Positions 1 through 41,554 are shown, counted from the first letter of the stretch. The stretch: 41,554 bases of DNA from Anaerolineae bacterium (GCA_041082215.1 JBDOIF010000102.1:1-41554), one strand, 5' to 3'. Notes: generated by a model from the letters alone, not told the origin. Made by a program: numbers and translations.

Positions 1-81
1 AGGGGGTAGCGGCGAAGCCGCTGGGGGAGGGGTGAGGAAATCTTGTAAATACCCCTGTCCCAACTCACGTCCGAACATCAG
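1..81. mobile_element. Right part of a MITE-like palindromic element, truncated by the window edge
   Basis: Reverse complement of 56-81 (CTGATGTTCGGACGTGAGTTGGGACA) matches the left end of the 8239-8405 element at 24/26 nt; it also has the internal GGGGTGAG motif. Confidence 0.7.
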
Positions 82-82
82 T

Positions 83-111
83 TTGACAAGCTTGAGGAGC
101 CGGGGTAAAAT
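83..111 (+). promoter_or_regulatory. Sigma70-type promoter
   Basis: TTGACA (83-88), 17-nt spacer, TAAAAT (106-111), upstream of the ORF at 175. Confidence 0.75.
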
Positions 112-174
112 AGAACCCGACGAGGGTAGTTATCCCAATAACGTCTAAAGGGCGTTCCGGTACGGAGGTGCCCG

Positions 175-744
175 ATGACCTTAAGATTCCATCATGGGAA
201 GTCCCTGGCGGACCTGCTCACCGTGGGCCGGGCGCTGTTGGGGTTCTGTCTGGCTGGTCTGGGATGGGTGAGAGGGGCCGAGGCCCTTCCGACCGCCGTC
301 CTCACCGTCATCCTTTCCTGGCTCACCGACCTGCTGGATGGCCCGCTGGCCCGTCACGCCCCCGACCCCCGGACTACCTGGATCGGCGAGCACGACGCTG
401 AGGCGGACCTGTCTGTCTCGCTGGGGGTGGCTGCCTATCTGGTACTGAGCGGATACCTGCCCGCCTGGATGGGTGGAGCCCTGGTGCTGATGATTTTGGG
501 GCTGTGGATCCTCCACTCCCACCAGCTCGCCTGGCCTTTCTATGCCCTCCCCTATGTCGTCCTCGGCGTGACAGCCTTCCGGGAGGCTCCCCTCTTCGGC
601 TGGCTGGCCGTCGGCTATCTGCTGGCGACGCTGGCGGTGCGCTGGCGCCGCCTCAAGGGGGAGTACCTGCCGCAGTTTTTCCAGGCCGTGGGCAGCCTCC
701 GGGGCAGGGACGGCTCCCGGGCTTCCAACAGCAACGGAGGGTAG
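175..744 (+). CDS. CDP-alcohol phosphatidyltransferase family membrane protein
   Basis: Motif DxxDGxxAR...G...DxxxD (TDLLDGPLARH...IGEHDAEAD), several hydrophobic helices, GGAGG RBS. Confidence 0.75.
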   Translation: MTLRFHHGKSLADLLTVGRALLGFCLAGLGWVRGAEALPTAVLTVILSWLTDLLDGPLARHAPDPRTTWIGEHDAEADLSVSLGVAAYLVLSGYLPAWMGGALVLMILGLWILHSHQLAWPFYALPYVVLGVTAFREAPLFGWLAVGYLLATLAVRWRRLKGEYLPQFFQAVGSLRGRDGSRASNSNGG

Positions 745-894
745 GATTGTCCCTCTCCTGTGAACTGGACGCGATGGCTCCCCGCGCTCCCCTGTACGCC
801 GGGCGGCACGGGGAGCGTGAGCTTTTGTAGTTGACGAATCCCACAGATCAGGCGAACGGCACGAATGCCGTGACCTGGGCCCAGCGGAGGGTAA

Positions 895-3693
895 ATGAGA
901 GATACTATAGAAAAACGGGCGGAATGGCATGCCCGATCGGTAGAAGAGGCGCTGGCCGGGCTGGAGGTAGATCCTCAAAAAGGGTTAACGACGGAGGAGG
1001 CCCGCCGGAGGCTGGCCAGGGTCGGCCCCAACGAGCTGGCCGAGCGGCCCCGGCCGGGCTTCTGGCGGATGTTGCTGGACCAATTCAACAGCTTCCTGGT
1101 CCTCATTCTGATCGCCGCCGCCCTGATCTCCCTCGCCCTGGGCGAGATGGAAGAGGCCATCGCCATTATGGCCATCGTCCTTCTCAACGCTATCCTGGGG
1201 GTTATTCAGGAGCGGCGGGCCGAGGAGGCGCTGGCTGCCCTCAAAAAGATGGCCGCCCCCGATGCCCGTGTCCTCCGCGACGGCCACCGCATCACCATCC
1301 CGGCCCGTGAGCTGGTCCCCGGCGACATCGTCTTCCTCGAAGCCGGCAACTACGTCCCCGCCGACCTCCGGCTACTGGAGGCCGTCAACCTGCGCATAGA
1401 CGAGGCCTCCCTCACCGGCGAGTCGGCAGCGGTGGAGAAGCAGGCCGATGCGGTCCTCCCCGAAGATACCACCCTGGGCGACCGGGTCAACTGTGCCTTT
1501 ATGGGCTCCACCGTCACCTATGGGCGGGGCAAAGGGGTAGCGACCGGCACCGGTATGCAGACCCAGATCGGCATCATCGCCGAGATGATCCAGACCTACG
1601 AGGAGGAACCCACCCCCCTCCAGCGCCGCCTGGACCAGCTCGGGCGCTGGCTGGGCTGGGGGACGCTGGCGATCTGTGGGCTGGTCTTCGTGGTGGCGGT
1701 GATCCGGGATACGGACCTGGGGATGCTCCTCCGCGAGGGGATGAAAGCTTATCTCAATCAGTACGTCCAGATGGTGATCAATCTCTTTCTTACGGCGGTA
1801 AGCCTGGCCATTGCCGCTGTCCCCGAAGGGCTGCCGGCGGTGGTCACCATCTGTCTGGCCCTGGGAATGCGGGAGATGGTCCGCCGCAATGCCCTCATCC
1901 GCCGCCTCCCCGCGGTGGAGACGCTGGGCTCGGCCACCGCGATCTGCTCCGATAAGACCGGCACCCTTACCCAGAACGAGATGACGGCGGTGCGGCTCTA
2001 CGTTGCCAACCTCCGGCTGGACATCTCCGGCGAGGGGTACCAGCCGGTCGGCTCCTTCGATAATTACGGCACACCAGTTGACCCCCGCGACCGTCCGGAT
2101 GTGCTTGCCCTGCTGACCGGTGCACTGCTCTGCTCCGACGCCAGCCTGGAGAAGGACGGCGACGGCTACCGGATGGTGGGCGACCCCACCGAGGGGGCGC
2201 TGGTGGTGGCGGCGGCCAAGGCGGGACTGTGGCGGGAGGAGGTGGAAGAGCGGCTGCCCCGCGTCGCCGAGATCCCCTTTGACTCGGAGCGGAAGCGGAT
2301 GAGCACCATCCACCAGCTGGACGGCCGGGGGCCGATGGGGGTAGAAGGAGAGCGGCCCGGCTACTATGTCGTCTACGTCAAGGGGGCTCCGGATATGGTC
2401 CTGCCCCACTGCCATTCCATCCTGGAAAACAGCGTGGACGTCCCCCTCACCTCTGCCCGCCGCCAGCATATCGAGAACGTCAACAGAGACCTGGGGCGGG
2501 AGGCGCTGCGGGTGCTGGCGGTGGCCTACCGGATGATGGACAGGCTGCCCCAGGAGCTGAACCCCGAGGTGGTGGAGCAGGACCTGACGCTGATCGGCCT
2601 GGTGGCGATGATTGACCCCGCCCGCCCGGAGGTCGGTCCGGCTATCGAGAAGGCGCGCAGGGCGGGGATCCGCACCCTGATGGTCACCGGCGACTACCCG
2701 GATACGGCCCGCGCCATTGCCGAGCAGATCGGCCTCCTGCGGCCCGGCGGGGAGGTGTTGAGCGGCGCGGAGCTGAACGAGATATCCGATGAGGAATTGG
2801 TGGAACGCATCGAGCGGGTGGATGTCTTCGCTCGGGTGAGCCCCCAGCACAAGGTCCGTATCGTGGAGGCGATGAAGGCCCGCGGCCACGTGGTAGCGAT
2901 GACAGGGGACGGGGTGAACGACGCCCCGGCGCTCAAGCGGGCCGATATCGGCGTGGCGATGGGGATCACCGGCACCGACGTCTCCAAAGAGGTGGCCGAT
3001 ATGGTCCTCACCGACGACAACTACACCTCTATTGTCTCCGCCATTGAGCAGGGCCGGATCATCTACTCCAATATCCGTAAGTTCGTCTACTACCTGCTCT
3101 CATGCAACATAGCAGAGATCATGGTCATCTTCCTGGGAGCGCTGGTCGGGCAGCCGCCGCCGCTGACGCCCATCCAGCTCCTGTGGCTGAACCTGCTCAC
3201 CGACGGCGCGCCGGCCCTGGCGCTGGGGATGGAAAAGGGAGACCCGGACATTATGGACCAGCCACCCCGGCCACCACGGGAGCCGGTCATCAACCGACCG
3301 ATGGTGCGGGGGATCGTGGTCCAGACGATCGCCATCACCACAGCGGTGTTGGGAGCCTACGCCATCGGGCTGAAATGGGGGAATGGGAGCTTTGCTCTGG
3401 CGCGGACGATGGCCTTTGTGACCCTCTCCGCCTCCGAGCTTCTCCGGGCCTATACTGCCCGCTCGGAGCGGTATCCACTGGTGCGGCTGGGGCTGTTCAC
3501 CAACCCCTATATGCAGTATGCCGTCGGAGCTTCCTTCCTGCTGCTCCTGGCGGCGGTCTACCTGCCCTTCCTTCAGCCTGTCTTCGACACGGTGCCGCTG
3601 GGCACGCGGGAATGGGGGGTGATGGCTCCCCTCCTCTTCGTCCCGGCGTTTGTGGCGGAGATCAACAAGGCGCTGGACGCGCGGCGGCGGTAG
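895..3693 (+). CDS. Cation-transporting P-type ATPase (type IIA, Ca2+-ATPase-like)
   Basis: DKTGTLT phosphorylation site, TGES, PEGL, KGAP and [12 protein letters not shown] motifs, LWLNLLTDG in TM6; 932 aa. Confidence 0.95.
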
Positions 3694-3810
3694 GGGCGAC
3701 CAGCAGATCGCCCCATTGTAGGTGCGACCGGCAGGTCGCCCGTACCCCATCGTTGTAGGTGCGACCGGCAGGTCGCCCCATTGTAGGGGCGACCAGCAGG
3801 TCGCCCCTAC
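3690..3810. repeat. Cluster of four GTAG-type REP palindromes between convergent genes
   Basis: Units GTAGG(G/T)GCGACC(A/G)GCAG(A/G)TCGCCC start at 3690, 3718, 3755 and 3783; the last ends in CTAC at 3810. Confidence 0.85.
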
Positions 3811-6011
3811 AGGAGGCGCACCCCCAGCCCCGAATGGCGCTGGCGCACCCTGGCGTTGCGGACGGCGATGCCGATGGCCCGGCGGGTGCCCACCAGCACG
3901 ACCAGCCGCCTGGCCCGCGTGATGGCGGTGTAGAGCAGGTTCCGCTGAAGCATCATATAGTGCTGGGGCAAAACTGGCATCACCACCGCCGGATACTCGT
4001 TCCCCTGGCTCTTGTGCACCGAGATAGCGAAGGCGTGGACCAGCTCATCGGTCTCTGCCCAGTCGTAGACCACCGGGCGGTCGTCCATATCCACCGTCAG
4101 TGTCTGCTCGATCCCGTCAATCTGGACCACCTGACCGATGTCGCCGTTGAAGACCCCCTTATCATAGTTGTTGCGGACCTGCATCACCTTATCCCCCACC
4201 CGGAAGGTCCGCCCCCCGAGCCGCCGTTCTGGCCGGTTCGGGCCAGGTGGGTTGAGGACCTCCTGGAGCCGCCCGTTCAGGTTCTCCACCCCGCACGCCC
4301 CCCGGTACATCGGCGCCAGCACCTGCACCTGGTCCACGGGGTCCAGGCCGAACTTGCGCGGGATGCGGTTCACCACAATATCTACCACCAGATCAGCCGC
4401 TTCCTCGGGGTCCTCTTTTGAGAAGAAATAGAAGTCGTTGTACCGGTTGAGCACCGGCATCTGTCCCTGATTGACCCGATGGGCATTGACGACGATGCCG
4501 CTCTGGGCTGCCTGGCGAAAGATGTGGGTCAGCCGCACCACTTTTGCCCGGCCCGACCGGATCACATCCCGCAGCACGTCCCCTGCCCCCACCGAGGGGA
4601 GCTGGTCCACATCCCCTACCAGCAGGAGATGGACCGCCGGGTCCACCGCCTTGAGCAGATGGTGGGTCAGGAGGAGGTCCAGCATCGAGGCCTCATCCAC
4701 GATCAGGAGGTCCACCGGCAGGGGGTTCTTTTCGTTGCGGCGGAAGCCCTCCTGGGGGGAGTATTCCAGGAGGCGATGGACTGTTTGGGCGGGCCGGTCG
4801 GTGGCCTCGGCGAGCCGCTTGGCGGCCCGGCCGGTGGGGGCGCAGAGCCCGTACCGGCCGCCCAGCCTCTCCAGCACGGCGATGACGGTGCGCACGGTGA
4901 CAGTCTTGCCGGTGCCGGGGCCGCCGGTGAGGACGGTGGTCTTGTGGATGAGGGCGGCCTGCACCGCCTCCCGCTGCTCGGCAGAGAGCTCGATCTCCGA
5001 ATCCCGGGCGACCAGGTCCAGAAGTGCGTCCCAATCCACGTTGCGGAAGCGGCCCAACCGGGTGGCGGGGCTTTCCATCAGCGTGCGCAGCCGGCCCGCC
5101 GCGCCGACCTCCCCCTGGTAGAAGGGGGCCAGATAGACCGCCTGCTCCTCCCGCACCGCCGGGTTGCCGGAGGAAGGTGGCCCATCGGCAGCGGTGGGGT
5201 AGATGAGCCGCTCCCGTCGGACCACCTTTTCGGTGTCCAGCGCCTCAATGGCGGGGCGGATGAGACCGGGGTCCACCTCCAGCAGCCGGGCCGCCTCGGC
5301 CACCAGCTCCTCCTCCGGCATGTAGACGTGGCCGTCGTCCGCCATCTGGCTCAGGGCGTAGGCCACCCCTGCCTCGATGCGGGAGGGAGCGTCCGGCGGC
5401 AGGCCCAGGTCGCGGGCGATCTTGTCGGCGGTCTTGAACCCCACCCCCCAGATGTCGCGGGCCATCCGGTAGGGGTCCTCCTGCACCACCCGCAGGGCAT
5501 CATCCCCATAGGTTCTGTAAATCTTCACCGCCAGGCCGGTGGTGACCCCGTGGCTTTGGAGGAAGAGCATCACCTGCCGGATCGCCTTCTGCTCCTCCCA
5601 GGCGTGGGCGATGGCCGCCGCCCGTTTCGGTCCGACCCCATCCACCTCCCGCAGTCGCTCCGGCTCTTCTTCCATCACCCGGAGGGTGTCGGCGCCGAAG
5701 CGGTCCACGATGCGCTCTGCTGTCACCGGTCCCACCCCCCGGATGAGGCCGGAGCCCAGGTAGCGACGGATTCCCTCCACAGTGGCGGGGAGCAGTTGCT
5801 CGCACCGTTCCGCCCTGAACTGCCGGCCGTACTGCTGATGGGTGGTCCACATCCCCTCCAGCCGCAGCCGCTCGCCGGGCTGGACCTCGGGGAGGTTGCC
5901 GACCACCGTCACCAGGTCCGGCCATCCGGGGACAGAGAGGCGGAGGACGGTATATCCATCCTCCGCGTTGTAGTAGGTCACCCGCTCGACGCTGCCTTCC
6001 AGGCGTTCCAC
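3807..6011 (-). CDS. recD2: ATP-dependent RecD-like DNA helicase (RecD2)
   Basis: N-terminal OB and HhH regions (IRGVGPVTAERIV, GVGFKTADKIA), Walker A GGPGTGKT, SF1 motifs IVDEASM, VGDVDQLPSVG, HKSQGNEY, YTAITRAR. Confidence 0.93.
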   Translation of the reverse strand: MERLEGSVERVTYYNAEDGYTVLRLSVPGWPDLVTVVGNLPEVQPGERLRLEGMWTTHQQYGRQFRAERCEQLLPATVEGIRRYLGSGLIRGVGPVTAERIVDRFGADTLRVMEEEPERLREVDGVGPKRAAAIAHAWEEQKAIRQVMLFLQSHGVTTGLAVKIYRTYGDDALRVVQEDPYRMARDIWGVGFKTADKIARDLGLPPDAPSRIEAGVAYALSQMADDGHVYMPEEELVAEAARLLEVDPGLIRPAIEALDTEKVVRRERLIYPTAADGPPSSGNPAVREEQAVYLAPFYQGEVGAAGRLRTLMESPATRLGRFRNVDWDALLDLVARDSEIELSAEQREAVQAALIHKTTVLTGGPGTGKTVTVRTVIAVLERLGGRYGLCAPTGRAAKRLAEATDRPAQTVHRLLEYSPQEGFRRNEKNPLPVDLLIVDEASMLDLLLTHHLLKAVDPAVHLLLVGDVDQLPSVGAGDVLRDVIRSGRAKVVRLTHIFRQAAQSGIVVNAHRVNQGQMPVLNRYNDFYFFSKEDPEEAADLVVDIVVNRIPRKFGLDPVDQVQVLAPMYRGACGVENLNGRLQEVLNPPGPNRPERRLGGRTFRVGDKVMQVRNNYDKGVFNGDIGQVVQIDGIEQTLTVDMDDRPVVYDWAETDELVHAFAISVHKSQGNEYPAVVMPVLPQHYMMLQRNLLYTAITRARRLVVLVGTRRAIGIAVRNARVRQRHSGLGVRLL

Positions 6012-6020
6012 AGTCCTACC

Positions 6021-6048
6021 GACGTCTGACGTTTGACGTTTGACGTCT
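6021..6048. repeat. Heptamer tandem repeat (GACGT(T/C)T)x4
   Basis: gacgtct gacgttt gacgttt gacgtct read directly between the patatin stop and the recD2 start. Confidence 0.8.
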
Positions 6049-6914
6049 CAAATCCCTGGCCCCCGGGCGTCTCCTCCCAGCACCCTGCGGGCATCCCTGT
6101 ACCCCAGCTCGATCAGCTCCCGGCTGATCTCCGGCTCGTAGCGGATAATACGCAGAAGGCCGGTGTCCTGGCTTGGGGCGATGACCCGGCAGTGGACCGG
6201 CCGGTGCTTTTCGTCCAGCTGGGCGGCCACCAGCCGGTTGACGTTCTCCAGTTGTTTGACGTCGTTCTCGAAGGTAGCGTTGAGGGCCAGGTCCAGCATC
6301 ACGGCGAAGGCCTCCCAGGGCCAGCGGGGTGGGGGGATACGCCGCACGCCGACGGGGGAAAGGAGGACGACAATGATCTCATCGGCTCCGGCGTCAATGG
6401 CCCCGGCCAGAGGGGTGTTGGCCATCACCGCCCCGTCCCAGTAGTGGTGGTCGCCGATCCGGGTCCAGGGGTAGACCAGAGGGATGGAGCAACTGGCCAG
6501 GATGTGATAGGGGGTGAGGGGGGTCTCGGCGCTGTCGAAGATACGCAGCTCGCCGGTCTCCACCTCGGTGGCGGTAATGAGCACCCGCTTATCGGTGCGG
6601 GCGAGCTGTTCGAAGTTAATGAACCGGTGGAGGGTCCGCTGCCAGGGGGAGGTATCGTAAATGGAGCGCCAGGGGCGCAGCCGCCAGAACCGCTGGATGT
6701 CGCGGGTGCGGGTGGCGAGCCAGGCCTGTTCCAGCTCGGCGGCCGTCTTTCCGGAGGCGATGGCAGCGGCGTTGATCGCGCCGATGGAGGTCCCCACCAG
6801 GATTTCGGGGCTCATCCCCGCCTCTTCCAGGTACTTGTAGACCCCGCACTCGTAGGCCCCGCGGCCGCCGCCGCCGGAGAGCACCAGCGCCCGGATCGGT
6901 TTCTCTCTGGACAT
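6048..6914 (-). CDS. Patatin-like phospholipase
   Basis: GGGGRG oxyanion loop, GTSIG nucleophile elbow, DGA motif; start placed at MSREK (6914) because the longer ORF runs through a dispersed repeat. Confidence 0.9.
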   Translation of the reverse strand: MSREKPIRALVLSGGGGRGAYECGVYKYLEEAGMSPEILVGTSIGAINAAAIASGKTAAELEQAWLATRTRDIQRFWRLRPWRSIYDTSPWQRTLHRFINFEQLARTDKRVLITATEVETGELRIFDSAETPLTPYHILASCSIPLVYPWTRIGDHHYWDGAVMANTPLAGAIDAGADEIIVVLLSPVGVRRIPPPRWPWEAFAVMLDLALNATFENDVKQLENVNRLVAAQLDEKHRPVHCRVIAPSQDTGLLRIIRYEPEISRELIELGYRDARRVLGGDARGPGI

Positions 6915-6924
6915 CGCTTTAACC

Positions 6925-7010
6925 ACCTGACACCTTTGTCGGAGACCAGGAGCCTTATCGCGAATGGCTCGAACAGACCGAACCTCACGAATGTTTGCGG
7001 GCAGTTCTGG
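6925..7010 (-). repeat. Dispersed 86-bp repeat (ATTCGTG/CACGAAT nonamer family), copy A
   Basis: Reverse complement aligns ungapped to 27496-27581 at 69/86 nt by hand count. Confidence 0.85.
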
Positions 7011-7017
7011 TCCTGTT

Positions 7018-7047
7018 ATGTAGCGCAAGATTCATCTTGCGCTACAT
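7018..7047. repeat. Perfect GTAG...CTAC REP-like palindrome
   Basis: ATGTAGCGCAAGAT-TC-ATCTTGCGCTACAT, 14-nt arms; includes the M50 gene stop codon. Confidence 0.85.
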
Positions 7048-8175
7048 GCGGTTGTTCCGTACAGGCTGCAGGAGGCCGGGGAGGGTGGTGACCAGCCGAT
7101 AGACCTCCTCCAGGTCCTGGCGTGTGAGCAGGCCCAGAAAGCGGCCTTCCTCCACGACCGGCACGGCCTCCAGGCCGCTTGCTCCCATTTTCTGCTGGGT
7201 ATCGAAGAGATCGTCCTGGGGGCGGACAAGGGGGAACTGCCTCCGCATGACCTCCCGGATCGGTACGCCGGGCCCGCGTTCCTTCAGCCCCACCAGCAGG
7301 TCGGTGCGGGTCAGCATGCCCACCAGTTGCTCGCCGTCGCAAACGGGGAAGTCAGATTGGAAACTCTCCAGGGTGAGGTCCACTGCCCGGCCCAGCGGGT
7401 CCTCAGGGTGGACCGATCGGGCGGTGCGGGAGAAGGCCTGCCCCACACGGAGGCCAGCCAGCGCCGTTTTGACCTGGACCATCCGGCCCTCCTGGGTCGC
7501 GCCGACGTAGACGAAGAGGGCGACCAGCATGGTCAAAACGTTGCGGGTCAGGAGGCCGGATAGCCCGATCAGCCAGGCCAGGCCCTGCCCGACAGAGACG
7601 GCGATGGCTGTGGCCCGTCCGTAGGGCATCACTGTGGCCAGGAGCGCCCTCAGCACCCGCCCACCGTCCATTGGGAAGGCGGGGATCAGGTTGAAGCCGG
7701 CCAGGAAGATGTTGGTGGTGACCAGATAAGGGAGCATGTAGGCCCATTCCAGCCTGCCAGCAGTCGTGATTGCACGAGCAAAGTCGAGCCAGATATGGGA
7801 GGGAAGAAAGAGGACGGTGGGCAAAGCCAGCCCCACCCCGATCAGCCCGCTGGTCACAGGACCGGCGAGGGCCATCAATAGTTCCTGGTAGGGCCGCTCC
7901 GGCAGCTCCTCCATCTGGGCCACGCCGCCCAGGGGGAGGAGGACGATCTCTTTGACCCTGGATCCGAACCCCATCGCTACCAGGCTATGGGCCAGCTCAT
8001 GCAGTACGACACAGACAAAGAGGAGGAGGGTGACCACAACCCCGAAAACAGCCCCTTCCGCCCAGTTCGGCTGGCCCAGGCCGAACTGAAAGGCAGCCAG
8101 GATCAGGATGAGGGGGAAGGTAATGTGTATACGGATGGGGATTCCCCGCACGGTCAGTAACTGAATAGAATTCAT
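7042..8175 (-). CDS. Site-2 protease (peptidase M50) with C-terminal CBS pair
   Basis: HELAH zinc motif, NLIPAFPMDGGR motif, TM helices, two C-terminal CBS repeats. Confidence 0.92.
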   Translation of the reverse strand: MNSIQLLTVRGIPIRIHITFPLILILAAFQFGLGQPNWAEGAVFGVVVTLLLFVCVVLHELAHSLVAMGFGSRVKEIVLLPLGGVAQMEELPERPYQELLMALAGPVTSGLIGVGLALPTVLFLPSHIWLDFARAITTAGRLEWAYMLPYLVTTNIFLAGFNLIPAFPMDGGRVLRALLATVMPYGRATAIAVSVGQGLAWLIGLSGLLTRNVLTMLVALFVYVGATQEGRMVQVKTALAGLRVGQAFSRTARSVHPEDPLGRAVDLTLESFQSDFPVCDGEQLVGMLTRTDLLVGLKERGPGVPIREVMRRQFPLVRPQDDLFDTQQKMGASGLEAVPVVEEGRFLGLLTRQDLEEVYRLVTTLPGLLQPVRNNRM

Positions 8176-8197
8176 TTGGATCTTCCTTTCAGTTCAG

Positions 8198-8226
8198 ACT
8201 ATATCACGGTGAGGGAGGGCTGTCAA
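8198..8226 (-). promoter_or_regulatory. Sigma70-type promoter for the M50 gene
   Basis: Minus strand TTGACA (8226-8221), 17 nt, TATAGT (8203-8198). Confidence 0.7.
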
Positions 8227-8238
8227 GCGGACCCGCGC

Positions 8239-8405
8239 CTGAGGTTCGGACGTGAGTTCGGACACAGGCGCTCATCGGCCGCTTCTGACCTCACCCCTAC
8301 CCCCCTGCCCCCTTCCCCTCTCCGCTGGCCGAGGGGGGAAGGGGGTGAGGGGGATGGGGTGAGGGTCGCTCTCCCACCCTGCCCGAACTCTTGTCCGAAC
8401 CCCGG
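8239..8405. mobile_element. MITE-like element with ~26-bp imperfect terminal inverted repeats and an internal CTCACCCC...GGGGTGAG hairpin
   Basis: Left end CTGAGGTTCGGACGTGAGTTCGGACA vs reverse complement of right end, 21/26; 8254-8297 matches 29904-29947 at 43/44 nt; no credible gene inside. Confidence 0.75.
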
Positions 8406-8415
8406 TTCCGGCCCT

Positions 8416-8444
8416 TTGCCTCCTCCGCCTTATTGGGGTATACT
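8416..8444 (+). promoter_or_regulatory. Sigma70-type promoter for the BTAD regulator
   Basis: TTGCCT (8416-8421), 17 nt, TATACT (8439-8444). Confidence 0.6.
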
Positions 8445-8495
8445 TCACAGGGTATGCAGCTCTGAGTGGAAGGGGTAACCCGCCCGGGAGTCCTC

Positions 8496-11400
8496 GTGTC
8501 TATCTCCAAGCCGGTTCTCGTCCGTTCGAAGCTGCTGGTCCCCAGCCCGGCCGGTCTTCTGCATCGGCCCAGGGTGTGTCGGTCCATCGGGCAGGGACTC
8601 GCCTGCCGGCTGACCATAGTCTCCGCCCCTGCGGGATACGGCAAGACCTCCGCGCTGGTGGATTTCGTCCAGCACACCCCGATCCCGGTCTGCTGGTATA
8701 CCGCCGACGAGCGGGATCGGGACCTTGGAGTGTTTGTCGAATACATCATCGGCGCTGTCCGCGAACGCTTCCCCGGTTTTGGCGAGCGGACCCTTATCGC
8801 ACTGGAAGCGGCCCCTGGCGAGCTATTCCAGAACCCTGCCCCCGTCGTGGGGGAGCTGGTCAACGAGCTGGTGGAGATCGGCTCCCCTCTGGTTCTGGTC
8901 GTGGATAACTACGAGGTGCTGGACGGCGCTGCCGGCATCCGGGCTTTCCTCCATCGTTTGCTCGATCTGATTCCCCCTAACGTTCACCTGATGCTGGGCA
9001 GCCGGGTGCTCCCCGACGTCCCGATCACCCAGCTTGTCGCCAAGCGCCAGCTCGTCGGCCTGACGGTGAAAGACCTCCGTTTCGAACCGGAGGAGATCCG
9101 GGAGCTGCTGCAGTTGCTCCGGATCGAGGTGTCCGAAGCCCAGGCAGAGGCGATCGCTGAGAACTCGGAGGGATGGATCACCGGCGTCCTGCTCCTGGCC
9201 GACCTGCTGCGGGAAACGGCCAGGACAGCCCTGACTGGCGCGGAGCGGGCAACCGCTGAGGCCTACGAGTATCTGGCCCGCGAGGTCCTGAGCCGGCAAC
9301 CACCGGATATCCAGGACTTCCTCCAGGTTTCGGCAGTGTTGCGGGAAATGTCGGTGCGACTGTGCCGGGATGTCCTGGACCTTGGAGCCTCTCAGGCGCT
9401 GCTGGCGGAGGTGGAACGGCGCAACCTCTTCATCACCCGCTTTGGGGAAGGGGCCGGGGCCACCTACCAGTACCACAACCTGTTCCGCGACTTCCTGCAC
9501 GAAAGGCTCCACCAGTATGACCCCGACCGTTATACCGAACTCCACCGTCGCGCTGCGGGCCACTTCGAGCAGGAAGGGGACGTGGAGGAGGCGGTGTACC
9601 ACTACCTCACCGCCGGAATGTACCCACAGGCGACGGCGGTGATGGAACGGGTGGCGATGGAATGGTTCGTCCGCGGGCGGGTAGAGGCGCTGGTGCGATG
9701 GGGCGAGGAGCTTCCGGAGGAGGTGCGCGATCAGGCTCCCCGGTTGTCGTTATACCAGAGCAAGGTGCTCACAGACCGGTATGACTACGAGGGAGCACGG
9801 CGGGCGTTGACCCACGCCGAGTCCGGTTTCGCCGCCCAGGGGGACGTCTCCAATCTGGCTATGGTCCACATCCAGCGGGCGACGCTGGGGCTGTTTGAGG
9901 GGCGTTATGGGGATACCCTCGCCGAGGCCCAGGCCGCCCTGGAGAAACTGGCTCACCCCGAAACGGCGAAACGGGCGGAGGCGCTGCGGCTGATCGGACG
10001 CGCTTCCATCGGCCTGGGGCACGTCCCCGAAGGGATCGCGAGGCTGCGGGAGGCTCTGGCACTGTACCGGCAGGTGGGCAGCCCCTACAACGTGGCCAAC
10101 CTGTTGCAGGACCTGACGCTGGCGTTCACCATGCAGGGGCTTTTCGACGAGGCGGCAGCCTGCCTGAACGAGGCACTGACCATCGGGCGACGGCTGGATG
10201 CGCCGACATTGCTGGCCGGCGTGCTGAACAACCTGGGCTGGCTCCACCATATGCGGGGGGAGTACCAGGAAGCCCTGGCGCTCTACGAGGAGGGACTGGC
10301 TGCAGCAAGGAGGGGAGGGGTCCTGTGGCTTCAGGCGAATATCTCGGTGGGAATGGCCGATCTCTATCGGGACCTGGGAGCCTACGGTCGGGCCGAGCCG
10401 CTGTATAACGCTGGCTGGCAGATCGCCCGGACGAGCGAGCCTGGCCTGGCCGTCTACATCCTGACCGCGCAGGCAGATATGTACCGGTGGCGGGGAGAGT
10501 ACGGCCGGTCTGCTCAGACACTGGAACAGGCCCGACATCTGGCAGAGGAAAAGGGGCTGGAGTTCGAGTTGCAGGGCCTGTTGCCGATGTCCGAGGGGAT
10601 CCTGCTGGCCGAAAGAGGGGAAGGGTCCACCGGCCACCGCGCCCTCTCTGAGGCGGTCCGCTTCCTGGAGCAGAGAAAGGCGACGCGGGAGCTGGCACGC
10701 GCCCGGTTCCTGCTGGCAAAGGCCCATTTCCTGGCAGGGGATCGGGCCAGGGCCGTAGCAGAGCTGCGGCTGGCGATGGGGCTGGCGAAAGAGATCGGCA
10801 CAGACCAGTTCGCCGTCGCGGAGGGACAGCACAGCCCGGGACTGCTGGAACTTGGCATCGCGGAAGGGGTGACAGCCTGCCTGACCACGGCCGAAAAGGT
10901 CCGCAAGCTGAGGGCCTTTGCCGGCAGGGAAGGAGAAATGGCCAGGGAGGAGACGGCCTTTCTGGAGATCTACGCCTTCGGAGGAGGACGGGTCGTCCGT
11001 GACGGCCATCTGGTCTCTTCCTCCGAATGGCAGGCCTCTATGGCCAAGGAACTGTTTTTCTACATCCTCCTCCATGGGCCGGTCAGTCGGGATGCTGTAG
11101 GGCTTGTGTTCTGGCCGGATGCATCGCCCAAGGGGATGCGGGACAGTTTTCACACCACGCTTTATCGCATACGGCGTGCTCTGGGCACAGAAGCAGTGGT
11201 GATGGAGGAGGGAGAATACCGGCTGGGCGACGTGGCCTACTGGTTCGATGTCGAGGAATTCGAGACCCTCGTCGGGCGGGCGCGGCTGCTCCCGCCCGGC
11301 GACTGGCAGACGGAGCATCTCTGGCAGCAGGCGGTCGCCCTCTACAAGGGCGATTTCCTCCCCGAGGTGGAGCGCATCTGGTGCGTGCCGAAGCGGGAAG

Positions 11401-11696
11401 CGCTCCGGCAGATGTACATTGAGGCCCTGATCGGCCTTGGGGCGTGTTATGAGGCGCGTGGTGAGGTGGAAGAGGCCGTCGCCTGGTACCGGCGGGCGCT
11501 GGAGGTGGATGAGCTGCGGGAGGATGTGCACCGACAGATCATGCGCTGCTATGCCAGCGCTGGCCGACGTCCGGAAGCGGTGGCCCAGTACCGTCAATGT
11601 CGGGAGATTCTGCGCCGAGAGCTGGGGGTTGACCCATCGGCTGAAACGAAAGAGCTGTACCGTCGGATCGTCGGAAAGGGAACCGGCCGGGAGTAG
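8496..11696 (+). CDS. Large transcriptional regulator: MalT-like STAND NTPase, TPR array, C-terminal wHTH and BTAD (SARP-type)
   Basis: SKLLVP...LLHRPR N-terminus, Walker A APAGYGKT, Walker B LVVDNY, SEGWITG, many TPR-like repeats (LNNLGWLHHMRGEYQEALALYEEGL), BTAD signature LYKGDFL...ALEVDELREDVHRQIMRCY...ELGVDPSAET. GTG start with GGAG RBS; alternative start 8466. Confidence 0.9.
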   Translation: MSISKPVLVRSKLLVPSPAGLLHRPRVCRSIGQGLACRLTIVSAPAGYGKTSALVDFVQHTPIPVCWYTADERDRDLGVFVEYIIGAVRERFPGFGERTLIALEAAPGELFQNPAPVVGELVNELVEIGSPLVLVVDNYEVLDGAAGIRAFLHRLLDLIPPNVHLMLGSRVLPDVPITQLVAKRQLVGLTVKDLRFEPEEIRELLQLLRIEVSEAQAEAIAENSEGWITGVLLLADLLRETARTALTGAERATAEAYEYLAREVLSRQPPDIQDFLQVSAVLREMSVRLCRDVLDLGASQALLAEVERRNLFITRFGEGAGATYQYHNLFRDFLHERLHQYDPDRYTELHRRAAGHFEQEGDVEEAVYHYLTAGMYPQATAVMERVAMEWFVRGRVEALVRWGEELPEEVRDQAPRLSLYQSKVLTDRYDYEGARRALTHAESGFAAQGDVSNLAMVHIQRATLGLFEGRYGDTLAEAQAALEKLAHPETAKRAEALRLIGRASIGLGHVPEGIARLREALALYRQVGSPYNVANLLQDLTLAFTMQGLFDEAAACLNEALTIGRRLDAPTLLAGVLNNLGWLHHMRGEYQEALALYEEGLAAARRGGVLWLQANISVGMADLYRDLGAYGRAEPLYNAGWQIARTSEPGLAVYILTAQADMYRWRGEYGRSAQTLEQARHLAEEKGLEFELQGLLPMSEGILLAERGEGSTGHRALSEAVRFLEQRKATRELARARFLLAKAHFLAGDRARAVAELRLAMGLAKEIGTDQFAVAEGQHSPGLLELGIAEGVTACLTTAEKVRKLRAFAGREGEMAREETAFLEIYAFGGGRVVRDGHLVSSSEWQASMAKELFFYILLHGPVSRDAVGLVFWPDASPKGMRDSFHTTLYRIRRALGTEAVVMEEGEYRLGDVAYWFDVEEFETLVGRARLLPPGDWQTEHLWQQAVALYKGDFLPEVERIWCVPKREALRQMYIEALIGLGACYEARGEVEEAVAWYRRALEVDELREDVHRQIMRCYASAGRRPEAVAQYRQCREILRRELGVDPSAETKELYRRIVGKGTGRE

Positions 11697-11729
11697 TTCG
11701 CGCCCCATCAGCCCAATCGGTTGGAACAG

Positions 11730-11754
11730 AGACCGCCGGCCGGGCGGTCTTTTT
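11730..11754 (+). terminator. Rho-independent terminator after the BTAD regulator
   Basis: AGACCGCC-ggccg-GGCGGTCT followed by TTTT. Confidence 0.75.
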
Positions 11755-11764
11755 CGTCTTCTCT

Positions 11765-11797
11765 GTCAGAGATTTGTTCAGAATGCGGTGTTATTTT
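11765..11797 (+). promoter_or_regulatory. Putative activator-dependent promoter of the small-ORF cluster
   Basis: Extended -10 TGtTATTTT (11789-11797), no consensus -35; direct repeat GTCAGAG/TTCAGAA (11765, 11777) lies over the -35 region. Confidence 0.4.
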
Positions 11798-11855
11798 AAA
11801 AGCAGATCGTAAACCAATCCGACGGGAGTTTCAAGAGAAGAAGGAGGCAATCAAG

Positions 11856-12023
11856 ATGGCAGGTAAGGGCGGCAGGCTGATCCTGGTGCTGATGGCTGTG
11901 GTGCTTTTGCTGACGCTGGCTCTGAGCTTCGCGGCACCCGCGACGTCGGCGCTTCTGGTGGATCCCTGGGAAGGGGCAATTCAGATGGCGGGGCCGGTCG
12001 TCGGCGGGGGCAGTGGGGCATAA
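11856..12023 (+). CDS. 55-aa secreted propeptide (candidate signalling-peptide precursor)
   Basis: AAGGAGG RBS; MAGKGGR basic N-region, long hydrophobic H-region, Ala-rich cleavage region, C-terminus QMAGPVVGGGSGA. Confidence 0.7.
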   Translation: MAGKGGRLILVLMAVVLLLTLALSFAAPATSALLVDPWEGAIQMAGPVVGGGSGA

Positions 12024-12043
12024 AGACAAGACGGAGCATAGGT

Positions 12044-12247
12044 ATGCCCACTCGCAGAATTGATGAATTGATCTGGATGGCCCTGACCGATGCCGCTTTT
12101 CGGGACCGGTTGCTCGGAGGCCATCGCCGTGAGCTGGTGAGGGCGCTCAATCTGACAGAGGCGGAGCAGCAGATCGTCCTGGCGATTAAGGCGGATTCGC
12201 TAGAGGCTTTCGCGGGCGCACTTTGCCAGGCGGGAGCCTGCGGATAA
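12044..12247 (+). CDS. 67-aa small protein resembling NHLP-leader clan (Os1348/Franean1_4349-like) proteins
   Basis: GGAG RBS; IDELIWMALTDAAFRDRLL...LNLTEAE resembles the A-x-x-D-x-x-F-R-x-x-L-L...L-T-x-x-E pattern of NHLP-like leaders (recognised from memory, not searched). Confidence 0.65.
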   Translation: MPTRRIDELIWMALTDAAFRDRLLGGHRRELVRALNLTEAEQQIVLAIKADSLEAFAGALCQAGACG

Positions 12248-12354
12248 ATGGGCCTCGTCCCCGTCGTCGCCCCGCCCCTCCAGGGCCGTTGGACTGCCCT
12301 GTCACCCACCGCTTGAGCGAGGGAAGCCTAATGTGGGTAGAGGGGGATAGTGGC

Positions 12355-12585
12355 ATGCTGACACCACGGGTGGTGAAGGAGACGGTCGAATCACTCGTCG
12401 AGGCTCTGTTTTCCTTAGACGAGCCATGGCGGGGCCGTTTTCTGAGCCTGGTGGCCACATGGGCCACGGGAGGGACCTGGAACGGGCGGCGTCCACGGCG
12501 GGAGGAGGTGACCGCCTGGCTGGCAGCGGATACGGGCCTCTGTCGGGTGGTCCGGCTTATGCTCAACTCCTGGCAGCGGCCTTAG
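12355..12585 (+). CDS. Hypothetical 76-aa protein
   Basis: GAGGGG RBS upstream of ATG 12355 (alternative 12331); protein-like helical sequence LVEALFSLDEPWRGRFLSLVA...EEVTAWLAAD. Confidence 0.55.
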   Translation: MLTPRVVKETVESLVEALFSLDEPWRGRFLSLVATWATGGTWNGRRPRREEVTAWLAADTGLCRVVRLMLNSWQRP

Positions 12586-12654
12586 AGCTTCTCTGAAAAC
12601 CACGAAGGAGAGAAAGGACACAAACGTGCCCTTTGTGGTAGCTGCCTGCTGCCA

Positions 12655-12745
12655 TCACGAATGACACGAACGCGCGAATTCACACGAATAAAAAAAGCGC
12701 TCTACAATTCGTGGGATTCGGTCCATTCGTGCCATTTGTGATGAA
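12655..12745. repeat. Mirrored nonamer array (CACGAAT-like units, then ATTCGTG-like units)
   Basis: cacgaatga cacgaacgc gcgaattca cacgaat ... attcgtggg attcggtcc attcgtgcc atttgtga, forming a long imperfect inverted repeat between convergent genes. Confidence 0.75.
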
Positions 12746-12824
12746 GTCGGCGTTTCGGGTTGGTCCAGAGGAGGCAGGTAGGTAGATACGCTCCGGAAGG
12801 CATCGGGCGATAGGGCGGCGATCC

Positions 12825-14186
12825 TCAGGTCGCCGCCCTATCGTTTTCAAAGAGGTCAAACAGAGCGGCGATGTAGCGGATGTGCTCGAAGAAGTCAGCC
12901 ACACGGATATTTTCGTTCGGCGCGTGGCCACGGGAATCGGCGTAGCCCACTCCGGCGGTGACGATGGGCACGCCGAATTGGCCACAAAGGAGATAGACCG
13001 GCCCCGTTCCAGCCATCAGGGGCAGTACGGCAGGATGATGGCCGTACACGATCTCCGCGGCCCGTATCGCGGCCTGCACGAAGGGGTGGTCGGGATTCCC
13101 CGCTGCCGGCTCCTCCCCCTCCCACCAGGCGATCTCCACATCCGAAAATCCCCCGGCGTCCAGATGGGCCCGCAGGAGCTCCAGAATCTGTCCTGGCTTC
13201 TGATCCGGCACCAGACGGAAATCCAGTTTGGCGCAGGCCTCGGAAGGCAGCACCGTCTTCGATCCAGCCCCCCCGTAGCCGGTGTGAAAGCCGTCTATAT
13301 TGCAGGTTGGCCCGAAAATCAGATGCTCCTTCAACGCCATCCCCGTCAACCCATCCAGAAAGCCCTCAATTCCATAAAGTGCCCGCACCTCCTCCTCCGG
13401 GTAATCCCAGTCGGAAAGGGCTTTTAGCTGAGCAGGGGTGGGGGGGCGGACGGAGTCGTAGAAGCCGGGGATACGGACCCGGCCATCGGGTCCTTTGAGG
13501 CTGCTGAGCGCCCAGAGCAGCCGCCAGGCGGGGCTGACCACCGTGGCAGCCAGCGCGGAGTGGAGGTCGCGTGCGGCCCCCCTTGCACGAAGCTCCACGT
13601 ACAACAGCCCTTTGCACCCCAGAGCGATCTCATACCGGTCCCGCGCGTTCTTCCCACCGGCCTCCCAGATGCAGCCAAAGCCCCCCTCTAGCGCCTCCTT
13701 CCGTGCCTCGACGAACTGGTGGAGATGGACGCTGCCGACCTCCTCCTCCCCTTCGATCACCCACACCAGGTTCACCGGCAGGCGTCGGCATGTGCGCAGG
13801 TAGGATTGAACCGCGCATATCCTCGCGACGGTGGCCCCTTTGTTGTCCGCCACGCCGCGGGCGTACAGCTTCCCATCCCGTATCGTCGGTTCGAAGGGAG
13901 GGCTCTCCCAGGCCTCCAGCGGATCAACCGGTTGCACATCGTAATGGTTGTAGAAGAGCAGAGTTCGCTCCCCCGCTCCTCCCATCCGGGCCAGGAGCAC
14001 GGGCGGGCCGTCGGTAGGGACCCGTTCTACTTCGAAGCCGGTTGTCCGTAGCATCCCGGTCAGCAGGTCCGCCATCTCGTCCAGCCCCAGGTTCTCAGAG
14101 GAGATGCTGGGCTGGGCAAGGGCCTGCATCAGCAGGGAGAGGCTTTCCGCGGCATGCGCTTCGATGTCGGCAAAGAGCGTATCCAT
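12825..14186 (-). CDS. M20/M25/M40 family metallopeptidase (dipeptidase/ArgE-DapE-like)
   Basis: HYDVQP, ARGVADNKG, EGEEEVGS, HAPNEN motifs; GAGGAGG RBS before MDTLF. Confidence 0.92.
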   Translation of the reverse strand: MDTLFADIEAHAAESLSLLMQALAQPSISSENLGLDEMADLLTGMLRTTGFEVERVPTDGPPVLLARMGGAGERTLLFYNHYDVQPVDPLEAWESPPFEPTIRDGKLYARGVADNKGATVARICAVQSYLRTCRRLPVNLVWVIEGEEEVGSVHLHQFVEARKEALEGGFGCIWEAGGKNARDRYEIALGCKGLLYVELRARGAARDLHSALAATVVSPAWRLLWALSSLKGPDGRVRIPGFYDSVRPPTPAQLKALSDWDYPEEEVRALYGIEGFLDGLTGMALKEHLIFGPTCNIDGFHTGYGGAGSKTVLPSEACAKLDFRLVPDQKPGQILELLRAHLDAGGFSDVEIAWWEGEEPAAGNPDHPFVQAAIRAAEIVYGHHPAVLPLMAGTGPVYLLCGQFGVPIVTAGVGYADSRGHAPNENIRVADFFEHIRYIAALFDLFENDRAAT

Positions 14187-14274
14187 AAGCGACCTCCTCG
14201 CAGGGGAATTGTAGTGCAATGGAGCGGGAGGGCAAGTTGGGAGCTATACCAGAATATGCTATACTTGTGGCGCT

Positions 14275-15480
14275 ATGACCGACCTGCTCAAGCTGATGCT
14301 GACCCTGTTCCTGATCCTCCTTATGCTGGCTCGACGGTGGAACCTGGGGCTGGTGCTGTTCCTGGCCTCGGCGCTGGTGGGGTTGCTCTTTGCCCGGCCT
14401 CTGCCCGACCTGGCGCTGGATTTCCTCCATGCCCTTACCGCGCCGCTGACGCTCCGTCTGGCGGCAGTCGTGGTGCTCATTATGATGCTGGGCGAGTTCC
14501 TTCGGGAGACGGCGGGGCTGGAACGGATGGTGGAGGGGCTGGAGGGGCTGTTGCCGGACGCGCGGGTGATGATGGCGCTGTGGCCGGCCTTTATCGGACT
14601 TTTGCCGATGGTGGGCGGCGCTATGTTCTCCGCCCCCCTGGTTCAGCAGTTAGGCGACCGGTTGGAAGCGACCCCGGAGCGACGCACGTTTGTGAACTAC
14701 TGGTTCCGCCACATGTGGGAGTACGTTTTTCCGATCTACCCCGCCTTTCTGGTGGGGACGGCGCTGCTGGGGATCCCTGAACGCCAGGCGACGGCGGTCC
14801 TCTGGCCCCTGTTCGCCGCCAGCCTGGTGGGCGGCGTGCTCTTCGGCCTGCTGGGGGTGAGGCGGGTGGGGGGAAACAACCTGCGGAGAGGATGGGCCAG
14901 CCTCCGGCTGGTGGTGCAGAGCGGATGGCCCGTCGCGCTGGTTCTGGCACTGGCCCTGGCGCTCCATGTTGACCTGGTGATCAGCCTGCTGGTCACGCTG
15001 GTGCTGCTGGCGCTGGTCCAGCGTGTGCGGATGCGCGTGGTGTGGCAGATTGTACGGCATCGCATCCCCTGGCAGACCGTGGCTGTCGTCTTCGGTGCGA
15101 TGCTCTTTCGGGGTGTGCTGGAGGCCTGCGGAGCGGTGGCCTCTGTTCCGGCAACGCTGGCGGAGCTGGGCGTGCCTGTATGGGTGACGCTGTTCACCGT
15201 TCCCTTTGTCGTCGGATTTCTCACCGGCCTGGGGGCGGGAGCCTTCAGCATCGGCTTCCCCATCATCCTGCCGCTCCTGAGCCACAACCCGCCGGGCGCA
15301 GGGGAGGTAGCCTGGGCCTGGGCTGGAGGGTTCCTGGGGGTGATGATGTCGCCGATGCATCTCTGCCTGGCCCTCACGCGGGAGTACTTCCAGGCCGATT
15401 GGGGGCGGCTCTACCGGCGGCTGGTGCCGGCGATGTTGCTGGTGATGGCGGTGGCGGGGGGGATGCTGGTCCTCCTGTGA
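14275..15480 (+). CDS. DUF401-like multi-pass membrane protein (ion transporter superfamily)
   Basis: PAFIGLLPMVGGAMFSAP, NYWFRHMWEYVFPIYP and GVMMSPMHLCLALTREYF motifs; about 11-12 TM helices; TGcTATACT just upstream suggests a very short leader. Confidence 0.8.
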   Translation: MTDLLKLMLTLFLILLMLARRWNLGLVLFLASALVGLLFARPLPDLALDFLHALTAPLTLRLAAVVVLIMMLGEFLRETAGLERMVEGLEGLLPDARVMMALWPAFIGLLPMVGGAMFSAPLVQQLGDRLEATPERRTFVNYWFRHMWEYVFPIYPAFLVGTALLGIPERQATAVLWPLFAASLVGGVLFGLLGVRRVGGNNLRRGWASLRLVVQSGWPVALVLALALALHVDLVISLLVTLVLLALVQRVRMRVVWQIVRHRIPWQTVAVVFGAMLFRGVLEACGAVASVPATLAELGVPVWVTLFTVPFVVGFLTGLGAGAFSIGFPIILPLLSHNPPGAGEVAWAWAGGFLGVMMSPMHLCLALTREYFQADWGRLYRRLVPAMLLVMAVAGGMLVLL

Positions 15481-15492
15481 TGGTTCTCCACC

Positions 15493-15572
15493 ATAGAGAC
15501 GCGGAGACACGGGGACAAAGAGACGTGGAGACCCTTTCTCCGCGTCTCCGCGTCTCCGCATCCCCGCGTCTC
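15493..15572. repeat. Mirrored octamer array (GCGGAGAC-like x5, then CGCGTCTC-like x5)
   Basis: atagagac gcggagac acggggac aaagagac gtggagac / cctttctc cgcgtctc cgcgtctc cgcatccc cgcgtctc between convergent stops; possible bidirectional terminator. Confidence 0.8.
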
Positions 15573-15577
15573 AGTTA

Positions 15578-18337
15578 TCACTGCTGCCGATTGCGGATAG
15601 CCGCCTGGGCCGCTGCCAGCCGGGCGATGGGCACCCGGTAGGGGGAGCAGCTCACGTAGTCCAGGCCGACCCGGTGGCAGAAATCTATAGAGGCGGGATC
15701 GCCGCCGTGCTCACCGCAGATGCCGATCTCCAGCCTGGGGTTGGCAGCCCGTCCTTCCTCCACGCACATCTGGACCAGCCGGCCCACGCCGACCTGGTCC
15801 AGAGTCTGGAAGGGGTTGGCCTCCAGGATTTTGACCCGGATCGGCCTGCCTTCCGCATCTACCCTGCCGGTATCCACCCCCTCGACGTACTGCATCAGGA
15901 ACTTCCCCTCGGCGTCATCACGGCTGTAGCCGAAGGTCATCTGTGTCAGGTCGTTGGTGCCGAAGGAGAAGAAGTCAGCATACCGGCCGATCTCACCGGC
16001 GGTGAGGGCGGCGCGGGGGACCTCGATCATCGTCCCGAACATGTATTCGACCTCGATCCCCTCTTCTTTCATCACCTGCTTCGCTACCGCCTCCAGCTTC
16101 TCCCGTTCCAGCTGCAGCTCGTTCACGTGGCCCACCAGCGGGATCATCACTTCTGGCTTCACTTTAATGCCCCGCTTGGCGCAGCGGCAGGCGGCCTGGA
16201 AGTAGGCCCGGGTCTGCATCTCTGTCAGCCCTTTATACATAATTCCCGCCCGGCAGCCGCGCAGCCCCATCATCGGGTTGACCTCCCAGAGGGAGTTGAC
16301 CACCTGGAGCATCTTCTCTTTCGCTGGCAGCTCCGGCGAGTCAGGGTTGGTGCACTTCAGGCGGGTAACTTCCTCGATCAGCTCCTCGCGGGAGGGGAGG
16401 AACTCGTGCATCGGCGGGTCAATGAGCCGCATAATCACCGGCAGCCCGTCCATCGCCTCGAAGATCCCCTCGAAGTCCTGTTCCTGGAAAGGAAGCATCT
16501 CATCGAGGGCAGCCTGGCGCTCCTCATCGGTCTCCGCCATAATCATACGCACCACAGCATCCCGGGCGCGGGGGTCGAAGAACATATGCTCGGTGCGGCA
16601 GAGGCCGATCCCCTCGGCGCCGAACTCCCGTGCCCGTCGAGCGTCCTTGGGATAGTCAGCGTTGGTCCGCACGCCGAGGACGCGGATCTCGTCGGCCCAG
16701 GAGAGGAGCTCCACCAGCTCCTTCTGTTCCGTGTAGGAGACCTCCTGGGTGGGGATCTCCCCCCAGAAGACCTCGCCGGTGCCGCCATCTATGGAGATGA
16801 CCTCCCCCTCCTTGACCACGCGGCCGGACTCGCGGACGGTGAACCGCCGTCGGTCCGTATCCACGATGATGTCCTCGCATCCGACGACGCCGGGAAGGTT
16901 GCTCCCACGCGCCACGACCGCCGCGTGGGAGGTCATCCCGCCGTGCTGGGTGAGCACCCCCTTCGAGGCCAGCATTCCCGGCACGTCATCGGGGGAGGTC
17001 TCAGGCCGGACCAGGACCACCGCTTTCCCCTGGCGGGCCCATTCGGCGGCCCGTCTGGCGTCGAACACTGCCATACCGGTGGCGGCGCCAGGGGAGGCGT
17101 TCAACCCCCTCGCCAGCAGGTCCCCCCGCTCCGCTGCTGCCCGCTTGGCTCTGGGATCAAAGGAGGGATGCAGGAGCTGATCCACCTCCTCCGGGGTGAC
17201 CCGCATCACCGCTTCTTCTTTGGTGATCAACCCTTCGTGGACCATATCCACTGCGATCTTCACGGCGGCGGCGGCGGTCCGCTTGCCGGTGCGGGTCTGG
17301 AGCATCCAGAGCTTCCCCCGCTCGACGGTAAACTCCAGGTCCTGCATCTCCCGGTAGTGGGCCTCCAGTTGACGGGCGACCTGGGCGAACTGTTCGTAAA
17401 TATCCGGCATCACCTCTTTGAGCTGGGCGATCTTCATCGGCGTGCGGATGCCGGCCACCACGTCCTCCCCCTGGGCGTTTTCCAGGTACTCGCCGTACAG
17501 CTCCTTCTCACCGGTGGCGGGATCGCGGGTGAAGGCGACGCCGGTGCCGCTCCTTTCCCCCATATTGCCGAAGACCATCGTGCAGACGTTGACGGCCGTG
17601 CCCCAGTCGTGGGGGAGCCTGTGGAACTCCCGGTAGGCTACTGCCCGTTCCCCGTTCCAGGAGTCGAAGACCGCTTTGATGGCCAGCCGGAGCTGATGGT
17701 AGGGATCGGAGGGGAAGGGTTCGCCGAAATGTTCCTGGTAGAGAGCCTTGTACTGCTGGACGAGCTGCTTCATCCCCTCCAGGCTCACCTCGGCGTCGCT
17801 CTTGACCCCTTCCTGCTCTTTCAACTGGGATAGCAGCTCCTCGAAGTGGCTCCGGTCAAGGCCCATCACGATGTCGGAGAACATCGTGATGAAGCGACGG
17901 TAGGCGTCGTAGGAGAACCACTCGTTCCCGGTGAGGCGGGCCAGGCCCTCGCGGGTTTCATCGTTGAGGCCCAGGTTGAGGACGGTGTCCATCATCCCCG
18001 GCATCGAGACCCGCCCGCCGGAGCGGACGGAGACCAGGAGCGGGCTGGAGGGATCGCCGAACCGCTTGCCGGTCTGCCTTTCCAGCTCCCGGAGCGCTTC
18101 CATCGTCTGCTCCCACATCCCCGGCGGGAATTCCCCCGTCTTCATATACTCGACGCATGCCTCGGTGGTGATGATGAAGCTGGGAGGGACGGGAAGCCCG
18201 GCGCCGGTCATATCGGCCAGGCCAGCCCCCTTGCCCCCAAGGATGACCTTCATTTCGCTCAGGCTGGGTTCATGGCCCAGGGTCTCAGCCAGTTCCTCCC
18301 TGGCAGAGCGCGCCAGATATACCCATTTCTTCGTCAC
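15578..18337 (-). CDS. ppdK: Pyruvate, phosphate dikinase
   Basis: LGGKGAGL, PLLVSVRSG, SMPGMMDTVLNLGLND, GGMTSHAAVVAR phospho-His, GIGLCRTEHMF, FSFGTNDLTQ, GICGEHGGDP. Confidence 0.97.
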   Translation of the reverse strand: MTKKWVYLARSAREELAETLGHEPSLSEMKVILGGKGAGLADMTGAGLPVPPSFIITTEACVEYMKTGEFPPGMWEQTMEALRELERQTGKRFGDPSSPLLVSVRSGGRVSMPGMMDTVLNLGLNDETREGLARLTGNEWFSYDAYRRFITMFSDIVMGLDRSHFEELLSQLKEQEGVKSDAEVSLEGMKQLVQQYKALYQEHFGEPFPSDPYHQLRLAIKAVFDSWNGERAVAYREFHRLPHDWGTAVNVCTMVFGNMGERSGTGVAFTRDPATGEKELYGEYLENAQGEDVVAGIRTPMKIAQLKEVMPDIYEQFAQVARQLEAHYREMQDLEFTVERGKLWMLQTRTGKRTAAAAVKIAVDMVHEGLITKEEAVMRVTPEEVDQLLHPSFDPRAKRAAAERGDLLARGLNASPGAATGMAVFDARRAAEWARQGKAVVLVRPETSPDDVPGMLASKGVLTQHGGMTSHAAVVARGSNLPGVVGCEDIIVDTDRRRFTVRESGRVVKEGEVISIDGGTGEVFWGEIPTQEVSYTEQKELVELLSWADEIRVLGVRTNADYPKDARRAREFGAEGIGLCRTEHMFFDPRARDAVVRMIMAETDEERQAALDEMLPFQEQDFEGIFEAMDGLPVIMRLIDPPMHEFLPSREELIEEVTRLKCTNPDSPELPAKEKMLQVVNSLWEVNPMMGLRGCRAGIMYKGLTEMQTRAYFQAACRCAKRGIKVKPEVMIPLVGHVNELQLEREKLEAVAKQVMKEEGIEVEYMFGTMIEVPRAALTAGEIGRYADFFSFGTNDLTQMTFGYSRDDAEGKFLMQYVEGVDTGRVDAEGRPIRVKILEANPFQTLDQVGVGRLVQMCVEEGRAANPRLEIGICGEHGGDPASIDFCHRVGLDYVSCSPYRVPIARLAAAQAAIRNRQQ

Positions 18338-18454
18338 AGTTACCTCCCTCTTGTGTTGATTTCCTCAGAGATACATCGAAAAGCCGGAGCATGTCAGGGC
18401 CTGTGGAACCAGCCCCGGATGCCCGGCTATCTTGCAGATCAATTAAGAATGCGA

Positions 18455-18844
18455 TTATTCAGAACTTGCCTGGCGCAGCAGCAGAAAGCGTGGGTGACGT
18501 TTTTCCATCAAAAGAATTGCAATCCACGAAAAGGCGATGCCGAGCAGGGTGGCGACGATCATCGCTCCATCCCAACCGCCGCTGGATGCCCGCAGATTGG
18601 CAAACAGGATCATCAGCCGCGTGACGATGTTGACCCCCTGCACAAAGTTCAGGGAGACCCGCCCGGCTGCCGGCGTGAGCACGCCGACGTTCATTCCCAG
18701 GAGAGCCAGGGCGAAGAGGATGAGAAAGGCTGGCGGCAGCACGATGGATTGGGGAGCCCTCCGGAAGAAATCGGGCGGATACAGCACAACCGCCGCGACC
18801 TGCAGGAGCAAAAGGCCGATCAGGATCAGTCGCTCTCGTCGCAC
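18455..18844 (-). CDS. Hypothetical four-TM membrane protein
   Basis: GAGGAGG RBS, GTG start, four hydrophobic segments. Confidence 0.7.
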   Translation of the reverse strand: MRRERLILIGLLLLQVAAVVLYPPDFFRRAPQSIVLPPAFLILFALALLGMNVGVLTPAAGRVSLNFVQGVNIVTRLMILFANLRASSGGWDGAMIVATLLGIAFSWIAILLMEKRHPRFLLLRQASSE

Positions 18845-18874
18845 GACGCACCTCCTCTAGCCGGGTCGGAGCGC

Positions 18875-18903
18875 ATTATACCCTTCTCGGCGTATAAAGT
18901 CAA
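18875..18903 (-). promoter_or_regulatory. Sigma70-type promoter
   Basis: Minus strand TTGACT (18903-18898), 17 nt, TATAAT (18880-18875). Confidence 0.7.
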
Positions 18904-19409
18904 ATGCCCTTTTCCGGGTCCAGCCGCTCCAGGGCCCGCCGGGTGGAGGCGAAGGCCAGCGGGGGGAGTTGCGCCGGGGGAAAGAAGGCGGCCCGATCCG
19001 CGTCATCCCCTGGCTGCAACCGACCGCCCACCACCCGGCCCCGATAGACGATCAGGAAGGAAGCCCCGCCGGGCAGTTCCCTATCCGGTATCACGTCCAG
19101 AACCCCCATCAATTCCACATCCAGGCCGGTCTCCTCCCGACACTCCCGCACGGCTGTGGTGGCGGGGTCCTCATCATACTCGACAAAGCCAGCGGGAATG
19201 CTCCACAGCCCCTCCCTCAACCCCATCCCCCGCCGGATCAGCAGGACCTTCCCTTCCTGTTCCACCACCACGCCGGCGGCCACTTTGGGGTCGCGGAAGA
19301 CGATGCGGTCGCAGGCCGGGCAGTACCGCCGCACGCGCCCATAGGCCTCCCGGTCCTCCAGTTCCCCCCCGCACTGGGGGCAGTAGTTCAGCTCCAGGTA
19401 TTCAGACAT
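18900..19409 (-). CDS. NUDIX hydrolase with N-terminal zinc ribbon
   Basis: YCPQCG...YCPAC ribbon, Nudix box PAGFVEYDEDPATTAVRECREETGL; AAGGAGG RBS before MSEYL. Confidence 0.9.
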   Translation of the reverse strand: MSEYLELNYCPQCGGELEDREAYGRVRRYCPACDRIVFRDPKVAAGVVVEQEGKVLLIRRGMGLREGLWSIPAGFVEYDEDPATTAVRECREETGLDVELMGVLDVIPDRELPGGASFLIVYRGRVVGGRLQPGDDADRAAFFPPAQLPPLAFASTRRALERLDPEKGI

Positions 19410-19416
19410 AGCCTCC

Positions 19417-20250
19417 TTACCCCCTCCGCATGCGCCAGGCCAGCAAGCTGGAGATCGCCAGCCCCAGGGTGAGCAGGGAGAGGCCGCCCACCAGCGGCCA
19501 TGGGGCCGGTCGGCCACCCTGTGCTGGAGGGGGAGCAGTCGTTGCTTCTTTCTCCTCGGCCCCGGCGAAGAGCTGAGGGGTGGGAGTTACGCCCCGATCC
19601 ACCGGCTGCGTGAGGGAAAGGGTGGGCGTCCCGGTGGGTGTGGCCAGGGCCGCCCTCGGCGGGGGCGGGGCCTGGGCTGGCTGCGCCGTTCCCGTAAGGG
19701 CCGCTTCGGCCCCCAGGATGGGCGGTGTCCATTCGCCCGTTGGCTCCACCCACTGCCTTGCCGAAAGCTCCTCTACCGCTGCTTCTTCTTCGGCCGTCGC
19801 CGTCTGCTCCGCCGGAGGCCCGGCAAGGGCATAGACCTGTTCCTCTTCTGGCGTTGCCTCCATCGGCATTCCTGCGATCGGGACGGGAGGAGCAGAGGCG
19901 GGCAGGGCAGCCCCACCGCCGAGAAGGCTCCCCACCAGCACAACCATACACAGTAGCCCGCTGACGGCTGTGGCGAAGGTGAGGGCGGGGGCCAGCCACC
20001 GACGGGGAGCCCGGCGAGGCTCTGTCCGCCCAACCATGGAAGGGGTGAGCAGGAAGTTACGGGGAGCTCGAACCTGGGGCAGGCCCCGCACCAGTGCCAC
20101 CGTCTGCCGCAGCTCCTCCAGGCGTGCCCGCAGGTCGGCGTCGGCTTCCAGCCGGGCCTCGAGCCAGGCCCGCTCTCCTGGACCCAACTCATCGTCCAGA
20201 TAGGCGGAGAGCAGCTCATCTATTCGCGCTCGGCCCCTCTTCTCTCTCAT
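19417..20250 (-). CDS. Putative anti-sigma factor
   Basis: ELLSAYLDDEL N-terminal anti-sigma-like helix, PRNFLLT, TM helix, Pro/Ala-rich region, second C-terminal TM; 4-nt overlap with the ECF sigma gene. Confidence 0.8.
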   Translation of the reverse strand: MREKRGRARIDELLSAYLDDELGPGERAWLEARLEADADLRARLEELRQTVALVRGLPQVRAPRNFLLTPSMVGRTEPRRAPRRWLAPALTFATAVSGLLCMVVLVGSLLGGGAALPASAPPVPIAGMPMEATPEEEQVYALAGPPAEQTATAEEEAAVEELSARQWVEPTGEWTPPILGAEAALTGTAQPAQAPPPPRAALATPTGTPTLSLTQPVDRGVTPTPQLFAGAEEKEATTAPPPAQGGRPAPWPLVGGLSLLTLGLAISSLLAWRMRRG

Positions 20251-20849
20251 TGCGAATCCCTATCCTCAAGACGATAAGAGCGGGGCAGGAGTTCCGCCCG
20301 CGCCTGCAACAGGTCCCTCAGCCTGCCCCGCGCCCGCGCCAGGCGTGATTTCACCGTCCCCACGGGCACGCCGACGGTCCGGGCGATCTCAGTGTAGTCC
20401 ATCCCTTCCACGTCGGAGAGGACCAGCACCATGCGCTGATCGGCGGGCAGGGAGGCGATGGCCCCCTGGAGGAAACGGGCCAGTTCCGCCCGCTCGACGC
20501 TCTCCTCAGGGGATTCTCCGCCGTTGACGAGGGCCGGGTTGGCCTCTTCGTCCACTTCCCCAAACTCCTCCCAGGAGGTAGTGGGACGCCGTTTCTGACG
20601 ACGAAGCTCGTCGTAGCAGCGGTTGGCCACGATCCGCAACAGCCAGGAGCAGAACGACCCTCCCCGGAAGGTGCCGATCTTCTGATAAGCGGTGATGAGG
20701 GCTTCCTGTGTGGTGTCCGAGGCCGCGGCCGGATCGCCCAGGATGCGGTAGGCAAGGTTGTAGACCCGGTGCTGGTAGGTCAGCACCAGCTCGTTGAAGG
20801 CATCCAGGTTGCCGCGCTGGGCTGCACGGATCAGAGCCGCCTCATCCAT
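20247..20849 (-). CDS. ECF (sigma-70 group 4) RNA polymerase sigma factor
   Basis: Region 2 (AFNELV...DTTQEALI...SWLLRIVANRCYD) and region 4 (EGMDYTEIA...VPVGTVKSRLARAR). Confidence 0.93.
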   Translation of the reverse strand: MDEAALIRAAQRGNLDAFNELVLTYQHRVYNLAYRILGDPAAASDTTQEALITAYQKIGTFRGGSFCSWLLRIVANRCYDELRRQKRRPTTSWEEFGEVDEEANPALVNGGESPEESVERAELARFLQGAIASLPADQRMVLVLSDVEGMDYTEIARTVGVPVGTVKSRLARARGRLRDLLQARAELLPRSYRLEDRDSQ

Positions 20850-20957
20850 CGGGACCCCTCTGTTTTTCTCACCACGGAGGCCCAGAGAACACGGGTTCTT
20901 CCAAAATTATCCCTCTTTTTCTCAAAAAGTGAAGTGTCTGCCGGATCGCAGGGGGCT

Positions 20958-22073
20958 TCAATCCAGCCGGCGGCTTACGCCCTGCACCGATAGGCTCAGG
21001 ATGGCGATCCCCAGCCCGCCGAGGGCTAGGGCATGAGGCCAAAGGTCAGTCAGGGCGGCCCCCTTCAGCATGACCGCCCGGATGATCACCAGATAGTGAT
21101 ACATCGGCACAGCCCGCGCGATCAATTGCAGCAGCCGGGGCAGGTTTTCCACCGGCACCAGGTAGCCGGAAAAAGTGATGTCCACAATCGCCAGGATGAA
21201 GACAAAAAGGATCGCCTGCTGCTGATTGCGGGCAATGGCGGAGATGATCACCCCCCACCCGATCTCGGCGATGATGAACAGGGAGGTGAGGCCTAAAAGC
21301 AGCAGGAAAGAGCCGCGCAGCGGCAGGTGGAAGAAGTGGATGGCGATTGCAAAAATGGACAGGAAGTTCAGCTCGCCAATGATAAAGGCAGGGACCGCCT
21401 TACCCAGTACCAGCTCCAGGCGGCTGAGGGGGCTGACGATCAACTGCTCCAGCGTGCCCAGCTCCCGCTCCCGCGCCAGACCGAGGGAGGCGATCACGAG
21501 GGTGATCTGAAAGGTGATGAACCCCACCTGGGCGGGGATGGCGAAGTGACGGATGTTATATGTGGGGTTGTAAAGGGTCTCCACACGCAGGTCCACCAGC
21601 AGGGTAGCTGAGACCCCCAGAGCCTCCAACCGCTCCTGCCCGTATTCGGCGAACACCGCGCTGGCGGCGCTCAGGGCGATGGACCCCGCCACACTGTTCG
21701 ACCCGTCCACCACCACCCTTACCCGGGCCGTACGGAGGGGGTCGGCCAGGTCGCGGGCAAAGCCCTGCGGCATGATCACCCCCACCCGCACCTCCCCCCG
21801 GTCCAGCAGGTCCCGCAGGTGGTCCTCATCCTCCGCAAAGCACCAGACCGACAGCTCCTCCCTGTTCTCCAGCTCGGCGATCAACTGGCGGCTGACGGAA
21901 GAGCGGTCCAGGTCCAGCACCGCTACCCGCAGGTCGCCGATCCGTCGGCCGGTGGCCTGGGCCAGAAGGAGCAACTGGACGATCGGGACCAGGAAGATGA
22001 GCGTGGTCATCAGCCGGTCGCGGGCGAGCTGGGTGATCTCCTTGCGTACCAGGTTCAGGATGCGCAGGATCAT
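20958..22073 (-). CDS. ABC-2 type transporter permease (YbhR-like)
   Basis: RKEITQLARD, extracytoplasmic domain, ARERELGTLEQLIVSP, six-TM layout. Confidence 0.9.
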   Translation of the reverse strand: MILRILNLVRKEITQLARDRLMTTLIFLVPIVQLLLLAQATGRRIGDLRVAVLDLDRSSVSRQLIAELENREELSVWCFAEDEDHLRDLLDRGEVRVGVIMPQGFARDLADPLRTARVRVVVDGSNSVAGSIALSAASAVFAEYGQERLEALGVSATLLVDLRVETLYNPTYNIRHFAIPAQVGFITFQITLVIASLGLARERELGTLEQLIVSPLSRLELVLGKAVPAFIIGELNFLSIFAIAIHFFHLPLRGSFLLLLGLTSLFIIAEIGWGVIISAIARNQQQAILFVFILAIVDITFSGYLVPVENLPRLLQLIARAVPMYHYLVIIRAVMLKGAALTDLWPHALALGGLGIAILSLSVQGVSRRLD

Positions 22074-22076
22074 AGG

Positions 22077-23189
22077 CTACCCCAACCGCTTTCGGAACAG
22101 CAGGAGGCCGGAGGCAAAGCCCAGTCCCCCCATCCCAAGAAGGACGGCGGCCGGGAGCAGCAGCGCCTCCCCTCCCAACCCCTTGAGAAACAGCCCCCGA
22201 CTGACAGCGATGAAGTGGGTGGTCGGAAGGCTGTAGGCGACGATCCTTGACCCCAGGCTGCTGGTATCCACCGGCGTGATCAGCCCGGCGACGAAGAAGC
22301 TGGGGATGAAGAAGATCATCAACACCAGCAGCATTGCTGTCTGCTGAGTGCGTGTGAAATTGGCGATCAGCAGGCTGAACCCCATCGAGGCCAGCAGGTA
22401 ATCGGCTCCCAGGAGGAGGTAAAGGAGCGGACTGCCCCGGAAGGGTACCCGGAAGTAAAGGACGGCGATCAGCCAGACGAGGAGGACGCTGACCAGGCCG
22501 CTGGAGAGGTAGGCAAACAGTTTCCCCGCCAGGTACTCCGTGCCGCGGACAGGGGTGACGATCAGACTCTCGAAGGAGCCAACCTCTTTTTCCCGCGTGA
22601 AAGCCAGGGCCAGGGCCAGGGCGGGCATGGAGAGGACGATGGGGATCAGCCCCGGCACCATGCTGATCAGAGACTTGAGGGCCGGATTGTACCAGGCCTC
22701 GCCCCGGACCTCCAGGCCGCCCACCACAAGGGTCGGAGAGGCCCGGAACGGCGCGGCAAAGGCGACGGTCCGCTGCTGGAGGGAGAAGAAGGTCTGGCTG
22801 GCTGCAATGGGATCGGAGCCATCCAGCACTACCTGCACCTGAACCTGGCGGCCGGCCTGCAGGCCGGCCTCGAACCCCTGGGGGATCACCAGCCCTCCAT
22901 CCACCTCCCCTGCCAGAAGAAGGCGGTCCAGCTCTGTGTAGGAAGTAGCAGGGGCACGGACCCGGAAATCGCCGTCGGCGGTCAGCACCGCCACGTACCG
23001 GCGGGAAAGGGGGCTGCCATCCAGGTCCCACACCGCCAGGTCTGCCTGCTGGACATCCAGAACGAAAATGTAGGAAAGGGTGAGGAGGAGGAAAGCGGGA
23101 GAGACGGTGACCAGGAAGAAGGTCCTCAGGTCCCGCAGGATATGGCGAATTTCCTTACGCGCTATGGCGAGGGTACGGTGGATAGACAT
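22077..23189 (-). CDS. ABC-2 type transporter permease (YbhS-like)
   Basis: ARKEIRHILRD, WYNPAL, TREKEVGSFESLIVTP, six-TM layout. Confidence 0.9.
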   Translation of the reverse strand: MSIHRTLAIARKEIRHILRDLRTFFLVTVSPAFLLLTLSYIFVLDVQQADLAVWDLDGSPLSRRYVAVLTADGDFRVRAPATSYTELDRLLLAGEVDGGLVIPQGFEAGLQAGRQVQVQVVLDGSDPIAASQTFFSLQQRTVAFAAPFRASPTLVVGGLEVRGEAWYNPALKSLISMVPGLIPIVLSMPALALALAFTREKEVGSFESLIVTPVRGTEYLAGKLFAYLSSGLVSVLLVWLIAVLYFRVPFRGSPLLYLLLGADYLLASMGFSLLIANFTRTQQTAMLLVLMIFFIPSFFVAGLITPVDTSSLGSRIVAYSLPTTHFIAVSRGLFLKGLGGEALLLPAAVLLGMGGLGFASGLLLFRKRLG

Positions 23190-23258
23190 GGTTTAGCCAC
23201 GGGTTATGGGGCACAATGAGAGGGCGCAGCGGACTGCGCCCCCGTCCTTGTGGTGGCC

Positions 23259-24581
23259 CTACAGGGGCTGGCCCGTTTCGTCATATCCGCGCCCCATCCC
23301 CCGGTACACAAATCCCAGCTCCCGCATCCTTCGGGGATCGTAGACGTTCCGTCCGTCAATCAGCACCGGCCGCTTCATCAGGTCCCGGATGCGGGCCATA
23401 TCCAGTTGCTTAAACTCATTCCATTCTGTCACCAGGATCAGGGCGTCGGCCCCTTTGGCCACTTCGTAGGGGTCCTTACAGAAGATGACGTTCTCCAGCA
23501 ACCCTCTGGCGTTGTCCATTGCCACCGGGTCATAGGCCCGGACCTCAGCTCCCTCGTACTGGAGCAGCCGGATAATCTCGATGGAGGGAGCGTCCCGCAT
23601 ATCGTCGGTGTTGGGTTTGAAGGAGAGGCCCAGGATGCCCACCGTCTTGCCGCGGAAGCCGCCCAGGATATGGCGCAGTTTGGTGACGGCCCGCTTCCGC
23701 TGGTCGTAGTTGATCTCCATCACCGCTCGCAGGAGGCTGGGGTTGGTGCCGTGGGTCACGGCCATATGCACCAGGGCTTTGACGTCTTTGGGGAAGCAGG
23801 AGCCGCCCCAGCCAACGCCTGCACCCAGGAAGTGAGGGCCGATGCGGCGGTCGGTCCCCATCCCCCGGGCCACCTCCAGCACATCCGCCCCCAGCGCCTC
23901 GCAGATGTTGGCGATTTCGTTGATGAAGGAGATCTTGGTGGCAAGGAAGGCGTTGGATGCGTACTTGATCATCTCCGCTGTGCGCAGGTCGGTGATGATG
24001 GTCTCCGCCTGAAGGGGGTAGTAAAGCTCTGCCACCCGCTCCGCCGCCTCCCGGCTGGTAGAGCCCAGGACGATGCGGTCCGGGTTCATAAAATCGTAGA
24101 CGGCAGAGCCTTCTCGCAGGAACTCCGGGTTAGAGACGACCCAGAAGGGGATGGAGGGGTCCGGCATGTTTTCACGGACGATGTCGGCCACCCAGTCGCC
24201 AGTGCCGATGGGGACGGTGGATTTGTTGATGAGAGTGACCGGCTGGTGGATGCGGCGGGCCACCTCGACGACCGCCGCCTCGACATGGGCCAGGTCCGCC
24301 TCGCCGCCAGCCCCCGAGGGGGTGCCGACGGCGATGAAGACGAAGCGGGCCTCCTTCATCGCCTCATCATAGGAAGTGGTGAAGTCCAGACGGCCTGCGG
24401 CCAGGTTTCGCCGGACGATCTCTTCCAAACCCGGCTCGTAGATGGGGAGGACGCCCTTTTTGAGATTATCCGATTTTTCCTTATTCCGATTCAGGCAAAC
24501 CACCCGGTTGCCCAGGTCGGCCAGACAGGCTCCGGTGACCAGGCCCACATAGCCAACGCCGATGACGCAGATTTCGCCCAT
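23259..24581 (-). CDS. ugd: UDP-glucose/GDP-mannose dehydrogenase family (UDP-glucose 6-dehydrogenase)
   Basis: GVGYVG Rossmann fold, [57 protein letters not shown] before MGEIC. Confidence 0.95.
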
Positions 24582-24593
24582 TTTGACCTCCTT

Positions 24594-24649
24594 GGTGCTG
24601 GTTGCTGGAAGCTGGTTGCTGGAAGCTGGTCGCTCGTTGCTGGTTACTG
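24594..24649. repeat. Heptamer tandem repeat (G(T/A)(T/A)GCTG)x8 directly upstream of the ugd RBS
   Basis: ggtgctg gttgctg gaagctg gttgctg gaagctg gtcgctc gttgctg gttactg. Confidence 0.8.
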
Positions 24650-24748
24650 GGAAGGGGAGGGGGACGGCTGGGGATGGACCCGGGTCGCCCCCAGCCCCAA
24701 TTATCGGCAGGGGAGGAAATGGCGACAGGGACGCAAGCGCCCGTGCCT

Positions 24749-24967
24749 TTATGCTCCAGGCTGGCTCAACCCGACGATGCCGCGGATGGCCGTCAGCACA
24801 CCCAGGGTGACCCTGAGGACATCTCCCGGCTGAACGGGAGGAAGCCGCTCCTTCCCGCTCTCGTCCACCTGTATGGGGGCGGTGCGCAGGTAGAGGTAGG
24901 CCACGCCAACCCCCAGAAGCGCGCCGATGAGGCCACCGAACATCAGTACCTTCGTCCGCAGGTTCAC
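24749..24967 (-). CDS. Small hypothetical membrane protein
   Basis: GTG start after [26 protein letters not shown]; amphipathic C-terminus. Confidence 0.65.
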
Positions 24968-25042
24968 TCCTTCCTCCTTGAGTTTCGAATTCGGAGTCCG
25001 CCGTGGAAAAGCGAATTTTCTGCTCAGGCCCACAGCAGCTTT

Positions 25043-25321
25043 CTACGACGGCTCCTGCCTCCGGATCACTCCGGCGAGGGCAGCCCGGGCGGAGCCGATG
25101 GCAAGGATGGGAGCGACAGCGGCCCGGCAGAGCCGCTCCACGATCCCCTGGCCCAGGGTCAGGTACCTCCAGACCACGCCGAACCAGCGGGGAAGGGTAT
25201 GCCACCAGCGGGCGCGGATGAGGCCGTAGTTGAGCAGCGCCAGCACCGCCACCGCCACCAGGGTGAGGATAGCCCCCTCCAGGGCCAGAAGGATCAGAGC
25301 GATATCTCGCAGGACTGCCAT
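25043..25321 (-). CDS. Small hypothetical membrane protein
   Basis: 92 aa, N-terminal [14 protein letters not shown]..., preceded by a sigma70-like promoter. Confidence 0.65.
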
Positions 25322-25351
25322 ATATCACCACCCTATCCTGAACCGGTTAAC

Positions 25352-25380
25352 AGTATAGCACGAGGAGGGATGCTGGGCAA
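25352..25380 (-). promoter_or_regulatory. Sigma70-type promoter for the small ORFs/ugd unit
   Basis: Minus strand TTGCCC (25380-25375), 17 nt, TATACT (25357-25352). Confidence 0.55.
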
Positions 25381-25391
25381 GCCAGGTAGCC

Positions 25392-25566
25392 CCAAGTTTG
25401 GGGGCGAGATGTCCCTGGCCCGGGCCGGACCTTGGGAAACACGAATGACGCGAATGGAAACGAATACCGCGAATGGAGCAGGTATCCCTCCTGTTCGCTG
25501 TATTCGGGCCATTCGTGGGATTCGCGATCCACCGGCGAGCGAGAGGGCCACTCGTCCCGAAATTGA
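25392..25566. repeat. Composite palindromic element: weak outer inverted repeats around a mirrored CACGAAT/ATTCGTG nonamer array
   Basis: cacgaatga cgcgaatgg aaacgaata ccgcgaatg ... attcgggcc attcgtggg attcgcga; outer ends CAAGTTTGGGGGCGAG / CTCGTCCCGAAATTG. Confidence 0.65.
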
Positions 25567-25617
25567 AATACGCCCGTAGCCCTGGTGGGTCGAATGCCTG
25601 CCCACAGGGCTTTCCCC

Positions 25618-25645
25618 TTGCCTTCCCCCCGCTTTCTGCTACAAT
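25618..25645 (+). promoter_or_regulatory. Sigma70-type promoter for the glycoside hydrolase
   Basis: TTGCCT, 16 nt, TACAAT with extended -10 TG. Confidence 0.55.
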
Positions 25646-25686
25646 AATCCCTGCCGGTCCAATACCTGAATCCTGCTGAAACCCGG

Positions 25687-27342
25687 ATGAAGAGACGATC
25701 CCTGCTCCTGTTGCCGCTGATCTTACCCCTTCTTATTCTCAGGCCCCTCCCTGCCCTCTCCGGCAGCCCCGACTACCGTTTTGGGGTGGTCGAGGCTTTC
25801 GAAGCGCCATGGGCGGCCTCCGAGCTGGGAGCTGGATGGACCCGCGTCACCTTCCGCTGGAACGAGGTCCAGCCGGACGGCTCCGATCAATGGAACCTCC
25901 CCATCACCGATGCACAACTGGCCCTGGAGCTGGCCCAGGGCCGGCAGGTGGTGGGGCTGGTGGTCAATACCCCCGGCTGGGCCACCGACACAGGTCGGGG
26001 CGTCGGCGTCCCCAGGGGCCTGTACCTGGGCCATAACGACCCCGAGAACCTGTGGGCCGCCTTTCTCCGCGCACTGGTCGCCCGCTACGCTGGCCGGATT
26101 GACCACTGGATCATCTGGAACGAGCCGGATATATGGGATACCTACCATCAGAGCTGGGGGGGATCGGTGGAGGATTTCGCCCAGCTCCTCCGGGTCTCCT
26201 ACGGCGCGGTCAAAGAGACCAATCCCAACGCCGTGGTCCATCTGGCCGCCGTCACCCACTGGTGGGACGTGAATTACGGCCGGGAGCTGTTCTTCCGCCG
26301 CCTCCTCCAGGTCCTGGCAGCCGACCCGAACGCCGCTCCCCACAATTACTACTTCGACGTCGCCACTCTTCACATCTACTTTCAGCCAGAAAACCTCTAT
26401 GATCTGACCGTCTTCTACCGCAATTTGATGCGGGAGTATGGGCTGGAGAAGCCGATCTGGATTGTCGAGACCAACGCTGCCCCCTCGGAGGACCCCGCCC
26501 GGCCGGTTCCCGATGCCCGGTTCAAGGTGAGCCTGGAGGACCAGGCTGCCTTTATCATCCAGGCGATGGCGCTGGGAATCGCAGGGGGAGCGGAGCGGAT
26601 CGCCGTCTACAAGATGGCGGATACGGAGCGGGACCTGGCGGCCAATCCGGAGCCTTTCGGGCTGGTGCGGGCCGACGGCACCCGTCGCCCCGCCTTCACT
26701 GCCTACAGGGTGGCTGCCACTTACCTGGCCGGCTTTCGCGGAGGGCGCTGGGAGCGGCGGGACGAGGCCAGCGTGGTGGTGGTGGACCGGGGCGGCCAGG
26801 TAACTACCGTCGCCTGGTCCCGCACCCCCTCGTCTCAGGTGATCTATCTGCCTGCCCGGACCCTGCGGGCTCTGCTGGTGGACATGTGGGGGCATGCGCG
26901 CGTCGTCTATCCGAACCGGGGGTACTATACCTTAAACCTGCCTGGCTGTGACTATGAGGGGTCCTGTTTGATCGGCGGCGCGCCGTTGATGCTGGTGGAG
27001 GAGAACAACGAGGCGTCCGGCCCTCCACCTGCCCCTTCTCCCACCCTGCCGGCAGTGGAGCCTCCGTCCCTGCCCAGTCCCACTCCTGCCCCTACTTATA
27101 CTCCTACCCCCACCCCAACGCCGACCGCCACACCGACGCCTGTCCCCTCTCCCACTCCCCCCCCTCCTCCTACACCCACCCCTACTCCCGCCCCTCCAAC
27201 CCCAACCGCCACCCCCCTCCCTGCCTTCAACCCTGTCCTCCCCACTTCCCTCTCCCCCGTCCCTTCTCTCGGCCTTCTGGTGGGGGGGATGGTGCTGATG
27301 GGGATCGCTATCGTGGGTCAGCGGAATGGCCGGAGGAGATGA
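25687..27342 (+). CDS. Secreted, membrane-anchored clan GH-A glycoside hydrolase (GH5/GH39-like) with Pro/Thr linker
   Basis: Signal peptide, WIIWNEPD acid/base, KPIWIVETN nucleophile, long PT repeats, C-terminal TM plus basic tail. Confidence 0.8.
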   Translation: MKRRSLLLLPLILPLLILRPLPALSGSPDYRFGVVEAFEAPWAASELGAGWTRVTFRWNEVQPDGSDQWNLPITDAQLALELAQGRQVVGLVVNTPGWATDTGRGVGVPRGLYLGHNDPENLWAAFLRALVARYAGRIDHWIIWNEPDIWDTYHQSWGGSVEDFAQLLRVSYGAVKETNPNAVVHLAAVTHWWDVNYGRELFFRRLLQVLAADPNAAPHNYYFDVATLHIYFQPENLYDLTVFYRNLMREYGLEKPIWIVETNAAPSEDPARPVPDARFKVSLEDQAAFIIQAMALGIAGGAERIAVYKMADTERDLAANPEPFGLVRADGTRRPAFTAYRVAATYLAGFRGGRWERRDEASVVVVDRGGQVTTVAWSRTPSSQVIYLPARTLRALLVDMWGHARVVYPNRGYYTLNLPGCDYEGSCLIGGAPLMLVEENNEASGPPPAPSPTLPAVEPPSLPSPTPAPTYTPTPTPTPTATPTPVPSPTPPPPPTPTPTPAPPTPTATPLPAFNPVLPTSLSPVPSLGLLVGGMVLMGIAIVGQRNGRRR

Positions 27343-27372
27343 AGCAGGGTTGGGCCATCGGACGGTTTGATA

Positions 27373-27581
27373 GGTTACGAATCCCACGAATTAGGGCGAA
27401 TGACGCAAATGGAGCGAAACAGGGTAACGGTCTACCCACGCAGTGCAAGCCGCCAGGCCTGCTTCACGCAGGCGGACGGCCTGCGCTCCGTAAGGTCAGA
27501 ATTGTCCGGAAGCATTCGTGAGATTCGGCCTGTTCGTGTCATTCGTGATGAAGCTCCTAGACTTCGGCAAAAGTGTCAGGT
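27373..27581. repeat. Nested palindromic element: nonamer left arm, inner GCCTGC..GCAGGC hairpin, right arm equal to dispersed repeat copy B
   Basis: Left arm ACGAATCCCACGAATTAGGGCGAATGACGC resembles 834-868; 27496-27581 is 69/86 identical to the reverse complement of 6925-7010. Confidence 0.75.
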
Positions 27582-27663
27582 AGCCGGAAGCAGGGTTATT
27601 GGCTGGAACTCTGCGTCCTCTGTGCCCTGCGGATAGGGTATCCGAGATTTTAAGGAGAGAAGG

Positions 27664-29178
27664 ATGGAAGCTGGAAAACTGGAAGAGCTGAAGGCCCGAC
27701 TGATGGAGGTGAACGATCTCCGTTCGGCTGCCGCGCTCCTGAGCTGGGACCAGGCCACCTATATGCCACCCGGCGGGGCCGCGGCCCGTGGCCGTCAGAT
27801 CGCCACCCTGCACCGCCTGGCCCACGAGAAGTTCACCGATCCCGCCATCGGCAGGCTCCTGGATGAGCTGCGGCCCTACGAAGAGAGCCTCCCCTACGAT
27901 TCCGACGAGGCCAGCCTGATCCGGGTCACCCGACGGGACTACGAACGAGCGGTAAAGGTGCCGCCATCCTTTATGGCCGAGTTCTCCCGCCACGCCGCTG
28001 CCTCCTACGAGGTATGGGCCAAAGCCCGCCCAGCCAACGACTTCGCCGCCGTCCAGCCCTATCTGGAAAGGACCCTCGACCTGAGCCGCCAGTATGCCAA
28101 CTTTTTCCCCGGCTACGACCACATTGCCGACCCATTGATTGACCTGGCCGACGAGGGGATGAAAGCCGCCACCGTCCAGGCCCTCTTCGCCGAACTGCGG
28201 GAGCAACTGGTCCCTCTCGTGCGGGCGATCACCGCCCAGCCGGTGGCCGACGACCGTTGCCTGCGCCAGCCTTTTCCTGAAGACCGGCAGCTCGCCTTTG
28301 GCCTCGAGGTCATCCGGCGGTTCGGCTTCGATCTGGAGCGGGGGCGGCAGGACAAAAGCCCCCATCCCTTCACCACCGAGTTCTCCGTAGGAGATGTGCG
28401 CATCACCACCCGTGTGAAAGAGGACGATCTGGGCGAGGCTCTCTTCAGCACCCTCCACGAGGCGGGCCACGCGATGTACGAGCAGGGGGTCCGGCCCGAA
28501 CTGGAGGGCACTCCCCTGGCCGGTGGGACCTCCTCCGGCGTCCACGAAAGCCAGTCCCGCCTGTGGGAGAACCTGGTAGGACGCAGCCGGCCGTTCTGGG
28601 CCTTTTTCTACCCCAGGCTCCAGGAGACCTTCCCCGACCAGCTCGGCTCTGTCCCGCTGGATGCCTTCTACCGGGCCATCAACAAGGTCCAGCCCTCCCT
28701 CATCCGCACCGATGCCGATGAGGTGACCTACAACCTGCATGTGATGATGCGGTTCGACTTCGAGCTGGCCCTTCTGGAGGGGCGGCTGACGGTGAAGGAG
28801 CTGCCGGAGGCGTGGCGGGAGCGGTTCAGGGCCGATCTGGGGATCGTCCCTCCGGACGACCGGGACGGGGTGCTGCAGGATGTCCACTGGTACAGCGGTG
28901 CCATCGGCGGCGAGTTTCAGGGGTACACCCTGGGCAACATCTTAAGCGCCCTGTTCTTCGACGCTGCGCTGAAGGCCCATCCCGGTATCCCGGAGGAGAT
29001 CGCCCACGGGGAATTCGGCACCCTCCATGCCTGGCTCCGGGAGAACATCTACCAGCACGGCCGCAAGTTCCTGCCGCTGGAGCTGGTGGAGCGGGTCACC
29101 GGTGGCCCGATCCGCATCGAGCCCTACATCCGGTATCTGCGGACCAAGTACGAGGAGCTGTACGGGCCCCTGGGCTGA
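27664..29178 (+). CDS. Carboxypeptidase Taq family (peptidase M32)
   Basis: LLSWDQ, HPF, DVRITTR, HEAGHAMYEQG, HESQSR, IRTDADE, GVLQDVHW motifs. Confidence 0.95.
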   Translation: MEAGKLEELKARLMEVNDLRSAAALLSWDQATYMPPGGAAARGRQIATLHRLAHEKFTDPAIGRLLDELRPYEESLPYDSDEASLIRVTRRDYERAVKVPPSFMAEFSRHAAASYEVWAKARPANDFAAVQPYLERTLDLSRQYANFFPGYDHIADPLIDLADEGMKAATVQALFAELREQLVPLVRAITAQPVADDRCLRQPFPEDRQLAFGLEVIRRFGFDLERGRQDKSPHPFTTEFSVGDVRITTRVKEDDLGEALFSTLHEAGHAMYEQGVRPELEGTPLAGGTSSGVHESQSRLWENLVGRSRPFWAFFYPRLQETFPDQLGSVPLDAFYRAINKVQPSLIRTDADEVTYNLHVMMRFDFELALLEGRLTVKELPEAWRERFRADLGIVPPDDRDGVLQDVHWYSGAIGGEFQGYTLGNILSALFFDAALKAHPGIPEEIAHGEFGTLHAWLRENIYQHGRKFLPLELVERVTGGPIRIEPYIRYLRTKYEELYGPLG

Positions 29179-29193
29179 GGCCCGCCGGAGGGT

Positions 29194-29805
29194 TCAGATC
29201 AGCCCGGCCCCTATCAGGAGGCCCATCAGTATAAAGAGGCTGGCCGAGCCTCCCAGGAGCAGCCGTCTGGGTAGAAAGCGGCTCAGCCCCTCTCCTCCGG
29301 CTGCGCCAATAGCCGTTGCCCCGATCAGGGCCAGCGCCCCCCCCAGAAAGACGGCCCAGGGGGTGCGGCACTGGCTGGCCAGGCTGAGGACGGTCAACTG
29401 CGTCTTATCCCCCAGCTCGGCCAGGAACAACAACCCAAAGGTGGAGCTGAAGGCCCGCCAATCCCACGCCGACCGGGCCGGCAGCTCTTCTTCGCAGGCT
29501 GGCAACCCCTCCGGGTCTTTCTCCCCATCAGCCCTGAGCGCTTCCCGGACCAGGAGCGCCCCCATCACAACGAACGCCCCCGCCGCCCCGATCCGGAGCA
29601 GCGATTCGGGGAGGAGCTGCCCCAGCACCTGCCCTCCGACTGCGCCGAGGGCCGTCACCACTGTCAGGGCCAGGGCAGCCCCCAGAAAGACCGCCCACGG
29701 GCGGCGGTATTTGCAGACCTGAGCCAGAACCGCCAGCTGGGTCTTGTCCCCCAGCTCGGCGATGAAGACCAGGCTGAAAGCCGAGGCGAACAAACCCCAA
29801 TCCAT
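29194..29805 (-). CDS. TMEM165/GDT1 (UPF0016) family Ca2+/Mn2+ transporter
   Basis: Two copies of the E-L-G-D-K-T motif in a duplicated 3-TM unit. Confidence 0.92.
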   Translation of the reverse strand: MDWGLFASAFSLVFIAELGDKTQLAVLAQVCKYRRPWAVFLGAALALTVVTALGAVGGQVLGQLLPESLLRIGAAGAFVVMGALLVREALRADGEKDPEGLPACEEELPARSAWDWRAFSSTFGLLFLAELGDKTQLTVLSLASQCRTPWAVFLGGALALIGATAIGAAGGEGLSRFLPRRLLLGGSASLFILMGLLIGAGLI

Positions 29806-29851
29806 CCCTTTTTCCTTGTTAAAATTGACCAGACCCTCAGGTCAGGGTTGA

Positions 29852-29879
29852 AGTATACCATAAACGGTCGGTTTTCCAA
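29852..29879 (-). promoter_or_regulatory. Sigma70-type promoter for the GDT1 gene
   Basis: Minus strand TTGGAA, 16 nt, TATACT with extended -10 TG. Confidence 0.5.
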
Positions 29880-29889
29880 GGTGGTCCAC

Positions 29890-30040
29890 CCGAAGTTTGG
29901 ACGGAGTTCGGACACAGGCGCCCATCGGCCGCTTCTGACCTCACCCCATCCCCCTCACCCTACCCCCTGGCCCGGGAGGGGGTAGGGGGAGGGGTGAGGG
30001 TCGCTCTCTCATCCTGCCCGAATGCTTGCCCGAAGCCCGA
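29890..30040. mobile_element. MITE-like element, second full copy
   Basis: Same TIR-like ends (CCGAAGTTTGGACGGAGTTCGGACA ... TGCCCGAATGCTTGCCCGAAG) and 43/44-nt identity block with 8239-8405; inner hairpin differs in length. Confidence 0.75.
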
Positions 30041-30049
30041 TTCCAGGGG

Positions 30050-30077
30050 TTGACGCCCTCCTGTAGGCTGGTATAAT
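30050..30077 (+). promoter_or_regulatory. Sigma70-type promoter for efp
   Basis: TTGACG (30050-30055), 16 nt, TATAAT (30072-30077) with extended -10 TG. Confidence 0.75.
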
Positions 30078-30099
30078 CCTTTTGACAAGGCACACATCT

Positions 30100-30129
30100 A
30101 TGTAGGACAAGCTTCAGCTTGTCCTACAT
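30100..30129. repeat. Perfect GTAG...CTAC REP-like palindrome in the efp leader
   Basis: ATGTAGGACAAGCT-TC-AGCTTGTCCTACAT, same geometry as 7018-7047. Confidence 0.85.
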
Positions 30130-30169
30130 GAACCTGCGTGAACAAGAGCACACAGTTGGGGAGGAGAAT

Positions 30170-30727
30170 ATGATTGATGTAAACGACCTGCGTCGGGGCA
30201 CAACCTTTTTGTGGAACGGCGAGCTGTATAAGGTACTGGAATACCAGCACCACAAGCCGGGCCGGGGCAACGCCTTCATCCGCACCAAGCTGCGCAACCT
30301 GCGCACCGGCGCCACTATCCAGCACAACTTCCTTTCCGGCGAGCGGGTCGAAGAGGTCCGTATCGAGCGGCGGGGAGTTCAGTACCTCTACAACGACGGC
30401 GATCTCTTTCACTTTATGGATACCGAGACGTACGATCAGATGGCCATCCCGGCTGCCGTTCTGGAAGAGCAGGCCCCCTATCTCAAAGAGGGGATGGAGC
30501 TGATCATCGCCGTCTACGAGGGCGAGCCGCTGGATGTGGAGCTGCCCACTGCGGTGGACCTGGAGGTGGTGGATGCCGAGATGGCGATCGCCGGCGACAC
30601 AGCCACCGGCGCGATGAAACGGGCTACTCTGGAAACCGGGCTTGAGGTCCAGGTGCCCCTCTTCGTCCAGGTCGGCGACATCGTCCGTGTGGACACCCGC
30701 ACCGGCGAGTACATCACCCGCGTCTGA
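30170..30727 (+). CDS. efp: Translation elongation factor P
   Basis: HHKPGRGNAFIRTKLRNL, QYLYNDG, FMDTETYDQ, GDTATGAMKRATLETG, VPLFV, VDTRTGEYITRV; GAGGAG RBS. Confidence 0.97.
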   Translation: MIDVNDLRRGTTFLWNGELYKVLEYQHHKPGRGNAFIRTKLRNLRTGATIQHNFLSGERVEEVRIERRGVQYLYNDGDLFHFMDTETYDQMAIPAAVLEEQAPYLKEGMELIIAVYEGEPLDVELPTAVDLEVVDAEMAIAGDTATGAMKRATLETGLEVQVPLFVQVGDIVRVDTRTGEYITRV

Positions 30728-30743
30728 TCCTCCGGGGCCCTGC

Positions 30744-32207
30744 ATGCAAGCGATCCTGAGCCCAGCCGCCGAACGGGAAAAACACACGGTTGCCCTCAGC
30801 TCTGTCTGGGCAGCCGTATTTCTCACTGGCTTCAAACTGACCGTTGGGCTGGCGACCAACAGCCTGGGCATCCTCTCTGAGGCGGCGCATTCCGGGCTGG
30901 ACCTGGTGGCCGCGCTGATGACCTTCCTCGCGGTACGGGTCTCCAGCCGCCCACCGGACCCCGACCACCACTTCGGCCACGGCAAGGTGGAGAACCTTTC
31001 TGCCCTGCTGGAGACCCTCCTCCTGCTCGTGACCTGTGTCTGGATCGTCTATGAGGCGATCAATCGGCTTTTCTTCAAAGAAGCCCAGGTCGAGGCAAGC
31101 GTATGGGCGTTCGTTGTGATGGGGGCCTCGATCCTGGTGGATGTTGGCCGGTCGCGGGCGTTGTATCGGGTGGCGCGGAAGCACCGCAGCCAGGCCCTGG
31201 AGGCGGACGCACTCCACTTCTCAACCGACATCTGGAGCAGTTCGGTGGTCATCCTCGGCCTGGCGCTGGTCCGGCTGGCCGACCTGTTGCCGGACTACCG
31301 CGCCTGGCTGCTCCGGGCCGATGCGGTCTCGGCGATGGTGGTGGCGGGGGTCGTCGTCTCGGTCAGCCTCCGGCTGGGCCGCCGCACGGTGGACGCACTG
31401 CTGGACCGGGCCCCGTCGGGGCTGGAGGAGCGGATCCGCGCCACAGTCGTCCAGGTCGCCAACGTGCGGGATGTGGGCCGGATACGGCTGCGGATGGCCG
31501 GGCCGGTTACCTTTGTCGAGGTCACTATCAGCGTCGAACCCGGCGTGCCGGCGGGGATGGCCCACGAGGTCGCCACACAGGTGGAGGAATCGGTCTCTGC
31601 CCTCTGTCCCCCCTGCGATGTGATCGTGCACGTCGAGCCAGCAGAACCGGCGTCGGGGGACATCCGGGGCCAGGTGCATGCCCTGGCCGCCCAGGCCGGA
31701 CTGGCCGTCCACGATCTGCGGATCCACCCAATCGGCGACCGACACCAGATCGAAATGGACCTGGAGGTGCCCGAGGGCCTCTCCCTGGAGGAAGCCCACC
31801 AATTGGCCACGGCATTGGAGCAGTCTCTGGCCGACCGGTTGGGGGAGAAGATCGAGATCACCACCCATATCGAAGTCGCCCCGCCCCTGTCGGCCCACCC
31901 AGGGGAAGACATCACCGCCCAGGAGGGCCGCCTGGTCGAGCAGGTCCTCGCCGTCGCCGAAGCACAGCAGGGGCTGGAAGGATGTCACGATGTCCGCGTG
32001 CGCCGGGTGGATGGAGCCCTCTACGTTTCTCTCCACTGCCTCTGCCTTTCCGACAGACCGATCGAGGAGGTACACCGGCTGGCCTCCGAGCTGGAACGAC
32101 GCCTCCACGAAGCTGTGCCGGAGGTTGCCCACTTTCTTCTGCATGTTGAGCCAGCTGAGGAGGGAGAGGCCAATCGTGGTTCATCGAGTGGAAGGAGCGA
32201 TGGATGA
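30744..32207 (+). CDS. Cation diffusion facilitator (FieF-like) with three C-terminal dimerisation-type domains
   Basis: SEAAHSGLD, PPDPDHHFGHGKVEN, ADALHFSTD motifs; three repeats ending VHVEP/THIEV/LHVEP. Confidence 0.9.
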   Translation: MQAILSPAAEREKHTVALSSVWAAVFLTGFKLTVGLATNSLGILSEAAHSGLDLVAALMTFLAVRVSSRPPDPDHHFGHGKVENLSALLETLLLLVTCVWIVYEAINRLFFKEAQVEASVWAFVVMGASILVDVGRSRALYRVARKHRSQALEADALHFSTDIWSSSVVILGLALVRLADLLPDYRAWLLRADAVSAMVVAGVVVSVSLRLGRRTVDALLDRAPSGLEERIRATVVQVANVRDVGRIRLRMAGPVTFVEVTISVEPGVPAGMAHEVATQVEESVSALCPPCDVIVHVEPAEPASGDIRGQVHALAAQAGLAVHDLRIHPIGDRHQIEMDLEVPEGLSLEEAHQLATALEQSLADRLGEKIEITTHIEVAPPLSAHPGEDITAQEGRLVEQVLAVAEAQQGLEGCHDVRVRRVDGALYVSLHCLCLSDRPIEEVHRLASELERRLHEAVPEVAHFLLHVEPAEEGEANRGSSSGRSDG

Positions 32208-34879
32208 GCAGGTCGTTTCGTAATGTGATGGTGATCGGGGGGATCATTCTGGCAGCCATTTTCCTGCTTCCGGGCCTGGTGGGGCCAGGTATCACCCTCT
32301 ACACCGACTGGCTCTGGTTCGATAGCCTGGGCTACCTCTCCGTCTACCGCACTCGAATCGTGGCCCTGGTGGGGATGTTCCTGGCAGGAGGGTTGCTGGT
32401 CCTTGCCTTCCTGGGGGTCAACTGGTTCCTTATCCCCCGACGGCTCCTCCGCTACCTGGAACTGGTCGTTCGCCCCCGACGGCAACGGCTCCGCGTTGGC
32501 TCCACCCTTTTTACCATCCTGCTGATCGGGGCCGCGCTGCTGATCGCCTGGGTGATGGGGAGTATAGCCTCCTCCTGGTGGCTGGATTTCCTCCTCTTCC
32601 GTCACGCCCTCCCCTTCGGCCTTACCGACCCCATCTTCGGGAAGGACGCTGGCTTCTACGTCTTTAAGCTCCCCTTCTACCAGCACATAGTCGGGTGGCT
32701 GCTGGGACTGGTGGTCGTGGGGTTGATCGGCACAGTGGTAATATACGCCCTGGCGCGAAATCTGCGGGAGCCAGGGCCCACCGCCCATATCTCGGTGCTG
32801 GGGGCAGTGGTGATGCTCCTGGTGGCCGCCGAGTACCAGCTATCCCGCCTGGGGATCCTGGACTCGGCTCGGGGGGTCGTCTTCGGGGCCGGCTACACCG
32901 ACGTCCACGCTCGCCTGCCTCTCTACCAGCTCCTCACCGGCATCGCCCTCTTCATTGCCGCCCTGTCCCTGCTCAACGCCTTCATCCGCCGCTGGCGGCT
33001 GATCGGCCTGGCAGGCCTGTTCTGGCTGGTGGTTCTCCTCCTGGGCCCCATCTACCCCGCCCTGGTCCAGCGGCTGGTGGTGGCCCCCAACGAGCTGGCC
33101 GCCGAACGGCCCTACATTGCCTACAACATCGCCTTCACCCGCTACGCTTTCGGGCTGGAGAACGTGCAGGAGATGAACTTCCTGGCCAGCGGCGAGCTGA
33201 CAGCGGACGTCCTGGAGGCCAACGAGGCTACCATCGCCAACATCCGCCTCTGGGATTGGCGTCCCCTCCTGACCACCTACGGCCAGCTCCAGGAGATCCG
33301 CCTCTACTACGCCTTCAACGATGTGGATGTGGACCGGTATCCCATCGGTGGGGCGCTGCGGGAGGTGATGCTGGCCGTGCGGGAACTGGACCCGGATCAG
33401 CTGGCCGAGCAGGCCCAGACCTGGGTGAACCGTCACCTGGTTTTCACCCACGGCTACGGGGTCTGCCTCAGCCCGGTCAACGAAGTGACCGAGGAGGGAC
33501 TGCCACACCTGCTGGTGCGGGATATTCCCCCGCAGAGCGCCGATCCAGTGCTGGAGATCACCCGACCGGAGATCTACTTCGGCGAGCTGACCGATGATTA
33601 CGTCATTGTCGGCTCTACCGAGAGCGAATTCGACCGCCCCAGCGGGGATGAGAACGTCTACACCCGCTATGAGGGGCCGGACGGGGTGGAGCTGGGCGGG
33701 CTGGGGCGACGGCTTGCCCTTGCCCTCCGTTTTGGCAGCCAGCAGATCCTCTTTTCCAGCGCCCTCCGCCCCGAGAGCCGCATTCTCTTCCATCGACAAC
33801 TTGCCGACCGGGTGCAGGCCCTGGCGCCGATCTTCTGGTATGACCCCGATCCTTACCCTGTCATCGCCGACGGCCGTCTGGTATGGCTCTACGACGCCTA
33901 CACCTGGACCGACCGTTTCCCCTACTCGGAGCGTTTCTGGGGCGTGAACTACATCCGTAACAGCGTCAAGGTTACGGTGGATGCCTACACCGGAGAGACC
34001 CACTTCTACGTTGTGGACCCCGACGACCCGATCCTCGGCGTTTACCGGGCCATCTTCCCCGCTCTGTTCACCCCCGTCGAGCAGATGCCACAGGTCCTGC
34101 GGGATCACTGGCGTTACCCCGAGCGGCTCTTCCAGATCCAGGCGGAGGCCTACGCCGCATATCATATGGAGGATCCCCACATCTTCTACAACAAGGAGGA
34201 CCTCTGGACCACGCCGACGGAGCTGCTGGAGGGGGGAGAGCAGGCCATGAACCCCTACTATGTGGTGATGCAACTGCCCGGCGAGGAGCGGGTGGAGTTC
34301 CTGATGATCCGCCCCTATGTGCCCAGTGGCCGCCAGAATATGATCGCCTGGCTGTACGCCGACTCGGACGGGGAGGACTATGGCCAGCTGGGAGTTTTCA
34401 AGTTCCCCAAAGAAGAAATGATCTACGGCCCGATGCAAATCGAGGCCCGTTTCGATCAGGACCCCTATATCTCTCAACAACTGACCCTCTGGAACCAGCG
34501 GGGGTCCCAGGTGATCCGGGGGAACATGATGGTCATCCCGGTTGACGACACGGTATTGTATGTGGAGCCGCTCTACCTCCAATCCGAGTCGGGACGGCTG
34601 CCGGAGCTGAAGCGGGTGCTGGTGGCCTACGGCAACCGGGTGGCGATGGCTGAGAACCTGGAGCTGGCGCTGGCGCAGGTGCTCACCGGCGCACCGGCGG
34701 CAGAGGTTGCGCCCCAGCAGCCCGCCTCCACCGATGTAGCCGAACTGGCCCGCTCCGCTCAGGCCCACTTCCAGGCAGCCCAGGCCTGCCTCCGGCAGGG
34801 GGATTGGGCCTGTTACGGCCGGGAGCTGGAGGCCCTGGGGGCAGACCTGGAGGCGCTGGTGCAGGCGACGGGGGAGTGA
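32204..34879 (+). CDS. UPF0182 family membrane protein
   Basis: YTDWLWF, DPIFGKDAGFYVFKLP, GAGYTDVHA, NIRLWD, NRHLVFTHGYG, NYIRNSVK motifs; 891 aa. Confidence 0.93.
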   Translation: MSRSFRNVMVIGGIILAAIFLLPGLVGPGITLYTDWLWFDSLGYLSVYRTRIVALVGMFLAGGLLVLAFLGVNWFLIPRRLLRYLELVVRPRRQRLRVGSTLFTILLIGAALLIAWVMGSIASSWWLDFLLFRHALPFGLTDPIFGKDAGFYVFKLPFYQHIVGWLLGLVVVGLIGTVVIYALARNLREPGPTAHISVLGAVVMLLVAAEYQLSRLGILDSARGVVFGAGYTDVHARLPLYQLLTGIALFIAALSLLNAFIRRWRLIGLAGLFWLVVLLLGPIYPALVQRLVVAPNELAAERPYIAYNIAFTRYAFGLENVQEMNFLASGELTADVLEANEATIANIRLWDWRPLLTTYGQLQEIRLYYAFNDVDVDRYPIGGALREVMLAVRELDPDQLAEQAQTWVNRHLVFTHGYGVCLSPVNEVTEEGLPHLLVRDIPPQSADPVLEITRPEIYFGELTDDYVIVGSTESEFDRPSGDENVYTRYEGPDGVELGGLGRRLALALRFGSQQILFSSALRPESRILFHRQLADRVQALAPIFWYDPDPYPVIADGRLVWLYDAYTWTDRFPYSERFWGVNYIRNSVKVTVDAYTGETHFYVVDPDDPILGVYRAIFPALFTPVEQMPQVLRDHWRYPERLFQIQAEAYAAYHMEDPHIFYNKEDLWTTPTELLEGGEQAMNPYYVVMQLPGEERVEFLMIRPYVPSGRQNMIAWLYADSDGEDYGQLGVFKFPKEEMIYGPMQIEARFDQDPYISQQLTLWNQRGSQVIRGNMMVIPVDDTVLYVEPLYLQSESGRLPELKRVLVAYGNRVAMAENLELALAQVLTGAPAAEVAPQQPASTDVAELARSAQAHFQAAQACLRQGDWACYGRELEALGADLEALVQATGE

Positions 34880-34885
34880 GATGCT

Positions 34886-35260
34886 ATGCGCACTCCCTCC
34901 GGCGTTGAATGTCGCTATTACTACGAGGACTTCTACCGGGGCCGCTCCGTCCAGGAGTGTCGGCTTTTGGCCCACAGCCCGCATTCCCTCCCCTGGGAGC
35001 CCCGCGTCTGTTCCACCTGTCCAGTGCCAGAAATCCTGCGGGCGAACAACTGCCCCCATATGGAGCTGCACGGCCGGCTGGTGCGGCGCTGGCTGCGGAA
35101 ACGGGTGGAGGTGTCGGCCTATTGCATAGAACACCGGGTGGCAGTGGACGATCCCCACGTGGGGTGCGGTCGCTGCCACCCGGAAGCGGCTGCGGTCCTT
35201 GTGGCAGGAGAGGAGAAAAAAGAAGATGAGCATCCGGGCACTTCTTCTCGACCTGGATAA
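34886..35260 (+). CDS. Hypothetical Cys/His-rich protein (possible metal-binding)
   Basis: Eight Cys including CSTC and CGRCH; lies in operon between UPF0182 and the HAD gene. Confidence 0.7.
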   Translation: MRTPSGVECRYYYEDFYRGRSVQECRLLAHSPHSLPWEPRVCSTCPVPEILRANNCPHMELHGRLVRRWLRKRVEVSAYCIEHRVAVDDPHVGCGRCHPEAAAVLVAGEEKKEDEHPGTSSRPG

Positions 35261-35960
35261 CACGCTCTTGCGAAACGACATGGACATCTTTGTGCCAGCC
35301 TATCTGGCCACCCTGAGCGAATACATCGCCGACCATTTTCCCAAAGAGGGCTTTATCCAGCTCCTGATGCGGGCAACTAACGAGATGCTCGCCAATACCG
35401 ACCCGAACCGAACCAACATGGAGGTATTCGACGCCGCCTTCTTCCCCGCTATCGGCAGGAGCCGTCAGGAGCTGGAGCCGCTGTTCGACGAGTTCTATGC
35501 CACCCGTTTCCCCCTCCTCCGCAGCCTCACCCAGCCCGACCCCTCGGCCCGCCCGCTGGTGGAATGGGCCTTCGTCCAGGGGTTCCAGGTGGCTATTGCC
35601 ACCAACCCCCTCTTCCCCCGCACCGCCGTCGAGCAGCGGCTGGAGTGGGCCGGTGTGCCGGTGGAGGAGTTCCCCTACGACCTGGTGACCACCTACGAGG
35701 TGATGCATGCCGCCAAGCCCCATGCCGCCTACTACCTGGAGATCGCCAACCGGCTGGGCCGCCAGGTGGAGGAGTGCTTGATGGTAGGGGACGACTGGCG
35801 GATGGACATCCAGCCCGCCCTGTCCGTCGGCATGAAGGCCTACTGGATCGCCGGGCCACAGCAGAGCCCCCCGACGGAAACAGCCGCTCTCCTGGGCATC
35901 GGCAGCCTGGCGGAATTCTCCCGCTGGGTTCAGGATGAGTTCGGCCGGCACAGCCGGTGA
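35226..35960 (+). CDS. HAD superfamily hydrolase
   Basis: Motif I DLDNTL, motif II ATNP, motif III KP, motif IV MVGDDWRMDI. Confidence 0.9.
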   Translation: MSIRALLLDLDNTLLRNDMDIFVPAYLATLSEYIADHFPKEGFIQLLMRATNEMLANTDPNRTNMEVFDAAFFPAIGRSRQELEPLFDEFYATRFPLLRSLTQPDPSARPLVEWAFVQGFQVAIATNPLFPRTAVEQRLEWAGVPVEEFPYDLVTTYEVMHAAKPHAAYYLEIANRLGRQVEECLMVGDDWRMDIQPALSVGMKAYWIAGPQQSPPTETAALLGIGSLAEFSRWVQDEFGRHSR

Positions 35961-36046
35961 TCGCCCACCCTGTCCAGCCGTAAGGTCCGTAACGCAAAAA
36001 TTTACTTTGCATCACATTTCTTTGCAAGGATGGGCAGCTACCTGCG

Positions 36047-36074
36047 GGAACTCTTTCTCCGCCTCCGGCGTCTA
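36047..36074 (+). promoter_or_regulatory. Putative ECF-sigma promoter
   Basis: GGAACT, 16 nt, CGTCTA, 35 nt upstream of the VIT-vWA start; fits the general ECF AAC/CGT consensus. Confidence 0.55.
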
Positions 36075-36108
36075 GAAGGCAGAGAGGTCGGATGAAAGGA
36101 GGAGAAAG

Positions 36109-38400
36109 ATGAAAGGACGCAGGATTCTGACGGCTGCCGCTGCGATGGTGATGCTTCTGGCGACCGCAGCCCCTGCCCTGGCAGATGGGGTGATCATCCC
36201 CGACCCCCCGCCGATACCGATGCCGGAACCGGTCTGGCTGACCATCCGCTACCACCACGTCACCGTCACCATTGAGGACCAGGTGGCGATCACCCGGGTG
36301 GACCAGGTCTTCGTCAACGACCACGACTGGGAGGTGGAGGGGACCTACGTCTTTCCGCTGCCGCCCGGGGCGACGGTCTCCAGCTTTACGATGTGGGTGG
36401 ACGGAGAGCCCATCGAGGCGGAGGTGCTCCCCGCTGACCAGGCCCGCGCTATCTATGAGGACATCGTCCGGCAGCGGCGCGACCCGGCGCTCCTGGAGTA
36501 CGTGGGGCGGGATGTCGTCCGGGCCCGCATTTTCCCCATCCCTCCTGGCCAGGAGCGGCGCGTCGAGCTGGAATACACCCAGGTCCTGCCGGCGGAGGAT
36601 GGGTTGATCCGTTATGTCTATCCACTGGATACCGAGCGGTTCTCTGCCCGCCCCCTGGAGGAGGTCTCCATCCACGTCGAAATCCGCTCCCCTGACCCCA
36701 TCCGCGCCGTCTACTCCCCTACCCACCAGGACCGGGTGTTCATCGAGCGGGAGGGGGAATACCAGGCGACGATAGGGTACGAGGAAAAGGATGTCCGGCC
36801 TGACCAGGACTTCGAGCTGATCTACACGGTCAATCCGGAGGACGTGGGGCTGAACCTGCTTTCGTACCGCGAACCGGACGACGATGGCTTCTTCCTGCTC
36901 CTTGTCGCCCCCACTGTGGAGACGAAGGGCCGTGTCCAGCCCAGGGATATCCTGCTGGTGCTGGACATCTCCGGCTCGATGGAGGGGGAAAAGCTCCAGC
37001 AGGCCAAGGACGCGCTGGCCTATATCCTGGAACACCTGAACCCTGAGGACCGGTTCAATGTGATCGCCTTTTCCACTGGCCTTCAGACCTATGCCCGTAA
37101 CCTCCGCCCGGCCTCCGGGGCGGAAGAGGCGACCCGGTGGGTGGAGCGGCTGGCAGCGGTGGGCGGCACCGATATCAACCGGGCGCTGCTGGAGGCGCTG
37201 GCCCAGGCCGACCCGGAGCGGCCGACGGTGCTTATCTTCCTCACCGATGGTCAGCCCACCGAGGGGGTGACGGAGATCGAGCAGATCCTGGCCAACGTCC
37301 GTGCGGCGGCCGGCGCCAACGTCCGCCTCTTTGCCTTCGGGGTGGGAGACGACGTCAACACGGCGCTGCTCGATGGGCTTGCGGCAAACCACCGGGGGAC
37401 GACCGGTTATGTCCGGCCCTACGAGCAGGTGGATGAAGAGGTGTCCGCCTTCTACGCCAGGATCAGCACCCCCGTTCTCACCGACATCGCGCTCGACTTC
37501 GACGGCGTCACCGTGTACGACACCTACCCCGACCCCCTGCCCGACCTCTTCGCCGGCACCCAGCTGGTCCTGGCAGGCCGTTACCGGGAGGGAGGCGCGG
37601 CCCGCATCACCCTCACCGGAGAAGTGGAGGGGGAGCAGCGGACGTTCCACTACGAGGGGAGCTTCCGCTCCGGGGGCGGCGACGACTTCATCCCCCGCCT
37701 CTGGGCCGCGCGGAAGATCGGCTACCTGCTCACCCAGATCCGGCTCCACGGAGAGCAGAAGGAATGGGTGGACGCGGTGGTCGAGCTGAGCACCCGCTAC
37801 GGTATCATCACCCCTTACACCTCCTTCCTGATCCAGGAGGACCTGTGGACGGAGGCAGGGCGGGAGGAGGCTGTGGAAGCCCTGAGGGCGCTGCCGACGG
37901 CGCCGCTCTTCGGCGCACCGGCGGTGGAGGAGGCGGAGGCCCAGGCTGCCCTGCGCGGGGCGGACGGCTTTGGCGTGGGGATGTTGCCGGAAGAGGCCGC
38001 CCAGGCGGTGCGCTACGTGGGGAGCAAGACCTTCGTACTGCGGGATGGGGTGTGGACCGACACCACCTACGATCCCGAACGGATGGTCCCCGTACAGGTG
38101 GGCTTTGGCAGCGAGGCCTACTTCGACCTGCTGACGAACCATCCGGAATGGGGGGAATACCTGGCGCTGGGCGAGCGGGTCCTCTTTGTGGCCGAAGGGA
38201 TGGCCTGTGAGGTGGTGGGGGGAGGGGTCGAACCCTCTACGGGGTCGGCTCCAACGGAGACTTTGCCACCCTCTCCGACGGCCCCGCCCGCGGATGAGCC
38301 GGTTCCACAGGAGCCGGGCGGCGGCCTGTGCCTCGGCGCTGTGTTGATGGTGCTGATCGCAGCCGCGGCGGCCCTCCTCTGGCAGCGGGTGTGGAAGTAG
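36109..38400 (+). CDS. Secreted VIT and vWA domain protein with C-terminal membrane anchor
   Basis: Signal peptide, VIT domain (VDQVFVN...EGTYVFPLP...RDPALLEY), MIDAS DISGS, GGTDI, FLTDGQPT, RLWA, TPYTSFL, C-terminal TM. Confidence 0.9.
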   Translation: MKGRRILTAAAAMVMLLATAAPALADGVIIPDPPPIPMPEPVWLTIRYHHVTVTIEDQVAITRVDQVFVNDHDWEVEGTYVFPLPPGATVSSFTMWVDGEPIEAEVLPADQARAIYEDIVRQRRDPALLEYVGRDVVRARIFPIPPGQERRVELEYTQVLPAEDGLIRYVYPLDTERFSARPLEEVSIHVEIRSPDPIRAVYSPTHQDRVFIEREGEYQATIGYEEKDVRPDQDFELIYTVNPEDVGLNLLSYREPDDDGFFLLLVAPTVETKGRVQPRDILLVLDISGSMEGEKLQQAKDALAYILEHLNPEDRFNVIAFSTGLQTYARNLRPASGAEEATRWVERLAAVGGTDINRALLEALAQADPERPTVLIFLTDGQPTEGVTEIEQILANVRAAAGANVRLFAFGVGDDVNTALLDGLAANHRGTTGYVRPYEQVDEEVSAFYARISTPVLTDIALDFDGVTVYDTYPDPLPDLFAGTQLVLAGRYREGGAARITLTGEVEGEQRTFHYEGSFRSGGGDDFIPRLWAARKIGYLLTQIRLHGEQKEWVDAVVELSTRYGIITPYTSFLIQEDLWTEAGREEAVEALRALPTAPLFGAPAVEEAEAQAALRGADGFGVGMLPEEAAQAVRYVGSKTFVLRDGVWTDTTYDPERMVPVQVGFGSEAYFDLLTNHPEWGEYLALGERVLFVAEGMACEVVGGGVEPSTGSAPTETLPPSPTAPPADEPVPQEPGGGLCLGAVLMVLIAAAAALLWQRVWK

Positions 38401-38423
38401 AAGCGCAGCGTGCTGTGCACCCC

Positions 38424-38458
38424 GCAGGACAACTCCACAGGAGTTGTCCTGCTTTTTT
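38424..38458 (+). terminator. Rho-independent terminator (REP-like stem)
   Basis: GCAGGACAACTCC-aca-GGAGTTGTCCTGC followed by TTTTTT. Confidence 0.8.
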
Positions 38459-38555
38459 ATCTCGGCATATGACCCATCTTGTGACCTCCGGCACTACCGG
38501 ATATGACCCTCCCCGGTGTATCCTGTAGTTGCATAGACCAACCAGGGAGGTTCTG

Positions 38556-39497
38556 ATGTCCGATCCTATTCTGATCGTTCAGGCCCTGCGGAAGTCCTAC
38601 GGAGAGATCGAGGCCGTGCGGGGCGTCTCCTTTCAGATCGCCCGGGGGGAGATATTCGGGCTTCTCGGCCCTAATGGGGCGGGTAAGACCACCCTCATCT
38701 CCATGCTCTCCGGCCTGCTGGAGCCGGATGAGGGCCGGGTCCTTATCGGCGGACTGGAGTTGAGCCGCCATCCCCGTGCTGTCAAGGGCCGGATCGGGCT
38801 GGTCCCTCAAGAGCTGGCCCTCTATCCCACGCTGTCGGCCCGGGACAACCTCCTTTTCTTCGGACGGATCTATGGCCTGCGGGGGAGGCGTCTCCGGGAG
38901 CGGGTGGAGGGGGCGCTGGAGATTGTCCAGTTGACCGACCGGGCGAAGGACCGGGTGGATACCTTTTCCGGCGGGATGAAGCGCCGCCTCAACATCGCCG
39001 CCGGGCTGCTCCACGAGCCGGAGGTCCTGTTCCTGGACGAGCCGACGGTGGGGGTGGATCCCCAGAGCCGCAACGCCATCTTCGAAAGCGTCCAGGCGCT
39101 CAACCGCGCCGGGATGACCATCCTTTACACGACCCATTATATGGAGGAGGCCCAGCGGCTGTGCCATCGCGTCGCCATTATGGACCACGGCCAGATCATC
39201 GCGCTGGATACCCCCTCGGCGCTGGTCCGCAGCCTGGGGGCAGGCCTCATCCGCGTGCGGCTGCCCGATCCGGCAGCCGATGCGGTGATCGCACGGATGG
39301 GTCACCTCCCGGCGGTCAAGGCGGTCCGTCGGCAGGACGGCTACCTCCATATCGAGACCCACCATATCCAGGAGGCCCTCGCCGGCCTGATCACCGCCGT
39401 AGCGGAGACGGACAGCACAATCGGTTCGCTGGAGATCCTGGAGCCCAACTTGGAGACTGCTTTCCTCCACCTCACCGGAAAGCGGTTGCGCGATTAG
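38556..39497 (+). CDS. ABC transporter ATP-binding protein (DrrA/LnrL-like exporter)
   Basis: GPNGAGKT, FSGGMKRR, LDEPTVGVD, TTHYMEE; GGAGG RBS before MSDPI. Confidence 0.95.
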   Translation: MSDPILIVQALRKSYGEIEAVRGVSFQIARGEIFGLLGPNGAGKTTLISMLSGLLEPDEGRVLIGGLELSRHPRAVKGRIGLVPQELALYPTLSARDNLLFFGRIYGLRGRRLRERVEGALEIVQLTDRAKDRVDTFSGGMKRRLNIAAGLLHEPEVLFLDEPTVGVDPQSRNAIFESVQALNRAGMTILYTTHYMEEAQRLCHRVAIMDHGQIIALDTPSALVRSLGAGLIRVRLPDPAADAVIARMGHLPAVKAVRRQDGYLHIETHHIQEALAGLITAVAETDSTIGSLEILEPNLETAFLHLTGKRLRD

Positions 39498-39507
39498 GAG
39501 GTAGAGA

Positions 39508-40770
39508 ATGCTGAGGCAAATCCTGGCCCTTGTCTGGAAGGACCTTAAAGTCTTCTTCAGGGATCGCGGGGGAGTGATTGTAATCTTCCTCCAGCCCTTT
39601 ATGTTCATCGTTGTAATGAGCTACGCCCTTTCCGGTATGTACACTCCCGGCGAAGATCAGATCCATATCCTGGCGGTGAACGAAGATCGGGGGAGCCGGG
39701 CGGCGGCCGTGCTGGAGCAGTTGGATGATATGGAAGCCCTGCAGGTGGAGATGAGCTGGGAAGGCCAGCCGCTGACCCGTCAGATGGCGGAATCGCTCAT
39801 CGTCCAGGGGGAGCGAAGCATGGCCCTGGTCTTCCCGGCCGACTTCTCTGCCGCCCTGGAGCAGGACCCTGTGGCGGGGGAGCGGCAAACGACAGAGGTC
39901 CTGTTCATCGCCGACCCGGCCACGCCGGATTCGGTCGTCGAGCCGGTCCTGGGGACGCTGCGCGGGCTGCTGGAGCGGAGCGTCTATGCGGCGATGACAC
40001 CCAGAGGGCTGGACCTCCTCTTCGAGCGGCTGGCACCCCAGGTCCCTGCAGACCAGCGGGAGGCGTTCAAGTCCCAGGCTCAGGCGGCGATGTCTGGCGG
40101 CCTGCTGGGGGAGGAAGAGCCGGTGGTCACGGTAACGCGGGCCGTGCCAGGCCAGATGCGGGTCGAGCAGTTTCCGGATACCTTCCAGCAGAACGTCCCC
40201 GGCTACACGATCTACGGCATCTTCTGGATCGTGAGCCTGCTGGCCGGGTCGGTCCTGCAGGAGAAGCGGGAGGGCACCTTTCGGCGGCTGCTGGCGGCCC
40301 CGATGGGCCGGGCGACGATGCTGGTCGGCAAGCTGCTGCCCTACTACATCATCAACCTGATCCAACTGGCGGTGATGCTGGGGGCGTCCAGCCTGCTGTT
40401 TGGGATGGACCTGGGTCGTTCGCCGGCCGGGCTGGTGATGGTCAGCCTGGCAGCGGCCGCGACGGCCACCGGCCTGGGAGTGCTGGTGGCAGCCCTGGCC
40501 CGCACCGAGTCGCAGGCCGGTGGCCTCACGGTCCTGCTGCTGCTCTCCCTGTCGGCCCTGGGTGGCTGTTTTGTGCCCCGCTTCGTGATGCCGGAATGGC
40601 TGCAGCAGGCGGGGCTGATGACTCCCCACGCCTGGGCGCTGGATGCCTACCAGGACCTGTTCGTGCGCGGCTATGGGCTGGTGGAAGTGCTGCCCAAGGT
40701 AGGGGTCCTGCTGGCCTTCGCCGCCCTCTTCTTCGGCGTGGGCGTGTGGCGGTTCCGGTTCGAGAGGTAA
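39508..40770 (+). CDS. ABC-2 type transporter permease
   Basis: WKDLKVFFRD, QEKREGTFRRLLAAP, LGGCFVP, TPHAWA motifs. Confidence 0.92.
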   Translation: MLRQILALVWKDLKVFFRDRGGVIVIFLQPFMFIVVMSYALSGMYTPGEDQIHILAVNEDRGSRAAAVLEQLDDMEALQVEMSWEGQPLTRQMAESLIVQGERSMALVFPADFSAALEQDPVAGERQTTEVLFIADPATPDSVVEPVLGTLRGLLERSVYAAMTPRGLDLLFERLAPQVPADQREAFKSQAQAAMSGGLLGEEEPVVTVTRAVPGQMRVEQFPDTFQQNVPGYTIYGIFWIVSLLAGSVLQEKREGTFRRLLAAPMGRATMLVGKLLPYYIINLIQLAVMLGASSLLFGMDLGRSPAGLVMVSLAAAATATGLGVLVAALARTESQAGGLTVLLLLSLSALGGCFVPRFVMPEWLQQAGLMTPHAWALDAYQDLFVRGYGLVEVLPKVGVLLAFAALFFGVGVWRFRFER

Positions 40771-40818
40771 GAGCCAAATCTCCGTGGTGGACAAAATTAT
40801 TTATGAAGGAGGAATAAG

Positions 40819-41325
40819 ATGGAGAGAGAAGTTACACGCAATCGTCTGATCGCCGGGGTCGGCCTGATCATCGTGGGCCTGATGATCCTGGCAGCCCAGT
40901 TCGTCCGGTCCGACTGGCTGGGGTTCCTGTTCCTGCCCACATTGGGCCTGGTCTTCCTCGTCTGGGGAAGCGCTGCGCGGAACGTGGGGCTGCTGATCCC
41001 CGGAGGCATCCTGAGCGGGATCGGTCTGGGCGTGTTCCTCATCGAGAAGGGCATCCCCGGTCTGGAAGAGATGGGGAAGGGGGGCGTCTTCTTCCTGTCC
41101 TTTGGCCTGGGTTGGGGCCTCATCACCCTCCTCTCGGCGGTCTTCACGGACCGGGTTCACTGGTGGCCGCTGATCCCTGGCGGCATCATGGTCCTTTTCG
41201 GCGGGGCGCTGTGGATGGGGGGAGCGGCGCTGGAGGTTCTGAACTTCGTCGGCAGGTGGTGGCCTCTGGTCCTGATCGGCCTGGGACTCTGGCTGCTCCT
41301 CCGCCGGGGCATGCGCCCGCAGTAG
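40819..41325 (+). CDS. Hypothetical multi-pass membrane protein (LiaF/LiaI-like TM repeats)
   Basis: AAGGAGG RBS; repeated LIPGGI and WWPL(V/I) motifs, about six TM helices. Confidence 0.7.
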   Translation: MEREVTRNRLIAGVGLIIVGLMILAAQFVRSDWLGFLFLPTLGLVFLVWGSAARNVGLLIPGGILSGIGLGVFLIEKGIPGLEEMGKGGVFFLSFGLGWGLITLLSAVFTDRVHWWPLIPGGIMVLFGGALWMGGAALEVLNFVGRWWPLVLIGLGLWLLLRRGMRPQ

Positions 41326-41554
41326 GGGCGACCAGCCAGTCGCCCGCAGTAGGGGCGACCAGCCGGTCGCCCGCGGTAGGGGCGACCAGCCGGTCGCCCG
41401 CAGTAGGGGCGACCAGCCGGTTGCCCGCAGTAGGGGCGACCAGCCGGTTGCCCGCGGTAGGGGCGACCAGCCGGTTGCCCGCGGTAGGGGCGACCAGCCG
41501 GTCGCCCGCAGTAGGGGCGACCAGCCGGTCGCCCGCAGTAGGGGCGACCAGCCG
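41322..41554. repeat. Head-to-tail tandem array of 27-bp GTAG REP units, running off the window
   Basis: GTAGGGGCGACCAGCCGGT(C/T)GCCCGC(A/G) starts at 41322, 41349, 41376, 41403, 41430, 41457, 41484, 41511 and 41538 (8 full plus 1 partial). Confidence 0.92.

Follow-up and report, generated by a model that had tools for sequence, protein, structure and literature searches.

Downstream of a long regulatory gene in DNA from an Anaerolineae bacterium lies an open reading frame (ORF) of only 55 codons that reads like a secreted pre-peptide, and the question raised by this locus is whether the two form a peptide-signalling system of the quorum-sensing kind built on an unfamiliar receptor. The original prediction, made from the sequence alone, held that they do: it described a STAND-TPR-BTAD receptor gene, a terminator and a propeptide whose C-terminal part would be the mature signal, in a probable Chloroflexota genome. 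Analysis of the window, by which is meant the whole 41,554-nucleotide stretch of DNA under study, recovered every one of these elements at, or a few bases from, the predicted positions, and the host group was borne out, the related loci being those of Chloroflexota. We put at roughly 60% the probability that the locus is one copy of a Chloroflexota cassette, conserved but as yet without a name, whose large cytoplasmic switch protein drives expression of a small exported-peptide operon. The link that can be read from the sequence appears to run from the regulator to the peptide promoter, and not from the peptide to the TPR sensor.

Architecture of the regulator

The predicted protein of about 1070 aa, with an NTPase, a TPR array and a winged HTH/BTAD output, corresponds to a frame of 1076 aa, in which the start first proposed (8496) is codon 11. 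The gene and its parts are as follows.

8466..11696, + strand: regulator gene, 1076 aa (ORF call; the start is GTG 8466 or a later codon)
8487..9590, + strand: MalT-type STAND nucleotide-binding/oligomerisation module (NOD), aa 8-375 (profile comparison with PDB MalT 8bob)
9783..10865, + strand: TPR sensor region, about aa 440-800 (TPR_12, TPR_MalT and TPR_10 matches)
10950..11672, + strand: C-terminal SARP output domain, winged HTH plus BTAD, aa 829-1069 (PF03704, AfsR model)
11728..11757, + strand: intrinsic terminator 3' of the regulator gene (10-pair stem at 11728-11752, then a T run)

The N-terminal part matches MalT structure 8bob over profile positions 8-375 (E 1e-47) and the NCBIfam MalT equivalog model over aa 18-570 (E 1e-71), the latter at a score of 242, below the model's cut-off of 537. 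Comparison of the TPR region with solved structures returned generic TPR matches, Rap and NprR among them, at E 1e-8 to 1e-6. At the C-terminus an OmpR-type winged HTH is followed by a BTAD domain: PF03704 covers aa 927-1068 (E 7e-28), the AfsR-type SARP model covers aa 829-1069, and the AfsR structures 8k60 (positions 820-1064, E 4e-19) and 8jke (likewise E ~4e-19) match, as does EmbR structure 2fez. Domain-model searches found no LuxR/GerE HTH in the regulator, whose C-terminus is the SARP domain. The P-loop residues G57, K60 and T61 and the Walker-B aspartate D147 are invariant in an alignment of 19 sequences, and orthologous regulators, from 17 full-length and 5 contig-cut loci, share 57-75% identity. 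The terminator, first placed at 11730-11754, has an equivalent hairpin in most of the aligned orthologous loci.

The resulting order is NOD-TPR-SARP, and the protein can be compared with several known families. With MalT and other LAL regulators it shares a homologous N-terminal ATPase and arm followed by a helical-repeat sensor, but its output is a SARP domain in place of their LuxR-type HTH, and the locus lacks a sugar-regulon context. Like AfsR of Streptomyces, it combines SARP, STAND-type NOD and TPR in a single protein; here, however, the SARP domain is C-terminal whereas that of AfsR is N-terminal, and the NOD is MalT-like. The AfsR-type layout SARP-NOD-TPR is thus not the one found, and the layouts given in a review (PMC10972967) all have the SARP domain at the N-terminus. 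The third family to be considered comprises the RRNPP receptors, cytoplasmic TPR-fold proteins that measure some 300-450 aa and begin with an HTH or with a helical domain of the phosphatase type. Membership in that family was rejected, the protein here being a 1076-aa combination of MalT-type NOD, TPR and C-terminal SARP.

The peptide gene and its operon

The 55-aa frame with its strong AAGGAGG ribosome-binding site (RBS) heads an operon in which it is followed always by a gene for a 67-aa LigA/NHLP-like protein and then usually by one for a helical protein of 76-84 aa. A cassette of receptor plus propeptide alone, as first described, is too small, the LigA-like gene being invariably and the third gene usually added.

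11841..11847, + strand: ribosome-binding site AAGGAGG of the peptide gene, 8 nt before ATG 11856
11856..12023, + strand: glycine-tail pre-peptide gene, 55 aa (ORF call, homologues, profile search)
11856..11951, + strand: signal-peptide-like part, aa 1-32, with an n-region of +2, a hydrophobic core and an Ala-x-Ala-type end (heuristic scan)
11982..12020, + strand: conserved C-terminal unit, aa 43-55 (alignment of 26 sequences)
12044..12247, + strand: LigA/NHLP-like small protein, 67 aa (NF038399, PF14407, predicted fold)
12355..12585, + strand: third operon gene, 76-aa four-helix protein, or 84 aa from ATG 12331 (conservation, predicted model)

Many spurious ORFs arise in high G+C DNA, and a single-sequence search with the 55-aa frame returned no match beyond the frame itself, as would be expected if the frame had arisen by chance, or were a leader that encodes nothing, and the regulator stood beside unrelated genes. 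That explanation is nonetheless contradicted by the comparative data and has a negligible chance of being right. A homologous small ORF lies directly 5' of the LigA-like gene in all 27 related Chloroflexota loci, these being the loci located via the LigA-like protein, and likewise in 6/6 loci of a paralogous module, with position, frame, RBS and both termini kept throughout. The dN/dS ratio is 0.32-0.45, and so below 0.5, in the three equal-length pairs for which it could be computed, and a 26-member profile, run against 1.84 billion representatives, reaches 94 protein clusters (E <= 1e-3); 84 of the 93 clusters analysed carry Gly-Gly-Ser/Thr within the last 9 residues. Because homologues are in place, dN/dS is low and the profile finds these clusters, the 55-aa peptide gene is almost certainly real. 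The start codon was picked via the RBS core or its first four letters in 24 of the 28 loci tried.

Two parts of the peptide are constant, an N-terminus that resembles a signal peptide and, at the other end, the unit Pro-x-x-Gly-Gly-Gly-Ser-x-x, in which Pro47 and Ser53 are kept in at least 90% of the 26 peptides; the spacer between the constant parts varies in length. In three relatives (L013/L051, L015/L052 and L014/L048) this unit stands in tandem, in two to three or more copies, and the Gly-rich end first pointed to is indeed the conserved piece. A signal-peptide-like N-terminus is likewise supported: by a heuristic scan of our own, not a trained predictor, 24/26 peptides have an n-region of +1 to +4, a hydrophobic core of 14-20 residues and small residues after it, and 22 of those 24 offer a candidate small-residue site past the core. 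On this pattern, export of the peptide is probable. The exact cut suggested earlier, after Ala45, was not confirmed; the conserved unit begins some 4 residues ahead of Pro47. Peptides of the paralogous module reach the tail within about 7-10 residues of the hydrophobic segment and show no clear Ala-x-Ala site. A core that extends to as many as 20 residues could also be an uncleaved membrane anchor; mini-ORFs of 18 and 25 aa at two loci (L067 and L043) keep the tail and have no hydrophobic core, and export may therefore not be essential.

Orthologues of the LigA-like protein are 52-73% identical, and the protein matches the Os1348 NHLP-clan and Frankia_peptide models, NF038399 at E 7e-7 (29 bits, under the cut-off of 40) and PF14407 at E 1e-3 (20 bits, under the cut-off of 48). 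Its predicted model (pLDDT 83) finds its best fold matches, with Z 5.3-5.8, among LigA-like domains, DesB and a borosin precursor. The third protein is kept in 15/27 loci, some copies being fused to an IrrE/M78-like domain, and is represented by 8 clusters among 5.8 billion proteins; its predicted model has a pLDDT of 86, and searches assigned it no family and gave its model no fold match.

Coupling of regulator and cassette

Upstream of the 27 cassettes lies a full-length regulator in 17 cases and a contig-cut regulator in 5, with too little upstream DNA in the remaining 5. A short signal-peptide-like ORF with a Gly-rich end thus adjoins a homologous regulator in the window and in 22/22 informative loci, an adjacency of the RRNPP type. 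Occurrence across genomes is equally tight. Among 41 related genomes, 10 contain a regulator orthologue (at least 58% identity) together with a LigA-like gene of type A (E <= 2e-26); both are missing from 30 of the remaining 31, the odd one (G006) holding a weaker, paralogous-type LigA-like match and a regulator of 38% only. The genes that flank the cassette in the window, for M50, patatin, M20 and DUF401 proteins, are not conserved across the 27 loci, and the linkage of regulator and cassette is therefore not plain synteny. The tight coupling originally claimed between the peptide gene and this regulator family is upheld by adjacency and co-occurrence together.

The promoter of the peptide operon points in the same direction, and its putative elements lie between the terminator and the ribosome-binding site.

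11764..11771, + strand: upstream direct repeat, putative SARP box (read by eye; aligns with the repeat in 19 loci)
11775..11783, + strand: downstream direct repeat of the putative box, with a gap of 8 nt to the -10 hexamer
11792..11797, + strand: candidate -10 hexamer in the promoter of the peptide operon (TAnnnT, its spacing from the second repeat kept across loci)

In SARP-activated promoters, as described in PMC10936776, the direct repeats are spaced by one or two turns of the helix, and 8 bp separate the 3' repeat from the -10 element. The putative box of the window follows this geometry: two direct repeats of 8-9 nt are set 11-12 nt apart, and the second ends 8 nt before the -10. Repeats and hexamer align in 19 of the 23 loci examined, including L071, the one cassette unlinked from its regulator, and no box lies within 150 nt in the other four (L055, L064, L065 and L066). 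In the window itself the repeats are weaker than in its relatives, with 5/9 positions in common at a 12-nt offset when read by eye, and an automated repeat scan did not pick them. Given exact co-occurrence and a SARP-type box upstream, the regulator very probably switches on the promoter of the peptide operon.

A paralogous regulator/peptide/LigA-like module is present in the same genome and in relatives. Its promoter keeps the geometry but has a different repeat sequence, and the two modules of one genome differ in box and in details of the tail. The core of the tail hardly changes among loci whose regulators are 57-75% identical, and the paralogous module, at 37% identity, has it too. Regulator and cassette are unlinked in genome G027 and in module 2 of the window's own genome.

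Signal, effector or natural product

Whether the peptide informs the regulator or merely obeys it is the point on which interpretations part. In a closed loop, the trimmed Gly-tail peptide would re-enter the cell and bind the TPR sensor of a regulator that activates the peptide's own operon. Adjacency and exact co-occurrence fit such true quorum sensing, the link from regulator to peptide promoter would yield the typical positive feedback, and among the proteins that the genome encodes are 13 solute-binding proteins of family 5, the kind found in oligopeptide permeases. Paralogous modules of one genome differ in box and tail, as separate circuits might. As in the RRNPP pairs Rap-Phr, PlcR-PapR, NprR-NprX and AimR-AimP, a TPR regulator adjoins a signal-peptide-like pre-peptide of 45-65 aa whose C-terminal part is a conserved unit, in some members tandem; tandem duplication of the pheromone occurs in Rap-Phr propeptides too (PMC11343458). 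The differences are that the RRNPP receptor is a TPR-only protein with an N-terminal HTH in place of a STAND ATPase with SARP output, and that here the operon holds extra genes and the tail diversifies little. Typical pheromone families diversify more than this tail, the near-invariance of which, across regulators and even in the paralogous module, leaves little room for pherotypes. The signal-less mini-ORFs and the ever-present LigA-like partner, which has no role in such a loop, also tell against it, and MalT-type sensors are known to respond to small molecules and not to peptides. Feedback of the peptide on the TPR sensor is accordingly doubtful; the peptide-signalling interpretation survives in the conserved, coupled peptide gene but is weakened by the scant diversity of the tail and by the two signal-less mini-ORFs. 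The alternative that can be entertained, if tentatively, is a one-way module like AfsR-AfsS, in which another cue (a metabolite, phosphorylation or stress) is sensed and the small genes are effectors instead of ligands, possibly a secreted or membrane micro-protein with small cytoplasmic modulators. The regulator has the same domain set as AfsR (SARP, NOD and TPR), the small target gene beside it is preceded, like afsS (PMC10936776), by a box of two repeats close to the -10, the small product is repeat-bearing in some relatives, and regulator and cassette are separable. Against this stand the permuted domain order, the MalT-type NOD and the peptide itself, which is signal-peptide-like in 24/26 cases. 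AfsS is cytoplasmic, and by its general description, on which the comparison rests, it differs from a product that starts like a signal peptide and ends in a Gly-rich tail; the Chloroflexota cassette moreover always adds the LigA-like gene and belongs to another phylum.

A further, improbable interpretation is that the locus makes a peptide natural product or a bacteriocin and that its SARP activator belongs to the cluster. The LigA/NHLP-like protein would then be the precursor of a RiPP, its maturation left to enzymes encoded elsewhere, or else the Sec-exported peptide would be a bacteriocin that stays unmodified, and the helical protein its immunity factor. Antibiotic clusters are the classical targets of SARPs (PMC10972967), Os1348 has been tied to antibiotic activity (PMC7726476), and the Os1348, NHLP and Frankia_peptide families are described as LigA-like leader domains of RiPP precursors, within a fold group that includes ComX (PMC12353581). 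The 67-aa protein matches these models and its predicted structure appears to contain the same helical motif, with a borosin precursor and LigA-like domains among its best fold matches. Both family matches are, however, under curated cut-offs, and the helical protein is without a fold match. Only 3-15 residues follow the conserved Cys of the LigA-like protein, and none do so in type-B copies; a cleavage motif with a Cys/Ser/Thr-rich core peptide was not found in it. Unlike Os1348, the locus has no GNAT, HEXXH or SagB-type neighbours. No maturase or C39 exporter family occurs within the window or in the flanks of 13 loci, where 69 ORFs of 230 aa or more were covered, and the genome, which is 96% complete, has no YcaO or C39 domain; the LanC search of the genome, silent in its controls, does not bear on the question. 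A RiPP cluster was rejected on these grounds, there being neither a maturase or C39 exporter in the window and the flanks covered nor a core-peptide-like extension.

For the regulator-driven exported-peptide cassette, the following course of events can be envisaged. Once the sensor is triggered, the STAND ATPase would oligomerise, and two SARP domains side by side on the repeats would recruit RNA polymerase, by analogy with AfsR at afsS. The pre-peptide would leave the cell through Sec and be cleaved by signal peptidase, with the conserved C-terminal unit of about 13-14 residues as the active part outside the cell, be it signal or effector, and the LigA-like and helical proteins would be cytoplasmic partners. 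It is less likely still than feedback as such, though worth considering, that this is a new class of cell-cell signalling outside Bacillota, in which the re-imported unit induces the STAND ATPase, whose SARP domain activates the peptide's own operon, and the LigA-like protein serves as an intracellular peptide-binding partner. If so, paralogous sets of regulator, box and peptide in one genome would constitute separate channels, and the cassette of this hot-spring Chloroflexota bacterium may represent a new kind of bacterial peptide signalling.

The STAND-TPR-SARP regulator and its adjoining operon

The layout that the original prediction read from this DNA, a regulator gene followed by a terminator, a strong ribosome-binding site (RBS) and a 55-aa ORF, is correct, and every one of these elements is present in the window. 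The genes for the putative receptor and propeptide that it paired are both there; overlooked were two further genes of the same operon, encoding a 67-aa LigA-like protein and a third conserved product. The three operon genes lie on one strand, separated by gaps of 20 nt and about 85–107 nt, and the cassette comprises the following features.

8466–11696, + strand: regulator ORF, 1076 aa, from the ORF call
11728–11752, + strand: hairpin of 10 pairs plus a T run, 3' of the regulator gene
11764–11771 and 11775–11783, + strand: direct repeats of the putative SARP box, read from the sequence
11792–11797, + strand: candidate -10 hexamer, exactly 8 nt after the second repeat
11841–11847, + strand: strong RBS of the peptide gene, read from the sequence
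11856–12023, + strand: 55-aa small ORF, the pre-peptide gene, read from the sequence
12044–12247, + strand: LigA/NHLP-like ORF, 67 aa (Os1348 NHLP-clan model, E 7e-7; Pfam Frankia_peptide, E 1e-3; both under cut-off)
12355–12585 (or from 12331), + strand: third ORF, conserved, of no family

A MalT-type STAND ATPase makes up the N-terminal third of the regulator; the NCBIfam MalT model spans aa 18–570 at E 1e-71, under its equivalog cut-off, and a profile of 19 regulator orthologues matched the structure of a MalT fragment, 8bob, at E 1e-47. Neither the P-loop nor the Walker-B aspartate varies among the 19 aligned sequences. A TPR array forms the middle of the protein, and the last 250 residues constitute a SARP unit, with a BTAD match at E 7e-28, an AfsR model match over aa 829–1069 and similarity to the AfsR structures 8k60 and 8jke at E about 4e-19. 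The SARP layouts presented in the accessible text of a review are exclusively N-terminal and are treated there as those of actinomycete regulators (PMC10972967), whereas the SARP unit of the window is C-terminal. One orthologous frame (locus L018, genome G039) carries a single in-frame TAG, which may be a sequencing error or mark a pseudogene; the cassette downstream of it is intact.

Conservation of peptide, box and regulator

Loci of relatives were collected by scanning one genome per species with an alignment of the 67-aa protein, which yielded 28 loci; a weak Myxococcales row (E 6e-4) was left out, and the 27 loci kept all derive from Chloroflexota MAGs titled Anaerolineae, Anaerolineales, Thermoflexia or Thermoflexales. 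At all 27 loci a small ORF ends 3–50 nt before the first LigA-like gene. Alignment of 26 pre-peptides delineates a conserved basic start, a hydrophobic core of 14–20 residues, a stretch of Gly/Pro and small residues, and the last 12–14 residues, with a spacer of variable length; Pro47 and Ser53 (window numbering) are retained in at least 90% of the sequences. The C-terminal unit (Pro-x-x-Gly-Gly-Gly-Ser-x-x) occurs in tandem, in two to three or more copies, in three relatives, and one tandem copy is broken by an assembly gap. At L014 and L048, two loci of the same genome, a run of N lies inside the tandem-repeat peptide gene, apparently because the assembler failed to resolve the repeat copies. 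Three equal-length pairs gave a dN/dS of 0.32–0.45 for the peptide gene.

A single-sequence look-up with the 55-aa peptide returned no match besides itself. A profile search of 1.84 billion representatives recovered 94 clusters at E <= 1e-3, nearly all of 47–75 aa and matched end to end. Among the 93 analysed (one was left out as a spurious 650-aa match), 84 carry Gly-Gly-Ser/Thr within the last 9 residues and 79 a Pro at 6–14 residues from the C-terminus. A word-indexed search found 29 clusters, all named hypothetical, and the organism names given are from Chloroflexota only. At two loci there are mini-ORFs, of 25 aa (L043, 5906–5980) and 18 aa (L067, 2190–2243), that have an RBS and the Gly-Gly-Gly-Ser tail and no hydrophobic core; either these are decaying copies, or the tail functions without Sec export. 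Sequencing runs containing positions 11000–12700 are DNA runs labelled as hot-spring metagenomes only, with no RNA run listed.

Upstream of the peptide genes, the loci share the terminator hairpin and then two copies of an 8–9-nt repeat with a period of 11–12 nt (three copies in L059 and L062), followed about 8 nt past the repeats by a TAnnnT hexamer that lies 35–59 nt before the start codon. This box can be aligned across 19 loci, among them the unlinked cassette L071; none was seen within 150 nt of the peptide gene in L055, L064, L065 and L066, and two further loci have no upstream DNA in which to look. When 22 loci were scanned for repeats of period 10 to 12, the best-scoring one was the box in 13, at 8–9 of 9 matches and equalled by at most 7 of 200 shuffles, while in a fourteenth, L044, the top score went to a different, RBS-proximal repeat. 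The window's own box is weaker and was missed by the scan, being read directly from the sequence. SARP targets have been described as direct repeats, spaced 11 or 22 bp from one another, whose 3' member lies 8 bp from the -10 element; one SARP protomer occupies each repeat (PMC10936776). The geometry of the window's box is the same, and we infer that the SARP unit would bind there. By eye, no such box is present upstream of the regulator gene itself (8176–8465), where autoregulation might have placed one.

A full-length orthologous regulator (57–70% identity) lies upstream on the same strand at 17 of the 27 loci, and one cut by the contig end (62–75% identity) at another 5; in the remaining 5 the upstream DNA is too short to judge. 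The distance from regulator to peptide gene reaches about 0.9–1.4 kb in L055 and L065. None of the 27 loci has the genes that border the cassette in the window (M50 protease, patatin, M20 peptidase, DUF401), except that M20 occurs in the closest relative. Across 41 related genomes, which are kin and not independent, a regulator orthologue (at least 58% identity) and a type-A LigA-like gene, the kind found in the window (E <= 2e-26), occur in the same 10. Thirty of the other 31 lack both, and the last, G006, has only a 38% regulator and a weaker LigA-like match of the paralogous type. In G027 both are present, on different contigs.

The family is also duplicated. The window's genome encodes a second family regulator at 37% identity (contig C34) and a third at 30%. 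In genomes G001, G005 and G011 a 37–39% paralogue is directly followed by a 56–63-aa ORF, a LigA-like protein and a conserved protein of ~180 aa, the small ORF having a short amphipathic start, a hydrophobic segment and a tail of the type-A kind. In the window's genome this second trio is unlinked from its regulator and lies on contig C14.

L003 (contig C14) 1420–2065, - strand: 57-aa hydrophobic peptide with a similar Gly/Ser tail, and 87-aa LigA-like protein

A direct-repeat box of its own, of other sequence, precedes the C14 pair and a conserved protein of ~205 aa follows it; the cognate regulator is likely the 37%-identical paralogue on C34. Read at three loci, the promoters of the second module keep the type-A geometry with a different repeat sequence. 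That both paralogous sets hold a regulator, a box, a Gly-tail peptide and a LigA-like protein argues that these four belong together functionally.

Companion genes and surroundings

A structure model of the 67-aa protein has a pLDDT of 83. Foldseek returned nothing at E <= 0.001, and VIA-align gave only low Z-scores, headed by a borosin methyltransferase C-terminal domain (5.8), the borosin precursor SonA (5.6), DesB (5.5) and LigA (5.3), with Os1348 itself at 3.7. These top rows of the predicted model, all at Z < 6, are thematically consistent. ECOD places such folds together with Frankia_peptide, Nif11 and ComX (PMC12353581). Os1348 of Pseudomonas sp. Os17 is described as an antibiotic-related small protein beside GNAT, HEXXH and SagB-type genes (PMC7726476), all of which are absent here. 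Nor is the locus a RiPP cluster: no YcaO, LanB/C/M, ATP-grasp, SPASM or C39-ABC family recurs in the flanks of 13 loci, where 69 ORFs of 230 aa or more were considered, and a DUF512-type radical SAM protein occurs at one of these loci; the window contains no RiPP maturase or exporter family, and its 96%-complete genome gave no match to YcaO or C39. The LanC search matched no control genome either and so says nothing on LanC here.

Three arrangements occur at the third position: the helical domain by itself, which is the window's case, an IrrE/M78-like domain by itself, and the two together. In all, 25 of the 27 loci encode at least one of them. Four full copies and a truncated one are fusions of the two domains; one locus has them apart. 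The window's helical protein matched nothing in Pfam or NCBIfam, nor did Foldseek (E <= 0.001) or the ESM Atlas give a usable match, and its family did not turn up in 400 further genomes sampled evenly across the phylum. The M78-like domain scores above the Pfam cut-off (E 6e-12 to 8e-9).

L041 6818–7621; L060 6519–7064; 14 other loci: IrrE/M78-like domain, Pfam match

His-Glu-x-x-His is absent anywhere in 15 of these 16 copies, with Arg, Glu or Val at the aligned motif position, so the domain is probably not a protease, and a proteolytic role for it was rejected. Further helical-domain copies of 71–72 aa sit at contig ends of the window's genome (L075 4923–5138 on C57; L076 4925–5143 on C7), after genes that by eye resemble Tad/Flp-pilus assembly genes and just before near-identical contig-end sequence, which suggests a repeated or mobile element.

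At 7 of 13 scanned loci (L041, L043, L044, L045, L047, L050, L066) genes for a phosphoglycosyl transferase (Bac_transf) and for a GT4 glycosyltransferase run towards the cassette on the opposite strand, about 0.1–1 kb downstream of it, and the upstream neighbours differ among loci. In L055, L060, L061 and L065 a family-3 solute-binding protein comes next on the same strand and a 1210–1226-aa YfhO/PTPS_related membrane protein converges. Such neighbours may point to a link between the cassette and the synthesis of glycans or the envelope; neither kind occurs in the window. The M50 protease with CBS domains (7042–8175) was considered as a site-2 protease maturing the peptide and rejected as a member of the cassette, being absent from all 27 related loci. 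Farther along, the window holds what is probably an unrelated envelope-stress or export unit.

19417–20250, - strand: unannotated 277-aa ORF, downstream of the sigma factor
20247–20849, - strand: ECF-type sigma factor, directly upstream of the 277-aa ORF
20958–23189, - strand: two ABC-2 permease genes, further upstream of the sigma factor

A putative activator and its probable exported product

The best-supported reading of these comparisons is that the STAND-TPR-SARP protein would use the repeat box to turn on the peptide operon, whose first product would be exported and would owe its action to the C-terminal unit. That this unit also serves as the regulator's own inducer, as in quorum sensing, is possible but seems less likely. 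Such a loop would fit the architecture, which resembles receptor–propeptide pairs down to the tandem pheromone copies (PMC11343458), and the genome's 13 oligopeptide-type binding proteins. However, the tail core barely diversifies, even between paralogous modules, two loci have signal-less mini-ORFs that retain the tail, and the ever-present LigA-like partner is left without explanation. Co-folding of the TPR sensor (aa 425–830, 19-row alignment) with the last 30 pre-peptide residues (26-row alignment) gave run scores of 0.12, 0.62 and 0.08, which speak neither for nor against binding. The alternative would be a one-way arrangement like that of AfsR and AfsS. The cassette can be compared with two known kinds: an activator of the SARP type beside the small gene that it targets, or a receptor beside its pre-peptide.

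Literature searches, which did not extend to subscription journals, found no published description of the cassette. To our knowledge, peptide signalling with cytoplasmic receptors has been characterised essentially in Bacillota and their phages. A thermophilic lineage of Chloroflexota carries a compact, conserved and duplicated module that unites a permuted SARP/STAND switch, a recognisable putative box, Gly-tail peptides that are probably exported and form a family of about 90 clusters without a name, and a protein resembling a leader peptide that has no biosynthetic enzymes close by. Three handles for experiment follow from the sequence: the box for footprinting, a candidate peptide of 13–14 residues for synthesis and the sensor domain for binding assays. 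If the loop does not close, the logic of AfsR and AfsS would extend to another phylum, with a secreted product. If it does close through binding of the peptide to the sensor, the regulator would represent a new receptor class for peptide quorum sensing, and the cassette could become a new class of peptide signalling.
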